Shown in pieces: positions 1 through 64,000 of a stretch of DNA of 64,000 bases (its first letter is position 1; each line of letters starts with the position of its first letter). Origin of the DNA: Candidatus Bathyarchaeia archaeon. Lineage in GTDB: Archaea; Thermoproteota; Bathyarchaeia; Bathyarchaeales; Bathycorpusculaceae. The stretch is taken from NCBI GenBank assembly GCA_049515895.1, contig JBEKTQ010000007.1, positions 64,001 to 128,000 of the forward strand, given 5' to 3'. The notes beneath the pieces were generated by a model. The model saw only the letters and a list, made by a program, of their open reading frames with translations. It had not been told where the DNA came from and did no database searches. The position numbers were made by a program, and so were the translations under genes.

Positions 1-369
1 ATAATTCCATATTTTGACGCCTATATAGGCGTTAAAAGCATAAATAACGCCGCTGTTGCCGTTATTATAAAGTGGATTTGCGCTGTTATTCCAATTAGAC
101 CCAACATATACTACTCCGTTAACAATGGCTGCGGAGGAACCGATTTGGCTGCCATCAAAATGTCCTTCAACGTAGCTCCAAAGCTTAACAGGTTGTACGG
201 GTCCAGTGTTATTTGTAGCACCTGTATGTGCAGAGTTATTAAGGAACATCGACCAATCTCCAGAAGACTGCTTAGCATCCACTTTTGGCGCTAAAGCTAA
301 AAACATTGATAAACACAAAATAGCAATAAACGCAAACGCTAATGTTCCTAGGTTTCTTTTCTTTTTCAT
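1..369 (-). CDS. Secreted PQQ-like/BamB-type beta-propeller protein, N-terminal part (runs off window)
   Basis: Manual translation, not in the ORF track: MKKKRNLGTLAFAFIAILCLSMFLALAPKVDA (signal peptide), then DWSMFLNNSAHTG...KLWSY...SSAAIVNGVVYVGS...IYAFNAYIGVKIWNY, which are typical PQQ-repeat motifs. Confidence 0.8.
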   Translation of the reverse strand, partial: MKKKRNLGTLAFAFIAILCLSMFLALAPKVDAKQSSGDWSMFLNNSAHTGATNNTGPVQPVKLWSYVEGHFDGSQIGSSAAIVNGVVYVGSNWNNSANPLYNNGNSGVIYAFNAYIGVKIWNY

Positions 370-640
370 TCGTTTTCCAATTTGCTATGGCTGTTGAAGC
401 GATAAAAGAGTTATCGTCAAGGATTCTTGACTAAAGGTTTCTTGACAAAGCTTGACCATTGAGTTTCTGGATAGGAAGAATCATTTTTTTTGATTTTTTG
501 GCTTGAAAAATGGTTCATCATGGACTTTGATTCAATAACGAAGGAAGTTTCTCCATGGTTTTTTTGGTGTTGATTAGTAATCCCAAGCAATCCACAATTA
601 TATAACATGTTTCCTGCTTCTTCTGCCAAGGTTTATCAAT

Positions 641-1051
641 TTGGATATTAGGCTTCAAGTTTTCGAGTATTATACGGATGACAATAGTGGGCGAAAAAAC
701 TTTCGCTTCGCTGTTGTTAACAGTATTAAGTCCAAGAGTTATCCTCAGAATTTTGTTTGCATGCTACCTTCACAATTCGGAAAAGGAAAAGTAGATAGTG
801 CGTTCCTTAAGTTATTCGGAGACAGAAGCTGGGAACAAGCCAAATCCTTGTTGAAAGCCGCTCGGGAGCAGGAAGATGATTCTGAAATTAAAGCAGAAAT
901 TGAGAGAAGACTCAAACTACTTGAGCCTAAAGGAGCTAATCAAATAAAGTGCAGTAGCTGCGGAAAACTCTTTCAGCCCAGACGAATAAAAAGGTTCAAG
1001 AACAATTTTTGCGGAGAATGCATGAAGAAAAAGTTTGGAGACCGAGTATAG
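641..1051 (+). CDS. Hypothetical protein with C-terminal CxxC...CxxC zinc finger
   Basis: 136-aa ORF; CSSC-x14-CGEC at the C-terminus. Confidence 0.7.
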   Translation: MDIRLQVFEYYTDDNSGRKNFRFAVVNSIKSKSYPQNFVCMLPSQFGKGKVDSAFLKLFGDRSWEQAKSLLKAAREQEDDSEIKAEIERRLKLLEPKGANQIKCSSCGKLFQPRRIKRFKNNFCGECMKKKFGDRV

Positions 1052-1152
1052 AGTAGGCTTCTATGCTTTAAGCTGATATAATCAAATGGATATGTTTTTC
1101 ACTACACACATATCGTTAATTCTGATTTCAAATTAGTAATAAGACGATTGGT

Positions 1153-1428
1153 ATGAGGCGTTCTAAAATAGAAATGTACGTTGACATCCTTACAGTTCTG
1201 ACCAATAGAGGACCACTAAATCTAACACACGTCAGTTATCAAGCAAATGTTAACTGCTCTATCCTAAAAGAGCGCCTTGACTTTCTCATTAAACAAGGTT
1301 TAGTAGAAGAAGGCGCAGTAAGGAAACAGCGTGTAGTTTACGGTGTTACACAACGTGGAATGACCGTTCTGAAATCCTTTAAAGAACTAAAACAGGTGCT
1401 ACCCATGGTAGAGGAAGAGGAAGCATGA
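1153..1428 (+). CDS. Winged helix-turn-helix transcriptional regulator (archaeal RRSK-type wHTH)
   Basis: MRRSKIEMYVDIL...LTHVSYQANVN...LDFLIKQGLV...YGVTQRG pattern of small archaeal wHTH proteins. Confidence 0.85.
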   Translation: MRRSKIEMYVDILTVLTNRGPLNLTHVSYQANVNCSILKERLDFLIKQGLVEEGAVRKQRVVYGVTQRGMTVLKSFKELKQVLPMVEEEEA

Positions 1429-1543
1429 AACCAAGCAGCAATACCCTACTGAACATCCTACCCGTTTCATTTTATGCAACTTTTTTAATGCTCAAAAGTC
1501 TTAAATCTACAAGTTACAGAATAAAATTATTCAGGGTTTTGTA

Positions 1544-1891
1544 TTGGACCCACAAGAAGTTGCTGTCGCTTTAGAAAAGACTTACGTGCTTGTTGTACGA
1601 GTGGTTAATTTTCAAAGAAATAAACCAATCAAGAATGTTAACGTTAAAGTTTTCATATTGGAAAAGGCACCAATAACGCTCCAACAATGGGCTGAAAATC
1701 TCAAAAATGGAGCCCCATTTAAAAAGTTGATACTCTCGATGAATACCGACAATGATGGTAACGTAACTGCTGAACTTGCAGAGGGCTCTTATGAAGTGAA
1801 AGTCGAAAAATACGGTTTAAATAAACCCTTTGAATTAACGCAAAATGACAGAGTTCTCTTTATTGAACCGAAAAAGCATTGGTGGCAATAA
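1544..1891 (+). CDS. Hypothetical protein with carboxypeptidase-regulatory-like (beta-sandwich) domain
   Basis: KPIKNVNVKV...TDNDGNVTAELAEGSYEVKVEK motif. Confidence 0.65.
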   Translation: MDPQEVAVALEKTYVLVVRVVNFQRNKPIKNVNVKVFILEKAPITLQQWAENLKNGAPFKKLILSMNTDNDGNVTAELAEGSYEVKVEKYGLNKPFELTQNDRVLFIEPKKHWWQ

Positions 1892-2343
1892 GTCTTGAAT
1901 CTGCACAGGGTAGAATAGCCTAAAGAGAAAAAGGTGGTCGTAGTATTCTCAATTACATTTTTTTCCATAATAGGATAAATCGCCTTTGAAACCTTCGATT
2001 AAATTTCCTACTGCAGCTTGAGATTGTAAGAAAGAATCTATATATGCCGTATCACTTAAGAATTCGACCAATGGTTCAATAACCTCTTCAAATGATAATT
2101 TCTTCTTGCCTTGAACCTTTTCGGGTAAATATTGTTTAAAACTAAGATGGAAGAGGGAAAATTCTATTCAATAACAGAAATGAGCCACATGTTAGTTGGA
2201 ATCCGACTTTTTGAGGAAGATAAATGATATTGGATTGAAGCCGACTTGAAGTAGTATATTTCTTGGTGGTTCTTGTCGTATGTGTTGCCCTATTTTTCGG
2301 TCTGTTCGTGAGTATAGGAGTTACTGACGCTGTAATCTTAACT

Positions 2344-2721
2344 TTAATCGTTGCTTTCATTACGGTTCTCTTTGGCTACATTTTGTTCGTCAGAAGTGGT
2401 TGTTTCGTCATTCAGATCAACTTCGTTCTTTTCCCTAACGCAACCGCTGGGTCTGTAAACTAAAACCAATTCCTCGCATACTCTGCCTTCGAGCTTGCCC
2501 AATTCTGTACACATTCTGCTTTTGACTTCATCCTCTGGCACGGTACAAGTTCTAATAGTGGCTTTCTCTAATCTTAACAAGGTGCCATCATTCTTTTCAA
2601 TATACGTTTTGATTTTAACTTCGCCAATTCTTTCTCCTGCTTCCTGCCCCATAAATAATCTTCCTTTCTCGACTTTCTCTTCCATTTCTTTGGGCCTTCC
2701 CCAAACCCTTTGGACCCACAT
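2344..2721 (-). CDS. Hypothetical protein
   Basis: 125-aa ORF with protein-like charged composition and an upstream AGGA; no family recognised. Confidence 0.5.
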   Translation of the reverse strand: MWVQRVWGRPKEMEEKVEKGRLFMGQEAGERIGEVKIKTYIEKNDGTLLRLEKATIRTCTVPEDEVKSRMCTELGKLEGRVCEELVLVYRPSGCVREKNEVDLNDETTTSDEQNVAKENRNESND

Positions 2722-2960
2722 ATCCTATTATTAACTAATAATAAGAAAGGTAAGCCTATTAGTTTAACGCGAAAAGTGAGTTTTGAAAGAGAACTTCCTT
2801 GTTAAGAAAAGGCATGTTCTTCAAGACATTTTGGAATTAGTTCATGAATTTTATGTGGCAACCGTAAGTATCTTGTATAAGACTGACTGGCTAGGGGTTG
2901 TAGGTTTTTCATACTTCTTTTTTGATTGTTAAATGTTGTGTCAAGATGTGACAACATAAG

Positions 2961-2989
2961 GTAATATACTGTACAGTATAGTATATTAC
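2961..2989. promoter_or_regulatory. Nested palindromic operator candidate
   Basis: GTAATATACT-N9-AGTATATTAC (10-bp perfect inverted repeat) overlapping the perfect 16-bp palindrome TATACTGTACAGTATA (2965-2980), 18 nt upstream of a small ORF. Confidence 0.55.
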
Positions 2990-3007
2990 GATAAGAGATA
3001 ATCTAAA

Positions 3008-3133
3008 GTGACTGAATGCCCTTGCTGTCATAAAGAAGTTTCAAAACCTCAAACGCTTTTACAGAACAGCTATTTCGTCATCGAAGCCTATACTTGTAAT
3101 GAATGTAAGGGCAAATTCAAGATAATAAAATAA
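3008..3133 (+). CDS. Small zinc-ribbon protein (41 aa)
   Basis: Manual translation: MTECPCCHKEVSKPQTLLQNSYFVIEAYTCNECKGKFKIIK; two CxxC knuckles; GTG start. Confidence 0.7.
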   Translation: MTECPCCHKEVSKPQTLLQNSYFVIEAYTCNECKGKFKIIK

Positions 3134-3141
3134 CTTCTGTT

Positions 3142-3354
3142 CTACGGCTTAAAAATAATCAAGTAATCCTTGTTCTCTTCAAGAGAGAACTTTCTATTTT
3201 TCAGTAATAACTCAATTTCTTCGCGGTCATAATCGCCTTTAATCTGTAATTGGTGACTGTCAGGGGTTCTTTGTTTGATGAGAACGAAAGTGGGTTGTAT
3301 TAAATGCTCTGTACCTAATTCCTTCAATAGAGCAACAGCTTCTTTCCTATCCAA
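3142..3354 (-). CDS. Small hypothetical protein
   Basis: 70-aa ORF, TTG start with upstream GAGGGG RBS-like motif. Confidence 0.65.
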   Translation of the reverse strand: MDRKEAVALLKELGTEHLIQPTFVLIKQRTPDSHQLQIKGDYDREEIELLLKNRKFSLEENKDYLIIFKP

Positions 3355-3984
3355 CAGGTTACCCCTCAGTCGATCGACTTATGAACGTACAAGACTAATA
3401 ACGCTTTGCTATGTACTTTACAGTAACTTAGTTCAAGTTTTCATTGATGATAAGTCTTAAATCTGAATAGCGTAGAAATAGCCTATCATGGAATAACAAT
3501 CGAAGGCGAAAACAAATGGAAAACACTAATACAAAACGCTGCAAAAACAGCTTAAGGGGTAATTATGTTTTGATTTTTTCGGTTTTTCTGTTTAGTCGCT
3601 AATCTTTAAGTTTTTTCGATTAATTGACTCGCTTCAAAGACACAGATTATATCGGTGCTTTGCTTTATGCTGTCACAGTCAATCAGGTGTGCTGTTCCGT
3701 CTGGGCAGTAGACTTTGTCACCTTTTAAAGTTTTTTTGTATCGTACACTGCATTCCTTAAGCATGATACAGCCATCGCAATCTCTTGAAAGCATTCTTTT
3801 TTCACCTCTACTTATGTTCGGAAGCAGAGAGTATCCGTGGGGGAGCTAATATAGCTTCTCTTAATAATCTATATATAAATTAACACATAAACAAGTGTCC
3901 CACGAAACTTAACACCGCGGTTTACACCGAAAACCTATCCAACAAGTTACTCCTCACTCCACTTGTGAACGTACAAGACTAATA
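3346..3984. repeat. Degenerate ~50-55 bp direct repeat (3346-3400 and 3934-3984)
   Basis: Both copies read CCTATCCAACA(G/A)GTTAC(C/T)CCTCA...ACTT(A/G)TGAACGTACAAGACTAATA. Confidence 0.8.
3606..3794 (-). CDS. Small Cys-rich hypothetical protein
   Basis: CDGC-x5-C...YCPDGTAH; upstream GAGGTGA RBS. Confidence 0.65.
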   Translation of the reverse strand: MLSRDCDGCIMLKECSVRYKKTLKGDKVYCPDGTAHLIDCDSIKQSTDIICVFEASQLIEKT

Positions 3985-4324
3985 GCTTGGATACAATAGA
4001 CCAAAATCGATAGGTAATGAATAATAGTTAAGTTTCCAGAGTAATCAAAATAAATAAGAAAAAGCATTGTCATCAAGGCTTTTTGGACTTAGTTCATGGA
4101 TTTAAATGTGATTTCAAACTAAAATTTGCGTAGCTCTATTTCATGGCTAAAAAGTGTGAGAAGATATCTAAGTGACATTTAAAACAACATTACACCTGCA
4201 AGATAACACAGATTCCTTCAGGTTAACGCTCTATTTTTTGGTGGAAAAATGGATTTATTAGTGACTTAGACTTTCGAGACAACCCTTAAACCTGCAAATC
4301 TAATAATATTATTTTGGGATTGGT

Positions 4325-4837
4325 ATGGAAGACGAAGTGGTGATCGTAGAAGTTAAACCCAAGATGTTTAATATTACAAACGAACCGGGCAAAAGCACCT
4401 TCAGGCTTTGTTACAAAAAAGAACTTTATGAAGTTAATCAACCAATAACCAAAAAACCAGAATACTTAGCTATCAGAGCCCCAGCAGGCGTCTGGATAGA
4501 GATGCTGTTTGCGATTGACCAAGTCAAATCAAACTTTCAAAAAGGACAAATTGTTCCCCAAGGATGTCCAATGAAAGTTAGCATCCCGCTTAGAATGAAG
4601 GATAGAACGTCAACATGGCACAAAATCTGGTACACATCCTTCAGAACTTTGCTAACTCACAGTTCATCTGAAGAGTTTGGCGAGGAGAAATCAAAGCCTA
4701 TCACACAAGTAATCATTGAAGATGACCGGATTCTCTGCAACGGATATGAATGCAAGCATTTCAGCTACTGCAAGTACTTTAACCATTCACCGAGTGCTGT
4801 TATAAGTACTGTACCTAAAACAGATTATTCAAGTTAA
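4325..4837 (+). CDS. Hypothetical protein with C-terminal Cys cluster
   Basis: 170-aa ORF; CNGYECKHFSYC. Confidence 0.6.
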   Translation: MEDEVVIVEVKPKMFNITNEPGKSTFRLCYKKELYEVNQPITKKPEYLAIRAPAGVWIEMLFAIDQVKSNFQKGQIVPQGCPMKVSIPLRMKDRTSTWHKIWYTSFRTLLTHSSSEEFGEEKSKPITQVIIEDDRILCNGYECKHFSYCKYFNHSPSAVISTVPKTDYSS

Positions 4838-4899
4838 ATAATATGGTAGGTGCCACGCTATTCTTTTATTGTTGCCCTGCTATTTGAATTCTGATATAG

Positions 4900-6045
4900 A
4901 TGAAAAGGCTGTATGTGTACGCATTAGCCCTTCTGCTTGTTGTCTTGTTGCTTGGTTTGGTTATAGAATTTTACATTACAAATCACGCGGCGACAGCTTC
5001 TCCGAATGTTTCTGTTGGCATTGACGCTGCTTTCTCAGGCGTAGCAAACGTTGAGGAACTTGTTAACGAGGTTAAATCATACACGAACTTTTTTGTCATC
5101 GGCAGCACTGTAATCACCTATAACATGTCCGAACTCAATCAGACTTGCCAGTACCTCAATGATAGCGGACTCTGCTTTGCGCCTTTCATGCACATTAATC
5201 CTGAAGCTTTCAATCAGACGCAGTGGGTAATTCAAGCCCAGCAGAATTGGGGAAGCCATTTCTGGGGTTTGTTCCCTTATGATGAGGCTGGAGGTGCACA
5301 AATAGATAAGGCAAGATCTTCAGTTGAAAATGGCAACATATCCCTTATGCTTGTACAAGAAGCTGCCAACTATACAGATGCGGCTGATAAATTCGTGTCA
5401 AACTTAAGCGGTGATTTGGCACCGTTCAAGTTTAACGATGTTCCCTTGATGACCTCTGATTATGCTCTCTATGAATTTGATTACAGAGCAGGCTACAATG
5501 TAGTCTTAGCTGAGCTCGGGTATAACTTGAGCAAGCCACTACAAGTAGCGCTATGCAGGGGAGCAGCCACAATGCACAACGATGATTGGGGCGTCATAAT
5601 AACTTGGACTTACGGACAACCGCCCTATTTAGAAAACGGAAGCCAACTTTTCGACGACATGGTATACGCTTACCAAAGTGGAGCAAAATACATACTCGTA
5701 TTTGACAGCAACCTAAATTACACTCAAAATGTTCTGCAACAAGGACAACTCGATGCTATGAAGCAATTCTGGAATTACATAAAGGCAAATCCGAGAGAAG
5801 AAAACAATGTTCAGGACAGAGTAGCTTTTGTGCTTCCAGCAAATTACGGATACGGTTTTCGAGGACCAAACGACACTATTTGGGGTTTATGGTCTGCAGA
5901 CAACCTCTCAGCAAACATATGGAACAACGTCACCAGTTTGTTCGAGCAATACAAAACAAATATTGATGTAATCTACGAAGACGATCTACAATTCAGCATA
6001 AGCAATTACAGCAAACTAATATTTTGGAACGGGACAGTAATTTAA
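4900..6045 (+). CDS. Membrane-anchored/secreted hypothetical protein, probable glycoprotein
   Basis: N-terminal hydrophobic helix; many N-x-S/T sequons (NVS, NMS, NQT, NDS, NIS, NYT, NLS, NGS, NDT, NVT, NYS, NGT). Confidence 0.8.
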   Translation: MKRLYVYALALLLVVLLLGLVIEFYITNHAATASPNVSVGIDAAFSGVANVEELVNEVKSYTNFFVIGSTVITYNMSELNQTCQYLNDSGLCFAPFMHINPEAFNQTQWVIQAQQNWGSHFWGLFPYDEAGGAQIDKARSSVENGNISLMLVQEAANYTDAADKFVSNLSGDLAPFKFNDVPLMTSDYALYEFDYRAGYNVVLAELGYNLSKPLQVALCRGAATMHNDDWGVIITWTYGQPPYLENGSQLFDDMVYAYQSGAKYILVFDSNLNYTQNVLQQGQLDAMKQFWNYIKANPREENNVQDRVAFVLPANYGYGFRGPNDTIWGLWSADNLSANIWNNVTSLFEQYKTNIDVIYEDDLQFSISNYSKLIFWNGTVI

Positions 6046-6223
6046 AAAAATTATTTCCATTAAATGAATAGCTTAGCTTTATAGCAATATTCTTTGATTG
6101 CTGTTTGACGCTATTTCTCTCGCTAAGCTGGAGCCTTCGACCTTGTTGAGGTGAAATGAAACTTGAAAAATCGCAGTTTTTGCTATAGCTCTGCTATTGA
6201 AACCCAAAAGGAATTAAACAGAC

Positions 6224-6391
6224 TCAAGGAATTTCTGTTTTATTGTCACGTAGAGCTAACCAGCGTTTAAACTCTAGTCCAGTACACTTGCCTTTCCTCA
6301 GCCAGTTGTCACCGTACTTCTCGTTCAGCCTTTCATCGTAGGACCTAAAAGTTTCTGATTCAGTTACTTCTATGCTATTTCTTTTCTTCAA
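6224..6391 (-). CDS. Small hypothetical protein (55 aa)
   Basis: Manual translation: MKKRNSIEVTESETFRSYDERLNEKYGDNWLRKGKCTGLEFKRWLALRDNKTEIP; GGAG RBS and TATAAG upstream. Confidence 0.45.
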   Translation of the reverse strand: MKKRNSIEVTESETFRSYDERLNEKYGDNWLRKGKCTGLEFKRWLALRDNKTEIP

Positions 6392-6540
6392 TTATTAATA
6401 GCTCCAGTTTGACTCTTATACATGTCTCCGCTTAAAGTTAAGCCTAACTGCTAACATCGAAAAGGAGGGTCAGTGACTTTCAAACGAGGCACGCTAAACC
6501 TCCAAATCACACTCAGAATTTTTCCGAAATTATGGTGATT

Positions 6541-6761
6541 TTACAAACGATTTTGAGGAATCCAAAAGAATGGTGAATTTGTCTGTTGAACCACTTCCAG
6601 CTTTCCGCCACACATAGGGCATTCTAAGGGTGATTTCTTCTGAAAATATATTAGTTCCACCCAACATGTGTAGCAAAAGTAAATCTGACATTTTAGGCAC
6701 CACTTAAAGCCTCCTCCAATCATCCTACCGCAATCATCACAAGGTTTGTTAAATCAACCAT
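6541..6761 (-). pseudogene. RING/PHD-like 8-Cys zinc-finger protein with 5' frameshift
   Basis: Frame reads FNKPCDDCGRMIGGGFKWCLKCQIYFCYTC...CPMC; the ATG at 6761 is out of frame by one base. Confidence 0.55.
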
Positions 6762-6865
6762 AATTAGCGTTCTTCCATGTGATGCATGAGTTAGTGTTTG
6801 TCTTATCGGAGACGCTACAATCTCCTTATAGTTAAAGGGAGGCAGTACCCTTTGGGCGAAACATA

Positions 6866-7152
6866 ATGGAGGGCAAAGTAACTTGGATAAGTGATAAGCG
6901 CAGACACCCCGAAAGATACAAAGAAGAAAACGAAACCTACCCGCAAGCGTTAATCAATGTAGAGAATGGGCTCAAATGTATTCCGTCAAGGTTATCAAAG
7001 TAGAGGATTTACCTGAATTTTGCTCCCCTATTTCTGGCAATAAGCTAATCGAATTTTGTGACGAACTATGCAAGCAACGAAGCTCTGAAAAAGCATGCCT
7101 AAAACTGGAGCAATTGAAAGGAAGAGATTCCCGAAAACGTTTTAGATTTTAA
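6866..7152 (+). pseudogene. Possible frameshifted small gene (two overlapping short ORFs)
   Basis: MEGKVTWISDKRRHPERY... (from 6866) overlaps MYSVKVIKVEDLPEFC...RFRF (6976-7152). Confidence 0.3.
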
Positions 7153-7596
7153 AGCCACCTAAGCCGCGACAAGGCTAATTCATCTAAAGCCCACTCAGAC
7201 TCAAAGGTTATACCGGGTTTTTGAATATCTTTACAATGTTTTAGTCAACTGAAAGAATTTTTCCAAAGGAAAGAAATTGTAAAATTGAACTTACTTAACG
7301 TGTGATTAACCAAAAAAAGGAGGAAGCGGGTGACATCTCCACTGGTAGGTGGTTCAAATCCAACACCTTGCTTTCTTTCCTTTGAGTTCCTGAAAAAATC
7401 TAACCTGTAAGTCAAACGAACTCTTTGAGCATCACAATAAATTCTTAAACCGTGCTTCTTGCGAAGCGCAGCAGACAGCTTTTTAAAAACTTCCCTTTAT
7501 CGATTACTCACTATATAAAAAGACAGATAACTATCACGAAAAATTTATATTTAAATATCTGATTGTTGAATTCCGTTTGTATTAAAAGAATAAAAC

Positions 7597-9285
7597 TTGG
7601 TGAAAATTATGTCTCAAGGTGGAGGAACAGTTCCAATTCTGGTACTTAGAGAAGGAACCGGCCGAACAACTGGCCGCGAAGCACAAAAAAACAACATAAT
7701 GGCTGCAAAAATAGTGGCTGAATCAGTGAAAAGTACGCTTGGTCCCTGCGGCATGGATAAAATGCTCGTTAACAGCATGGGCGACGTCGCCATAACTAAT
7801 GATGGTGCAACAATAATGAAGGAGCTAGACATTCAGCATCCCGCAGCAAAAATGCTTGTTGAAGTTGCCAAAGCTCAAGACAATGAGGTCGGCGACGGAA
7901 CAACGACAGCGGTAATTCTGGCTGGAGAGTTGCTTTCAAAGGCTGAAGGCTTGCTTGACAAAAACGTGCATCCGACAGTTATAATTGAAGGTTACAAGAA
8001 GGCAAGTGAGAAAGCCCAAGAAATTTTGGATCAAATAGCCGTTCCTATTTCGATAGATGATGAAAAAACCCTGAAGGATGTGGCAATCACATCCCTGGCT
8101 AGCAAAGGCATTAATGTTGCTGAAGAGCACTTTGCAAAAATTATCGTTGAGGCAGTTAAACAAGTTTCTGAAAAAATCGACGGAAAATACAAAGCTGACA
8201 TTGACCTTGTAAAAGTCGTCAAGAAACACGGCAAAAGCCTAGACGATACAGAGCTTGTCAGAGGAATGGTTATCGACAAGGAAGTTGCAAGCTCACAGAT
8301 GCCCAAGGTGATCGACGGCGCCAAAATCGCCCTGTTAGATGCAAAGCTGGAGATTGAGAAAACAGAGTTCGATGCTAAAATCAACATTGAAAGCCCCGAC
8401 CAAATGCAGCTTTTCCTCGACGAAGAAGAACGCATGCTCAAAGAAATGGTTACGTCAATTACGAAATCCGGTGCAAACGTTGTCTTCTGCGAAAAAGGCA
8501 TTGACGACATGGTACTGCACTTCCTCAGCAAAGGCGGAGTCTTAGCAGTTAAAAGCGTTAGTAGCAGCGACATAGAAAAACTATCCAAAGCAACAGGCGC
8601 CACGATAGTTGCAAGCGTGAAAGACCTCAAAGCTGATGTTCTCGGCAAAGCAAAACGCGTTGAAGAGGTCAAAATCGGCGATGACAAACTCATCTATGTC
8701 CGGGACGCTAAGAACCCCAAAGCTGTAACAATAGTCATCCGAGGCGCATCCAACCATGTCATCGACGAAGCAGAACGTTCACTGCACGACGGCTTATGCG
8801 TTGTGCGTAACGCGATTGAAGACGGCAAAATCGTTGCAGGCGGCGGAGCACCCGAAGCAGAACTAGCCAAAGGCTTGCGCGCATACGCAGTTAAGGTCGG
8901 CGGACGCGAACAACTCGCGGTAGAAGCCTACGCGGAAGCAATCGAATCAATCCCGCTTACGTTGGCAGAGAACGCAGGATTAGACCCCATAGATATCATG
9001 GTAGCACTTAGGGCGCAACATGAGAAGCCAGACGGAAAGTACTTCGGCATCGAAGTTACAACAGGCAAAATCAAAAACATGCTAAACCTGCTAGTAATTG
9101 AGCCACTAAGGGTGAAGCTACAAGTCATAAAATCAGCCACCGAAGCTGCAAACATGATACTCAAAATCGACGACCTAATCAGCGTCAAAGGCGGCGGAAA
9201 AATGCCTCCGATGCCTCCAGGCGGAATGGGCGGCGGTATGGGTGGAATGGGTGGCATGGGCGGTATGGGCGGAATGCCCTACTAA
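7597..9285 (+). CDS. ths: Thermosome (group II chaperonin) subunit
   Basis: [17 protein letters not shown] and GGGAPE motifs; C-terminal GGM repeats; likely start ATG 7609. Confidence 0.98.
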
Positions 9286-9293
9286 AACCCAAC

Positions 9294-9318
9294 TTTCTTT
9301 TTTCTTTTTAAATTTTTT
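9294..9318 (+). terminator. Oligo-T archaeal terminator
   Basis: Successive T-tracts immediately after the ths stop. Confidence 0.6.
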
Positions 9319-9420
9319 AGACCAATTGTTGCGGTTGCTTTTTAATCTGTTATGCATTCTTAAACTGTAAACTTATATTCAAAACGGCTCAACATTATTC
9401 GGTGTCCTGGAGGCTTACAC

Positions 9421-10155
9421 ATGAAGCATGTTAAGATAACAGCGTTTGATTGCCCTGATGCATGGTTCAAAGCCTTAAAAAGCATATGGACTGAAGGAGA
9501 CGATTTCCAAGTTGGCTATGGCTCAGAGGAAACCATGACGAAGAAACTCAATTTAACCCTGGAGGTCAACCATCCCGAGAATCGTCCCCTTGTCAGTGAC
9601 AAGGCTCCATGTGACATGAAGTATGTCCAGTGGTACGCTTTGACATATTTGTGGTGCGGTGAAGGCAAGCAAGATGAAACCTACACGTACGGTAGCAGGT
9701 TACGGGAGCCCGTTGACCAAGTTGAAGAAGCCATCAACCGTTACGTGAAAGAGCAGCGAGACAGGCAAATAACAATGGTCGTAAGATTGCCTGACGATAT
9801 CAAATTGTTCTGTCCAGGCACGACTGAGCGCCACGAACCCCCCTGCCTAAGCCTGATTGACACGGAAATTCTCAACGGAAAAATGCACCTGACTTGCTAC
9901 TTCCGTAGCTGGGATGCCTACGCAGGGTTACCTGCAAACATTGCTGGACTGCAATTGTTCAATGAAGCCTTCGTGTCAGAGATTAACGAGCGGGGAAATC
10001 TTTGTTTGACAACGGGTAAACTGATTTTTCACTCCAAAAACTGCCATATCTACAAAAGGCAGTTCAACCTTATTAAGGAACTCTTTGAGCCCAAGGAAGC
10101 TTCAAGGACTGATCGAATGGCAAAAACCTTCAATGCCTGTGAAAAAGAAGAATAA
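9421..10155 (+). CDS. thyA: Thymidylate synthase (archaeal ThyA type)
   Basis: YTYGSRL, catalytic PPC, FRSWDAYAGLPAN, HIY motifs. Confidence 0.9.
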   Translation: MKHVKITAFDCPDAWFKALKSIWTEGDDFQVGYGSEETMTKKLNLTLEVNHPENRPLVSDKAPCDMKYVQWYALTYLWCGEGKQDETYTYGSRLREPVDQVEEAINRYVKEQRDRQITMVVRLPDDIKLFCPGTTERHEPPCLSLIDTEILNGKMHLTCYFRSWDAYAGLPANIAGLQLFNEAFVSEINERGNLCLTTGKLIFHSKNCHIYKRQFNLIKELFEPKEASRTDRMAKTFNACEKEE

Positions 10156-10162
10156 GCAACTG

Positions 10163-11539
10163 CTAAAGGTCCCGTTTTACCGGATAGCCAAGGTTTGTCC
10201 AAGCGTTCATGCCCCCAAGAACATTGCTGATGTTTCTGAAGTCTCCCCTTTCAAGTAAACTTGCTGCAATGCTGGAGCGGTTGCCTACGGAGCAAGTGAC
10301 TGCGATGGGCTTATCCCTGGGCAGGAAACCTGCTTTTTCTGGCAGGTCAGCGAAGAAAATTCGCGTTGCACCTTCCACAACGCCTTCCTCTTTCCACTCG
10401 TTTGGTTCACGAACATCCAAAAGAGCAACTTCACCCATGTCCAGTTTGTCTTTAAGTTCAAGAACAGACATTGTCCTCGTGCTGCTAAGGGGTTTGCCAG
10501 TTTCCTGCCACTCATTCATTCCTCCACATAGGTAACCGCACACGTTATCAAACCCGAGCCTGCGCAATCTCGGGGCAGCAATATCAATGTCGCTTGGTCG
10601 CTCATGAACGAAGATGAGGTATTGGTTGGTATCCAAGAGCCAGCCTGGGTAAACGCTCGTTCCGCCGAGCCACATGCTTAGCGAGTTGGGAATATGTGCG
10701 CCCGAATAAGCGTTGGGCTGCCGCGTGTCCATAACCATAACAAGAGGTTCTTGCATTTCATCCTCAAACTCCTGAAGCGAAAAAGGCTTGGGATACGACA
10801 GCTTACTCAGAAGAGGCGGACCATTCTGGTTGTATTCTTCCATTTTGCGGAAGTAACTCGGCACAACTAGCTCTTCACCCGTCGATTTCAGTACGAATTC
10901 TTCCTTGCTTAGACGTAAATACGGGTTGGTTTTCTTCTCGTAGCCGATGGCTGTTGACTCCTGCCCGCTTATACTCCGCCCGCAAATACTTCCTGCTCCA
11001 TGCCCAGGGTAAACAAGAACACCATCCTCAAGCGGCAGCAATTTCTCGTATAGGCTAACGTAAAGTTTTTCTGCTTGCCTTGGCTGGGCGGTTTTGCCGT
11101 AGAGGTCGGTTCTTCCGACTGAGCCAGCGAAAAGTGTGTCGCCGCTGAAAACCATCTCTATCTCGTTGCTGTCTGGCGAATAGGCAAGGTAACATATGGA
11201 TTCGTTTGTGTGCCCAGGCGTATGCAGCGCTTCGATCTTGACTTTGCCAACGTTTAAGGTGTCGCCGTCGGAGAGGTTGTGCTCTCCATACTTGAACTGC
11301 AGTGCGTTGCTGTGCCCGATTTCCGCCTCAGTCATATTTTGAAGTTCGAGCGAGCCTGTCACGTAATCTTCGTTTCTGTGGGTTTCAAGAATATACTTGA
11401 GTTTGGCGCATTCCTTTTGAGCAAGCTCAATATAGACGTCGCAGTCGCGCCTCGGGTCAATGACAGCTGCTTCGCCTTCGTCTGATAGGTAGTAGCTGTT
11501 ATGCGCTAAACCTTCCGACTTGATTATTTGCAGCTTCGT
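10163..11539 (-). CDS. MBL-fold metallohydrolase fused to two rhodanese domains
   Basis: HTPGHT, FSGDTLFAGSVGRTDL, YPGHGAGS and C-terminal rhodanese CSVGNRS; the frame extends upstream of the ORF-track start to ACG at 11539 (KLQIIKSEGLAHNSYY...ETHRNEDY). Confidence 0.9.
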   Translation of the reverse strand, partial: TKLQIIKSEGLAHNSYYLSDEGEAAVIDPRRDCDVYIELAQKECAKLKYILETHRNEDYVTGSLELQNMTEAEIGHSNALQFKYGEHNLSDGDTLNVGKVKIEALHTPGHTNESICYLAYSPDSNEIEMVFSGDTLFAGSVGRTDLYGKTAQPRQAEKLYVSLYEKLLPLEDGVLVYPGHGAGSICGRSISGQESTAIGYEKKTNPYLRLSKEEFVLKSTGEELVVPSYFRKMEEYNQNGPPLLSKLSYPKPFSLQEFEDEMQEPLVMVMDTRQPNAYSGAHIPNSLSMWLGGTSVYPGWLLDTNQYLIFVHERPSDIDIAAPRLRRLGFDNVCGYLCGGMNEWQETGKPLSSTRTMSVLELKDKLDMGEVALLDVREPNEWKEEGVVEGATRIFFADLPEKAGFLPRDKPIAVTCSVGNRSSIAASLLERGDFRNISNVLGGMNAWTNLGYPVKRDL

Positions 11540-11557
11540 ATGATTCGCCCACTGAGC

Positions 11558-12772
11558 TTATTGTTGCCAGTCTAACAGGCGCTTCTCGCCCTGCAGCATT
11601 TGGATGTCAGTTACATCTTGCACTACTTCCATCGTACCAAGGTACTTTCCCTCTCGATCGCGCACTGCGAAAAACCTGATGTGTACCATGCGTCCTGCCA
11701 TGTTAATCCAGAATTCAGCCACGCTCTTTTTTCCAGCCTTGAAAGATTCCACTATCCCGTTTACGGTGTCGATGCTTTGTGCTGGGTGGCAGTTTTGCAC
11801 TTTTCTGCCGATAATAGCTTTCGTACGCACAAAAATGATTTTCTCAGGCTTGTTAAAGTACCGAACAGTATCATGCTCATCGATGAACGTAATTTCAACA
11901 GGCAGCGCGTTAAGCAAACTGTCGAGCTGTTCTTTGGTTAGGTTGCCATTTTCAAACTGCATGATGCCAGTGGGCGTTGGCACCTGCGCTTCCTCAACGC
12001 GCTCTTTGGGCGCAAGCACTAGCTCAGGCGGTGTGAAGCAGCAGTAGCCGATGGCGTCGAATTCCTTGCGAACCTCAACCCATTCCTGCCGTGTCATAAC
12101 GCTTAGCGACGCTGGGAAAAGAATGTTGTTTTCTTTGTAGAAGTGGCTCGGCAAAAGGTTCCCCAATGTTTTCGCTGTCTCCCACAGGTCATTTTTGAAA
12201 GCTGCGTAGCCAGCTTCATTAAGCTCTACCATGAGCGCTTGAAGCTTCTTTTTCTGCTTCCTTATGTCGTCGTGTTCCATCCACATCACGGCTGGAGGCT
12301 CAACAATCCCGTGTTTTTCAAGCATGGGGAAAAGCACGTTTTCTTCCCTGAGATAGTGCTTTTCTGAATCAGCGAAGTCGCTGGCTAAATGTTCAACCTG
12401 ATGAATATCCTCGCTCACGTAACGCACGTCGTTAACTTTCAGTATCTTATTGGCCAGAACAACGAGGTCTTCAGCCATCTTGGTCATTATCTTATGCTCC
12501 TCCATGAGGATGCTGATAGGCTGGCTGGGTTTGAGGTTAAGGTTTTGTTTCTCGATTTGCTCCCTGAAAATAGCCATGTGGACGTCGCATAGTTTTCGCA
12601 TGTCCTCTCTTTTCAAGCCTTCTTTAACGAGTTCCTCCTCGATCTTGGCGATTTCCAAAGAATCTGTTCCTTCAAAGACAGTTCGGAATTTCTCCTTAAC
12701 TTGCTCGGGGGGCACTCCAGCGTGCAACTGCCGTATTGCCTCTTTAATCTGTGTTTTCTTATCTTCCGACAA
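11558..12772 (-). CDS. DUF438 + hemerythrin-like + PAS domain protein
   Basis: LCDVH (DUF438), EEH...HYLREENVLFP...EH...KENNILFP (hemerythrin-like), C-terminal PAS with IGRKVQNCHP. Confidence 0.9.
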   Translation of the reverse strand: MSEDKKTQIKEAIRQLHAGVPPEQVKEKFRTVFEGTDSLEIAKIEEELVKEGLKREDMRKLCDVHMAIFREQIEKQNLNLKPSQPISILMEEHKIMTKMAEDLVVLANKILKVNDVRYVSEDIHQVEHLASDFADSEKHYLREENVLFPMLEKHGIVEPPAVMWMEHDDIRKQKKKLQALMVELNEAGYAAFKNDLWETAKTLGNLLPSHFYKENNILFPASLSVMTRQEWVEVRKEFDAIGYCCFTPPELVLAPKERVEEAQVPTPTGIMQFENGNLTKEQLDSLLNALPVEITFIDEHDTVRYFNKPEKIIFVRTKAIIGRKVQNCHPAQSIDTVNGIVESFKAGKKSVAEFWINMAGRMVHIRFFAVRDREGKYLGTMEVVQDVTDIQMLQGEKRLLDWQQ

Positions 12773-12881
12773 AAGCCGTTACCTCTGCAAATATATCAAA
12801 AAGCTAAGGATTTATTCCTTTCCAAAAAGGATCGAGCAAGGTTTTAAAGGTCACTTTTAACTAGAATGATTAGGGAAATCA

Positions 12882-13397
12882 ATGGGTTACTTTGAGAAGT
12901 GGAAAGTGCTTGAGGACCTTATGCGAGAGCTTCGGAGAAAAGGCCTCGAGACTCCTCCAAATGTTATTAACGATTTAAGAAGCGCTAAGATGATGATCAA
13001 AATCGCTGAGGCGGAAGAAAGCCGGGGTGATGTCGTTTTGAAGCTGGAGGAAATCCTCGGCAGCGTCGAATTAGACCTTATGGCAGAAGCACAAACTGTC
13101 CTTAGCGCCGAAGAAGTTGATGAGTGGCTCAGACGCCTTGACGAAGCCAGTTTGACAACATGCGAAATAAAAGGTGAAAGGGAAACCACCTTGATCACAG
13201 GGATTCCAAGAGACCAGAAATGGATAAGAGTAGAGCCCATACCCAACTTGCCTCCAGAGAAGCTTACAGTGATAGCTAAGGAAAACAGCCTTTCAGTGAA
13301 CCTGCAAAAGGACGGCCGGCTAGTAGTTTACGGTCAACAGGAAAGCATCAAGGCATTTCTTAAGAAAATGACGGAGGAGGCGCAGTCAAAAGAATAA
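12882..13397 (+). CDS. DUF2096-family protein
   Basis: WKVLEDLMRELRRKG...INDLRSAK N-terminus typical of archaeal DUF2096. Confidence 0.75.
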   Translation: MGYFEKWKVLEDLMRELRRKGLETPPNVINDLRSAKMMIKIAEAEESRGDVVLKLEEILGSVELDLMAEAQTVLSAEEVDEWLRRLDEASLTTCEIKGERETTLITGIPRDQKWIRVEPIPNLPPEKLTVIAKENSLSVNLQKDGRLVVYGQQESIKAFLKKMTEEAQSKE

Positions 13398-13465
13398 AAC
13401 TGCCAGATAGTCAGCGATCGATTTAGTGTTTTTGTTTCGATATGTTTTTTACGTAAAGTTCGCTA

Positions 13466-14728
13466 GTGTGCATCACTGTGACCATTGTGGTGAAGCTTAA
13501 GGGATTCCAAAAATTAACATTGACCGACAAAGCCCTGCAAACATGGCTTGAGACACTGCAAATTGGCAAGCCTAAGTCCGAATTAGTGTCTTTGCAGGAT
13601 GCGTCAGGGCGTATTTTAGCTGAAGACCTAGTCGCTCAGGAAAGTTTGCCGCGGTTTGACAAGTCAGCCATGGATGGGTACGCGCTGAACTCTGGGGATT
13701 CAGCCGGTGCTTCACAATCTAAGCCCTCAGTTTTCCAGTTAACCGACAGCCCTGAGCTGGGACCCAAGCAAGCCAAGCAGGTTTGGACTGGAAACCCAAT
13801 TCCGAAAGGCGCCGATGCCGTTATCATGCTTGAAAACACCCAGAAAAAAGAAGGCAAACTTGAGGTTTGGAGTCGTCTTGTTCCAGGCGAAAACGTCGCC
13901 AAAATCGGTGAAGACCTTAAAAAAGGCACTCTTGTGGTTAAGGGTGGCGCTCGCTTGAACCCCTACCACATAGGCTTGGCTGCTGCCTTGGGTTATCGCC
14001 AACTGAAAGTGGCCGCCAAACCGAAGATAGGCATAGTCGCTACAGGAAACGAGCTTGCAGAGGCAGGAAAGAAGCTTAGCGGCAGCATGATTTTCGATTC
14101 AAACAAAGTTATGATTTCAACCATGTGCTCAGAACTCGGCACAGAAACAACCGACTTTGGCATCGCAAGAGACGACGTGGATGAAATAGCCGAAAAAATC
14201 CGCGAGGCGCTTAAAACGCAGGACGCTGTTGTTACCACCGGCGGCACGAGCGTTGGCGGATTAGACTTGGTGCCTGATGCTGTCAACAAGCTTGGAAAGC
14301 CAGGAGTAGTTATTCACGGCGTCGCACTTAGACCTGCGATGCCAACGGCACTAGCCATGCTCGAAAGTAAACCCGTTTTGATTTTGTCCGGTAACCCCGT
14401 TGCGGCAATTGTCGGTTTTGAAGTATTCGGGCGGCCGATGGTTTGTAGGCTGCTCGGCATGAGTGAAACGGAGCCAAGACCCATGTTGAAAGCTGTTCTG
14501 TCAAGAAGAGTTGCGAGTGCCTTGGGAAGAAAAACCTACGTTCGAGTCCGAGTGACCTTGAAGGAAGGCGAGTTTTACGCTGAGCCGGTCAGCGCGAAGG
14601 GTTCGGGTTCAATTTCCACCATGACGCAGAGTAATGGTTTCGTAGTTGTACCTGAAAATCGCGAAGGTGTAAGCGAAGGCGAAACTGTTATCGTGCACAT
14701 GTTTGGCGCCTTGGAGGCTGAGTCCTGA
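13466..14728 (+). CDS. moeA: Molybdopterin molybdotransferase MoeA
   Basis: PRFDKSAMDGYA, TGNEL, TTGGTSVG, LSGNPVAA; true start probably GTG 13487 or 13490. Confidence 0.95.
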   Translation: MCITVTIVVKLKGFQKLTLTDKALQTWLETLQIGKPKSELVSLQDASGRILAEDLVAQESLPRFDKSAMDGYALNSGDSAGASQSKPSVFQLTDSPELGPKQAKQVWTGNPIPKGADAVIMLENTQKKEGKLEVWSRLVPGENVAKIGEDLKKGTLVVKGGARLNPYHIGLAAALGYRQLKVAAKPKIGIVATGNELAEAGKKLSGSMIFDSNKVMISTMCSELGTETTDFGIARDDVDEIAEKIREALKTQDAVVTTGGTSVGGLDLVPDAVNKLGKPGVVIHGVALRPAMPTALAMLESKPVLILSGNPVAAIVGFEVFGRPMVCRLLGMSETEPRPMLKAVLSRRVASALGRKTYVRVRVTLKEGEFYAEPVSAKGSGSISTMTQSNGFVVVPENREGVSEGETVIVHMFGALEAES

Positions 14729-15979
14729 GTGTTTAGGAAACTTATGACCTTTGAAGAAGCCCAAAGAGCCATTGCATCCCAGTTTAAGCCCCCAGCTTTG
14801 GGCGAAGAAGAAGCGGTGCTTCTTGAAGCTTATAATCGCGTCCTATCCGAAGACGTGGTTTCAGCCCTTGATATTCCACCGTTCAGCCGCTCTACCATGG
14901 ACGGGTACGCTGTGAAAGCCGAGGACACTTTCGGGGCTGACGAAAACCAGCCAGCAATCCTCAAAGTTGCAGGCGTTGTAAGCGTTGGGGAGCAGCCTCA
15001 AGTTAAGGTTGGTAAGAGTGAAGCGGTTGAAATTGTCACTGGAGCGCCGATTCCTGACGGCGCCGACGCAGTGGTTATGATTGAGGACACCGAACGGGAA
15101 GACAGCGAACTACACGTTTTCAGCCCCGTCACTCCGAACGAGAATATCATGAAACGCGGCTCAGACATAAAAATGGGCGAGTCCGTGCTCAAGAAGGGGC
15201 AGCTTTTGGGTTCTTCAGAGATTGGTGTTTTGGCAGCTTTGGGTTTGACGAAGGTTAAAGTCTCAAAGGTTCCCATGGTTGCCGTTTTATCGACAGGCGG
15301 CGAAGTAACCGAGCCGGGGAAGCCTTTGCCTCCGGGAAAAATTTACGATATCAACGCTTACAGCATCAGTACAGCAGTGGTGGAAAGCGGCGGCAAACCC
15401 GTTTATTTCGGCGTCGTAACGGACGACAAAGAGGCTTTGTCTAAGGCTTTACATGCGGCATTAGCTTCTGCTGACATGGTAATCACTTCAGGCGGCGTCT
15501 CTGTGGGTCCGCGGGATTATACTCCGCAAATCGTGGATTCGCTGGGAAAACCGGGCATTGTAGTTTACGGCATCGCCGTCAAGCCGGGCAAACCGACCAC
15601 TGTTGGGTTCGTCGGGGATAAACCTGTTTTTTCTCTGCCGGGTCATCCCACGTCAGCGTTACTGATTTTTTATTTGCTGGCTAGACCCTTGATCCAGCAG
15701 TTGGCTGGCCGACCAGTTGCCGCGATGAAAACGGTTCGCGCCGCTGCTGGATCACGAATGTTTAGCGCTAAAGGAAGGCGAACGTTCGTTATGGTTAGGT
15801 TGATGTTTGATAAAAGCTGCCGTTTGATCGCTGAGCCAGTTGAATCTGGCGCTTCGGGAGCAATCACTACGCTGGCGAAGGCAGACGGGTTCGTTGAGAT
15901 TCCTGAAAATGAGCAGTTTGTCGATGCAGACGAAGATGTCGCGGTCTTTCTTTTTCGTAGCGTACCTGGTAAAGCTTAG
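14729..15979 (+). CDS. moeA: Molybdopterin molybdotransferase MoeA (second paralog)
   Basis: PPFSRSTMDGYAV, TSGGVSVG, KPGKP, LPGHPTS. Confidence 0.95.
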   Translation: MFRKLMTFEEAQRAIASQFKPPALGEEEAVLLEAYNRVLSEDVVSALDIPPFSRSTMDGYAVKAEDTFGADENQPAILKVAGVVSVGEQPQVKVGKSEAVEIVTGAPIPDGADAVVMIEDTEREDSELHVFSPVTPNENIMKRGSDIKMGESVLKKGQLLGSSEIGVLAALGLTKVKVSKVPMVAVLSTGGEVTEPGKPLPPGKIYDINAYSISTAVVESGGKPVYFGVVTDDKEALSKALHAALASADMVITSGGVSVGPRDYTPQIVDSLGKPGIVVYGIAVKPGKPTTVGFVGDKPVFSLPGHPTSALLIFYLLARPLIQQLAGRPVAAMKTVRAAAGSRMFSAKGRRTFVMVRLMFDKSCRLIAEPVESGASGAITTLAKADGFVEIPENEQFVDADEDVAVFLFRSVPGKA

Positions 15980-16172
15980 GGTCTAGGAAGGCTTTCGTTT
16001 TCTTTACATAAAGCCGTATTTGTTCAGAACTTTTCTTGCCGTTTTAGAAATTCTTGTTTCTTCTAATTGTTCATGCAAATAAGCAAGAAACGCTTGAATT
16101 AAAACAGCCTTTGTGGTTAATCCAAAAGTTATTTAACAGTCAAAAGGCCACTGGGTTCAAGAAACTTTGGCT

Positions 16173-16556
16173 CTAAGGTTTTCTTCTTATCAACAGGAGA
16201 TAGATGGCGAAAACCCAAGTAAGCACCAGGTAGCCAACCATGGATAAGCCTATCAATGCGTTGCTGAATCCTGCCACAACCAACGTGTAGAGGGTGAAGG
16301 TTGAAGCGGCTACGAACAGGATGAATATTAGCCACGGAGCCCAACCCCGTTTTGTGAAGACCCCGTAAGCCACTATTAGGCTTAGGATTCCCAACAGCCC
16401 AAGCTGTGGCGCATAGCTTGCGAAAGGAAGCGAAACCAAAAGGATTATTCCACTGAGTGCGTAGAAAGCTAATGCTATCAGCTCGATGCGGTTAAGGTCT
16501 TTCAGTCTAGACGCTAAAGCTAAAGACATTTTTGTGCTCGCCTTTACCTTATGCAT
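16173..16556 (-). CDS. Small four-TM membrane protein
   Basis: Four hydrophobic segments; likely start ATG 16529. Confidence 0.75.
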   Translation of the reverse strand: MHKVKASTKMSLALASRLKDLNRIELIALAFYALSGIILLVSLPFASYAPQLGLLGILSLIVAYGVFTKRGWAPWLIFILFVAASTFTLYTLVVAGFSNALIGLSMVGYLVLTWVFAIYLLLIRRKP

Positions 16557-16598
16557 TAAGGGTATAACTAATAAGTTTTTGCGGTAACGAACAAGGAG

Positions 16599-17576
16599 CT
16601 AACTGGCTTTTTCCCTCTGCAAATAACCTCTCCGCCTAACCACGAAGACACTTCCCAGTCCAGCGACAGCAACAATGAGCAAAACCACGAACAGGTCAAA
16701 TCCAAAGTTCGAGTCCGATGACGTTTGGGAAGGCGGTGTTACATGCGCTTTGGTCTCTACAGGTGCAGGCATTCCGCTTGGGAAGATGCTGAAAGCCAAA
16801 GGGTTCACGAGTGGGTGGTTATCTTGGATTAAACGCTCGTAGCTGGAGTTGTAGCTGTAGGGCGTATCCCATACTCCTGTTGAACCCAACTGCGAAGCCT
16901 TCGGGTACCTTGCTGTGTATTCTGCCCAGTAGTTACCGTCAACTGTTTCGCCGCCGCCTATCTCCAAGCTTACGCCGCCTGCCAAGTTGTTGTGTATTAT
17001 CGTGTTGCAGCTGCTGCCGAAATGCATATAGACTGCTGGGTCCCCGCTGATGGTGCAGCATGAGACGTTGTTGCCTCCGCATGCCCAGAAGAAGACCCCG
17101 CCTTGTAAGCCGTTTATGGTGTTTGCGATGTAGTCATTGCAGATTGTGTCATTGCCGCCTCCGCTAGCGTCTATGCTGAAATCGAAGTTTATTATTGCCA
17201 GATTCTTGATGGTGACGTTCCAGATTTCGTCTGGTCCCGGTATTCTTGTCACGTTGTTTGAGAGGTCGATTCCTGCGCTTCTCAGGGTTCCGTCCCCATT
17301 TAAGGCGTAACCCGCGCCGTTAATGACTATGTTACTCCGATGCACCACGATGACACCTGAAAAGTTGCCTGTCAAAGTGTAAACGTTTCCGTTGCGGGCA
17401 AGAGGCACATCTGACGGCTGAACGCTTCCATCGGAATTGATGCCGATGACGTTTGTAGAGGTTTGGGCTTGGGCGAAAAGATTCGGCAGGCTTGAGAAGC
17501 TGAGGAGGAACAGGATTAGGAGAGCGCAACAGGTTTTCCGCATATTTCCACGCAATGCAGTATTGCGTACGATCAT
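16599..17576 (-). CDS. Secreted NosD/CASH-like parallel beta-helix protein with C-terminal membrane anchor
   Basis: Signal peptide, NIVINGAGYALNG, NVTIKNL, GNYW...DNHPL motif, C-terminal TM followed by basic residues. Confidence 0.8.
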   Translation of the reverse strand: MIVRNTALRGNMRKTCCALLILFLLSFSSLPNLFAQAQTSTNVIGINSDGSVQPSDVPLARNGNVYTLTGNFSGVIVVHRSNIVINGAGYALNGDGTLRSAGIDLSNNVTRIPGPDEIWNVTIKNLAIINFDFSIDASGGGNDTICNDYIANTINGLQGGVFFWACGGNNVSCCTISGDPAVYMHFGSSCNTIIHNNLAGGVSLEIGGGETVDGNYWAEYTARYPKASQLGSTGVWDTPYSYNSSYERLIQDNHPLVNPLAFSIFPSGMPAPVETKAHVTPPSQTSSDSNFGFDLFVVLLIVAVAGLGSVFVVRRRGYLQREKAS

Positions 17577-17713
17577 ATTACTCTCCCCGAGGAACGAAGT
17601 GTTCTCCTAAAAGAACAGGCTTGCCTCCACAATCAGGGCTTGGTAGCGGGGGAGAGCGAAAAAGTTTAGAACCCGTCTTGATGCAGATACATTCAGAAGA
17701 GGATTGAAGTTTC

Positions 17714-18613
17714 ATGAGTTATCTTGAGTTGTTCGCGTCTCAAACCAACGTTTTCAGCGGCGTCCAGAAAACCTTTGATGAGGCGAAATACATACTTTTC
17801 GGCGTGCCTTTTGACGCCACCAGCTCCTACCGTGACGGGGCAAGGTTTGCTCCAGCCGCAATCAGGCAGGCGTCCCAGAACATTGAAACCTACAGTTTCC
17901 GCAGCGGAATCGACGTTGAAGATTTAGCGTTGCATGACGCAGGCGACTTGGGGGCATCGATGGAAGCAGCGAAGACAGTGGACATGACCCGTCTTGTGGT
18001 CGACGAAATTTTGGTGGCTGGCAAGGTTCCCGTGGCTTTAGGCGGGGAACACACGATTACGCTCGGGGCAGCCAAAGGTTTAGGCGCCAAGGCGGCAAAA
18101 ACAGCAATCGTAAGCTTCGACGCGCATTTGGATTTGCGCTGCGAGTTCTTAGGCTCAACCCTTTCCCACACCACGTTTATGCAGCTCATTTGCGAGGAAG
18201 TTAAGCCCGCGAAGATTGTTGAGGTTGGCACCCGCAGCGCTTGCAAGGAAGAATTGGCTTACGCGAAGAAGGCGGGTGTCGATTTTTTCACCTCTCAAGA
18301 AATCCTCAAGCAAGGCTCATTGCTCATAGGCGAGCAGCTTAAAGAGAAGCTTCTGCCCTACGAAAACCTGTACTTGACCGTGGATATGGATGTGCTTGAC
18401 CCTGCATTTGCCCCGGCAGTGCAGAACCCCGAACCCGAAGGAATTAGCACAACCCAGTTGATTGACCTTGCCTGTGCCTTATGCGACAAACGGGTACTCG
18501 GCTTTGACGTAGTCGAGATTGTGCCGATCTACGACCTGGGAATCTTAGCGATTGCAGCGGCCAAAGTTGTCTTTGAAATGCTTTGCCAACTGGAAAAAAA
18601 CCGTAGACTTTAG
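17714..18613 (+). CDS. speB: Agmatinase
   Basis: GVPFDATSSYRDGARFAP, GGEHTIT, DAHLD, DMDVLDP ureohydrolase motifs. Confidence 0.95.
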   Translation: MSYLELFASQTNVFSGVQKTFDEAKYILFGVPFDATSSYRDGARFAPAAIRQASQNIETYSFRSGIDVEDLALHDAGDLGASMEAAKTVDMTRLVVDEILVAGKVPVALGGEHTITLGAAKGLGAKAAKTAIVSFDAHLDLRCEFLGSTLSHTTFMQLICEEVKPAKIVEVGTRSACKEELAYAKKAGVDFFTSQEILKQGSLLIGEQLKEKLLPYENLYLTVDMDVLDPAFAPAVQNPEPEGISTTQLIDLACALCDKRVLGFDVVEIVPIYDLGILAIAAAKVVFEMLCQLEKNRRL

Positions 18614-18623
18614 TCCCTTACCA

Positions 18624-19328
18624 ATGCAATTGCGAAGCCGTCTTTGCATACTGCGGGAGTTAAAGAAGAAAAATCTGAAGATGAACGAAATCGCTCGTCG
18701 ACTTGACGTTACCCCGACAGAAGCTTTCAGGCAGCTGGAGCGACTTAGCACCGCTATGTTGGTTCAGAGGCAACCTGACGGCACCTTCGTGCTTGCCGAG
18801 TACGGCAAAATAGTGCTTCAGATTTCCACTTCCCTGGCTTTTCTCTCTAAGTACAAAGAGTATTTTTCAACGCATGATTTGATGAGGCTTCCTATCCAAT
18901 TCGTGAACAGACTGGGCGAGCTTGCAGGTGCAAAGTTGGAAATGGACACAATTGAGAGCTTGAATAAGGGTGCGAAATGGTTTAGTGAAGCCAAACCGTA
19001 CGCGTGGGGAATAGGCGAAGGCACCATTCCAGAGCACATGATTCCTGTGATGAATCAGCAGGTTCAACGGGGAATTCAGGTCAAAATGCTTATCCCAACG
19101 GAACTTTTGCCTGCCGTAAGTCAGCCTGGAACAACGAAAAATGTGGAAGCACGAGGCTTATCTGACCTCTCTGGAATAGTCGCCTTTAAAGAAGAGATGG
19201 CTGGCATATGCTTCCGCCAACTTGGAGGGAGAATTGACTATGCGGGCTTTTTCGGCAGCGACCCCGTCTTCCGCAATTGGGTTAAAGACCTGTTCCTGTA
19301 TTATTGGGGCAAAGCAAAAAGAGTATAA
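18624..19328 (+). CDS. ArsR-type wHTH regulator with DUF1724-like C-terminal domain; 5' end possibly truncated
   Basis: SRLCILRELKKKNLKMNEIARRLDVTPTEAFRQLERL, C-terminal GRIDY...WVKDLFLYYW. Confidence 0.75.
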   Translation: MQLRSRLCILRELKKKNLKMNEIARRLDVTPTEAFRQLERLSTAMLVQRQPDGTFVLAEYGKIVLQISTSLAFLSKYKEYFSTHDLMRLPIQFVNRLGELAGAKLEMDTIESLNKGAKWFSEAKPYAWGIGEGTIPEHMIPVMNQQVQRGIQVKMLIPTELLPAVSQPGTTKNVEARGLSDLSGIVAFKEEMAGICFRQLGGRIDYAGFFGSDPVFRNWVKDLFLYYWGKAKRV

Positions 19329-19619
19329 ACCAAGCGTACATAAATTCTCAAAAATTCAAATGGTCAACGTAACAATTTGGTTTACGCCGTTCTACCAAAA
19401 AAAGTCTTGGAAATTGAAACTGCCGTCAGATTTTCAAGCTTGCTAAACTTGCTGAAGTTTCAACAAAGCTTGTTTTCAAAAAGCAATCTGACTCTTCAGT
19501 GATCAGTAAACTTGTTTGAAATGTTGCAGCAAAAGCAGTTTTTGAAACGGTAAATCAATTTGAACGATTAAGAAAATCCTGCATATCTCTGTCTGTTTAC
19601 AACGCAAAACAATTTTCTA

Positions 19620-19904
19620 TCAGCGCGGTTCAAGTGCTACTTCGAACGCTTGGTGATAAATGCGCTCGTCATCGCCAAGTTGCCGTTTTATCAAACTTGC
19701 ATTCAATTTTGGAATCGTTATGCGCCCATCCTTGTTCATCTTTACGTAAAAGGTTTCATCGACTCCGTAGGCAAACAAACGCAGGTGCCCTCTCAGAAGT
19801 TGCGTTGATTCTAACTTGAACTCCCATCTGATGAGCGTAGGAATCTGAATACGATTTCCCCTCCCTATCATTGCCTTAAAGGTTACCGAACTTGTTAATG
19901 GCAT
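19620..19904 (-). CDS. Double AbrB/MazE/SpoVT-type DNA-binding protein
   Basis: Two AbrB-like hairpins: GNRIQIPTLIR and DGRITIPKL. Confidence 0.8.
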   Translation of the reverse strand: MPLTSSVTFKAMIGRGNRIQIPTLIRWEFKLESTQLLRGHLRLFAYGVDETFYVKMNKDGRITIPKLNASLIKRQLGDDERIYHQAFEVALEPR

Positions 19905-19930
19905 AAAACTTTCCCAATCACTTAAAGCCT

Positions 19931-19990
19931 TATTAAACCAATATTAACCAATACTAACCGTTTTTAACCGATACTAACCGTAGCCTAACT
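19931..19990. repeat. 10-bp-period tandem repeat with (T/A)AACC core, 5-6 units
   Basis: tattaaacca atattaacca atactaaccg tttttaaccg atactaaccg tagcctaact. Confidence 0.85.
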
Positions 19991-20112
19991 TTAATTTAAG
20001 ACTTGTTCCAAAAAAGCAACCCAAACCAGCTTGTCCAAAAAATGGAGTAAAAGTCGCCACATCCAAGTCTTATATTTTATAGGCTATACTTAGTATGCTG
20101 AAGGACGCTTGA

Positions 20113-20694
20113 TTGGCTAAAGAATCAGCATTAACAATCTTCACAATCGGGCACTCGATTAGAACACTCGAAGAATTCGTAGAGTTGCTCAAAACTTATG
20201 GCGTAACACTGGTCGTGGACGTGCGCACAATACCCCGAAGCAGACACAACCCACAGTTCAACAAAGAAACCCTACCCAACACGCTCAAAAAACACGACAT
20301 AAAATACATTCACATGCCAGAAATCGGCGGCTTACGCCGACCCAAACATGACTCCGTCAACCTCGCTTGGGAAAACATGGGTTTCCGCGGCTACGCAGAC
20401 TACATGCAAACCAAAGAGTTCACTGACAACCTCCTAAAAATCGTCGCGCTGGCACGAGAAAACTGTTTGGCGCTGATGTGTGCTGAAGCCTTACCCTGGC
20501 GCTGCCACCGAAGCCTCATCTCCGACGCACTCATCGTTCGGCGCGTTAACGTGAAACATATCATAAGTGCAAGCAGCTGTATCAATCATGAACTTTGCGA
20601 GATGGCGCAGGTAGAAGGGACAAAAATAACCTATCCCTTGTTCACGAAAGAAACTCCTCAGCGAACATTAGGCGATTTCGGGTCCAAAGTCTAA
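20113..20694 (+). CDS. DUF488-family protein
   Basis: IFTIGHS, VDVRTIPRSRHNPQF, MCAEALPWRCHR motifs. Confidence 0.92.
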   Translation: MAKESALTIFTIGHSIRTLEEFVELLKTYGVTLVVDVRTIPRSRHNPQFNKETLPNTLKKHDIKYIHMPEIGGLRRPKHDSVNLAWENMGFRGYADYMQTKEFTDNLLKIVALARENCLALMCAEALPWRCHRSLISDALIVRRVNVKHIISASSCINHELCEMAQVEGTKITYPLFTKETPQRTLGDFGSKV

Positions 20695-20702
20695 TTATCT
20701 TA

Positions 20703-22046
20703 TCATTCTTTTTGGAGTTTAGCTATGAAGAATCCGTTGCAGTGGTGGATGTGCGGGTAAAGCCTTTGGCACTGAGTGAGCCCGCGCAGTCCTGGTAGTC
20801 CCAGTTCGGGCTTGATTTCTGCTATGTTAAATTCTGTGTGGTCTTTCAAGAACCGTTCAACTATCGTTTCGTTTTCTTCAACCGTTATGCTGCAGGTTGA
20901 ATAGATCAAGACTCCGCCAGCCGCTACTTTTTCCGCGCAGTTATTGATCATTTGCCATTGAATATCGGCCATCTTGCTGATTGATTTCGGGGTGATGCGC
21001 CATTTAGCTGAGGGTTGCTTGGCGAAGATGCCTGTGCCCGTGCATGGGGGATCCAAAACTATTGTGTTCGCTTCGTTAGCTAAAGGCAGGGTGGCGCATG
21101 CATCGGCGATTATCGGTTCAGCGATTTTGGTTCCCATGCGGCTTATTTCCCGTTTCCACGTTCGCATCCTTCGCGCTGAAAAATCCACTGAGTAGATGGC
21201 GCCGTTGTTTTGCATTAGCTGGGCTAGATAGGTGGTTTTGGCACCTGGAGCAGCGCAAACGTCGAAAACGATGCTGCCCTGCTTGGGGTCGGCGGCTTGT
21301 GTGGCGAAGCAGCTTGCTTTATCCTGGATATAGAATAACCCTTCTTTGTAGCTTGATAAACTGTTTAGCGGCTGTTTGGCTTCTGAGACTTTATACGTGT
21401 ATTTTAGCGCCAGCGGCTCCAATTTTACGCCTTCAGATCCCAGTTTTTGTACTATAGCTTCTTCGGTTGCTGCCAAAGTGTTAACTCGGATGTAGGTGAG
21501 CGGCGGATTCATGCTTCCCTGCAAAAACGCTATTGCCTCGTTGCGTCCCATAAGGTTGAAGCAGTACTTGACGAACCATGACGGGTGAAAAGTTTCCAAG
21601 CTAACCCGCTCCTCATCGCTTGCAGCCTCAAGGATAGGTTCGAGTTGGCGTGTGAGCAGAAAACCTAGGAATCGCTCAACTTCCCGCAAGGTTTCCCACC
21701 CAAGGATTGCTCTGCCCATGCTGGCGATGTGCTGTGCTTCTTGAAGGTTGATTTTTCCCCAGTTCTTCGCGATTCGGGTCTGGTAAACGTAGAGCCGAAG
21801 AAAGGATTGGACGCCGAGGTTGTAGTCGCCGATTTTTTTGGGGTCCACAATCGTGTTGACGAGTTTATCTATGAGGTTTCGGCGCCTCGTGGTTTCAACG
21901 ACGAGTCCGTAAGCGTACCGTATGGCGTTCGGGTCTTTTGTGTCAAGCTGCTTTATGGTTTTTGCCAATGCTAAGTGCTCGCTTAGTTTCTGCATTTCCA
22001 TCCAGCTCAGGGTTTCAATGGCGACTGTCCAAGCATCCTTCAACAA
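20703..22046 (-). CDS. RsmB/NOL1/NOP2/Sun family RNA m5C methyltransferase with N-terminal NusB-like domain
   Basis: QDKASC, DVCAAPGAKT, DPPCTGTG, YSTCS motifs. Confidence 0.95.
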   Translation of the reverse strand: MLKDAWTVAIETLSWMEMQKLSEHLALAKTIKQLDTKDPNAIRYAYGLVVETTRRRNLIDKLVNTIVDPKKIGDYNLGVQSFLRLYVYQTRIAKNWGKINLQEAQHIASMGRAILGWETLREVERFLGFLLTRQLEPILEAASDEERVSLETFHPSWFVKYCFNLMGRNEAIAFLQGSMNPPLTYIRVNTLAATEEAIVQKLGSEGVKLEPLALKYTYKVSEAKQPLNSLSSYKEGLFYIQDKASCFATQAADPKQGSIVFDVCAAPGAKTTYLAQLMQNNGAIYSVDFSARRMRTWKREISRMGTKIAEPIIADACATLPLANEANTIVLDPPCTGTGIFAKQPSAKWRITPKSISKMADIQWQMINNCAEKVAAGGVLIYSTCSITVEENETIVERFLKDHTEFNIAEIKPELGLPGLRGLTQCQRLYPHIHHCNGFFIAKLQKE

Positions 22047-22418
22047 ATTTCTTCACGAATAGAACAAGATGGGGCCGCCTCTAAATAAGAATTCAACTGT
22101 GATTTCTCTAATTCTGCTGCAGTTTCCTTTTTGAATTCGCGCGCAAAGTAGCCTTCTTTTCGGTCTTTGAATTCTTTGGTATTTTCGCCTTTTTTCTTTT
22201 TTGCACCTGACTAAACCTTGGATTCAAGCCCTAAACCAGAAAAACACCCCGAAGCAAGCTCTGACAAACTATGCGGGACCTAGTATTTGAGACAAAAAAC
22301 GACATAATTTGGTCCAATTGTTTTCGGGAGAAAAGCGGGGCGAGTGAGTGTGTAACTTAAAATCTGCACACAGCGGTTTATGCGCCCTTCTCTTTATCCT
22401 TGGTTCGAGCGAGGATTG

Positions 22419-22571
22419 ATGGGTCAAACGCGCAAAATCACCACGAAAACGAGAGCCGGTCAATACATGTGCCCGGAATGCGGTAAGGTCTTCGGTGACA
22501 AAAAATCAGTTGACAGCCACATTTTCAGGAATCATGAACCCAGCATGAACGATGTTTGGAAACTTGCATAG
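22419..22571 (+). CDS. Small C2H2 zinc-finger protein
   Basis: YMCPECGKVFGDKKSVDSHIFRNH; ATG 22419 preceded by GAGGA. Confidence 0.75.
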   Translation: MGQTRKITTKTRAGQYMCPECGKVFGDKKSVDSHIFRNHEPSMNDVWKLA

Positions 22572-22684
22572 CCGCAAACCGTTTTTCCCGCTTTTTTCAT
22601 CTATAGCTTAACGGGCAAAAAGTTGTTTTGTAGTCACTAAAGATTTTAGTCTCTATTGTACCATAGAGAGGCAAGGAGAATGGG

Positions 22685-25420
22685 ATAGCGCGCACACTCT
22701 TAGACTACTGCATCACTGAACAAGCTAAACCTCTTCCCAAACAAGAGGCCAAGACGAAAGCAGCGCCTCTGCCTGAAGTTACAAGCGACGTGGAAGTCAA
22801 ACACAAAAAGAAATCCCGCACCTTTCCGCCTGTAGCGCCCATGAATCTTCCAGCATCCTACTTTGTATCTGCGTCCTACGATGGCCGCCTAAAGAAAGCC
22901 GTCATCAAACTTTACGAGCCAGAATCTGAGCAACTCTACTTCTGGTATGACAACACTGGGCACAAACCCTACTGCCTAACCAACTTGTCAAAGGCTGACC
23001 TAGAAAAAATCGAACGCGTCGTTAAACATGAGGGCTTTGATCATATCGAAACATGCAAGAAAATGGATCCTTTCCTAGATCAAGAAATTGAAGTATCAAA
23101 AATCGTCACAAACGACCCGTTAGCCATCGGAGGCAAACCGTACGGTACCATAAGAGAAATTATTCCTGCGGATTTTCCGAAAGTCTCTGAATTTCCAGTT
23201 GCAAAGGAAGATATCAAGGTCTGGGAGTCAAGCATAAAATATTATCAATCATACATTTACGACCGCCAGTTCCTGCCTGGGATGATTTACGAGGTCAAAG
23301 ACGGCGCTCTTGTTGAAAAAGTGGTTGAAGAAGCCACAAATAGTTTGAATATGATACGGGCATTATTCAAGGATTGTTCTGAAGAAGAACGCAGTTACGC
23401 GGAAATGTGGGCAAAACTGCTTGAGTACCCAGCGCCAAAGTTCCGCAGGGCAGCTATAGACATTGAAGTTCTATCTTCGATAGCGACAAGAATGCCTAAC
23501 CCGGATGAAGCCGAGGGACAAGTGATCGCAGTATCGGTGTACAGTTCAGACGGCGAAAAAAGAGTTCTCGTTCTAAAACGAGAAGGCGTAAGAGAAGGCA
23601 TCAAGCACCTCACAGAAGATTTCGAGGTGGAATATTGCGAGACAGAGGAGGAACTGCTCAAAAAAACCTTCGAGGTTCTTTGGGATTACCCCTTCATCTT
23701 GACTTTTAACGGTGATGACTTCGACTTACGCTACCTTAGTAACCGAGCGTTGAAAAAAGGAATAAAGCCAAATGAAATCCCGATTGTGGTCGGGGATAGG
23801 GTTTGCTTACTTAAATATGGGGTCCATATTGACCTCTACAAGTTCTTCTTTAATCGTTCCGTGCAAATTTACGCCTATGGCAACCGCTACAAAGACGTGA
23901 GCCTTGACGACGTAGGTAATGCTCTTTTAGGGGAGCAAAAAATTCATTTAGAAAAAACCTTCGGGGACCTGAACTACTATGAACTTGCCGGCTACTGCCT
24001 GCGAGACTCTGAAATCACCTATAAACTAACCAGTTTTGACAACGATTCTGCCATGAAGCTAATTCTTGTTCTGGCTCGAATTGCGAGCATGCCTATGGAG
24101 GATGTCAGCCGCCAAGGAGTGAGCCGATGGATACGCAACTTTATGCATAGGGAACACCGCAAACGCAACATTTTGATTCCTAATGCAGAAGACATCCTGA
24201 CTAAGAAAGGCAAGACATCCACCACCGCAGTCATTAAAGGCAAAAAATACAAGGGCGCCATAGTTGTTGAGCCAACTCCAGGTGTTCACTTTAACGTTGC
24301 AGTAATGGACTTTCCTAGTCTGTATCCTTCAATCATCAAGGTTTGGAATTTAGGTTACCAATCTATCCGTTGCAACCATCCCGGGTGCAAGGGACATAGC
24401 ATCCCCGACACTCAGCATTGGGTCTGCACTGAAAAACGGGCACTCGAAAGCCTGCTTATTGGTTCGCTTAGAGATTTACGTGTAAAATGGTACAAAACTA
24501 GAGCCAAAGAAAAAACTTTGGCTCCTGAACTTAGGAGCTGGTACGGGATCACTCAGGGAGCCCTCAAAGTCATCTTAAACGCAAGTTACGGAGTTTTCGG
24601 CGCCGACAGCTTCGACCTGTATTGCCCACCTGTTGCAGAAGCGACAGCAGCCATCGGTAGATACTCGATTACCCAAATACTCAAACATGCCGAGTCGGTA
24701 GGCATAAAGGTTGTCTACGGCGACACGGACAGTCTCTTCCTCAAAAACCCCACTAGAGAACAGATCGAGGATGTCGTCAGCTTTACAGAACATGAATTGC
24801 ACATGGGCATAGACGTTGACAAAGTCTACCGGTATGCCGTTTTCAGCGCACGGAAAAAAAATTACCTCGGGGTCCTAGAAGATGGCGCAGTTGACGTTAA
24901 AGGCTTAACAGGCAAGAAAAAACACATTCCCATCTTTATCAAAGACGCATTCAACAAAATGAAAGAAAAACTTGCAAAAGTCAAAAACCCTGAGGGCTTC
25001 GAAAAAGCCAAAAAGGAAATAGCGGAAATAATCCGTGAGCGTTACCAACGGCTTAAACGAAGAGAATGGTCTGACATCAATGAGCTTGCGTTCCACATGG
25101 TTTTGGGTGATGAACTGTCTAGTTATACGAAAACTACCCCCCAACATGTTAAAGCTGCGCGGATCCTGCAGAAAACCGGCAAGGAACTGAGGGCAGGCGA
25201 TCTGATTAGTTTTGTAAAGGTGCTTAAATCGTCTTCCCGCGGCTTCTTAGATGACGTCAACTCTGGTGTAAAACCGGTGGAGTTAACTTCCAAGAATGAG
25301 GTGGACGTTGATAAGTACATCGCTTATTTGCAGTCTACTTTTGATCAGGTTCTTGATGCGTTGGGCTTGAGTTTTGAAGAAATTATCGGGTTAACAAAGC
25401 TTGAAAGTTTCTTGGCCTAA
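22685..25420 (+). CDS. polB1: Family B DNA polymerase PolB1
   Basis: Exonuclease DIE/FNGDDFD/YCLRD; polymerase DFPSLYPS, KVILNASYG, YGDTDS; C-terminal PIP-like TKLESF; frame extends upstream of GTG 22790 to ATA 22685 (ARTLLDY). Confidence 0.95.
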   Translation: MARTLLDYCITEQAKPLPKQEAKTKAAPLPEVTSDVEVKHKKKSRTFPPVAPMNLPASYFVSASYDGRLKKAVIKLYEPESEQLYFWYDNTGHKPYCLTNLSKADLEKIERVVKHEGFDHIETCKKMDPFLDQEIEVSKIVTNDPLAIGGKPYGTIREIIPADFPKVSEFPVAKEDIKVWESSIKYYQSYIYDRQFLPGMIYEVKDGALVEKVVEEATNSLNMIRALFKDCSEEERSYAEMWAKLLEYPAPKFRRAAIDIEVLSSIATRMPNPDEAEGQVIAVSVYSSDGEKRVLVLKREGVREGIKHLTEDFEVEYCETEEELLKKTFEVLWDYPFILTFNGDDFDLRYLSNRALKKGIKPNEIPIVVGDRVCLLKYGVHIDLYKFFFNRSVQIYAYGNRYKDVSLDDVGNALLGEQKIHLEKTFGDLNYYELAGYCLRDSEITYKLTSFDNDSAMKLILVLARIASMPMEDVSRQGVSRWIRNFMHREHRKRNILIPNAEDILTKKGKTSTTAVIKGKKYKGAIVVEPTPGVHFNVAVMDFPSLYPSIIKVWNLGYQSIRCNHPGCKGHSIPDTQHWVCTEKRALESLLIGSLRDLRVKWYKTRAKEKTLAPELRSWYGITQGALKVILNASYGVFGADSFDLYCPPVAEATAAIGRYSITQILKHAESVGIKVVYGDTDSLFLKNPTREQIEDVVSFTEHELHMGIDVDKVYRYAVFSARKKNYLGVLEDGAVDVKGLTGKKKHIPIFIKDAFNKMKEKLAKVKNPEGFEKAKKEIAEIIRERYQRLKRREWSDINELAFHMVLGDELSSYTKTTPQHVKAARILQKTGKELRAGDLISFVKVLKSSSRGFLDDVNSGVKPVELTSKNEVDVDKYIAYLQSTFDQVLDALGLSFEEIIGLTKLESFLA

Positions 25421-26293
25421 TCAATATAGTTGGCTAGCAACCGCTAGCACAGTAAAAACTGCAACGATTAAAGCTATTATTCTGACGACTTGTTTCTCAG
25501 CTAAGGGGCGATGATAAGTTATCAGTGTGATGAGGCTCCTTCTGTGGTCAGAGCAGAGTTTGCTTCCATCAAAAGAAACCTTGGCTTTTTGCCTTGTGAA
25601 GAAGATTGCGAGAAGTATCAATGATGAATTGAAGATGTAGGGCAAAATCGCTACAAGCAAACTTAGCTTCAAGTCTGAGATTAAGGCAAATGATGCTATT
25701 GTCATTCCTATTGCGAAGGAGCCTGAATTTCCTACGAAGATTTTTCCTTGAAAATTAAAGTACGCAAGCACCAACCAGAACAGTAAGGGGCCAACCATTA
25801 GAATATAGGACGACGATAGGGCCATTAACCCAATTATGACTATTGCCGGGCATATTGTTTCTAAGCCGTTCAACCCGCCAAGCATGTTCACAGCGTTGGT
25901 AACTATCATGACAATGATTGGAATAATGATGTAAAAGTAGATTGAGCCCAGATGAAGTGTCGCAATGTACGGCAACAACAAAGTTGTTCTTGCGCCTGTC
26001 TCTTTGGCGTAGTATATAAGTGGTAAAGCGGCGATTAGAGGCATGAAAGCTTTGTAACGCCATTTAAGGTCTATCCAATCATCAAGCAACCCCATGAAGC
26101 CGCCGAAAAGGATGCATGCAGCCAATATTAATGGGGCTGAGATGGGTGCTGAGACGTTCGCTGGGCTCTTTATTAATCCCGAGAAGTAGAGAAGAAAAAG
26201 GTAAACTGTTGCGAATAGGACGTATAATACGCCTATGCCGTTGGGAACAAGGCGTTGTCCGGGTTTGTGTTGATCTGGAACTTTTGGAAACAC
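25421..26293 (-). CDS. aglH: UDP-GlcNAc:dolichyl-phosphate GlcNAc-1-phosphotransferase (MraY/GPT family)
   Basis: DxHK, GLLDDW, NAVNMLGGLNGLE, KIFVGNSGS; multi-TM; directly downstream of aglB. Confidence 0.85.
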   Translation of the reverse strand: MFPKVPDQHKPGQRLVPNGIGVLYVLFATVYLFLLYFSGLIKSPANVSAPISAPLILAACILFGGFMGLLDDWIDLKWRYKAFMPLIAALPLIYYAKETGARTTLLLPYIATLHLGSIYFYIIIPIIVMIVTNAVNMLGGLNGLETICPAIVIIGLMALSSSYILMVGPLLFWLVLAYFNFQGKIFVGNSGSFAIGMTIASFALISDLKLSLLVAILPYIFNSSLILLAIFFTRQKAKVSFDGSKLCSDHRRSLITLITYHRPLAEKQVVRIIALIVAVFTVLAVASQLY

Positions 26294-26320
26294 AGGGCCG
26301 CTTCCTTACTGTTACGCCCG

Positions 26321-28651
26321 TTAGCCTTTGGTGACGCCTGTGCCTATTGTGCCTGTCGCTGCGTAGTATGCTCCGTAGTTTACTTGGTAGATGGCAACTA
26401 AAGGTACTAGTCCGCCGTACTGGTTAGGTGCAGTGTTTATGCCCGCAATCTCTACAGGTGTGAAGTATGTTGGCAGTGTAGCTTTCCAACTCGGCGCGAT
26501 GCTGAATCCTGCACTTGTCAAAGCTTGGCAGTATTGTGATGCGGCGCTGTACATTATTTCGTTTATGGTGCAGTTTTCCCCTTGCGAATTCCATGACCAC
26601 GCTCCCGTTGTGTTGCTGTAGCTGCCGAATGATGTTTCATCCTTCCATTCTGTTAATCCTTTGGTTGTGCCCATATAGCTATCGTTTATGTACATTTGCT
26701 CGTATGTTCCTGAGATTCTTGCCATCCACACGAATTTGCCTTCGTCTCCGTATCCAGCGGGGGTAGCTGTGTATGTTGTTGAGCTTCCGCTGCTTGACTG
26801 CTGAACCGCCAGAACGACGAAAACGAGGATGTAGTTGACGCGGCCAGGATTATTGTAATCCTCATAGTGATTTAGCATCATCAAAGATTGATTTTCAGTA
26901 CCCATCATGATTAAACCTACGTTAGCGATTTGTGTGGCGTTGTATGTTGTGTTATCGCAAAGCGAAGTAACATTTGCAATATCACTCAGCCAGTCGCCGT
27001 AGTCCCACCATGATACAACAACGCTATTTGCTGGTGCGTTATTATTAAGCCAACTCAACGCAGAAGTCCATGCACTAACCGGCTGAGTTAGGCTTGTACC
27101 GCCTATGGGGAGGCTGGATGCACTGAGAGCTGTCGGAATAAAAGACTGATTGATTGATCTCGGGACTCCTCCGGTTTGCGGTGAGAAAGCTACCTCAGTT
27201 ACGAGAATCAGGAATATCAGGAAGATTGCCACTCCGCTGTATTCTTTACTAACACGCGCAAGTTTCCGTTTGGTTTTTGCAAGGCTGTGAGGCGATTCCT
27301 TGAGTAAAGTGTAAAATGGTTTTAGTATGCTCAAAATACCTACTGCGGCTATGATGGCGAAAGCCGGAGCGAATATTGCAAGCAAACGAATCATCGATGC
27401 GGCAAAGAAAAGCGCTGTTACCGCAAAAACTATGAAGAATACGTTTTTGGTCGTGGGGTTCCTAAGAATAAAGTACAATCCGACTAGGAAGAATAGTATT
27501 CCGACGCCCAGTTCAAGGTAAACGTTCCCCCAAGCAGTAAGTTGCTGTTCAGCTACTGAATTGATGATGGGTGAAGAAGCCCTGATGAAGGGATCCAGCA
27601 CCGTTACGAATTTTCCGGTGATTCCGCTACCATTGATAAGTCCAGTTGCAGATAAACCAGCGAACCCTCCCACAATCACAACTAACGCGGTAATCGCGAG
27701 GGTGAGCTTGCTTCTCAAAGATATGTTATTACGTAAGAGCTCTGCACTGAGAAGTATCACGAATCCACCGGCGACTGGAAGAACTGCGCCTGAAGTCAGG
27801 TAGCTCAGCCCTAGGTAGGGAACCTTTGTCGCAATCAACAATGCTAAACCGAAGGTTATGCTGTAACTGACGAGAAGCCGTTGGCTGTATCGTCTGAGCA
27901 GAAGCAAGACAAACATGAACAGAACCGTGGCGTCAATCATGTAGTAGGCTCCTCCCCAGCCTGCAATGAAATAGGCTAAGGTTGCAGCTGAACCTATGGA
28001 GTACAAGATGGAAGCACGCAGGGATCTGTTGTTGTCAATTGACCTCAGGAAAAAGAAAACAAACAGTATCAACCCAATCGTGCCTGGAACCTGAGTGTCG
28101 AAGAACCCTAACGAAGTTCTTTCAATGATTGATGGTTCCAAAGCAATGAAAAGTGCAGAAAACAAGCCAACTGCCCTTCCGCCGATGTCCTTGCCAAGCA
28201 AATACATTACGTAAACCGAAATTACACCAATTACAGGCGGAATTAACGCGCAAAGTGTCATCATATTAACGTTTGCGCCCAACGCGTGGATAACGTCGTA
28301 AGCGACTGCTCCTGTTATGGGTATCGAAGGCAGGGCAGTAGCCATGTTGAGGCCAAAGGGATACCATAATTGATGGTTTATCCAGTGCGTAGGCCAGTAG
28401 GGTGAGAGTAAACCGTGGTTTACCATGTACTGTGTTACAGTAAACTGGTAGTAGGGGTCAAACTCGTTGAGTGTTGTTGTTCCCGCTGAAAGGTTTTCCC
28501 AGCGTAGTGGCAAAATACGGATAATGAACGAAACAAACAGTATTAGTGCTAGCGCAGAATATGCAATTATTGTGCCGTGACTTACTTCAATGCGTAGTCT
28601 GCTAAAAGGTGCTAGCCTTTTACTTAGTCGGTCTTTAATTCCTTCTCCCAC
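26321..28651 (-). CDS. aglB: Oligosaccharyltransferase STT3/AglB
   Basis: EFDPYY, GFFD, SVAEQ, WWDYG, DNTT and DEGK motifs; multi-TM. Confidence 0.97.
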   Translation of the reverse strand: MGEGIKDRLSKRLAPFSRLRIEVSHGTIIAYSALALILFVSFIIRILPLRWENLSAGTTTLNEFDPYYQFTVTQYMVNHGLLSPYWPTHWINHQLWYPFGLNMATALPSIPITGAVAYDVIHALGANVNMMTLCALIPPVIGVISVYVMYLLGKDIGGRAVGLFSALFIALEPSIIERTSLGFFDTQVPGTIGLILFVFFFLRSIDNNRSLRASILYSIGSAATLAYFIAGWGGAYYMIDATVLFMFVLLLLRRYSQRLLVSYSITFGLALLIATKVPYLGLSYLTSGAVLPVAGGFVILLSAELLRNNISLRSKLTLAITALVVIVGGFAGLSATGLINGSGITGKFVTVLDPFIRASSPIINSVAEQQLTAWGNVYLELGVGILFFLVGLYFILRNPTTKNVFFIVFAVTALFFAASMIRLLAIFAPAFAIIAAVGILSILKPFYTLLKESPHSLAKTKRKLARVSKEYSGVAIFLIFLILVTEVAFSPQTGGVPRSINQSFIPTALSASSLPIGGTSLTQPVSAWTSALSWLNNNAPANSVVVSWWDYGDWLSDIANVTSLCDNTTYNATQIANVGLIMMGTENQSLMMLNHYEDYNNPGRVNYILVFVVLAVQQSSSGSSTTYTATPAGYGDEGKFVWMARISGTYEQMYINDSYMGTTKGLTEWKDETSFGSYSNTTGAWSWNSQGENCTINEIMYSAASQYCQALTSAGFSIAPSWKATLPTYFTPVEIAGINTAPNQYGGLVPLVAIYQVNYGAYYAATGTIGTGVTKG

Positions 28652-28993
28652 TTTAAGCCATCCTTGTCTTAGCGATTAGTTGTTCGACAGTTAATTCTTT
28701 ACTTATACACATTGGAGGTTTATTTATGGCTTTCCAAAAATGTGTCAACATGGATTGTCGATCGCCGCAGGTTAAAGGATTCAGCAAATTAGACAAATGA
28801 TCAGATTATACTGGATTTTCCTTGGAAAAGAACTTGAAACTGCCACCAAGATTGTGGAAGATTGGCTGTGGTAACCAAAAGGCAACCGGCAAAATCCTTG
28901 TGTCCGCTTGGGCGAAACCCGTTTTAGACTGGTGCGGCATTTTTGGTCAGGCGGATTGTTCTTGTCCCAATTAAGAATTTGTTATCCCAGTTG

Positions 28994-29164
28994 TCAGCGC
29001 CGGTTTATGGGTTTTACTTCAACATCTATAGGTAACAACGAAAGTTTTCGGTTGCATTTTGGGCATTTTCCACCGTTTTGAGAAATAATCTCATCTGGCG
29101 GTTTTAGCTCAACACCTTCATATAAAACATGATTGCAACCATGGCAGGTAACACGTTGCGGCAT
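28994..29164 (-). CDS. Small zinc-ribbon protein (56 aa)
   Basis: Manual translation: MPQRVTCHGCNHVLYEGVELKPPDEIISQNGGKCPKCNRKLSLLPIDVEVKPINRR. Confidence 0.85.
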   Translation of the reverse strand: MPQRVTCHGCNHVLYEGVELKPPDEIISQNGGKCPKCNRKLSLLPIDVEVKPINRR

Positions 29165-29313
29165 CCAAGTTCCCCGATTATTACACTGTCATGGATTATT
29201 TATTGGTTACTAAAAGACGACAATTGCGCTGGTCAAGGATTTGGTGCTTGTGTTGCAAACCTTTATTTCAAGAACGAATACTTTGTGACGTTAAAGCTGC
29301 GGGTTAAACTGTC

Positions 29314-31380
29314 ATGGGAAAGTATACGTTGATTATCACTGAGAAGCCTGATGCCGCCAAGAGAATAGCTGCAGCTTTGGATGAAAAAGGAAACGGAAAA
29401 AGAAACGTTGACGGCGCGGTACCGTACTATCAGGCTTACCGGAACGGGGATTTAGTTATTGTTCCAGCCCTTGGGCATCTGTACACTGTGGCAGAAAAGA
29501 AGAAACTTCAACGTGACTTTCCAGTTTTTGATTATGAATGGGTTCCGCGATACTTGGCTGAAAAAAACGCGTCCAGAATTCGGGTTTGGCTGAAAGCTAT
29601 ATCTAAACTGGCGGAAAATGCTGAAGTGTTCGTTGATGCATGCGACTACGACATTGAAGGCAGCCTCATTGGCTATTGCATACTCCGATACGCTTGCGGC
29701 GGCAAAGAGCAAACTGCCAAACGTATGAAATATTCCACGCTTACAAACGAGGAGCTGCAGGAATCGTACTGTCACCTTCTTCCGCATTTGGATTTCGCTC
29801 TCGTTCAAGCGGGGTTGGCTAGACATGAAATCGATTGGCTTTACGGCATCAACCTTTCAAGAGCATTAACGTCGGCTGTGAAAAAGACCAGCGGTCATTA
29901 CGCCATGCTAAGCACTGGACGAGTGCAAGGGCCAACGCTCAAGTTGGTTGAAGATCGAGAAAAAACGATTGGGTGTTTTGTGCCTACACCGTATTGGACC
30001 CTAACTGCAAGAATAATTGTCGGCGAAGTTGCGTTTGAAGCTGAATACGAAAAAATTCTTGAGAGCATGCAAGAAGCTGAGCAAGTGATGGCTGAATGCA
30101 AAACCGCTAGGAAGGGCGTAGTGGAATCGGTGGCGATGAAAGAGTTTGCCTTACACTCGCCTTTCCCCTTTGACTTGGGGACACTGCAAAGTGAAGCGTA
30201 CCGGCTCTTCAGGTATACGCCGATGCGCACTTCAAGCATCGCTCAGCACCTTTACTTAGATGCTTTAATCTCTTACCCCCGAACAAGTAGCCAAAAACTT
30301 CCGCCGTCGATAGGCTACAAAACGATACTTGGAAAACTGGCAAAAATGTCCGTTTACGCAAAACAGGCTTGTGAACTGATTTCTCAGCCATCTTTAAGGC
30401 CTAATGAGGGACCAAGATTCGATTCCGCGCACCCAGCTATTTACCCTACTGGAGATTCGCTCGGAAAACCCCTTGAGGTCGCTGAACGAAATATTTTTGA
30501 CCTTATAGTGCGCAGGTTTTTGGCTGCTTTGGGTGAACCACCCCTTAGGCAAAGCGTAAAGGTAACGGTTGGAGTCAGCGGAAATAAGTTTAATTTGAGC
30601 GGTGTGCGAACGATTAGGGAAGGTTGGATTCGGCTTTATGAACCCTATGCCCAAATAAAAGATGTTTTATTGCCACCATTAAAAGAAGGTCAATCAGTGA
30701 CTGTTAAGCGGCTGGTTCTTAAAAGCGATTTTACTAAGCCGCCGCCAAGGTATAACCCTCGCAGTTTGCTATTAGAAATGGAGAAAGAGAACATTGGAAC
30801 CAAGGCTACAAGGGCAGCAACCATTCAAACGATACAGGACCGCAAATACGTGTGCGGAACAGGGAGCCTTGCTGTTTCGCAGCTTGGCTTTGAAGTCGTT
30901 GAAATCCTGACGACTTATTGCCCAACCGTTGTTTCGTCCGAACTGACGAGAAGCCTTGAGCGGGAAATGGCTAATATTCAAGAAGGTAAAGAAACGAAAG
31001 AAGCGGTGTTGCGAAACGCTGTTTCCCTGCTGGAGCCGGTTATGTCAGAGCTCAAGGCGAAGGAATCCGTAATCGGTCAACGATTAAGCGAAACGTTAAA
31101 GAAAAATCGACTCGAAGAAAGGACAGTTGGGGCTTGCCCAAAATGTGCTAGCGGGAAACTGGTTATTTTGCGCTCCCAAAAAACTGGCAAACGATTTGTC
31201 GGTTGCACAAACTATTTCGTAGGCAAATGCAGCGTCACTTTTCCGCTTCCTCAAAAAGGTGCAATAAAGGCTTTAAGAAAACCCTGCAAAAGCTGTGGAT
31301 TACCGATGATAAGTGTATGGCTAAGAGGAAAGCAGTCTTGGACGCTATGCTTAAACCCTGATTGCCACGAAAAGAGATGA
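29314..31380 (+). CDS. topA: Type IA DNA topoisomerase
   Basis: TOPRIM EKP/DYDIEG, STGRVQGP, catalytic LISYPRT, C-terminal Zn ribbons. Confidence 0.97.
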   Translation: MGKYTLIITEKPDAAKRIAAALDEKGNGKRNVDGAVPYYQAYRNGDLVIVPALGHLYTVAEKKKLQRDFPVFDYEWVPRYLAEKNASRIRVWLKAISKLAENAEVFVDACDYDIEGSLIGYCILRYACGGKEQTAKRMKYSTLTNEELQESYCHLLPHLDFALVQAGLARHEIDWLYGINLSRALTSAVKKTSGHYAMLSTGRVQGPTLKLVEDREKTIGCFVPTPYWTLTARIIVGEVAFEAEYEKILESMQEAEQVMAECKTARKGVVESVAMKEFALHSPFPFDLGTLQSEAYRLFRYTPMRTSSIAQHLYLDALISYPRTSSQKLPPSIGYKTILGKLAKMSVYAKQACELISQPSLRPNEGPRFDSAHPAIYPTGDSLGKPLEVAERNIFDLIVRRFLAALGEPPLRQSVKVTVGVSGNKFNLSGVRTIREGWIRLYEPYAQIKDVLLPPLKEGQSVTVKRLVLKSDFTKPPPRYNPRSLLLEMEKENIGTKATRAATIQTIQDRKYVCGTGSLAVSQLGFEVVEILTTYCPTVVSSELTRSLEREMANIQEGKETKEAVLRNAVSLLEPVMSELKAKESVIGQRLSETLKKNRLEERTVGACPKCASGKLVILRSQKTGKRFVGCTNYFVGKCSVTFPLPQKGAIKALRKPCKSCGLPMISVWLRGKQSWTLCLNPDCHEKR

Positions 31381-31386
31381 CAAAGC

Positions 31387-31611
31387 ATGAAATGTAAGAT
31401 TTGCGGTAGAGATGCGGAAGAGGGCGGTTTTTGCGTTTTGCATTTTAGTGCTTATCAAAATATTTTGGAGAAATTTGAGGTATGGCGAAAAGCTTCCGGA
31501 TTAGGGTGGATGGATTATCTGGTTGAGATTCAGAAAAATTCATTAACTGGAGTATGGGCTAAAGAGGTGGTAGAGCAACTAATTAAGGATGAGAATGGAA
31601 ATGTCAAGTAA
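31387..31611 (+). CDS. Small CxxC...CxxH zinc-binding hypothetical protein
   Basis: MKCKICGR...FCVLH; tightly spaced between topA and the next gene. Confidence 0.8.
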   Translation: MKCKICGRDAEEGGFCVLHFSAYQNILEKFEVWRKASGLGWMDYLVEIQKNSLTGVWAKEVVEQLIKDENGNVK

Positions 31612-32026
31612 ACTAAAGAAGCGGTCTTCCGACGTGTCCTTTTCGTTGAGTCGCTGGTTCCAAAGAATCTCAACAACAACCCCCACAGCACTCATACTAA
31701 CTATTGTAGGGGTTGGTTACGCAATTTTCCTTTTCGGCGGCGGCCTGTACACTCTCATCACACACCCCGCCCCAGCTTATTTAGGCAACACAGTAATCTA
31801 TTTCCTGTACCCGAGCATCAGCGGGCAATTCATTTCCGATACTATTATAGCCTGCATACTGTACGCTTTTGGCTTCGCCGGCTTATTCGCAATTTACCAG
31901 AGCACTAGAAGCGCCTACAAGCCAAGACAAGCCTACATGTTACTTATTATAGGCGTAACATTTTTGCTTCTGTCATACATATTCTTGGAAGGCGCAATCT
32001 CGTTCAAAGCCCACGGTGGAGCCTAA
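31601..32026 (+). CDS. OSTC/DC2-like (OST3/OST6 family TM domain) membrane protein
   Basis: Three TMs; FLFGGGLY...P, FLYP...GQFI and LLLSY...K motifs match the eukaryotic OSTC pattern by eye. Confidence 0.7.
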   Translation: MSSKLKKRSSDVSFSLSRWFQRISTTTPTALILTIVGVGYAIFLFGGGLYTLITHPAPAYLGNTVIYFLYPSISGQFISDTIIACILYAFGFAGLFAIYQSTRSAYKPRQAYMLLIIGVTFLLLSYIFLEGAISFKAHGGA

Positions 32027-32202
32027 TCTGCCTTCTTAGTTTTTTCGCGCGCAACCTCGTAAATTCTAAATTAGCCAGCTTAAGTGTGGAGCTTTTTCCG
32101 CATAATCATCAAATCGCTGCCAAAACATTTTGATTTTTTTCAACCAAAACTAGTTTTTCCTGGATGAATTCATGTCAGACAGCATGTTGAGAAAGTAGTT
32201 CT

Positions 32203-32697
32203 TCACCAGGGGTTCTTTTTCAGCTTCAATTTGAAAGCTAAGTAATTTGTGAATAGATGAATGGGCGGGGTAATTAACAGAACTGTAACTGCCAGTTGCC
32301 AACTTACGATGGCTAAAGGAATCGCAAATACAATTGCCCCGACAACAAAATCGACTTGGTCAACGATGGGCAGCAAGCCCCCCGGCGCAATTCCTACTCT
32401 TCTCTTTAGAAAAGCGCCTGTCAAATCGCCTAAGAGCGCTCCTAAAGGAATCAAAAAGGCGAATAAAATTGGAAAATGAAAAGCCACAATTTCCATCACA
32501 CCAACCATTATCCCGATGGCAAGGCCGAAGAAGAAGCCTCTGAAAGTTTTGTTATCACCGAAAACCCGTTTCCCGTCAAGAAAGTTTTTGCCAAAATCCA
32601 TCTTTGTTCCACCACCCGCAAGAACGGGCGTGGCGTTTGCGCAGTAAGCTGGGAAAATGAATTTTAGTGCATCAATGACTAGCAAGGCTATGCTCAT
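32203..32697 (-). CDS. carS: CDP-archaeol synthase
   Basis: PAYCANATP, DGKRVFGDNKT, GDLTGAFLKRR, DQVDF, KKNPW. Confidence 0.95.
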   Translation of the reverse strand: MSIALLVIDALKFIFPAYCANATPVLAGGGTKMDFGKNFLDGKRVFGDNKTFRGFFFGLAIGIMVGVMEIVAFHFPILFAFLIPLGALLGDLTGAFLKRRVGIAPGGLLPIVDQVDFVVGAIVFAIPLAIVSWQLAVTVLLITPPIHLFTNYLAFKLKLKKNPW

Positions 32698-32708
32698 ACG
32701 TTCAACCG

Positions 32709-33422
32709 TTAATATTCTCGGATTTCAGTATCTTGTATTCCAGATTCGAGTATTTGTACATAACAGTTGATTTCTTGGGAGTTTCCTGGTGCCTTTTCAA
32801 TGACGGCTTTCAAGGTTTGGGCATACTGGGTCGGTTTCAAAAAAATTATTGTATCAGCCCAGAACTTCAAAACTCTGTTGGCTACTGGTGCAACACTTAC
32901 GTTTTCGCTATCAAAAACGCTTCGAACTTGGCTGATTACGATTACAGGAATTTTTCGGATTTTTGCTGTCTGCGCTAAAATTGCCAATTGCCTGTTTAAC
33001 TCACGGTTTACGCTGAAAGCTTTACCTGATTGCTCAGCGACTTCCGCACCGTAAAGTGAAGTCACCGTGTCAATTATTATTAACCCAAAATTTTTAGCCG
33101 TGTAATCTTGAATTCGATCAACAACGGCTGTCTGCTCACGGAAATCCTTGGGTTTAATCAAAATAACTTGTTCCGCAACTTGGTCAAATCTCTCTTTTGA
33201 AAGCTGCGACATTCTTTTCGTTGAGAAAGTGTTGTCGCAATCGATGAAGAGGGTTTTGTAGTTTTGCAATGCGCAGCTGATCGCGCATTGTATGGCAAGC
33301 GTTGTTTTTCCGGTTTCAGGTTCACCATAAATTAAAACTACGTTTTCAGGTAAGATTCCTCCGCCGATGTTGTTGTCGATGCATTTGCAGCCTGTGCTGA
33401 TCGTAACCATTTTTATACCCAA
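32709..33422 (-). CDS. radB: DNA repair and recombination protein RadB
   Basis: Short RecA fold lacking the N-terminal domain; GEPETGKT Walker A; IIIDT Walker B. Confidence 0.88.
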   Translation of the reverse strand: MGIKMVTISTGCKCIDNNIGGGILPENVVLIYGEPETGKTTLAIQCAISCALQNYKTLFIDCDNTFSTKRMSQLSKERFDQVAEQVILIKPKDFREQTAVVDRIQDYTAKNFGLIIIDTVTSLYGAEVAEQSGKAFSVNRELNRQLAILAQTAKIRKIPVIVISQVRSVFDSENVSVAPVANRVLKFWADTIIFLKPTQYAQTLKAVIEKAPGNSQEINCYVQILESGIQDTEIREY

Positions 33423-33486
33423 GTTTTATTAAACTTGAAACTAGTAATGTGTTTTGCACTTAAACGTATACTATAAGGTTGATTGG

Positions 33487-34143
33487 GTGAAAGAAAAAGT
33501 TGCGGTGGCAACGGTACAAGGGAAAGCTTACTTTCTTATCGTTAACGTGTTACATGAGCAAGATATTCCCCTTGTGAGTTTGGTTCCAGGTGCGTCTGTG
33601 CCTTCTGAAGTTAAAGTCGTAATAACCACCGAAAAAGAAAAACACTTGATTAGTCACGAAAAAATTCTGGTCTTGCCTGAAGATGGTGAACTGGATACTT
33701 TGGTCGATGAAGTAAAGCGGATTCTTCATGGAAAAGAAGCGTACGAAAAAATAATAGTCGGTGTTGACCCAGGCGGAGCTATTGGGCTCGCTGTGATCGC
33801 TGACGGCAAAGTCATTGAGGAAAAAAACTGTTTCAGCATAAAAGAGCTTGTCGAATGCATAGTTAAGATGGTTAGGAACGTTAATTTTTGTTTGACAAAT
33901 GTTTCAGTCAAAATCGGCAATGGAGTTCCTATCTGCCAAGAAATTGTTGAAAACTTGGATAACGCGTTGCTGCCTCAGGTTGCGCTTGAAGTGGTAAGCG
34001 AAGAAGGGACTAATCGACCCTTAAAAAAAGCTGGGCGTAGCAGAAAAATCAGGCATATCTCTTCAGCCATACGAATAGCAGCGAGAACAGGCTACATTGT
34101 TCCAAGGGGAAAGCTAATTGCAACGGACAGTAGAATCCAGTAA
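33487..34143 (+). CDS. Hypothetical protein with RNase H-like (YqgF-like) domain
   Basis: IVGVDPG...GLAV, KIGNG, VSEEGT motifs. Confidence 0.75.
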   Translation: MKEKVAVATVQGKAYFLIVNVLHEQDIPLVSLVPGASVPSEVKVVITTEKEKHLISHEKILVLPEDGELDTLVDEVKRILHGKEAYEKIIVGVDPGGAIGLAVIADGKVIEEKNCFSIKELVECIVKMVRNVNFCLTNVSVKIGNGVPICQEIVENLDNALLPQVALEVVSEEGTNRPLKKAGRSRKIRHISSAIRIAARTGYIVPRGKLIATDSRIQ

Positions 34144-35203
34144 GACAATATTAGTAAACGGCCCCGCATCCGTTAAGGTTGTTTCTGGAAGTGCAGAGAT
34201 CTTCGGCTTCCAAGTTAAACCGTCTAAAAAGGTAGTTGTTCGAGAAGGAAAGCGACTGCCATTTTTCGTGCTTGAAAAATCAGTATTTGACCTGTCGTTA
34301 GGTCCCAACGCAGAAATAGAAGAGACCGCTGGCAGCACAATCCCCGATTCATGGAATAAACCTCTCGAAACAATTTTGATAATGCAGAAAAAACCAGTGG
34401 TTGTTTTGGTTCTGGGAAAAATTGACTCCGGGAAAAGCAGTTACTGCACTTACTTGGTGAACAAGTTGTTGGATGGCAAGTGCAGGGTTGCCGTTTTAGA
34501 CGGCGATTTAGGCCAATCGGACATTGGATCTTCAGGCACCGTCAGCTATGCCATTGCTTCTAGGCCTGTCGCGGAATTGTATGATTTGAAGCTTGAGAAT
34601 GCTTTTTTCGTTGGTGTCACCTCGCCGATGATGGCGATTGTCACCGTAATTGAAGGCTTGGCTGCTTTGAAGGCTGAAATTTTGCAGAGACCCGTTGATT
34701 TTGTAGTAGTTAACACAGACGGTTGGGTTGAAGGCGATATTGCAGTGCGGTACAAGACGGAGTTAGTTAAAGAGTTAAAACCCGACATTATCGTTGGAGT
34801 TCAAGCGGCAGACGAAATTAACAAGTTGATAGAAAATATAGGGCAAGCAGTGCTTAAAGTTGAGCTTTCTTCGTCTCTTAGCCAACGAACTGCGGAAAAA
34901 CGCAAAAGCCTCAGGGAAATGACTTACGCAAGGTACCTGAAGGACGCAAAGCTTCAAAACTACCCCATAAGCCAGGTGGTTGTTGAACCGCCAGGTGGTC
35001 TTCCAAAGAATCAGACGCCGGAGAAAGGATTGCTTGTCGGGCTGTATGCGTCAGCAAGCAAATTTTTAGGAATCGGCGTCTTGCGCGAGATTAACCAGGT
35101 GAGACGAGCTTTAAAAGTGCAAACGGCTGTTTCAGCCAAGCCGTTGAGAATTGTTATAGGGAAAGTTTGTTTAGATGAGAAGTTGAGGGAAATTCAAGAT
35201 TGA
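34118..35203 (+). CDS. Clp1/Grc3-family polynucleotide 5'-hydroxyl kinase
   Basis: GKIDSGKS, DGDLGQSDIG, NTDGW motifs. Confidence 0.92.
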   Translation: MQRTVESSKTILVNGPASVKVVSGSAEIFGFQVKPSKKVVVREGKRLPFFVLEKSVFDLSLGPNAEIEETAGSTIPDSWNKPLETILIMQKKPVVVLVLGKIDSGKSSYCTYLVNKLLDGKCRVAVLDGDLGQSDIGSSGTVSYAIASRPVAELYDLKLENAFFVGVTSPMMAIVTVIEGLAALKAEILQRPVDFVVVNTDGWVEGDIAVRYKTELVKELKPDIIVGVQAADEINKLIENIGQAVLKVELSSSLSQRTAEKRKSLREMTYARYLKDAKLQNYPISQVVVEPPGGLPKNQTPEKGLLVGLYASASKFLGIGVLREINQVRRALKVQTAVSAKPLRIVIGKVCLDEKLREIQD

Positions 35204-37128
35204 CCTTTGAAAAAGTCTCTTATTTCCTTTGCCAAAACACCTTTTTCGTTCTGAAGCGTTTTCATGCCATTGGTTATCCATGTTGGTAGGAAGCTGCGGC
35301 AGTAGCTCGTGGAGAATCGGTAATCCAAAAAGATAATTGCTCCCATATCATCTAACGTTCTTATCGGTCTTCCTGCGGCCTGAGACGCTTTTTTCATGGC
35401 AGGCAAAATGTACCCGTATTCGCGACCGAACCCTGGAAAACGCTTCTCATAATATGCAATCTGCGCTTTCACCCTCGGCGTCGGCTCCGCATATGGGACA
35501 CCTGCAACCACAACAGAGTTCATTTGGTTGCCCGGGAAATCCACGCCCTCCGAGGTTCTTCCTCCCTGCACACCGAGGAAAACGGCGCCGCCTTTGCTAC
35601 CAAATGCCTTAAAATCTTGGACCATTTTCTCGTTGGCTTTAGAAGTCATATCTCTTCGCTCATGAAAAAGCGGTTTCTGCAATGAATTCTCTAAGCCTTC
35701 GTTAACTAGCGAATTTAAAACTTCAAATGAGGCGGCAAAAACCCCAGTGTTAGTCGGAGTGTTCTCCACCACCTCGTTTATTCGCTCTATCATTGTCTGG
35801 TACATGCCTGGGGTTCTTTTCTCCAAAGATGTGCTGACACCACAGCAAACCGCCGAGAAAATGTGCTCCCTAGGAAAAGGCGACGGCACAATGCATTCAA
35901 CGGTATTCTGAGGTAGTTTAGTTATTCTTTCAAAAGCCCTAAGAGGCTGAAGCGTACCTGACATTATCACGTTGGAGTAAGTCGATGAGAAAACGGGTTC
36001 TGTGATTTTCGACGGGTCCAAGGCAACAATCTGCAGCTTCGCCGTCCTGTTTCTTTCCTTATTCAGGTAGCAGCTTGCAACGTTAATGTAAGAGTCGTCT
36101 CCCAAAGTGTCAATACATTTAAGCAGAAACTCGCTCATCGCATGAATATAAGAACGTGGATTCTTCCCTTCAGCCAACAAGCTCTTCCTGATTGCGCTGC
36201 CTGCATCATGTAGCTGCTCAAAAAACTCGCGTGGATTTTTGATGTTTCCTTGCTTCTCGATGATCTCAATTATGGATTCGGGAGAAATGATTTCTTCTCG
36301 GTGGACATGTTCAATTAGTTTTTCCACTTCAGTTCTAAAGAATAAAGTAAACTCTTCAGCGTCCTTGTTATGGAATCTGTTTGCTTCCAGTTCTGCCTGC
36401 TTCATCACAAAAAGCGAAAGACTTATGCTTGAAATCTCGATGGCTGTTTCAGGTAAGTTGTGGGCTTCATCAACTATCAATATGATTTTCCCAAGTTCAG
36501 TCTCCAAGTTTTTCAGAAAAGCATTTCGGATTGCAGGATCGAAAACGTAGAGGTAGCTTAATGCAATTACTTTGGCGTCTGATAGGGCTGCCTTGACTAA
36601 TTCATAAGGGCAGACTTTTTTTTTCTTGCAAATCCCTATGATTTCCGAGGCCATGTACGGTTTGGTTGCAACTTGTTGCTGAAGCACAAGGTAATCATAT
36701 GTTCGCTCGTCTACGCCTACGTAATATGGGCATCTGCCTTTGGCTTTGAGTAATTCGCAGACTTCCATAAGTGATTTTGAATCAAATGCGCCTCTCTGCG
36801 CGAAAACGTTTAGGCACATCTCGTTGCGTCCGCGGATTGAAACACCTGAAATACGGTGCTTATTGTATATTGCTCGTAACTCTTCTATGACCCTGTCATG
36901 CTGCCGATGAGTTCTAGCAACATAAAGTATCTTCAAGTTCTTCTCAACGGCTACGGGCACGCAAGCGGAAAGAGCCGAAATGGTTTTTCCTAACCCGTTG
37001 CTACCTTCAATCAGAACCGAGCGCCTCTCATGCACAGCATTGTAAACCGTGCTGACGAACTCATCTTGGTGGGGTCGCACGCTGGAGTAAGGAAAGAACG
37101 CGGATACTTGACTAGGCAGCTTAAGCAT
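35194..37128 (-). CDS. xpd: XPD/Rad3-family Fe-S DNA helicase
   Basis: GSNGLGKT, Fe-S cysteines, DEAHNL, SGTL, QAAGRPIR. Confidence 0.93.
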   Translation of the reverse strand: MLKLPSQVSAFFPYSSVRPHQDEFVSTVYNAVHERRSVLIEGSNGLGKTISALSACVPVAVEKNLKILYVARTHRQHDRVIEELRAIYNKHRISGVSIRGRNEMCLNVFAQRGAFDSKSLMEVCELLKAKGRCPYYVGVDERTYDYLVLQQQVATKPYMASEIIGICKKKKVCPYELVKAALSDAKVIALSYLYVFDPAIRNAFLKNLETELGKIILIVDEAHNLPETAIEISSISLSLFVMKQAELEANRFHNKDAEEFTLFFRTEVEKLIEHVHREEIISPESIIEIIEKQGNIKNPREFFEQLHDAGSAIRKSLLAEGKNPRSYIHAMSEFLLKCIDTLGDDSYINVASCYLNKERNRTAKLQIVALDPSKITEPVFSSTYSNVIMSGTLQPLRAFERITKLPQNTVECIVPSPFPREHIFSAVCCGVSTSLEKRTPGMYQTMIERINEVVENTPTNTGVFAASFEVLNSLVNEGLENSLQKPLFHERRDMTSKANEKMVQDFKAFGSKGGAVFLGVQGGRTSEGVDFPGNQMNSVVVAGVPYAEPTPRVKAQIAYYEKRFPGFGREYGYILPAMKKASQAAGRPIRTLDDMGAIIFLDYRFSTSYCRSFLPTWITNGMKTLQNEKGVLAKEIRDFFKGQS

Positions 37129-37795
37129 GTTTATCCCCTAAACCGTTCGACGGACAATAACAGTTAACTGGGCAGTAATGACAGCGTGGGCGTTTTGCTT
37201 TGCAATATTTCCTGCCGTGTGCAATAAACAGCAAATGAACAGCCAAATAATCCTTTGGCTCAAAAACTGACTGGAGGCTCAAGCGTACAGCCTCGTAGTC
37301 CCCGATTGACGGTGCTAAACCAAGTCGTTTAGACACCCGGTTCACGTGGGTGTCCACGGGGATGGTGGCTTGGTTGGCTGAGAATAGCAAGACAACATCA
37401 GCCGTTTTCGGTCCTACTCCAGGCAACTCCATAAGCTTTTTTCTCGCGTCATCCAAAGGCAAAGATAAAACAGGCGCAAGTGAGCCACTGAACTTTTCAA
37501 CAATTATTTTGGAGGCTGCTTGTATTGCCTTAGCCTTGCTACGGTATAAGCCCGCAACGTGAAGGCAGACTTCAATCTTGTCCGCTTCAGCGTTAGCCAT
37601 CGCTTGAGGAGTTACTTCGAAGTGCTTCGACAAGCATTCGAAGGCTCTTTCGGTGATGGTATCAGCCGTGTTCTGTGAAATAATAGTTACAACCAATGTT
37701 TCAAATGGATCAAGCTTTGGCTTAACAGGCTTAGGCAAAGCTAGGGCATCTTGTAATGTCTTCAAGATTGTTGTCGCGCCGGGTTGAGACATCAT
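37121..37795 (-). CDS. nth: Endonuclease III
   Basis: HhH LPGVGPKTA, VDTH, 4Fe-4S motif C-x6-C-x2-C-x5-C. Confidence 0.95.
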   Translation of the reverse strand: MMSQPGATTILKTLQDALALPKPVKPKLDPFETLVVTIISQNTADTITERAFECLSKHFEVTPQAMANAEADKIEVCLHVAGLYRSKAKAIQAASKIIVEKFSGSLAPVLSLPLDDARKKLMELPGVGPKTADVVLLFSANQATIPVDTHVNRVSKRLGLAPSIGDYEAVRLSLQSVFEPKDYLAVHLLFIAHGRKYCKAKRPRCHYCPVNCYCPSNGLGDKHA

Positions 37796-38453
37796 CTTTG
37801 CCTTGCCTTCTCTCCTCCGAAAAGTATTGCCAAAACTATTGGTTTGCCAGAGCTATAAATGTCATCTCAAAAAAACCCAATTTAAACGGAGATCCCAAAA
37901 ATGAAAGGCGGTTTTACGAAGCATACTCATACGTTAACGCTTGTCTGCTTCCTCTCGGGCTCCTCCTCTAGACCTGCCCATTGGACTAGGTGAAAACATG
38001 AAATAAGCGCGAGAAAAATAGCCTCCAACAGACGATAATCGCTAACCATCTCTCAATTTTAGAAGCTCTAAAAAACTGGATGGGTATTTTAACCGAGCAG
38101 TACTTTCTTAATTTTTAAAGTTACAACTTGGACCATTGAAGTAGAAGAAGAAGTGAGCACACTGCCATTATCTTCTTCTTTTAATAATTAATCGAAGAGC
38201 GTAACCAATCAGAGAGAAAGAGAAGCTCAACCGATATGTAGACTAATATTTGTGACAAAAAACAGCTTCAAGAAGCTAAACATCCTCAACCAGACGTGAA
38301 ACAAAAACACACTCAAGTTCCCCTACAGGCTAAATTTTAGAAATCCCGCAAACCCATGGATTGCTCGGAATGGATTTTGGCTAGGAAAGGTTTTTAGTGT
38401 GGTTATTATATGAGATGTTGAAAAAGTGTATAGTGTAAAATGAGGTTAATATT

Positions 38454-39182
38454 ATGTCAGTGTTTGCAGCACCAGGAGCATATGACCGTGCAATAACCGT
38501 TTTCTCGCCTGACGGACGACTCTTCCAAGTCGAATACGCAATGGAACTAGTGAACCGTGGAGCCACCATTCTGGGCATCCAATGCCAAGAAGGCTTAGTT
38601 CTGGGCTCAGAAGAAAACATCGAAGTCCTGGAAGAAGCAGGTTACTCATGGAAAATCTTCAGGGTAGATGATCATATTGGCGCGGCAATAGTCGGCTTAA
38701 GTTCAGACGCCAGAATACTCATTGATCAAGCACGGATTTACGCTCAAAGTAACAAACTAACCTACGACGAACCCATAGATGTAGAAGTCGTAACAAAACG
38801 CATATGCGACATCCAACAGATGTACACGCAGCACGCAGGTGTCAGACCTTTCGGGGTCTCCATAATCTTCGGCGGCGTCGACAAAACAGGCACACGAGTC
38901 TTCGGCACACACCCAAGCGGAACCTACAGAGGATACAAAGCAACAGCGCTAGGCGCCGGAAGAGAGACGGTTCTACCAATCCTCAAAGAAGAATACAAAG
39001 AAGACCTAACACTTGACCAAGGCATCAAACTAGCCGTAAAATGCTTAATCAAAGCCTTAGAAGCACGCCAGCTGCCGCCTAGAATAAAGATTTCGGTCAT
39101 ACCATTATCGACTAAAAAGATGGAAATGCTAGCAGACGACAAAGTGGAAGCCTACATCAAAGAGCTGGGTTCAAGCAAGTGA
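38454..39182 (+). CDS. psmA: Proteasome alpha subunit
   Basis: [20 protein letters not shown] signature. Confidence 0.98.
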
Positions 39183-39189
39183 CAACCTG

Positions 39190-39879
39190 ATGAGTGAAAA
39201 GTTCACCGTTGCACGCCTGACAAAAGAAAATGAGCATTTTGAGATTTTAGTCAAACCCCAAAAAGCACTCGATTACCGCAACGGGAAAATCTCAGGGATA
39301 ACAGACGTCTTAGCCGCAGAAATGATATTTTCTGACGCAAACAAAGGAACCAAAGTTTCCGAGGAATCAATGCGCAAAGCCTTTGGAACCGTTGACGCAT
39401 TACAAATCGCTGATACCATACTGAAGAAGGGAACACTTCAGCTTACAACCGAGCAAAGACGCAAAATGGTTGAAGACAAAAGAAAGCAAATAATCGATTT
39501 CATTGCGCGACAAGCAGTTGACCCCAAAACAAACCTGCCGCATCCTCCAATGCGCATCGAGAATGCGATGGAGCAAATTCGTTACCCGATTGACCCATAC
39601 AAGCCAGTTGAGGAACAAGCTAAAGACATAGTTAAACTGCTGCGTCCGATTTTGCCGCTAAAGATTGAGCAAGTCATAGTCGCAGTGAAAGTGCCCGCCC
39701 AGTACTCAGCAAGAGCTTACGGGTCAGTGAAAACTTTAGGTACTATAAAACGTGAAGAATGGCGTGGAGACGGCTCATGGTACGGCGAATTAGAATTGCC
39801 TGCTGGATCCTACGCCTCGTTGCTAAACAAACTTGGCGACGTAACCAAAGGAAGTGGAGAAGCAAAAATAATCTCATAA
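39190..39879 (+). CDS. Ribosome maturation factor SBDS/Sdo1
   Basis: [23 protein letters not shown]; canonical position in the exosome operon. Confidence 0.96.
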
Positions 39880-39907
39880 AGAAAAACAAATGGATGGTGA
39901 AGATTTT

Positions 39908-40630
39908 ATGCCAGTATTTTACGAAAAAAAACAGCTTGTTACGCCAGGAGAACTGCTTGCTGAAGGCGAATATTTACCTGGCGAAAACACGTACATGGAA
40001 CAAAACAAGATTTACGCCTCAAGAATAGGACTTGTGGATACCGATAATAAGAAAGTAAACGTGGTCGCGCTAAGGGCTTTTTATGTGCCCAAGATGGGAG
40101 ACATCGTGATAGGGGCAGTTCTGGAAGTCGGATTTAACGGCTGGACAATCGATATTAAAGCACCCTACACAGCAATCCTGCGTGCCTCAGACGTTTTAAG
40201 CAGGCCCTTTAAGCCTCAAAACGACGAGCTATCCGCAGTCCTAAACGCAGGCGACTTGATTGTTGCAAAAATTGCCTCATACGACCGAGCCCACGACCCA
40301 CAACTCACAGTTGGAGAGCCAGGGCTGGGAAAGATAACTCGAGGGCAAATCCTTCATGTCACACCTACAAAGATTCCTCGGGTTATAGGTCGAAAAGGCT
40401 CAATGATTTCCATGATCAAACAGGAAACAGGCTGCCAAATCATTCTAGGGTTAAACGGTGTAATCTTGGTCACTGGTAAAGGCCCTGAGGATGAAGAACT
40501 CGCGATAGAGGTCATCAGAAAAATTGAGCAGGAGTCCCACACAAGTGGCCTCACAGATCGTATAACACAGTTGCTTAAAGAACGTAAAGGTAAAGTTGAA
40601 GAAAAAGTGGAGGAAAATAAGAATGAATGA
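39908..40630 (+). CDS. rrp4: Exosome RNA-binding subunit Rrp4
   Basis: VTPGELL, S1 and KH domains ([10 protein letters not shown]). Confidence 0.96.
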
Positions 40631-41357
40631 AAAACCCGAAAAACTGATTGATAAAAAAGGCATCAGGTCGGATGGTAGAAAAGCAGATGAGCTTCGACCG
40701 TTGAAGCTTCAAGTTGGAGTATTATCAAACGCTGACGGATCAGCCTACATTGAACACGGCAAAAACAAAATTTTAGCCGCCGCATTTGGTCCAAGAGAGA
40801 TGCATCCTAAACACTTGGCCATGCCAGACCGTATGGTTCTGCGGTGCCGCTATCACATGGCTCCTTTTTCAGTGCAGGAACGCAAATCACCCGCGCCTTC
40901 AAGAAGAGAAGTTGAACTCTCAAAAGTCATAAAGGAGGCTTTAGAACCGGCTTTGTTCCTAGAACTTTATCCGCGGACAGGCGTTGACGTGTTCGTTGAA
41001 GTCTTGCAAGCTGACGGAGGAACCCGTTGTGCAGCCATCACTGCCGCTGCTTTAGCTATCGCGGACTCAGGTGTTCCAATGCGAGACTTAGTGGTCGCTT
41101 GCGCAGCTGGAAAGATTGATGACACAGTTGTCTTAGACCTTTATGATGCTGAAGACAAGCTCGGCGCTGCAGATGTGCCAGTAGCATACATGCCTAGTTT
41201 AAACGCGATTACGCTGCTCCAGATGGACGGCATCCTCGCTCCAGAAGAGTTTGAAAAAGCCATAAACATGGCTATGGACGGATGCAAGAAAATCTATGAA
41301 ATGCAAAAGGAAGCATTAAAAACCAAGTACATGGTTGTTAAGGAGGCTGAAGAGTAA
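40623..41357 (+). CDS. rrp41: Exosome catalytic subunit Rrp41
   Basis: [25 protein letters not shown] RNase PH motifs. Confidence 0.97.
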
Positions 41358-42148
41358 TGTCATCGTTAATAACTAAAGTAAGACTGAAGCAAATTGAAGG
41401 TCTTCTTGAAAAAGGAAAACGCCTAGACGAACGGGGCTTATGTGACACCAGAGAAATCAAAATTGAGCAAGGCTTAATCGAACGCGCTGAAGGGTCAGCA
41501 AGATGCCTTCTCGGCAAAACTGAGGTTCTTGCAGGCGTAAAAGTTGAACTTGGCGAGCCGTTCCCGGACACACCAAACGATGGAGTAATGACAGTTAACG
41601 CTGAACTTGTGCCCTTGGCTTCACCGAACTTTGAGCCGGGACCACCCGATGAAAACTCCATTGAACTTGCAAGAGTTGTTGACCGAGGCATACGCGAATC
41701 ACACGCAATCGACACTGAAAAACTTTGTATTGAGCCAGGCAAGAAGGTATTCGTTGTCTTCGTTGATGTTTACGTGCTGAACCATGATGGGAACCTGATT
41801 GACTGTTCTGCTTTGGCTGCTCTAGCTGCGTTAATGAACACTAAGATGCCGAACTACGAGATTAAAGACGGCGAAGTGAAGATAAAGCAGGGGTACACTC
41901 CGTTACCGATGAAAAGCCACCCCATAACGGTCACCATCGGCAAGATAAACAACAATTTGATCGTTGACCCATGGCTTGAAGAAGAAAAAGTTATGGATTC
42001 ACGAATAACAATGGCAATCAATGACGAATGTAACATATGCGCTGTCCAGAAAGGCGGCTCAGGCTACTTCACACCGCAACAGATTTTAGAAGCATCAAAG
42101 ATTGCTCAGAAGAAAGCAGTCGAAATACGCAAGAAGCTTGATTGGTGA
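41357..42148 (+). CDS. rrp42: Exosome subunit Rrp42
   Basis: GKRLDER, FEPGPP, ELARVVDRGIRES, HDGNLID. Confidence 0.97.
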   Translation: MSSLITKVRLKQIEGLLEKGKRLDERGLCDTREIKIEQGLIERAEGSARCLLGKTEVLAGVKVELGEPFPDTPNDGVMTVNAELVPLASPNFEPGPPDENSIELARVVDRGIRESHAIDTEKLCIEPGKKVFVVFVDVYVLNHDGNLIDCSALAALAALMNTKMPNYEIKDGEVKIKQGYTPLPMKSHPITVTIGKINNNLIVDPWLEEEKVMDSRITMAINDECNICAVQKGGSGYFTPQQILEASKIAQKKAVEIRKKLDW

Positions 42149-42489
42149 AAAAAGTGCCGAAAACAAAGAAAGTAGGTCCAACAAGAGGATTAGGGCCACG
42201 TTACGGTGCCACAGTTAGAAAACGCTATATCAAAGTCATAAGTGAACTCAAAAGACCTCACAAATGCCCAAACTGCGGCTTCGTACGGGTACACCGTGAA
42301 AGCGTTGGCGTCTGGAAATGCGGCAAATGCAACTATACCTACGCAGGCGGAGCCTACACCCCACTAACGAAGCTGGGAGTCGTGGCGAGGCGTTCAGCTA
42401 AAGGTTTGCCAGTAGAACAAGTAACGAAAGAAGCGGCGAAAGCCTCAGTCGTTGCTACCGAGCCAGCAAACGAAGAAAAAACCGACTAA
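42145..42489 (+). CDS. rpl37ae: 50S ribosomal protein L37ae (eL43)
   Basis: GPRYGATVRK, CPNC...GVWKCGKC...GGAY. Confidence 0.96.
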   Translation: MKKVPKTKKVGPTRGLGPRYGATVRKRYIKVISELKRPHKCPNCGFVRVHRESVGVWKCGKCNYTYAGGAYTPLTKLGVVARRSAKGLPVEQVTKEAAKASVVATEPANEEKTD

Positions 42490-42667
42490 AACTTTCTTTA
42501 ATTTCATTTTTTTTGAAAGAAAAATCTTTTGTATTCCAGGCTTCATGGTTTCTTAGTAACTTGGTCTCTGTCAAGATAGGCTGATCTTTGCAAATTCACG
42601 TTGCGTTTTCAAAAGCAAACGTTTACCTATGTGAAAAGTTTAATTCTTTCTGCTTCAACTTTTTTTT

Positions 42668-43157
42668 GTGTTGAGTATATTGAGCCGGTCAAAACTTGAA
42701 GACGTTTTTCCAGTGCCCGAGGAAGTCAAGAGACTGCGTGTTTTTCTAGGGGGATGGAAAGTGTATGGCACTTTAGCTTTTATGGACAAACTATTCAAGG
42801 TTGAGGGATCCGCTGAGTTTTCTTCAGCCGCGGCTGGATGGGGGCTCCTAACCCGGGTTGAGTTGAAAGTAGAGGATTTGGGGTTGTACGAGGAAGTTGA
42901 CATTTTGGGCTTTGACCGAAATGAGAAAACATCACTTCTTTGCCTTAACCAACACGGCAGCCGCTTACGATCATAAGGGAAAATGGCTAAGCGGCAACAC
43001 GTTAAGTTTTACCTGCGAAGGTTTGCGAGACGGGAAAAAATACAAAGAAGAACTCAAAATCAAGATTAGAACCCCGAATGAATTCACTATAGACGAAAAA
43101 GACTCCTTGGGGGGTCATATAGTTACAACGATGAATTGCGCACTCAGAAAGGTCTGA
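42668..43157 (+). pseudogene. Frameshifted DUF1579-like beta-barrel protein
   Basis: ORF 42668-42976 (LRVFLGGWKVYG...ILGFDRNEK) continues in another frame (HFFALTNTAAAYDHKGKW...) from ~42925-42930. Confidence 0.6.
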
Positions 43158-43424
43158 GGCAAAATGCATATTTTTTGAACAAACCGAGTGTTTAACAGCT
43201 TGGATTGTGTGCGGAAGACTCTTTTTTGTGGCTTGGGTGTCTCAGCTTTTAGGATTTGCATACAAATCCACTCAAGGAATAACGGGAAAATCGGGTTTTT
43301 TCTCATTAATATTAACCGTCAGGTCTTTTCCCTTATTTCGTCTCTCTAGGGCTCTCCTTTAAAATATATATTGCCAGACAGACAAGTGCTATTATGCAAG
43401 CATATTTAACGGAGAATCGAAAAA

Positions 43425-43994
43425 ATGTCCCATAAAGGAGAAGCGTACTCAGCCTCGGGAGCTTTCTTTTTAGATAATCCGATCAGACGGTGGCTTCAGC
43501 CTCCTTCTGAACTCATAGGAATACTCGCTATCAACCCGAATGACATTGTAATGGATTTTGGTTGTGGACCGGGATTCTTCACGATAGAGCTAGCAAAGAA
43601 AGCAAAAAGGGTGGTGGCGGTTGACCTTTCACCCGAGATGCTTAAGAAAGCCGAAAATAAAGGGGCTAAGGCAGGCGTTAAAAATATTGAGTTTATGCAA
43701 AGTGATGGCACAAAAATTCAGCTTGATGCCCGCTCGGTTGATTTGATTTTTCTTGTTACTGTCTTCCATGAAATCGGAGACACCCAAAGGGTTTTAGCAG
43801 AATTCCACCGAATTCTCAAACCCTCTGGCAGCCTCGTGATCGTGGAAGTTGTAAAGAAAGGCACCTTTCCTGGGGCGCCAATCCAAAACCCGGAAGTGCT
43901 GAAAAAAGAAGTTGAAACAGGCAACTTCAACCTAACGCAGATGCAACCATACAAGAATTACGGCATTTTCTTCTTCAACAAAAATGTTGGCTAA
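43425..43994 (+). CDS. Class I SAM-dependent methyltransferase
   Basis: MDFGCGPG, AVDLS, VDLIF, LKPSG. Confidence 0.93.
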   Translation: MSHKGEAYSASGAFFLDNPIRRWLQPPSELIGILAINPNDIVMDFGCGPGFFTIELAKKAKRVVAVDLSPEMLKKAENKGAKAGVKNIEFMQSDGTKIQLDARSVDLIFLVTVFHEIGDTQRVLAEFHRILKPSGSLVIVEVVKKGTFPGAPIQNPEVLKKEVETGNFNLTQMQPYKNYGIFFFNKNVG

Positions 43995-44053
43995 GATTGA
44001 ATCTGCTTTAGCGCCAACTATTTGCTGATAAGCCTAAATTCTTAGAAAACAAG

Positions 44054-44076
44054 CCAAACTAAAAAAGTAAGTTTGG
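44054..44076 (-). terminator. Hairpin with T-tract in its loop between convergent genes
   Basis: CCAAACT-N9-AGTTTGG; minus-strand loop TACTTTTTT, just after the stop of 44083-45147. Confidence 0.45.
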
Positions 44077-44082
44077 GAGACC

Positions 44083-45147
44083 TCAGATGCCGAGGCTGTT
44101 GATTAATCTGCCCGAGTTGGCGTCAATAACCAAGACGATCTTGTTACCTTTGTGGTCAAACTTTGAGAACCAAACGGGAGTATGAAGCAGCTCCACATCA
44201 CCAATGTCTGAATCTGTGTGTATTGATTGTATCATGTGGTATTTCTCATGTGCCTTTTGTGATTGAAGCTGATCAACCAACGTCCTCGCTTGAGACTTGG
44301 CTACGTCTTCGCTGATGTCGCCATTTAAGATTTTGACATCTTTCGGCAGTTTGGAAATATCAAAAAGTTCTCTAGCTTCAAGGTTAAATTGGTAATCGCG
44401 CGGCTGATAATCAGAGAGAGCTTTTAGCGCAATGACGGGGAAGTTGTAGTTCATGTCCATCTGCTCAGACTTTCTCATTCCGCCGTACCCCATTCCCATG
44501 CCCCAAGCCATGATTCTTATTCGTTTAAGCCCAAGAATACCAGCAAACGGGTTGTCCCTTGATTCACCTGGAAAAGCGCGTCTTCCTCCCATTCCTCCAC
44601 CTCGTCTACCTCCGCCTCCTCCGAAACCTCCGCCCATCCCGCCGAATATTACCCCCATCAATGCAGCGGTTGTAGCTGTCTGCGCAATTTGCGCGGTTTC
44701 ATCTGCGGCAACTATGCTCGTTCTCGCTGAGACGCTTACAATCCAGTAAGGCACGAAAGTTAGGCTCATTTCCTCCTGTTTGGAGTCTTCGTGAAGGTGC
44801 CTGTGCAAGAGACCCTTATCCATCATAGGCACTATTATTGAATTCAATTGATCTACAGTAGCAACCTTCAAAGGTAGCATCGTCTGCTTCTGTATGTTAG
44901 TCCATCCTTGGCTCCCCAAAGTTACTCCGGTGCCACAGTACTCGCAGGTTATAACCATCTCTCCAAACTTTGGCGCAATCGGCGCCCCACAACTCGGACA
45001 CTTCAAGGATTGCACCCCTGAAGGGGCAAGGATAGGTCCAGTTGAGGTCGACGTCGGTTTAGCAGTATTTAATCCGGTGCTTGTTCCGCATTTAACGCAG
45101 AACGCGGCGTCATCTGGAAGTTGAGCACCACAGTTATGGCAGTACAA
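44083..45147 (-). CDS. Double zinc-ribbon domain protein with Gly-rich insert
   Basis: YCHNCG...FCVKCG and CPSCG...CEYCG; GGM/GR-rich segment; C-terminal IDANSG. Confidence 0.85.
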   Translation of the reverse strand: MYCHNCGAQLPDDAAFCVKCGTSTGLNTAKPTSTSTGPILAPSGVQSLKCPSCGAPIAPKFGEMVITCEYCGTGVTLGSQGWTNIQKQTMLPLKVATVDQLNSIIVPMMDKGLLHRHLHEDSKQEEMSLTFVPYWIVSVSARTSIVAADETAQIAQTATTAALMGVIFGGMGGGFGGGGGRRGGGMGGRRAFPGESRDNPFAGILGLKRIRIMAWGMGMGYGGMRKSEQMDMNYNFPVIALKALSDYQPRDYQFNLEARELFDISKLPKDVKILNGDISEDVAKSQARTLVDQLQSQKAHEKYHMIQSIHTDSDIGDVELLHTPVWFSKFDHKGNKIVLVIDANSGRLINSLGI

Positions 45148-45292
45148 TCTTTTCCACCGTCTCTCTAAATAAATCTTCTTTCTCTTAAATTTACCTCAAA
45201 TAAGTTCTGTCTTTTCTGCGAAAAAACGGATTTGGCTTACTGAAAATCATTTTGGGAAAAAACTAAATACCTGACTATAATACTCATGTTTC

Positions 45293-45988
45293 ATGGCTAT
45301 CAAAAAGAAGGGTGTAAATAAGAAAGCAATTTTAGCTGTCATGTTGTTGGCTTTAATCGTGATTGGGGTTGGTGCAGCTGCAGTTTTCTCAAATCAAAAG
45401 CACCCTTTAGTGACAGCAAAGGTAGGAGTTAATGTTGGTGACACTTTTACCTACAGTCTAAGCGGCATCAGTTCAGGTCCTGTTCCCTCTACAATAAACC
45501 CGGATTTTTCCATCTATAACGACACGTCATACTACAAAGTTATAGTGACAGCTATCAACGGCACGAGTGTAGCGCTTGACACAAACTGGGTATTCAGAAA
45601 TGGAACAAACGTTGAAAGCCCACAGACAATAAATTTGGCCTCTGGGATTTTGAGTGATTTAAGTGGCTTTTATCCTCTTTACCCCTCTGATATGAACGCA
45701 AATCAGACGATTTACCCTCATGTCTATCGTGATGTCATCGTTAACGGAACAAGCCCCGAACCCTACGCCAGCGGCCAAAGAGAAACAAACTACTACACGC
45801 TTGAAAACCTGTTTTACAACACTCAAGATCCAACTGGAAGCACGCAAGTCTCCACATACGACCAAGTCTATTTTGACAGACAAACAGGAATGCTTACCAG
45901 CCTAGTGGACATTAAAGACTACAATAATCCAGAGTTATCTACAGAGGTTATTTGGACGCTTACTGATACAAATGTTTGGCAGATTTAA
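45293..45988 (+). CDS. Membrane-anchored secreted hypothetical protein
   Basis: Basic N-terminus plus TM, VGVNVGDTFTY, YFDRQTGML, LTDTNVW; several sequons. Confidence 0.8.
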   Translation: MAIKKKGVNKKAILAVMLLALIVIGVGAAAVFSNQKHPLVTAKVGVNVGDTFTYSLSGISSGPVPSTINPDFSIYNDTSYYKVIVTAINGTSVALDTNWVFRNGTNVESPQTINLASGILSDLSGFYPLYPSDMNANQTIYPHVYRDVIVNGTSPEPYASGQRETNYYTLENLFYNTQDPTGSTQVSTYDQVYFDRQTGMLTSLVDIKDYNNPELSTEVIWTLTDTNVWQI

Positions 45989-46199
45989 ACCGCTTTTCTC
46001 CTAGCGTCACTGATTTGTCCTTTTTGATAAAAGCCGGATTATTCAAATAGCAACAAGCATTTTTGGGTAGTTGTTCTTCATCCTAAAGATGTGTTCTCGT
46101 TTACTTGACAAAGAACTGGGTTTGCACTAAGCAAAAGGGTTAGCACAAGCGAAAAAATGAAATAGTTAAGCGCTCAAACTGATTAGCAAAGGCGAGTCT

Positions 46200-46967
46200 A
46201 TGTCTTATAGCGTGAATATGCAGGAAGCAGCTAAGAGCAAGGGTTCACGAATCATTTTGGCCCTAGATTTACCTTTTGAAGCTCCAGACAACCGAGGCAA
46301 AATCCTATCCAAAGCGCAAAGCATCCTCAAAGCAGTTCACCCCTACATATGTGCGGTCAAGATAAATCATCATCTCGTTCTTCCGCTTGGAACCTTCGAC
46401 GGCGTACAACAACTTGTGGAGAAAATCCGCGGGCAAGGGTTAATCGCGATTATGGATGCAAAAGTCAATGATATAGGCGCCACCAACCAGACAATAGCGC
46501 AGTATTACTTTGCGGCTGGCTTTGATGCGTTGATCGCGAACCCCTTCATTGGTTGGGAAGAAGGATTAAAACCGCTCTTTGAGGTTTCCCAGCGGCTCAA
46601 TCGAGGAATGATCCTTCTGTGTTACATGAGCCATAGAGGCGCATGCGAAGGCTACGGACAAACCATAATCGACCCCGAAACAGGCGAGAAAACCTTGCAG
46701 TACCTTGCCTTTGCAAAAAGAGCAGTAAAGTATGGTGCTGACGGAATAGTGGTCGGCGCAACTTACCCTCAAATAATAACTGAGGTGAAAAAGGTTGTTG
46801 GCGAAAAAGTCGCCATTTATTCGCCAGGCGTAGGCGCTCAAGGTGGCTCTGCGGAAACAGCCCTTAAAGCAGGTGCTAATTACCTCATTATCGGAAGAGA
46901 AATTACTCTTGCAGCTGACCCTGCCAAAGTGGCAAGCGAAATATTGGATTCAATAAAAATGGTATAA
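46200..46967 (+). CDS. pyrF: Orotidine-5'-phosphate decarboxylase
   Basis: LALD, DAKVNDIGAT, PGVGAQGG, IGREI. Confidence 0.96.
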   Translation: MSYSVNMQEAAKSKGSRIILALDLPFEAPDNRGKILSKAQSILKAVHPYICAVKINHHLVLPLGTFDGVQQLVEKIRGQGLIAIMDAKVNDIGATNQTIAQYYFAAGFDALIANPFIGWEEGLKPLFEVSQRLNRGMILLCYMSHRGACEGYGQTIIDPETGEKTLQYLAFAKRAVKYGADGIVVGATYPQIITEVKKVVGEKVAIYSPGVGAQGGSAETALKAGANYLIIGREITLAADPAKVASEILDSIKMV

Positions 46968-46972
46968 GTGGC

Positions 46973-47128
46973 TTATCTTCCGCGTTTGTTCTCCCAAAGC
47001 TCTTTCTTAAGCAGGTCACGTACAGCTGACCTGATAACGCTGCTTCTGCTCGGGTACATGTTCGCTCGGACTAGTTCATCTAAGCCTTCCAGATATGCTT
47101 CTGGCAACAAGACTGTTACAAGTTTCAC
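46973..47128 (-). CDS. Ribbon-helix-helix (CopG/CdrS-like) regulator
   Basis: MKLVTVLLPEAYLEGLDELVRANMYPSRSSVIRSAVRDLL; GTG start with GGAGG RBS. Confidence 0.9.
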   Translation of the reverse strand: MKLVTVLLPEAYLEGLDELVRANMYPSRSSVIRSAVRDLLKKELWENKRGR

Positions 47129-47322
47129 TTCTGTTTTTCCTCCCTCAATATATATTATGCCTATAACATGCTCCAAATATAAGAGCTTAACCAGCAACCA
47201 CTAACTACTCAACAACCCTTTGATGCAAAATAGATTCCTCTTATTCGTTTTTCGCACCAGCAACAACCATTTTCTTATGATTTGATTCCCACTCCCAAAA
47301 ATGAGGTGACTCCGAATGCGTC

Positions 47323-48165
47323 TTAAAGATTCCTAAGTTGGTCCAGCGTTCCAAGATAAGTGCCGTCCAACAAGTAAAGCTCAGAGTTATCCACATCCAC
47401 AGCTTCAGAACGTAATACGGGTCCAATCAAGGCTCTGCTGCCGATTTCTTTTCTGGGTTTAGTTTCATTTACGGGTCTGCCGCCCAAGAAATCGTTAAAG
47501 CTGGGCATTATGAAAATTTCCTTTGCTTTGAGCTTTGCGTTATAATGTTTCCACAGCGTTTCAGCAACTGTGCCTTCGATTTTCACATGATGCTTTTGCA
47601 GCAGAATCTTCGCTAGGGCTTCAGTATTGCAGCTTGCCCTCATCCAGGCTTGCCTTATGATTTTGAAGCCTGCTGGGTCGCGGAAGACAACGACCGGGTG
47701 CAAGTGCCCCATCACCAACGTTTTGCAGCCAAGCAACGCAGGCGAAGGCCATTTGTGCCCATGAAAAACGCCGACGTCGCCGATTGCAATACCTGTGGAA
47801 GGCAGAAGCCTGATGTTCTCTGGCAGAAGCGGCTCGATGTTAGCGTCGTGGTTTCCGCGGACAACTGCTATTTCGCTGACGATGCTTTGCAGTTTAGTAA
47901 AGAAGTCGGGTACATCATGCCGCTCGCCTAGTTCGCTTGAAATAACTGTGTACTTCACGTCTCCGACAATTACCAACTGTTGCGGCTCGTATTTGCTGAG
48001 GATCGCCGTTAGCTTGTTGAGAATCTTGGGCGTCTGGCTTGGAATATGGATACCTTTTTGTTGAAGCTCCATCTCCCACCCGATGTGCGGGTCAGCGATA
48101 AGCAGAGTTTTTGTCTTTTCTGTTTTCACCATTGCTGCAGGGTTAGGCCAAAGTAGACTTAACAT
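47323..48165 (-). CDS. Metallophosphoesterase (calcineurin-like)
   Basis: ADPHIG, GDVK, GNHD, HGH, GHLHP motifs. Confidence 0.92.
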   Translation of the reverse strand: MLSLLWPNPAAMVKTEKTKTLLIADPHIGWEMELQQKGIHIPSQTPKILNKLTAILSKYEPQQLVIVGDVKYTVISSELGERHDVPDFFTKLQSIVSEIAVVRGNHDANIEPLLPENIRLLPSTGIAIGDVGVFHGHKWPSPALLGCKTLVMGHLHPVVVFRDPAGFKIIRQAWMRASCNTEALAKILLQKHHVKIEGTVAETLWKHYNAKLKAKEIFIMPSFNDFLGGRPVNETKPRKEIGSRALIGPVLRSEAVDVDNSELYLLDGTYLGTLDQLRNL

Positions 48166-48995
48166 TACGGTTTAACCAGGCTTAAGATTTTTTCGTGGAT
48201 TCTCTTGTTGCCCGAAGCTATGAAACTCAAAGTTCGCTTAGGGTCCAATTCAGCATTCAATGGTTGATTATCGGGAGTTGTTATTGTTCCGCCGGCCTCC
48301 TTAATGATGAGAAAGCTCGCCGCGACATCGGTGGTTCTGAGTTTTCCCCGCAGGTCGACAAACGCGTCTGTCGAACCGTCGGCCACGTAACAGAGCTCCA
48401 AAGCGTTGGCACCAAAATGGCGGATATGCTTAGTTTTTCCAATAAGCTCGGTTACTTTTGGCGCGACATCTTTAACTTTGTAAGTATTAAGATCTAACCC
48501 TATCAATGCATCATCCAACGAATCCGTTTTTGATGGCTCTATTTTTTTCCCTTCGCGGAATGCACCTTCGCCCAAAAAAGCGGTGTAAGTTACGTCATGG
48601 AAGAGATCTGCGACCAACCCAGCTTGGACCTCCGCAAGCCAAGCCTTATCGGAAACCGCAATGGAGCAAGCGTAGAATGGCAAACCATGCATGAAATTGG
48701 TGCTTCCATCAATCGGGTCAACAGTAACATGGCACTTTTCAGCTGAGGAGCCGAACTCTCGCACCCCTGACTCTTCACTGATTAGCTTGAACGAAATGTT
48801 GTGTTGGTTTAAGGTGTCAATGATTGCTTTTTCAGCAGCCAAATCCATCGGCTTCACCGCGTCGCCGCCTGCGCCCACACCCAGGTTAGGCTGCGTTTCT
48901 TTGATGGTTTTGAAGCACGGCGCAATGTTTTTTTGCACGTTGTTTTTGCATTCGAGAAGGATTTTTTGCCAGTTTGTTTGTTTCTGCATTTTCAT
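48165..48995 (-). CDS. suhB: Inositol monophosphatase / fructose-1,6-bisphosphatase (FIG family)
   Basis: SEE, DPIDGSTNF, TDVAAS motifs. Confidence 0.9.
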   Translation of the reverse strand: MKMQKQTNWQKILLECKNNVQKNIAPCFKTIKETQPNLGVGAGGDAVKPMDLAAEKAIIDTLNQHNISFKLISEESGVREFGSSAEKCHVTVDPIDGSTNFMHGLPFYACSIAVSDKAWLAEVQAGLVADLFHDVTYTAFLGEGAFREGKKIEPSKTDSLDDALIGLDLNTYKVKDVAPKVTELIGKTKHIRHFGANALELCYVADGSTDAFVDLRGKLRTTDVAASFLIIKEAGGTITTPDNQPLNAELDPKRTLSFIASGNKRIHEKILSLVKP

Positions 48996-49104
48996 TGATG
49001 GGTCTTCCTGATTGTTGTTAATAGATGGAACGAATTGATAAAGACTATACCCTACATTTCAACGGCTAAAAGTCGGAAGCAGCCGGTTAAACAGTAGTCT
49101 GAAT

Positions 49105-49121
49105 CCGAAATGCTTATATTT
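49105..49121 (+). promoter_or_regulatory. BRE-TATA promoter of the aromatic operon leader
   Basis: CCGAAA-TGC-TTATATTT about 40 nt upstream of the leader ATG. Confidence 0.6.
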
Positions 49122-49159
49122 TCTGTTTTATGACTCATTGAGCAAGGTTCGAAGCTTCA

Positions 49160-49243
49160 ATGTCAAATAACGTGTTGAAAAAAGAAAACGTTGCCTCATG
49201 GTTCCAGAGCTTCGACTACTTTTATTATAGTTATTTTCCTTAA
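49160..49243 (+). CDS. Aromatic-amino-acid-rich leader peptide (27 aa)
   Basis: MSNNVLKKENVASWFQSFDYFYYSYFP*; 1 Trp, 4 Phe, 4 Tyr in the last 14 codons; ends 56 nt before lysC. Confidence 0.85.
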   Translation: MSNNVLKKENVASWFQSFDYFYYSYFP

Positions 49244-49281
49244 GCCCAGAACTGGAAATTTTTTTTAGTAAAGTTCTGGGC
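49244..49281 (+). promoter_or_regulatory. Attenuator-like hairpin enclosing a U8 tract
   Basis: GCCCAGAACT (49244-53) / AGTTCTGGGC (49272-81) perfect 10-bp stem; T8 at 49259-66. Confidence 0.75.
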
Positions 49282-49299
49282 ACAGCATGGGTGTAGCAC

Positions 49300-50547
49300 A
49301 TGGAAAAAACTGGTCCAAACAGAACAATTGTCGTTAAATTTGGTGGTTCTAGCCTAGCGGATCACGAGAGGCTTTTAAAAGCGGTGGTTGCCGTGGTTGA
49401 TGAAGCCAAGAAGGGCACACGGGTCGCTGTCGTGGTATCGGCTATGGGTAAAACGACAGACGTTCTTATGACGACTGCGAAGAACGCTTCCAACGGGAAG
49501 CTGGAGAAGAAAGACCTTGACGACATCCTGTCGATGGGTGAGCGGACCAGCATCAGAATCTTCTCCACAGCGCTTAGAACCAATGGAGCAGAGTCCTGCT
49601 ACTTTGACCCGATCGACAGCAACTGGCCAATAATAACTGATTCAGCCTTCCAAAACGCTAACCCGATCCTCAAGGACTGCGAAAGAAACATCCGAGAATG
49701 TGTTCTGCCACTAGTGGAAAAAGGCACTATTCCCGTCGTGGCAGGTTTCTTGGGCAAAACCAAGGACGGGAAAATCACAACTCTGGGCAGAGGTGGAAGC
49801 GACACAACCGCGTTTGTCCTAGCCGAAGCGCTTGGAGCGGACGAAATTATCTTGGTGACTGACGCAGACGGCATAATGTCAGCAGACCCAAAAATGCTCT
49901 CCAACGTCGAGCGCCTCAAAGAAATCGACGTAAACACGCTGGTGGGACTCGCCGATTCTGGAGCTAAATTCATTCACAGCAAAGCACTAAAGTACAAACC
50001 CAAAAACATTAACGTCCGCGTCATCAACCATTCCCGCGGCAGCCTGTCGGAAGAAGGCACCTTAATCACAGGTGGATTGGCCACGGAACTTGACGCTGAA
50101 ATCGCGCATCCTTTCCCAGTTGCCGAAATCACCGTGATAGGAAACGGCATCTCGGCTAACCCGCAAATCATTCAGGAAATGGTTGAGGAAGCCAAGAGGC
50201 ACTCGCGTCTCTTGGGCATGTCAATGAACACAAACTCCGTAATCATTTATGTTTCAGAAGAGAAGAACTTGGAAGGGCTCTTCAACGACGTCCACAACAT
50301 AACAAAGAGCAACAAGGAAACCATCGCAATGGCCGTCAAAAAAGACCTTGTTTTCATAAAAACAAGCGGCGTCGGCTTAGAAGAGACCCACGGGATCATC
50401 GGAAAGATCAGCGAAGACCTGCGGCTCAGCGGCATAAACATTTCAGGCATACTAACAATAACATCAAGCATTCTTCTCTTTCTCGATTGGAACGAACGGG
50501 AAAAAGCCCTCAAACTAATTAAAAACTCTTTAAGGAGCGCTAAGTAA
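49300..50547 (+). CDS. lysC: Aspartate kinase
   Basis: VKFGGSS, VVSAMG, TTLGRGGSD, ADP motifs; C-terminal ACT-like region. Confidence 0.95.
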   Translation: MEKTGPNRTIVVKFGGSSLADHERLLKAVVAVVDEAKKGTRVAVVVSAMGKTTDVLMTTAKNASNGKLEKKDLDDILSMGERTSIRIFSTALRTNGAESCYFDPIDSNWPIITDSAFQNANPILKDCERNIRECVLPLVEKGTIPVVAGFLGKTKDGKITTLGRGGSDTTAFVLAEALGADEIILVTDADGIMSADPKMLSNVERLKEIDVNTLVGLADSGAKFIHSKALKYKPKNINVRVINHSRGSLSEEGTLITGGLATELDAEIAHPFPVAEITVIGNGISANPQIIQEMVEEAKRHSRLLGMSMNTNSVIIYVSEEKNLEGLFNDVHNITKSNKETIAMAVKKDLVFIKTSGVGLEETHGIIGKISEDLRLSGINISGILTITSSILLFLDWNEREKALKLIKNSLRSAK

Positions 50548-50556
50548 GGTGAAAAT

Positions 50557-51348
50557 ATGAACCAAGGAAAAACCCGAAGACTAAAAAGAATAATGCAGCA
50601 AGACAACCGCACAGTAATTGTTCCCATGGACCACGGCGTAACAGTCGGACCCATCCAGGGCTTAACCAACATGCAACAAATAATCGACCAGCTTGTCAAA
50701 GGCGGGGTTGATGCCGTGCTTGTCCACAAAGGCATCGCTAAACACACTGACGCTGGAAATGTAGGATTAATCGTAATGCTGTCTGGTATGTCAAACCTCA
50801 GCCCAAACGTAAACGGCAAAGTCCAAGTCTGCAGCGTCAAAGAAGCTATACGTTTAGGGGCAGATGCGGTTTCAGTACATGTTAACATCGGCGCGCAAGA
50901 CGAGGATAAAATGATTCAAAATCTTGGTAGCGTAGCTGACGAATGTGACGTTTACGGGATGCCATTGCTTGCGATGATGTATCCACGGGGACCCAAAATA
51001 CAGAATGAACATGCAGCCGACGTGGTTGCTCACGCCGCACGCATAGGTGCTGAACTTGGTGCGGACATTATCAAAGCAAACTTCACAGGAAACATAGAAA
51101 CCTTCAAAACCGTAGTAGAAAGCTGCCCCGTTCCGCTGGTGATCGCAGGAGGACCAAAATGCAAAACCTCCGAGGAAGTTCTGCAAACCACACGCGACGC
51201 CATTTCAGCCGGAGCAGCAGGGCTTTCCATCGGGCGCAACGTTTTCCAGCACGAAAATCCAACATTAATTGTTAAAGCGCTTTCAGCTATCGTTCATGGC
51301 AACGTAAGCGTGGAAGAAGCGCTGAAAATCGTCGGTGAAAAAGCTTGA
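50557..51348 (+). CDS. aroA': 2-amino-3,7-dideoxy-D-threo-hept-6-ulosonate (ADH) synthase
   Basis: DhnA-type aldolase PMDHG, YPRG, ELGADIIK, GRNVFQ; adjacent to aroB'. Confidence 0.92.
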   Translation: MNQGKTRRLKRIMQQDNRTVIVPMDHGVTVGPIQGLTNMQQIIDQLVKGGVDAVLVHKGIAKHTDAGNVGLIVMLSGMSNLSPNVNGKVQVCSVKEAIRLGADAVSVHVNIGAQDEDKMIQNLGSVADECDVYGMPLLAMMYPRGPKIQNEHAADVVAHAARIGAELGADIIKANFTGNIETFKTVVESCPVPLVIAGGPKCKTSEEVLQTTRDAISAGAAGLSIGRNVFQHENPTLIVKALSAIVHGNVSVEEALKIVGEKA

Positions 51349-52388
51349 AGGAACTGTGGGTAGAAATTGAACCTGCGGCTTCACCGCAAGAAAAAGAAAA
51401 CTTGCTTGGCACCGCATATGAAAATGCAGATGTGGTCCTAGAAGGTACCCAAGCGAGCACCCGTAACGGCAAACTTGACGTGACATTTCTCGCCGAGCTT
51501 TCCGAGAAGAAGATTTCCCAAGCCAAAAATGAAGGCAGAAAAACCGCGGCCAAATTCAACATAACTGGGAAAGAAGACGAAAACCGCGCTGCTAAAGCGG
51601 CTGAACTGGGGGTTGATTATATAATCATCAACACGTTGGACTGGAGGGTCATTCCTCTGGAGAACTTAATTGCGAAGGCGCATGGAGGCAAAAGCAAGCT
51701 TATCGCTGAAGTTGCGACGGCACAGGACGCCAAAGTGGTTCTTGAGGCGTTGGAGCTGGGAACAGACGGTGTTCTGCTTAAAACTTCAAACCCAAATGAG
51801 CTTGCCAAAACTGTGAAGCTCGTCAAAGGGCAAATGCCTAAGGTAGCGTTGACAATAGCTAAGGTTCTGTCTATACAGCCCATCGGTACAGGAGCAAGGG
51901 TTTGCGTTGACACTGTTGATTTGATGGTTCCAGGCGAAGGAATGCTTGTCGGCTGCCAATCTGCAGGGTTCTTTTTGGTCGAGGCTGAGGTGAACGAGAA
52001 CCCATATGTGCAATCTCGACCTTTCCGAGTAAACGCTGGACCAGCATCACACTACACTTTAACGTCGCTTCAGAGTACTCGGTACCTCTCCGAACTGAAG
52101 GCTGGAGACGAAGTCTTAATCATAAACAGGGAAGGAAAAGTAAGAATAACGAACGTAGGAAGATCAAAAATCGAGTTCCGACCGCTCATCTTAATTGAGG
52201 CGCAAGCGGACGAAACAAAAATCAAAGCAATACTGCAAAACGCAGAAACCATCCGTCTCGTCACGCCAAAAGCCTCCAAACCCGTGACGGAACTCAAAGT
52301 AAGCGACGAGGTCTTGGTGCATTTGGCTGCAAAAGGGGGCAGGCACTTCGGCGTTTCCGTGCCTGAAGAAACGGTGATTGAAAGGTGA
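51345..52388 (+). CDS. aroB': 3-dehydroquinate synthase II
   Basis: DWRVIPLENLIA, RVCVDT, RPFRVNAG, QNAETIRL, GRHFG. Confidence 0.96.
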   Translation: MKELWVEIEPAASPQEKENLLGTAYENADVVLEGTQASTRNGKLDVTFLAELSEKKISQAKNEGRKTAAKFNITGKEDENRAAKAAELGVDYIIINTLDWRVIPLENLIAKAHGGKSKLIAEVATAQDAKVVLEALELGTDGVLLKTSNPNELAKTVKLVKGQMPKVALTIAKVLSIQPIGTGARVCVDTVDLMVPGEGMLVGCQSAGFFLVEAEVNENPYVQSRPFRVNAGPASHYTLTSLQSTRYLSELKAGDEVLIINREGKVRITNVGRSKIEFRPLILIEAQADETKIKAILQNAETIRLVTPKASKPVTELKVSDEVLVHLAAKGGRHFGVSVPEETVIER

Positions 52389-53068
52389 CTTTGAGAATCT
52401 GCGTTTCAATCCTACCAGAAAATAGTCTTCAAGCCCTAACGCTCATCAGGAAGGCGGAAAAAGCCAAAGCAGACCTCATCGAAGTCAGGTTGGATCGTCT
52501 TGAAACGACCACACACTTGAGGGAACTTGTCCAGAGCACAAAAATCCCCCTAATAGCAACGCACAAACTGACGAGCGAAAAAGGTTTTTTCTCCGGGACA
52601 GAGGCCCAAAGGCAACAGAGCCTTCTGAACGCAGCCGAAAGTGGTTTCGAATACGTTGACGTTGACGTGTCAAGCCCAAACCGCCAAGAAACAATCGATA
52701 AACTCAAACAGTTGGGAGTTAAACCAATCGTTTCCCACCACAAATTCGATGGCACATTAAGCCGTTCCGCTATGGAGAAGGTTCTGGAGCAGGAAATCTT
52801 GTGCGGCGCCTGCATATGCAAAATCGTTGCAACCGCCAAGAAAATCGAGGATAACCTGACGGTACTCAATTTTGTCGCTTCCCATTCAAGTAAGGCTAAA
52901 CTTGTCTGTTTCTGCATGGGCGAAGTAGGTAAAGTTTCAAGGATTCTTTCACCGATGTTCGGCGCCTTCTTCACTTTTGCTTCGCTTGAACAGGGCAGCG
53001 AAACCGCGAAAGGGCAAATCTCCATAGGCGAAATGAAGGCTGCTTTCGACCTCCTAGGAGCGCCTTAA
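52385..53068 (+). CDS. aroD: Type I 3-dehydroquinate dehydratase
   Basis: EVRLD, VSHH, CKIV, MGEVG..SR, GQ. Confidence 0.93.
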   Translation: MTLRICVSILPENSLQALTLIRKAEKAKADLIEVRLDRLETTTHLRELVQSTKIPLIATHKLTSEKGFFSGTEAQRQQSLLNAAESGFEYVDVDVSSPNRQETIDKLKQLGVKPIVSHHKFDGTLSRSAMEKVLEQEILCGACICKIVATAKKIEDNLTVLNFVASHSSKAKLVCFCMGEVGKVSRILSPMFGAFFTFASLEQGSETAKGQISIGEMKAAFDLLGAP

Positions 53069-53069
53069 G

Positions 53070-53936
53070 ATGGCGGTTTCAGGAAAAACTAAAGTTTTCG
53101 GAGTAATCGGCGACCCTGTAGAGCACAGTCTAAGCCCGGTCATTCAGAACGCGGCGCTTGCAGCCTCGAAATTAGACTGCACATTCTTAGCCTTTAAAGT
53201 AAAATCCACAGCGGTCGGGAAAGCAATGGACGGTATGCGAGCGTTTGGCATTCAAGGGCTTAACGTTACAATGCCCCATAAAACCGCGGTTCTCAACTTT
53301 CTTGACGAAGTTCACCAGACCGCCAGGGCGCTAAAGGCAGTTAACACGGTAAAGAACGAGAGCGACAAACTCTTAGGCTTCAACACTGACGGCACCGGTG
53401 CAATGTCTGCTTTGAGAGAAAACGGCGTTGAGCCAAAAGGCAAAAAAGTAATGTTGCTTGGAGCAGGTGGTGCTGCAAGAGCTATAGCCTTCGTTCTCGC
53501 GGATCAGGTGGATGAGCTTTCAATTTTGAATCGGACAATTCAGCCAGCCGCGGAGTTAGCAGATTTAATAAAGGAAAGGTTCAACAGCAAAGTTGTTGCG
53601 TACGCTCTTTCCCCGTTAACGCTTAAGGCAAATCTAGCTGATGCTGACCTGCTGATTAACGCCACTTCAATCGGAATGAAATCGAACGCCAATAAAACCC
53701 TGATAGTCCCAAAATGGCTCAAGCCTGACTTGGCTGTGATGGACATAGTGTATGACCCGATAGAGACTAAACTAGCGAAAAATGCGAGGGCTGCGGGCGC
53801 CAAAGTGGTCAGTGGGGTTGAAATGCTGATTTATCAGGGCGCTGCGTCGTTTGAAATCTGGACTGGCAGGAAGGCGCCAATTGAAGTTATGAGGAAAGCA
53901 GCGCTTAATCACTTGCAGAAGGTGCAGAAGAGTTGA
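53070..53936 (+). CDS. aroE: Shikimate dehydrogenase
   Basis: HSLSP, NVTMPHK, NTDG, GAGGAA, MLIYQG. Confidence 0.97.
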   Translation: MAVSGKTKVFGVIGDPVEHSLSPVIQNAALAASKLDCTFLAFKVKSTAVGKAMDGMRAFGIQGLNVTMPHKTAVLNFLDEVHQTARALKAVNTVKNESDKLLGFNTDGTGAMSALRENGVEPKGKKVMLLGAGGAARAIAFVLADQVDELSILNRTIQPAAELADLIKERFNSKVVAYALSPLTLKANLADADLLINATSIGMKSNANKTLIVPKWLKPDLAVMDIVYDPIETKLAKNARAAGAKVVSGVEMLIYQGAASFEIWTGRKAPIEVMRKAALNHLQKVQKS

Positions 53937-54802
53937 CGGGGCAAGCTTCAGCTGTAGCACATGGCGCGGCGACGATTGTTAATGCAATGGCGCTCGGCAA
54001 AGGCGCCGCTTTCGGAGTTGACTTGTTCACGAAAGCGAAAGTGGAATTGACTGAAGAGCCAACAGTTGTCAAGGCAGAGATAGCTTCTGACCCGAAAGAA
54101 AGCAACGTTCTGGTGAAGAAAACCGTTGAGCGGGTTCTCCAGCGTTTCAAGATGGAAAAGAGATTCGGCGCTAAAGTTAAAACTTGGTCAAACATCCCCA
54201 TCGCCAAAGGGCTCAAAAGTAGCAGTGCAGCAGCAAACGCGGTCGCCCTGGCAACCACGGCGGCGCTGGGGAAAACGCTGGATGACTTGGAAATTATCAA
54301 CTTAGGTGTAGACTCCGCTTTCGACGCGAAAGTGACGGTTACTGGCGCTTTTGACGATGCATGCGCATCATATTTAGGCGGGATAATTGTCACTGATAAC
54401 TTAGAACGGAAAATCGTGGGGCGGTTGGCGCTACCCGAAGATCTAGTTGTGCTTTTTCTTGTTCCTCCCCAAAAAGCTTATTCTGCTGACTCAAACGTTG
54501 AAAGGCTGAGAACTGTGAAGCCGCTTGTTCAAGTTGCTTACGAGAAGGTTTTAGGGGGTAGGTTCTGGGAGGCTTTGACGCTTAATGGTTTAATTTACTC
54601 CTCTGTCTCTGGGTATGATCCCTCGATCGCGATTGACGCGTTGGCGGCTGGAGCAGTGGCGGCTGGGCTTTGCGGTAAAGGACCGGCAGTTACGGCAGTC
54701 ACAACTAAAGACAAGGTTGATTCGGTGAAGGCTGCATTTCAAAAATTCGACGGCATAGTCTTGCAAGCCCGCTTCAACAAGGAAAAGGCAACGGTGATTT
54801 AG
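53933..54802 (+). CDS. aroK: Archaeal (GHMP-type) shikimate kinase
   Basis: GAATIVNA, GLKSSSA, TGAFDDACAS. Confidence 0.96.
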   Translation: MTGQASAVAHGAATIVNAMALGKGAAFGVDLFTKAKVELTEEPTVVKAEIASDPKESNVLVKKTVERVLQRFKMEKRFGAKVKTWSNIPIAKGLKSSSAAANAVALATTAALGKTLDDLEIINLGVDSAFDAKVTVTGAFDDACASYLGGIIVTDNLERKIVGRLALPEDLVVLFLVPPQKAYSADSNVERLRTVKPLVQVAYEKVLGGRFWEALTLNGLIYSSVSGYDPSIAIDALAAGAVAAGLCGKGPAVTAVTTKDKVDSVKAAFQKFDGIVLQARFNKEKATVI

Positions 54803-54804
54803 CA

Positions 54805-56109
54805 ATGGCGGATGTAATCGTTAAAAAGTCTGAAAAATTAAGCGGCGAAGTATGCGCTCCCCCTTCAAAATCTTACACTCAGCGAATGCTCATCGCAGCG
54901 TCTCTCTCAAACGGGACTGGAAAAGTTTCAAATCCGCTTCTTTCCGAAGATACAGAAGCCACTTTGCGCGCGATAACCGCATTAGGTGCAGAAACGAGTT
55001 TTGAGGAAAACTGCTGGGTCATTAAAGGCGCTGTGCCTATTCAAAACGCGAAAGCACCAATTGATTGCGGAGAATCCGGAGCTACAATACGTTTCATGAT
55101 ACCTGTGGCTGCCCTGGCAAGTGACCCCTCAATCCTGATCTTCCGTGGGTCTCTTGACCGCAGACCCATCGAACCTTTGATTAAAAGCCTAGACGACTTG
55201 GGCGCAAAGGTTCACTCGAAAAAATTCGGCGACAAAGACGCCGTGGTTGTTGAAGGCGGGGGAATTCTTGGAGGACAAACCTCTATTTCAGGTGGTGTAA
55301 GTTCGCAGTTTATTTCGGGGTTGCTTTTTGCGTGCCCGATGGCTAAGGTTGAAACTGAAATAGTCTTCGAATCCCCATTGGAGTCCGCTGACTATGTTAA
55401 GATGACTTTGGATGTGCTTTCGAAGCATGGAATCAGAGTGGACGTTTATGGCAATTTCGAACGCATCTTAATCCCAGCCAACCAAACCTTCAAAACCATT
55501 GACTGCCGGGTGCCTGGCGACTTTTCTTCAGCCGCATTTCTTTTTGCAGCCGCAGCTGTCACCAAGTCGAAAGTGCAGGTAAACGATCTTGATTACGGGA
55601 GCGTTCAAGGCGACAAAGCAATTCTGAGCATCCTAAAACAGATGGGTGTAGCCGGCAAAGTGTGTGAAAACAGCGTTGAAATAGACGGCACGGGTAGCTC
55701 GCTTGAGCCATTAAATCTTGATGCAAAAAACATCCCTGACCTTGTCCCGGTATGCGCAGCTTTGGCATGCTTCGCAAATGGGACCTCGAAAATAACAGGC
55801 GCGCAAAGGCTCAGGCTCAAGGAATCAGATAGGCTGCAATCCCTCTATAGTGAGTTCACAAAGATGGGGGCAGAAATTGAAGTAGATTCGAACAGTCTAA
55901 CCGTGAGGGGCACCTCTGCTTTGCACGGCGCCACAATTGACCCTCATAACGACCATCGTATAGCGATGGCTTGCGCGATTGCAGCTCTATGCGCGGAAAA
56001 CCAAACTATTATTCAAAATGCCCAGTGTGTCAGAAAGTCTTATCCACAGTTCTTCACTCATCTGAAACAGTTAGGAGCGGAAATTGTTGGCGGGAAATTC
56101 GACGGGTAA
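54805..56109 (+). CDS. aroA: EPSP synthase
   Basis: PPSKS, GESG, SSQFISG, KESDR, DHRIAMA, KSYP. Confidence 0.97.
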   Translation: MADVIVKKSEKLSGEVCAPPSKSYTQRMLIAASLSNGTGKVSNPLLSEDTEATLRAITALGAETSFEENCWVIKGAVPIQNAKAPIDCGESGATIRFMIPVAALASDPSILIFRGSLDRRPIEPLIKSLDDLGAKVHSKKFGDKDAVVVEGGGILGGQTSISGGVSSQFISGLLFACPMAKVETEIVFESPLESADYVKMTLDVLSKHGIRVDVYGNFERILIPANQTFKTIDCRVPGDFSSAAFLFAAAAVTKSKVQVNDLDYGSVQGDKAILSILKQMGVAGKVCENSVEIDGTGSSLEPLNLDAKNIPDLVPVCAALACFANGTSKITGAQRLRLKESDRLQSLYSEFTKMGAEIEVDSNSLTVRGTSALHGATIDPHNDHRIAMACAIAALCAENQTIIQNAQCVRKSYPQFFTHLKQLGAEIVGGKFDG

Positions 56110-57202
56110 AGAATTCACAGTTACCACTTTCGGCGAAAGCCACGGCAAAGTCGTCGGCGTCATAGTGGACGGTTGCCCTGCAGGTTTGCCTCTTTCTGAA
56201 GCAGACATTCAAGCGGAGCTGGACAGACGCGTACCAGCAGATACCCGAATCGTTTCTGCAAGAATCGAAAGAGACGTGCCCAAAATTCTTTCGGGCGTTT
56301 TCAACTCGGTTACCACTGGCGCTCCAATAGCCGTGACGGTTGAGAACAAGGATGTTGACTCCGCGGATTATGAGGCAATTAAAAATCTGCCAAGACCTGG
56401 GCATGCAGACTACCCCGCAAGCGTTAGGTACGGCGGCTTTAACGATTACCGCGGAGGCGGACGCTTCAGCGGTAGAGTCACTGTGGCGTTAATAATGGCC
56501 GGAGCCATAGCGAAAAAACTTCTGAGCCGTTTCGACGGGGACGTTTTAGCCTACACAAGAACCATAGGCAAAATCAGAAGCGACAAGAAGTTTAGCACTG
56601 AAGAAATCCGAAAGAACCGCTACGTGGCCTCTTCTAGATGCCCCGATTTGGCATGCGCAGGAAGAATGGAGGAAGCCATTGTTGACGCGCGAAAAGAGGG
56701 CGAAAGCCTCGGCGGCGTAGTTGAATGCCTTGCTCTGAACATACCAGTGGGGGTTGGGGACCCAATGTTTGATTCGCTCGACGCCGAGTTAGCCAAGGCA
56801 CTGTTTAACGTTCCTGCAGTCAAGGCAGTTGAATTCGGATTGGGCTTCGAACTCATCAAGATGAAAGGCTCAGAAAGCAATGACGCCTACGTCATGCAAA
56901 ACGGGAAAGTTGCTACTTCAACCGATAACATGGGCGGAATCTTAGGCGGCATATCCAACGGCATGCCAATCATCATGCGGGTAGCAATTAAACCGACGCC
57001 TTCCATCGGCCTAGAGCAGAAAACCGTTAACCTGACCACTATGGAAGATGCATCTCTCACAGTTAAGGGCAGACATGATCCATGTGTCGTTCCTAAAGCC
57101 GTGCCAGCCGTAGAAGCCGCAGTAGCCATAACGCTAGCTGACCACATGATTCGTTCTGGCTTCATACCGAAAGTCTTGGAGAGGAAAAAAATTGTTGGAT
57201 GA
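56084..57202 (+). CDS. aroC: Chorismate synthase
   Basis: TFGESHG, RPGHAD, GGGRFSGR, GGISNG, KPTPSI, GRHDPC. Confidence 0.98.
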   Translation: MLAGNSTGKEFTVTTFGESHGKVVGVIVDGCPAGLPLSEADIQAELDRRVPADTRIVSARIERDVPKILSGVFNSVTTGAPIAVTVENKDVDSADYEAIKNLPRPGHADYPASVRYGGFNDYRGGGRFSGRVTVALIMAGAIAKKLLSRFDGDVLAYTRTIGKIRSDKKFSTEEIRKNRYVASSRCPDLACAGRMEEAIVDARKEGESLGGVVECLALNIPVGVGDPMFDSLDAELAKALFNVPAVKAVEFGLGFELIKMKGSESNDAYVMQNGKVATSTDNMGGILGGISNGMPIIMRVAIKPTPSIGLEQKTVNLTTMEDASLTVKGRHDPCVVPKAVPAVEAAVAITLADHMIRSGFIPKVLERKKIVG

Positions 57203-57455
57203 ACTCGAACTGTACAGAAAACAGGTTGATCAAATTGACGATTTGATTTTGAAAGCGCTAACTGAAAGAGTCAAGATATGCATGGCCATCGGTTTAGTAA
57301 AGAAAAAACGGGGCATCCCAATAAAAGACCTCTCCAGAGAAAACGACGTTTACAGAAAAGTAAAAGACAATTCTGCCGAATTCGGCTTAGATTCACAGAA
57401 GCTTGAGGCAATCTACCGCGAAATAGTTAATATGTGCAGTGCAGTTCAAGAGTAA
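57192..57455 (+). CDS. Chorismate mutase (AroQ type)
   Basis: LELYRKQVDQID...ER...IGLVK...D.SRE. Confidence 0.92.
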   Translation: MLDELELYRKQVDQIDDLILKALTERVKICMAIGLVKKKRGIPIKDLSRENDVYRKVKDNSAEFGLDSQKLEAIYREIVNMCSAVQE

Positions 57456-57484
57456 GAAATAATCTAAAAGGAAAGTTCAAGGTA

Positions 57485-58564
57485 ATGCTCTACGAAATAA
57501 ACGAGAAAGCCATAAGACTCGAAAATCAAGGAAAGAAAATAATCCGCTTAAACCTAGGTGACCCTGACTTGGCTACGCCACCAGAAATTGTTGAGGCTGC
57601 GTACGCCGCGATGAAGGCTGGTAAAACAAAGTATTCTTCTGCTTACGGCGAGGAAAAACTAAGGCAGAAACTCGCTAAAATTCACGGAGTCAAAGCAGAA
57701 AATGTTGTTATTACTCCGGGTTCAAAATGGGGCGTCTTCGCCACTTTGTACCTGGCTATGAAGGCTAGAGGTAACATCATCATACCCACGCCTTACTGGA
57801 CAGCTTACGATTTAATGGCTAAAAGTCTCGGTGCCCAAACAAGACTGCTCCGGACCGAAATGGAAGACGGCTGGAAAGTTGATTTGGGCAAGCTCGAAAC
57901 TATGATTGACAAAGACACTCGGATGATAATACTCAACAACCCGAATAATCCGACAAGCAAAGTGATGGATTCCGAGACTTTAGACGGTATAGTGGAAATA
58001 GCCAACAAGAAAGGCGTAACCATACTCTCTGACGAAGTTTACGGTCCAATCAGTTTCATAAAGACAAAAAGCATCCTTGAATACGACGGCAACCACAATC
58101 ACATTCTTTCAAACGGGTTCTCAAAAATGTTCACCATGACGGGCTGGCGAATCGGCTATATCATCGCGAATAAGGCGCTCGTGGACAACATAACAAAGCT
58201 AAACCAAATTACCATAAACAACGTCCCAGTCTTCATACAAGAAGCAGCTCTAAAAGGGCTTGAAATGCAAAAGAACCTGACAAAAACCATTGAAAAAGAA
58301 TATGAAGAAAGGGCAAAGATAGCAAGCAAAACTTTGGCGAAAGCCGGCTTTTCCTTCACCGAACCCGAAGCACCATTCTACGTGTTCCCAAAGCTTAAAG
58401 GCTTAGACTCAGAAAAATTCACCCTAGACCTGCTTGACAAAGGCGTTGCAGTGGCTCCCGGAACATCCTTCGGTGACTACAGAGAGCACTTCCGCATCTC
58501 TTTGACAGCTCCCCGAGACGAAATAAAAATAGGGTTGGATAAAATCAGCGAGGCGCTCAAATGA
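57485..58564 (+). CDS. PLP-dependent class I/II (aspartate/aromatic) aminotransferase
   Basis: NNPNNPT, SDEVY, FSKMFTMTGWRIG. Confidence 0.95.
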   Translation: MLYEINEKAIRLENQGKKIIRLNLGDPDLATPPEIVEAAYAAMKAGKTKYSSAYGEEKLRQKLAKIHGVKAENVVITPGSKWGVFATLYLAMKARGNIIIPTPYWTAYDLMAKSLGAQTRLLRTEMEDGWKVDLGKLETMIDKDTRMIILNNPNNPTSKVMDSETLDGIVEIANKKGVTILSDEVYGPISFIKTKSILEYDGNHNHILSNGFSKMFTMTGWRIGYIIANKALVDNITKLNQITINNVPVFIQEAALKGLEMQKNLTKTIEKEYEERAKIASKTLAKAGFSFTEPEAPFYVFPKLKGLDSEKFTLDLLDKGVAVAPGTSFGDYREHFRISLTAPRDEIKIGLDKISEALK

Positions 58565-59436
58565 AAACCGCGGTTCTTGGCGCGGGAAAAATGGGTGTTT
58601 GGTTCGCAAAGTTTTGTAAGGAGAAAGGGGACAGCGTAATCCTCTCAGACAGGAAAGAGGAAAAGCTGTCAAAACTCGGAAAAGAGTTAGGTGTCGAAAC
58701 TACCACTGACTTCTCGAAAGCGGTTGAAGACGCAGACAGAATCATGATTTGCGTTTCACTAAGCAGCTTCGAAGAAGTGGTAAAAAAAATCGGCTCCAGC
58801 GTTCGCGACGGGCAAGCGGTTATGGATATCTGCTCAATCAAGGAGTACCCAGTTAAGGTTATGCATGATTATATCAAGCACGGCTTGGTGTTGGGTACTC
58901 ACCCCGTTTTTGGCCCAGGCAGCAAAGGCGTAAAACACAAAGCCTACGTTCTCACCCCCACAAATGCCAAGGAGGAGAAGTATGCCGAAGACTTCAAAGA
59001 GTGGCTGGAGAGTGAAGAAGCCCACGTTTTCGTAATGACACCCCAGAAACACGACCAACTCATGTCCGTCGTCCTAGGACTACCGCATTTCCTCGGATTA
59101 GTCGCTTGCGAAACCCTTCTTGATCAAAAGGCATTCACTGAAACTAAGCAATTGGCGGGGACGACTTACCGCATGCTTTTCACTTTGGCGGAAGCAACCG
59201 CGCTGGAAACTCCTGACCTTTACGCTAATTTGCAGATGAAGCTGCCTGGAATGGGAAAAATCGAAGACCTCTATATCTCCAAGGCTCAGGAATGGCTGGA
59301 TTTGATCAAGCAGAAGAATCCTCAGGCAATCATCGACAGGATGGAGCAACTTAAAGCTAAACTGCTGAAGGTTGATCCCGACTTCTCAGAATCATATGAA
59401 GTCATGTACAGAATGCTTGAAGCCACGGAGAAGTAA
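58561..59436 (+). CDS. tyrA: Prephenate dehydrogenase
   Basis: GAGKMG, DICSIK, HPVFGP, HDQLMS...LPH. Confidence 0.95.
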   Translation: MKTAVLGAGKMGVWFAKFCKEKGDSVILSDRKEEKLSKLGKELGVETTTDFSKAVEDADRIMICVSLSSFEEVVKKIGSSVRDGQAVMDICSIKEYPVKVMHDYIKHGLVLGTHPVFGPGSKGVKHKAYVLTPTNAKEEKYAEDFKEWLESEEAHVFVMTPQKHDQLMSVVLGLPHFLGLVACETLLDQKAFTETKQLAGTTYRMLFTLAEATALETPDLYANLQMKLPGMGKIEDLYISKAQEWLDLIKQKNPQAIIDRMEQLKAKLLKVDPDFSESYEVMYRMLEATEK

Positions 59437-59445
59437 CGAAAACAG

Positions 59446-60066
59446 ATGCCCAAATCATTAGTCGTGAATTGTTCTCTAAAATCAAAAAACGAAGCTTTAG
59501 TTGAAGCCATCAGAGAATTCAGCGACTGCGACGTTCTCCAGTTCAGTGATATCCATGAGGGCTACCGCGTCAAAGAGGAAGTTGATGCCGTCGTCATAAG
59601 CGGTTCTGCAGCTAGAATAGTTAACTCTTCCGACAGACGTCTCTTTGAAGGAGTTGTCAATCTGATAAGAACCTGCGACTTGCCCACGTTGGGTATCTGC
59701 TTTGGGCATCAATTGCTCTGTTGGGCGTTCGGGGCAAAAGTTGGATCACTTGCTCAACCTGTTCTGGATCGTTTTGAGTCGGTTCGGGTGGTCGACGTCG
59801 ACGGAATATTCTCTGGGTTTAGCGAAAACCTGATGGTGCCGCTGTCAGAAAACCATTACGATTACGTCCTAAAAGAAAACTTGTGCGAGGCGGGCTTTCT
59901 TTTGCTCGCGGATTCCGTCTCATGCGAAGTAGAAGCCGTTAGGCATAAAAGCAAGCCACTTTACGGCGTTCAATTTCATCCCGAACGTATAAAAGTAAAG
60001 GGCGAAACGCATTCTGGGGGTCACAAAGTTATAAAGAACTTTTACCAAAACGCGATTAGGCGATAG
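59446..60066 (+). CDS. Class I glutamine amidotransferase (GuaA-like)
   Basis: ISGS, LGICFGHQ, GVQFHPE catalytic triad. Confidence 0.9.
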   Translation: MPKSLVVNCSLKSKNEALVEAIREFSDCDVLQFSDIHEGYRVKEEVDAVVISGSAARIVNSSDRRLFEGVVNLIRTCDLPTLGICFGHQLLCWAFGAKVGSLAQPVLDRFESVRVVDVDGIFSGFSENLMVPLSENHYDYVLKENLCEAGFLLLADSVSCEVEAVRHKSKPLYGVQFHPERIKVKGETHSGGHKVIKNFYQNAIRR

Positions 60067-60158
60067 GATGCGTATTGATTTTGCTGAGAACAAACACACA
60101 TCGGGTTTCCTGCAGTTCTCGGGAAAAACTAAAGTATTTAGGTTCTCAAAGTTAATGT

Positions 60159-60527
60159 GTGGTTTCTGTGGAATTTAAGAAGGCTCCGGCTGAACTTGTT
60201 GAATTCATCAGAGAAAAAATGAAGGACGTGAACTGCGACTATCGCCAAATGTTTGGGTACCCCGCATACTTCATTAACGGCAACATGTTCGCGGGACTTT
60301 TTGGCGACAAATTGCTTTTGAGGCTTTCAGACGTTGACTTCGCGGAAACCCTGAAAATCCACGGGGAAGTTAAGGTTTTTGAGCCCCTGCCGGGAAGGGC
60401 GATGAAAGGCTATGTTGCTCTCCCAAAATCAGTTTATTCAGATGACACTGAGTTCGAGAAGCTGCTTAACAAATCTGTAAAATACGTCTCTTCGTTGCCC
60501 CAAAAAATATCGAAAGCCAAAAAGTAA
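60159..60527 (+). CDS. TfoX/Sxy N-terminal domain protein
   Basis: RQMFG...FINGNMFAG...MKGYV...SLP.K. Confidence 0.85.
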   Translation: MVSVEFKKAPAELVEFIREKMKDVNCDYRQMFGYPAYFINGNMFAGLFGDKLLLRLSDVDFAETLKIHGEVKVFEPLPGRAMKGYVALPKSVYSDDTEFEKLLNKSVKYVSSLPQKISKAKK

Positions 60528-60530
60528 GTG

Positions 60531-61343
60531 TCAATTCGCTTTTGAGTATGAACCTAAGACTTTGACAAAATCAACGTACTTCTTGAGAGCCTTCAAGGCT
60601 TCCGAACATTGTTTCTCACATCGGTGCCCCTCGAAATCCAAGTAGAAGTTGTATTCCCAAGGCGTTTGCTTGGTAGGTCTTGACTCGATTTTTGTTAGGT
60701 TTATGCCTCTTTTGGCAAATTCACCCAGCGCGTTGTAAAGCGACCCTGGCTTGTGGGCTGCTGAGAAGATTATGCTTGTTTTGTCTTTGCCCGTTGGTGC
60801 TGAATCGCTGGTGGATAGAACAAAGAACCGTGTGTAGTTTTCGGAGTTGTCAGCAATATCTTCAGCGAGAATGTGCATGCCATAGAGGTCGGCTGCTCTT
60901 TTGCTGGCGATTGCGGCGGCGTTTATCAAACCTTTTTCTTTGATCATTTTGACGCTGCCTGCCGTGTCATAGGTCGGTATTAGTTCGCGACCGAATTCCT
61001 CCAGGAAACTTCTGCATTGCCCAAGCGCCTGCGGATGCGAATAGACAACTTTGATGTTTTCTAATGCTGCGCCGGGGTTCGCGACTAAGCAATGCTCGAT
61101 TTTCACCACGACTTCCCCGCAAACTTTCAAGTCATAGCGCAGAAACAGGTCGTAGTTCTGAGGTACACTGCCTTCTAAACTATTTTCGACGGGTACGATG
61201 CCGTGCTGGGTTTCTTGAGTGCATACGCTGTCGAAAACGTCTTTGAAGTCGCGGCAAGGTTTAACCTGTGTTTCTGCTCCGAAGAACTGGTAGACTGCGC
61301 TTTCGCTGTAGGCGCCTCGTTCGCCTTGAAATGCTACTTTCAC
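60531..61343 (-). CDS. pheA: Prephenate dehydratase (PDT + ACT)
   Basis: FQGERGAYSE, PVENSLEG, SHPQALGQC, NYTRF, LTKIESRP. Confidence 0.97.
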   Translation of the reverse strand: MKVAFQGERGAYSESAVYQFFGAETQVKPCRDFKDVFDSVCTQETQHGIVPVENSLEGSVPQNYDLFLRYDLKVCGEVVVKIEHCLVANPGAALENIKVVYSHPQALGQCRSFLEEFGRELIPTYDTAGSVKMIKEKGLINAAAIASKRAADLYGMHILAEDIADNSENYTRFFVLSTSDSAPTGKDKTSIIFSAAHKPGSLYNALGEFAKRGINLTKIESRPTKQTPWEYNFYLDFEGHRCEKQCSEALKALKKYVDFVKVLGSYSKAN

Positions 61344-62854
61344 TGTTTGTTTCCCCGATTACGATTCTTAAGCAAAAGCTTGTTTATACCGTTTATCATT
61401 GCTTCGACACTAGCCATTACGATGTCCTCTCTTGCTGCCCGTGCGGACACGAGGTTGCCTTTCTCATCTTCCACTTTTATGATGACTTCTGCAACAGCGT
61501 TTGAGCCGCCTGTGATTGCTTCAAGCCGATATTCTCTCAGTCTGATTTTTTCTTGGTTACTGATTAACCTCTGGATTGCCTTCAGAACCGCGTCAACTGG
61601 ACCAACACCCGTCTCAGCAGCAACGTACTCTTTCCCATCCAGAGTCAACCGCACCGAAGCCGTAGGGATAACCTTGATGCCTGTTACAACTGCCATATCG
61701 CATAAATCAACGATTTTCTCCTCTCCGACAACCTCACCCAAAACAGCTGAAGTTAACGCCAACAAATCAGCGTCCGTCACCATCTTGCCTTTATCACCAA
61801 GTTCCTTGACGCGCTGGACAATTTCTTTCAGTTGCTCTTCACTCGGGTGGATGCCGACTTCTTCCAACTCCGCCTTGATGCCGCGTGTCCCCGCCAGTTT
61901 CCCAGCGACAAGTTTTCTAGTGCGACCAACCAGAGCAGGATCTATCGGCTCAAAGGTTAGAGGCTTCTCCGCAACTCCGCGTGTGTGGATGCCTGATTCG
62001 TGCGCGAACGCGTTTTCGCCCACAAGTGCCTTGTTAGCCTGCACAGCGATACCAGTTAATGAAGAAACCATTCTAGAGGTGCTGTAAAGCAGTCGGCTGT
62101 TTATTCCTGTCTTGTACTTGTAAAGAACATGCAAAGCCATAACCACTTCTTCCAGCGAAGCGTTACCTGCCCGCTCGCCTAACCCGTTGACGGCAACGTG
62201 CACTTGTACCGCGCCCGCTTCCACCGCAGCCAACGAGTTTGCAACTGCCAACCCGAAATCATCATGGCAATGAATGCTTATGGGCACGCTAACTACTGAT
62301 TTTATTTCTTCCACAAATTTTATTGTTGATTTTGGAATCATGATGCCGACGGTGTCAGGCAGATTTAAGCTGTCCATACCTGCATCCTGGGCTGCTTGAC
62401 AGATTTTTTTGAGGAAAGGCATTTCGGAGCGCGTGGCGTCCATAGGTGAAAACTCACATTTTACACCATGCTTCTTAACGTACTCAATCGACTCGATTGC
62501 TGAAGCTAACACTTGCTCATGCGTCAAATTGACCGCGTACTTCATCTGCACCTCAGAAGTGGGAATGAAAACGTGAATTAAATCGACGTTGCAGTCTAAC
62601 GCCGCGTCAATGTCACCCTTTGTCGCCCGGGAAAGCGCACAGATTTCAGAGTTCAAGCCCAGTTTGACAATTTCTTTAACGACTTTTCTTTCGCCTTCGG
62701 AGGAACTTGGAAAGCCCGCTTCGATAACGTCAACGCCCAGCTTGCCTAGTTGGCGTGCAATCTCAATTTTGTCTTCAGGGGTTAAGGAAACCCCGGGGGT
62801 TTGTTCGCCGTCTCTTAGGGTAGTGTCTAAAATTCGAATGTATTTACTCGTCAT
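61340..62854 (-). CDS. leuA: 2-isopropylmalate synthase (LeuA/CimA family)
   Basis: [27 protein letters not shown]-terminal regulatory domain; in an operon with leuB/leuD; CimA not excluded. Confidence 0.8.
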
Positions 62855-62859
62855 TTTTT

Positions 62860-63897
62860 TCAGCCAGTTTTCGTTGTTAAGGCTGCGGCAATGGCTTCCG
62901 CCATCCCCACGGTCGTTGTGTTCCCGCCGCAGTCTGGAACAGTTTGACCGTTACGTAACGCGTGAACTACTCCATTCTCAATGGCTGTGCCTGCTTTCAT
63001 GCATTTATTATCATTGTATTTTTCTCCCAGCCACTCCAGCATCATTTTTGCGCTTAGAACCATCGAGATCGGGTTTGCCGTGTGTTTTCCTGCCCTGTTT
63101 GGCGCTGAACCATGGATGGGTTCGAATAATGCGAAGTTGTCGCCTATGTTTGCGCCTGGAGCCATGCCTAACCCGCCGATAAGCTGGGCTGCTTCGTCTG
63201 AGAGGATGTCGCCGAACATGTTGCATGTGCAGAACACATCGAATTCTTGCGGCTCTTTGATTAGACGCATCGACGCCGCATCAACGTACAGTTCGTTAAA
63301 CGCTATGTCTGGGTACTGCTTTGCTGTTTCGCGACATACGCTGGCGAATAGCCCGTCGGTCACGCGCATGACGTTTGCCTTGTGAATCGCCGTGACTTTC
63401 TTTTTGCCATTGCGTAGGCGTGCCATTTCGAATGCTTTTTTGGCTATACGCTGGCAGTTTTTTCGGGTGATGACTCTTAAGCACAGGGTTGTGTCATTGT
63501 CAAGGGTGAATTCTAAGCCTTTGTAAACGTCCTCGGTGTTCTCCCTGACAAAAAGCATGTCAATGTCGGGTCTAGCCACTGGGACGGCTGGGTAAGCCTT
63601 AAGCGGGCGCAGGTTAGCGTACAAATCGAACATTAACCTGAGTTTAACTATGACGTCTGCTGCCGATTCGCCGACAGGACCTTTAAGGCAAGCGTGAGAC
63701 GCCTTAATCTTTTCGACGCTGTCAGCAGGTAGCGCCGCGCCTCTTTTTGCTAAGGTTTCGTCGCCTGCTTCTGCCTCAATCATTCTCAGTTTTATGCCGT
63801 ATTTTTTCTGAGCTGCATCCAACACTTTAAGGGTTGCTTCCGTTAATTCGGGGCCAATTCCATCGCCGCGAATCAACGAAATCTTATATTCATTCAT
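62860..63897 (-). CDS. leuB: 3-isopropylmalate dehydrogenase
   Basis: GDGIGPE, RENTED, HKANV, NMFGDILSD, EPIHGSAP. Confidence 0.9.
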   Translation of the reverse strand: MNEYKISLIRGDGIGPELTEATLKVLDAAQKKYGIKLRMIEAEAGDETLAKRGAALPADSVEKIKASHACLKGPVGESAADVIVKLRLMFDLYANLRPLKAYPAVPVARPDIDMLFVRENTEDVYKGLEFTLDNDTTLCLRVITRKNCQRIAKKAFEMARLRNGKKKVTAIHKANVMRVTDGLFASVCRETAKQYPDIAFNELYVDAASMRLIKEPQEFDVFCTCNMFGDILSDEAAQLIGGLGMAPGANIGDNFALFEPIHGSAPNRAGKHTANPISMVLSAKMMLEWLGEKYNDNKCMKAGTAIENGVVHALRNGQTVPDCGGNTTTVGMAEAIAAALTTKTG

Positions 63898-64000
63898 TTC
63901 TTGTTCATTCTCCTTCGTAAATTCTCGATTAATCCGCCATCAGCTAAAATTTCCAATATGAACGGTGGAAGCTTTTCCACTTTAAACATTGTGCCGTTGG
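63894..64000 (-). CDS. leuD: 3-isopropylmalate dehydratase small subunit, C-terminal fragment
   Basis: Manual translation ...KLPPFILEILADGGLIENLRRRMNKK*; stop overlaps the leuB ATG (ATGA). Confidence 0.85.
   Translation of the reverse strand, partial: NGTMFKVEKLPPFILEILADGGLIENLRRRMNKK

Follow-up and report, generated by a model that had tools for sequence, protein, structure and literature searches.

An aromatic leader reading frame and a stop-abutting hairpin ahead of the aro operon of Bathyarchaeia: a candidate ribosome-sensing attenuator

Does an archaeon gauge its supply of aromatic amino acids by how far a ribosome has moved along a leader peptide? Amino-acid sensing of this kind is a textbook bacterial mechanism that needs coupled transcription and translation as well as hairpin terminators; in archaea the two processes are coupled, but termination differs, relying on U-tracts together with FttA/aCPSF1. 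We found no archaeal leader-peptide attenuator described in open-access papers and preprints. The question is raised by a 64,000-nucleotide stretch of DNA from a Candidatus Bathyarchaeia archaeon (the window), in which a short, aromatic-rich open reading frame (ORF) precedes an aro operon. An earlier note had proposed that one segment of this ORF, from F15 to codon 18 (49202-49215), is a hub with three competing partners, pairings (a), (b) and (c), and that the ribosome, by setting this competition, cages or exposes a U-tract or the ribosome-binding site (RBS) of the kinase gene.

Anatomy and spread of the aromatic leader

The 5' leader comprises, in order, a putative promoter, a 5'UTR of about 16 nt, the leader ORF, a hairpin (H), a Shine-Dalgarno (SD) motif and the aspartate kinase gene (Table 1). 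This gene heads an operon of 11 genes that extends to 60066 and that, by Pfam matches, encodes aspartate kinase, AroA', AroB', AroD, AroE, shikimate kinase, EPSP synthase, chorismate synthase, an aminotransferase, prephenate dehydrogenase and a glutamine amidotransferase (GATase). The one genus relative without the promoter block (L019) has a contig end there. Archaeal TATA boxes lie at a usual spacing from the start site, and this distance would place the transcription start at about 49141-49146. An SD-like AGGT precedes the leader ATG by 11 nt here and by 8 nt in most relatives. The G's of the kinase GGGTG are near-invariant in the genus alignment, which bears out its reading as the RBS, and this motif lies outside all conserved helices. 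With the covariance models of Rfam 15, positions 48000-50500 of the window gave three chance-level matches (E 3.8-6), none within the leader, and six leaders from other orders gave none at E ≤ 1.

Table 1. Features of the aro operon leader, in coordinates of the window
Feature	Position	Strand	Remarks
Putative archaeal promoter, BRE and TATA box, CCGAAATGCTTATATTTT	49105..49122	+	near-invariant block, 23/24 genus relatives
5'UTR box AAGGTTCGAAGCTT	49144..49157	+	5' arm of pairing (a), in which TCGAAGCT (49149-56) pairs with AGCTTCGA; includes the SD-like AGGT of the leader ORF
Leader ORF, 27 codons, MSNNVLKKENVASWFQSFDYFYYSYFP and stop	49160..49243	+	
Pairing (c), 5' side, TTCCAG	49202..49207	+	partner CTGGAA, 49252-57; complementarity at chance level
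Pairing (b), 5' side, CCAGAGCTT	49204..49212	+	partner AAGTTCTGG, 49271-79, one G-U; peculiar to this genome, no conserved part
ORF box AGCTTCGA	49208..49215	+	3' arm of (a); codons Ser17-Phe18-Asp19
Hairpin H, 10-bp stem, 18-nt loop	49244..49281	+	arms GCCCAGAACT (49244-53) and AGTTCTGGGC (49272-81); begins at the first base past the leader stop codon
U8 tract	49259..49266	+	within the loop of H
SD motif GGGTG of the aspartate kinase gene	49289..49293	+	7 nt 3' of H, 6 nt 5' of ATG 49300
Aspartate kinase, gene 1 of the aro operon	49300..50547	+	Pfam matches

We find that the tail of the leader ORF is strongly biased: Trp, Phe or Tyr occupies nine of its last 14 residues, and its last 13 codons are mostly Phe, Tyr or Trp. 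Nine aromatics in the last 14 residues occur in only two of the 29,602 small ORFs of this genome, the leader ORF being one of these. Screening all 29,602 for ORFs that have a biased tail, abut a hairpin and lie ahead of a gene gave 38 candidates, with the aromatic leader the only convincing one, and no Trp-rich leader was seen before the trpE of this genome.

The arrangement is widespread. Within this Bathyarchaeia order, an aromatic-rich ORF of 12-32 codons stands before the operon-heading aspartate kinase at 82 of 86 loci, comprising 27/27 orthologous loci of the first set and 55/59 further loci from seven families; these counts leave out L091, where the kinase is cut at a contig end, and the three loci of an aspartate kinase paralogue (L029-L031), at which the aromatic ORF is absent. 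At two of the misses (L074 and L078) the aromatic frame reads through and has no ATG start, and at a third (L075) the sequence is cut at the contig end. At L079, also a miss, an aromatic stretch was read by eye, untranslated. Eight further families from other orders of the class Bathyarchaeia carry an aromatic leader ORF as well. The peptide sequence drifts among leaders, whereas aromatics always occupy positions from -1/-2 to about -13, counted back from the stop codon, and aromatic codons at -1 or -2 are strongly retained. This conserved context of ORF and hairpin before an aro operon supports the proposal that the stretch is a regulatory leader.

Conserved helices and folding under a ribosome mask

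All four pairings of the earlier note, the stem of H among them, are present in the sequence at their coordinates and with the correct letters. Comparison across homologous leaders upholds H and (a), but not (b) or (c).

The stem of H starts 0 nt past the stop codon in 64 of 82 leaders and at most 5 nt past it in 81, so that a ribosome at the leader stop would indeed cover the 5' arm. A gap of 0 combined with dG ≤ -13 is found in 61/82 leaders versus 28/2992 random small ORFs of this genome, and the 5' arms of the stop-abutting hairpins begin in 32 different ways across lineages. Among 24 genus relatives, 97.5% of 240 alignment cells in H are paired, compared with at most 51.3% in slid controls (alignment A1). 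One-sided changes among the 38 leaders of the lineage to which this one belongs (group A) left 13 wobble versus 4 broken cells, and three cells are compensatory, a pattern that fits plus-strand RNA. When arms were exchanged between species (37 group A rows, L073 left out), none of 2000 permutations paired as well as the matched arms, either for H or for (a). The genome holds no further copies of the H pattern.

That the U-tract lies in the loop holds for this lineage: group A loops contain a run of at least five T's in 27/38 and of at least four in 35/38, with three leaders lacking any T-run of at least four near H, and a T-run of at least four after the stem occurs in 0/38. Over all 82 leaders, such a run falls within 3 nt past the stem in 19, and family f14 has a hairpin with a perfect stem of 12-13 bp and then U5. 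A second looped U-tract that had been claimed at 44054-44076 survives on the minus strand only, as a T6 located 7 nt past the end of the minus-strand gene 44083-45147; the plus strand holds an A6. We rejected the looped U-tract as a general terminator form of this genome, since a flanking inverted repeat at -8 kcal/mol accompanies 11.5% of 433 T-tracts after genes, fewer than the 20.7% of 934 T-tracts inside genes. Two other ideas were discarded from sequence alone: a promoter in the loop of H, as loops of other families are not A/T-rich, and frameshifting or stop read-through into the kinase, whose frame has a stop at 49294-96.

Helix (a) joins the 5'UTR to codons 17-19. The 5'UTR GGTTCGAAGC is near-invariant and paired in the minimum free energy (MFE) structure, and synonymous sites of the ORF box are conserved. 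In the 24 genus relatives 96.1% of 154 cells are paired, versus at most 48.7% on sliding (alignment A1); in 35 of the 38 group A rows (L037, L050 and L073 left out) the duplex of the two boxes spans 9-13 bp with energies of -10.1 to -18.1 kcal/mol, and one-sided changes in its core give 17 wobble versus 4 broken cells. RNAalifold, applied to 35 sequences, predicts the core of (a) and H and nothing else, while an exhaustive scan for conserved helices returns 9 bp of H, a 5-bp core of (a) and, in addition, two wobble-rich 5-bp helices. Helices (a) and H do not overlap, and they coexist in the free RNA of our sequence (P 0.96 and 0.98, respectively); there is thus no conserved switch of RNA against RNA in the genus, and the classic terminator/antiterminator anatomy, which requires mutually exclusive helices, is missing there. 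An exclusive alternative may exist in families f5 and f7, where the 5' arm of H has a complement in the 5'UTR.

Pairing (b) is 76.9% paired in the 24 relatives, with its central G-C pair kept in 3/24 and broken in 21/24, and pairing (c) reaches 50.0%, compared with 36.8-51.4% when slid. Multiple partners for a 14-nt segment are readily obtained by chance: with G-U allowed, at least three partners of at least 6 bp were found in 316 of 500 dinucleotide shuffles of 49141-49300, and a partner of at least 8 bp in 190/500. The whole leader region folds slightly better than its shuffles (z -1.44, -1.70). The claim of a three-pairing hub fails on both counts, as (b) and (c) are not conserved and three partners are what chance provides.

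Folding of our sequence under ribosome masks separates the helices by ribosome position. The MFE is -42.7 kcal/mol, with energies of -17.7 for H alone, -7.8 for (a), -9.3 for (b) and -4.1 for (c); forcing (b) costs +6.3 kcal/mol and forcing (c) +14.2. A mask at codons 14-23 abolishes (a) (P 0) and leaves H intact (P 0.98), a mask at codon 26 (Phe, -2) already removes H, and once codon 27 or the stop is masked P(H) is 0 and (b) takes over the freed 3' arm, displacing (a) and H (P 0.77-0.86). Pairing (b) is predicted to replace the stem of H in this one sequence and with the 5' arm masked, but its central pair is kept in few relatives; (c), at a probability of 0.00 in every masked or free state, is never populated. 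Among other relatives the freed 3' arm finds an upstream partner in some and a downstream one or none in others, and no conserved downstream partner for it was found in group A. A match of its GUUCUG to the CAGAAC of kinase codons 7-9 in our sequence was set aside, as the N-terminus of the kinase is not conserved.

Accessibility of the SD in our sequence falls from 0.52 to 0.25-0.29 with the mask at codon 27 or the stop. Across 72 leaders, which include kin and are not independent, access with the ribosome at the stop, relative to a ribosome stalled upstream, is lower in 30, higher in 10 and unchanged in 32, and the mean unpaired probability is 0.38 in free RNA, 0.40 stalled and 0.31 at the stop; a cruder run over 82 leaders gave 26 lower and 15 higher. 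This trend is weak in both runs, and SD sequestration was therefore rejected as a universal switch and not adopted as the main mechanism. We also rejected a mycobacterial type of switch in which the aromatic tract pairs with the start region of the kinase: this pairing is in the MFE structure of our sequence, but a stalled ribosome gives the start codon no added access.

A proposed switch and its rivals

We consider it somewhat probable that the leader is a leader-peptide attenuator that senses ribosome position, in which a folded H means expression and a stop-bound ribosome lowers it. We infer that the ORF is translated and that the ribosome competes with H and with (a), both helices being under selection and not competing with one another. 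A ribosome stalled on aromatic codons 14-23 would open (a) and leave H folded, and one at codon 26, codon 27 or the stop would open H. When charged aromatic tRNAs are scarce, an upstream stall would let H fold and the operon be expressed; when they are abundant, a ribosome at the stop would hold the 5' arm, the U-tract and 3' arm would be single-stranded and expression would fall. This direction is modelled on the logic of bacterial trp/phe leaders and is favoured by the larger number of leaders in which the SD is less accessible with the ribosome at the stop. Polymerase reaches U8 before the 3' arm exists, and H cannot therefore control intrinsic termination at U8; this counts against the model, as do the non-exclusive helices, the lack of a conserved downstream partner for the 3' arm in group A, the weakness of the SD trend and the three group A leaders with no T-run of at least four near H. 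A likely effector in the genus would be the U-tract-dependent termination machinery (FttA/aCPSF1), which would gain access, and in other families a pyrimidine-rich 3' arm would pair with the SD. Caging and exposure of the U-tract would thus be kept from the earlier proposal, through a ribosome that opens H rather than through competition of (a), (b) and (c). Helix (a), which ties the SD region of the leader to the first control codons, would probably restrict leader translation to a ribosome bound before codons 17-19 are transcribed. The fuller claim is possible but not likely: that this is the first archaeal leader-peptide attenuator, old and widespread in Bathyarchaeia and unlike the bacterial kind in its single stop-abutting hairpin, with H opening to expose the U-tract to FttA/aCPSF1 and the second helix gating translation to the pioneering ribosome.

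A rival that we judge rather unlikely keeps the same sensor and reverses its sign. H would be an OFF element, terminator-like or hindering the kinase RBS; a ribosome lingering on the aromatics at -1 to -3 would block H and the operon would be read, whereas with abundant tRNAs the ribosome would leave, H would fold and expression would be low. Such a scheme needs no extra RNA element and suits the aromatics kept to -1/-2 in every lineage, with the stem immediately past the stop. The mask at codon 26 speaks for it too, since a stall at the kept -1/-2 codons would open H just as a stop-bound ribosome does, which tells against the preferred direction. So do the T-runs just past the stem in other families, above all the f14 hairpin, which resembles an intrinsic terminator and fits this rival better than the preferred model. 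Polycysteine short ORFs of mycobacteria, at which a stalled ribosome is reported to block an inhibitory structure (10.1101/834739), offer a precedent. Against the reversed sign, no leader of our own lineage has a T-run past the stem, the run sits in the loop and the SD is not contained in H. Moreover, a starved ribosome would be expected to stall earlier, at -13 to -4, with H still folded, which would give the conserved aromatics at -4 to -13 no role, and a stop-bound ribosome under plenty opens H as well.

Much less probable, in our estimate, is that the conserved arms are DNA operators, with the near-palindromic TTCGAA boxes and an inverted repeat, GCCCAGAAC...GTTCTGGGC, binding a dimeric repressor of the aro operon and the aromatic ORF either incidental or coding for an independent small protein. 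The arms are near-invariant in group A, and partly so in family f7, with variable loops; the 5'UTR box is located at the inferred transcription start, roughly a frequent site of archaeal repressors; leaders of other families again contain TTCGA-type motifs; and symmetrical double changes are as compatible with a palindromic operator as with a hairpin. Nearly all one-sided changes, however, are plus-strand G-U or U-G (13 versus 4 broken in H, 17 versus 4 in the core of (a)) and would break DNA symmetry, which counts against operators. Spacing of the GCCCAG/CTGGGC arms, judged by eye, differs widely between stems, the aromatic bias of the ORF is kept despite sequence drift, and the stems of other families are unrelated in sequence yet always abut the stop codon, which an operator would have no reason to follow.

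The hub of three pairings is marginally less probable still and is largely refuted by lack of conservation: although all three complements exist, (a) is conserved and (b) displaces it and H in our sequence with a drop in SD access, (b) and (c) are absent among the conserved helices, (c) is at the level of its controls and costly to form, and relatives differ in what the freed 3' arm pairs with.

Experiments are best aimed at H, (a) and the aromatic codons rather than at (b) or (c). If the preferred model is true, it would offer a concrete, mutable system for asking how ribosome position is relayed to an archaeal polymerase or to translation initiation, would supply a natural setting in which to examine whether ribosome and FttA exclude one another, as has been proposed, and would show how Bathyarchaeia regulate aromatic-amino-acid synthesis.

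Comparison with known attenuators and terminators

In the pheA and trp operons of E. coli, pheL and trpL are short ORFs between promoter and first gene with codons for their own pathway near the end, Phe-Pro-stop in pheL; a stem begins just past the stop, where a stop-bound ribosome masks its 5' arm, and the class has four segments with conserved, exclusive 1:2, 2:3 and 3:4 pairings and a hairpin-plus-U-run terminator. Our leader shares the placement between an inferred promoter and the first gene, the clustered codons of its own pathway that mark the trp/phe/his class, the stop-adjacent stem and, as in pheL, a Phe-Pro-stop ending. It differs in having a single hairpin past the ORF, no conserved 3'-arm partner that we could find and an archaeal host. 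The intrinsic terminator of the class, a GC-rich hairpin with a U-run, is not found in our lineage (0/38), where the U-tract is looped and, in the genus, the stem is not followed by a U-run, but it occurs in some other families (19/82 overall, and also in f14). Nor is its conserved, exclusive antiterminator present, only the non-overlapping H and (a) being conserved.

In the tna operon the arrest peptide TnaC controls Rho access, senses free tryptophan and turns a catabolic operon on. There, ribosome position at the leader end decides the access of a factor-dependent terminator beside the stop, which parallels the proposed FttA step; the TnaC peptide is conserved, whereas only aromatic content is conserved here, and our operon is biosynthetic.

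The polycysteine leaderless short ORFs of mycobacteria, reported as translational attenuators before a cognate metabolic operon (10.1101/834739), resemble our leader in a tract of one kind of codon, in a stalled ribosome that alters RNA structure and in needing no classic terminator. The hallmarks of translational attenuation (erm, cat and the mycobacterial Cys type) are not seen here: the SD is not part of any conserved helix and lies 7 nt beyond H, and a stall does not raise its predicted access (0.38 free versus 0.40 stalled, 72 leaders).

Archaeal polymerase is reported to terminate at U-tracts without need of a hairpin, efficacy being set jointly by tracts of 4-7 U and aCPSF1 with an upstream hairpin not strictly required (PMC8716108), and FttA is hypothesised to be excluded from polymerase by the coupled ribosome (PMC11616081). 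The U8 tract fits this range of at least 4-7 U. Such terminators are described at gene ends or inside operons and without flanking stems (PMC8716108, PMC11616081), whereas here the tract belongs to a 5' leader and is enclosed in the loop of a 10-bp stem, a placement unusual in its own genome too. An aromatic ORF with a stop-abutting hairpin, kept in several orders of an uncultured archaeal class, points to a form of control so far described only in bacteria.

Aromatic-rich leader ORF and the operon it precedes

The gene row from 49300 onward is that of the archaeal aromatic-amino-acid pathway, which begins at aspartate semialdehyde: the kinase is followed by a DeoC-type aldolase (AroA'), 3-dehydroquinate synthase II, dehydroquinase, shikimate dehydrogenase, GHMP kinase, EPSP synthase, chorismate synthase, an aminotransferase, prephenate dehydrogenase and a glutamine amidotransferase. 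The gene that the earlier note called lysC thus heads an aro operon, and its leader's control codons specify Trp, Phe and Tyr. Nine of the leader's last 14 residues are aromatic, which only one other of the 29,602 small ORFs in its own genome matches; the sequence pattern of the downstream hairpin (H) occurs once in that genome, and the leader has no match in Rfam.

Coordinates of the leader, its pairings and neighboring features in the window
Feature	Position	Strand	Remarks
Leader ORF	49160-49243	+	27 codons, MSNNVLKKENVASWFQSFDYFYYSYFP then stop
Hairpin H	49244-53 with 49272-81		perfect 10-bp stem, 18-nt loop; first stem base is the base right after the stop
T8 tract	49259-66		in the loop of H
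Pairing (a)	49149-56 with 49208-15		5'UTR with codons 17-19
Pairing (b)	49204-12 with 49271-79
Pairing (c)	49202-07 with 49252-57
GGGTG	49289-93		followed by the kinase ATG at 49300
Amino-acid (aspartate) kinase	49300-50547		heads the aro operon
Stem CCAAACT/AGTTTGG	44054-44076		A6 loop on + (T6 on -)

Two more matches to the aspartate kinase query are found in this genome (G000), at C10:42479-43636 (39%) and C7:163495-164484 (32% identity to the aro-operon kinase), so the leader-controlled kinase looks dedicated to the aromatic pathway. Ahead of trpE (C8:68268-68596) a Trp-rich leader is absent, the sole small ORF nearby, MRNYIWRSRHTNQTS, having one Trp. An out-of-frame ATG at 49287, within CATGGGTG, starts a 16-codon ORF (49287-49337) that overlaps the kinase start and is probably incidental, because several relatives lack this ATG. 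Within the aro row, a 231-nt gap between chorismate synthase and the aminotransferase (57203-57433) could house a second promoter or regulatory element. The stem at 44054-44076, cited earlier as a second case of a looped U-tract, carries its T6 on the - strand and reads A6 on the + strand; it sits 7 nt past the end of a - strand zinc-ribbon gene (44083-45147) and is probably that gene's terminator, but stem-flanked T-tracts of this kind are not the rule in the genome.

Pairings within the leader and their conservation

All four complements lie where the earlier note placed them, with energies (kcal/mol) that are strong for H (-17.7), moderate for (a) and (b) (-7.8 and -9.3) and weak for (c) (-4.1); when forced, (b) and (c) cost +6.3 and +14.2 relative to the MFE. 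Taken alone, the window's own sequence proves little on these pairings: folding of the region is barely above shuffles (z of -1.44 and -1.70), and among 500 dinucleotide shuffles the same 14-nt window obtains at least three partners of at least 6 bp in 316 (G-U allowed) and a partner of at least 8 bp in 190.

A kinase orthologue and a small ORF are present in all 24 genus genomes searched. In the alignment of these 24 leaders, 97.5% of the cells of H are paired, none of its pairs is lost and three show variation to G-U only; for (a) the share is 96.1% of lettered cells. Pairing (b) reaches 76.9%, with its central G-C pair in 3/24, so that most relatives keep only a 5-bp AGCUU/AAGUU core, while (c), at 50.0%, does not exceed a partner slid by 1-3 columns. 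RNAalifold on 35 leaders of group A (the wider own-type lineage) predicts H and the core of (a) and no other helix. An exhaustive scan of the same alignment for runs of at least 5 column pairs kept in at least 85% of sequences yields H (9 pairs), the core of (a) (5 pairs) and two further 5-bp runs rich in wobble pairs. Taken row by row, (a) forms a duplex of 9-13 bp with energies between -10.1 and -18.1 kcal/mol wherever the window was set correctly (35/38 rows), and its variants include changes that restore or extend pairing: GAC becomes GAA or GAG opposite U, GCUAUA stands opposite UAUAGC, and the loss of one 5'UTR U removes a bulge. For (a) and for H alike, pairing is better within a species than after permuting the arms between species (0/2000 permutations as good in each), a result that overstates the case because kin are not independent. 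One-sided changes are mostly wobble on the + strand (13 versus 4 broken cells in H, 17 versus 4 in the core of (a)), which argues that the element acts as RNA and against a DNA operator.

The own sequence was folded for each ribosome position with a masked footprint from A-site -15 to +14, the size of a ribosome footprint. In the free RNA, H (P = 0.98) and (a) (0.96) form side by side, with no competition between these two conserved helices, and neither (b) nor (c) is populated (0.00 each). A ribosome on codons 14-23 opens (a) and leaves H intact, and one on codon 26, codon 27 or the stop abolishes H. Once H is gone, its 3' arm pairs as (b) with P = 0.77-0.86, making (b) a real alternative in this sequence, and accessibility of the Shine-Dalgarno motif (SD) falls to 0.25-0.29; (c) is never populated. 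Relatives follow no rule for this arm, which finds its partner upstream in some, downstream in others and nowhere in the rest. The proposed three-way competition centered on F15-S18 is thus not borne out, whereas a ribosome-operated leader with a U-tract-bearing hairpin survives from the same proposal.

Distribution and helices in other families

Of 401 genomes sampled across the order, 218 carry a kinase of this type. We fetched 60 further loci from 7 families, 59 of them usable, and find in 55/59 an ATG-started ORF of 12-32 codons whose last 15 residues include at least 5 aromatic ones and whose end lies 44-78 nt upstream of the kinase. The other four are L075, truncated by the contig end; L074 and L078, in which the aromatic frame is read through without an ATG start; and L079, whose aromatic stretch was read by eye in the untranslated letters. 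Peptides differ by family (SFDYYFYYYHFP, FYSFSYFFYN, FTYYFSGYWFTY, RFFSGYATYTTY, PFFGSFGYFGY), and despite this variation the aromatic residues always run from -1/-2 to about -13, never past ~-17. The strongest downstream hairpin (mean -16.1 kcal/mol) starts at the first post-stop base in 64/82 leaders and within 5 nt in 81/82; a gap of 0 with dG of -13 or below is found in 61/82, versus 28/2992 random small ORFs of the own genome. The stems themselves are unrelated across families (32 distinct 5'-arm starts), which amounts to covariation on a large scale.

In other orders of the class, a leader with an abutting hairpin is found in 8 families (f14, f16, f19, f27, f30, f32, f34 and f37). In families f26 and f35 (L153-L156, L158, L159, L167-L171) no leader ORF was found ahead of the kinase; an open frame of 430-500 codons extends upstream of the kinase domain, which would be either fused or preceded by coding sequence. 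The ORF filter returns none for f15, where by eye a short aromatic ORF seems present, and the candidates from f17 are weak, none having a convincing hairpin next to its stop; the f17 kinase is ~40% identical and may be another type.

Other families, too, have a helix between the early leader and the first of the aromatic codons. In group C (MDKPxATT... leaders), the counterpart of (a) joins AUAGCCAC, spanning codons 4-6, to GUGGCUAU, which belongs to the Ser-Gly-Tyr codons, and 9/11 leaders beat at least 95/100 shuffles; across L056-L061, L076, L077, L083, L087 and L088, variants of this in-ORF match, AUAGCCAC(U) with (A)GUGGCUAU, change to G-U pairs alone. In f5 and f7 it is the hairpin's 5' arm that the 5'UTR matches, e.g., AACUGGGC with GCCCAGUU (-17.0 versus -5.8 kcal/mol for shuffles), reaching -18.7 versus about -8, and is a truly exclusive alternative to it; strong complements lie just before the leader ATG in L027, L028 and L071 (f5) and L044, L046, L047, L062-L064 and L070 (f7). 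Overall, 23/82 leaders beat at least 95/100 shuffles for this match; the own leader lacks it (-7.1 versus -6.7, with 35/100 shuffles as good). In f14 (L160, L172), ~0-45 nt past the leader stop, a stop-abutting hairpin GCTTCGAAACC...GGTTTCGAAGC followed by T5 shares the TTCGAAGC motif with both arms of (a), and TTCGAC appears again in the 5'UTR and ORF of f30 (L174, L175); such recurrence may be chance from Phe-Asp/Glu codons or a sequence-specific role.

Proposed direction of control and known systems

From the anatomy, its conservation and the helix that a ribosome opens at a given codon, we infer the remaining steps, and consider a ribosome-sensing attenuator as a whole likely. Strict contact between stop codon and stem implies that the quantity read is whether the ribosome has reached the ORF end. 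We lean slightly toward the trp/phe-like direction, in which a ribosome stalled upstream would let the post-stop stem fold and the operon stay on, and one at the stop would mask the 5' arm and turn it off. T-runs of at least 5 lie in the H loop in 27/38 group A leaders, and no T-run follows the stem in any of the 38, which suggests a U-tract termination route for the off state in this genus; with H open, the U-tract and the bases beside it would stay single-stranded, within reach of the termination machinery that depends on such tracts. In passages of the respective papers, aCPSF1 acts together with U-tracts (PMC8716108), and FttA draws RNA directly from the exit channel, with a coupled ribosome hypothesized to exclude it (PMC11616081). 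Other families have a pyrimidine-rich 3' arm with the SD a few bases after it, and there a ribosome at the stop is predicted to lower SD accessibility in 30/72 leaders and to raise it in 10. Helix (a) takes in the leader's SD-like AGGU. As soon as codons 17-19 have been transcribed it would shut the leader's ribosome-binding site, and for this reason leader translation may be limited to ribosomes loading during transcription.

The main rival, in which the direction is reversed and the hairpin is an off element that a ribosome stalling at the final codons occludes, seems less likely to us; it is favored by the polymerase reaching U8 before the 3' arm exists, by f14 hairpins that look like plain terminators and by aromatic codons kept at -1 or -2, all of which count against the direction we prefer. 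Blocking of termination by a nearby ribosome was rejected, as it gives expression under aromatic plenty, the wrong sign for a biosynthetic operon. Bacterial trp/phe leader logic was chosen because the regulatory sign then comes out right.

Among open-access papers and preprints, none that we found describes a leader-peptide attenuator in archaea or aro regulation in Bathyarchaeia; the single hit that pairs Bathyarchaeota with "leader peptide", a passage of PMC6393860, means a secretion-type leader. The element merits experimental follow-up. Its SD is not sequestered, which sets it apart from the erm, cat and mycobacterial-Cys types. Although the hairpin-plus-U-run terminator and the conserved exclusive antiterminator of bacterial leader-peptide attenuators are absent in this genus, the leader would work much as those attenuators do.
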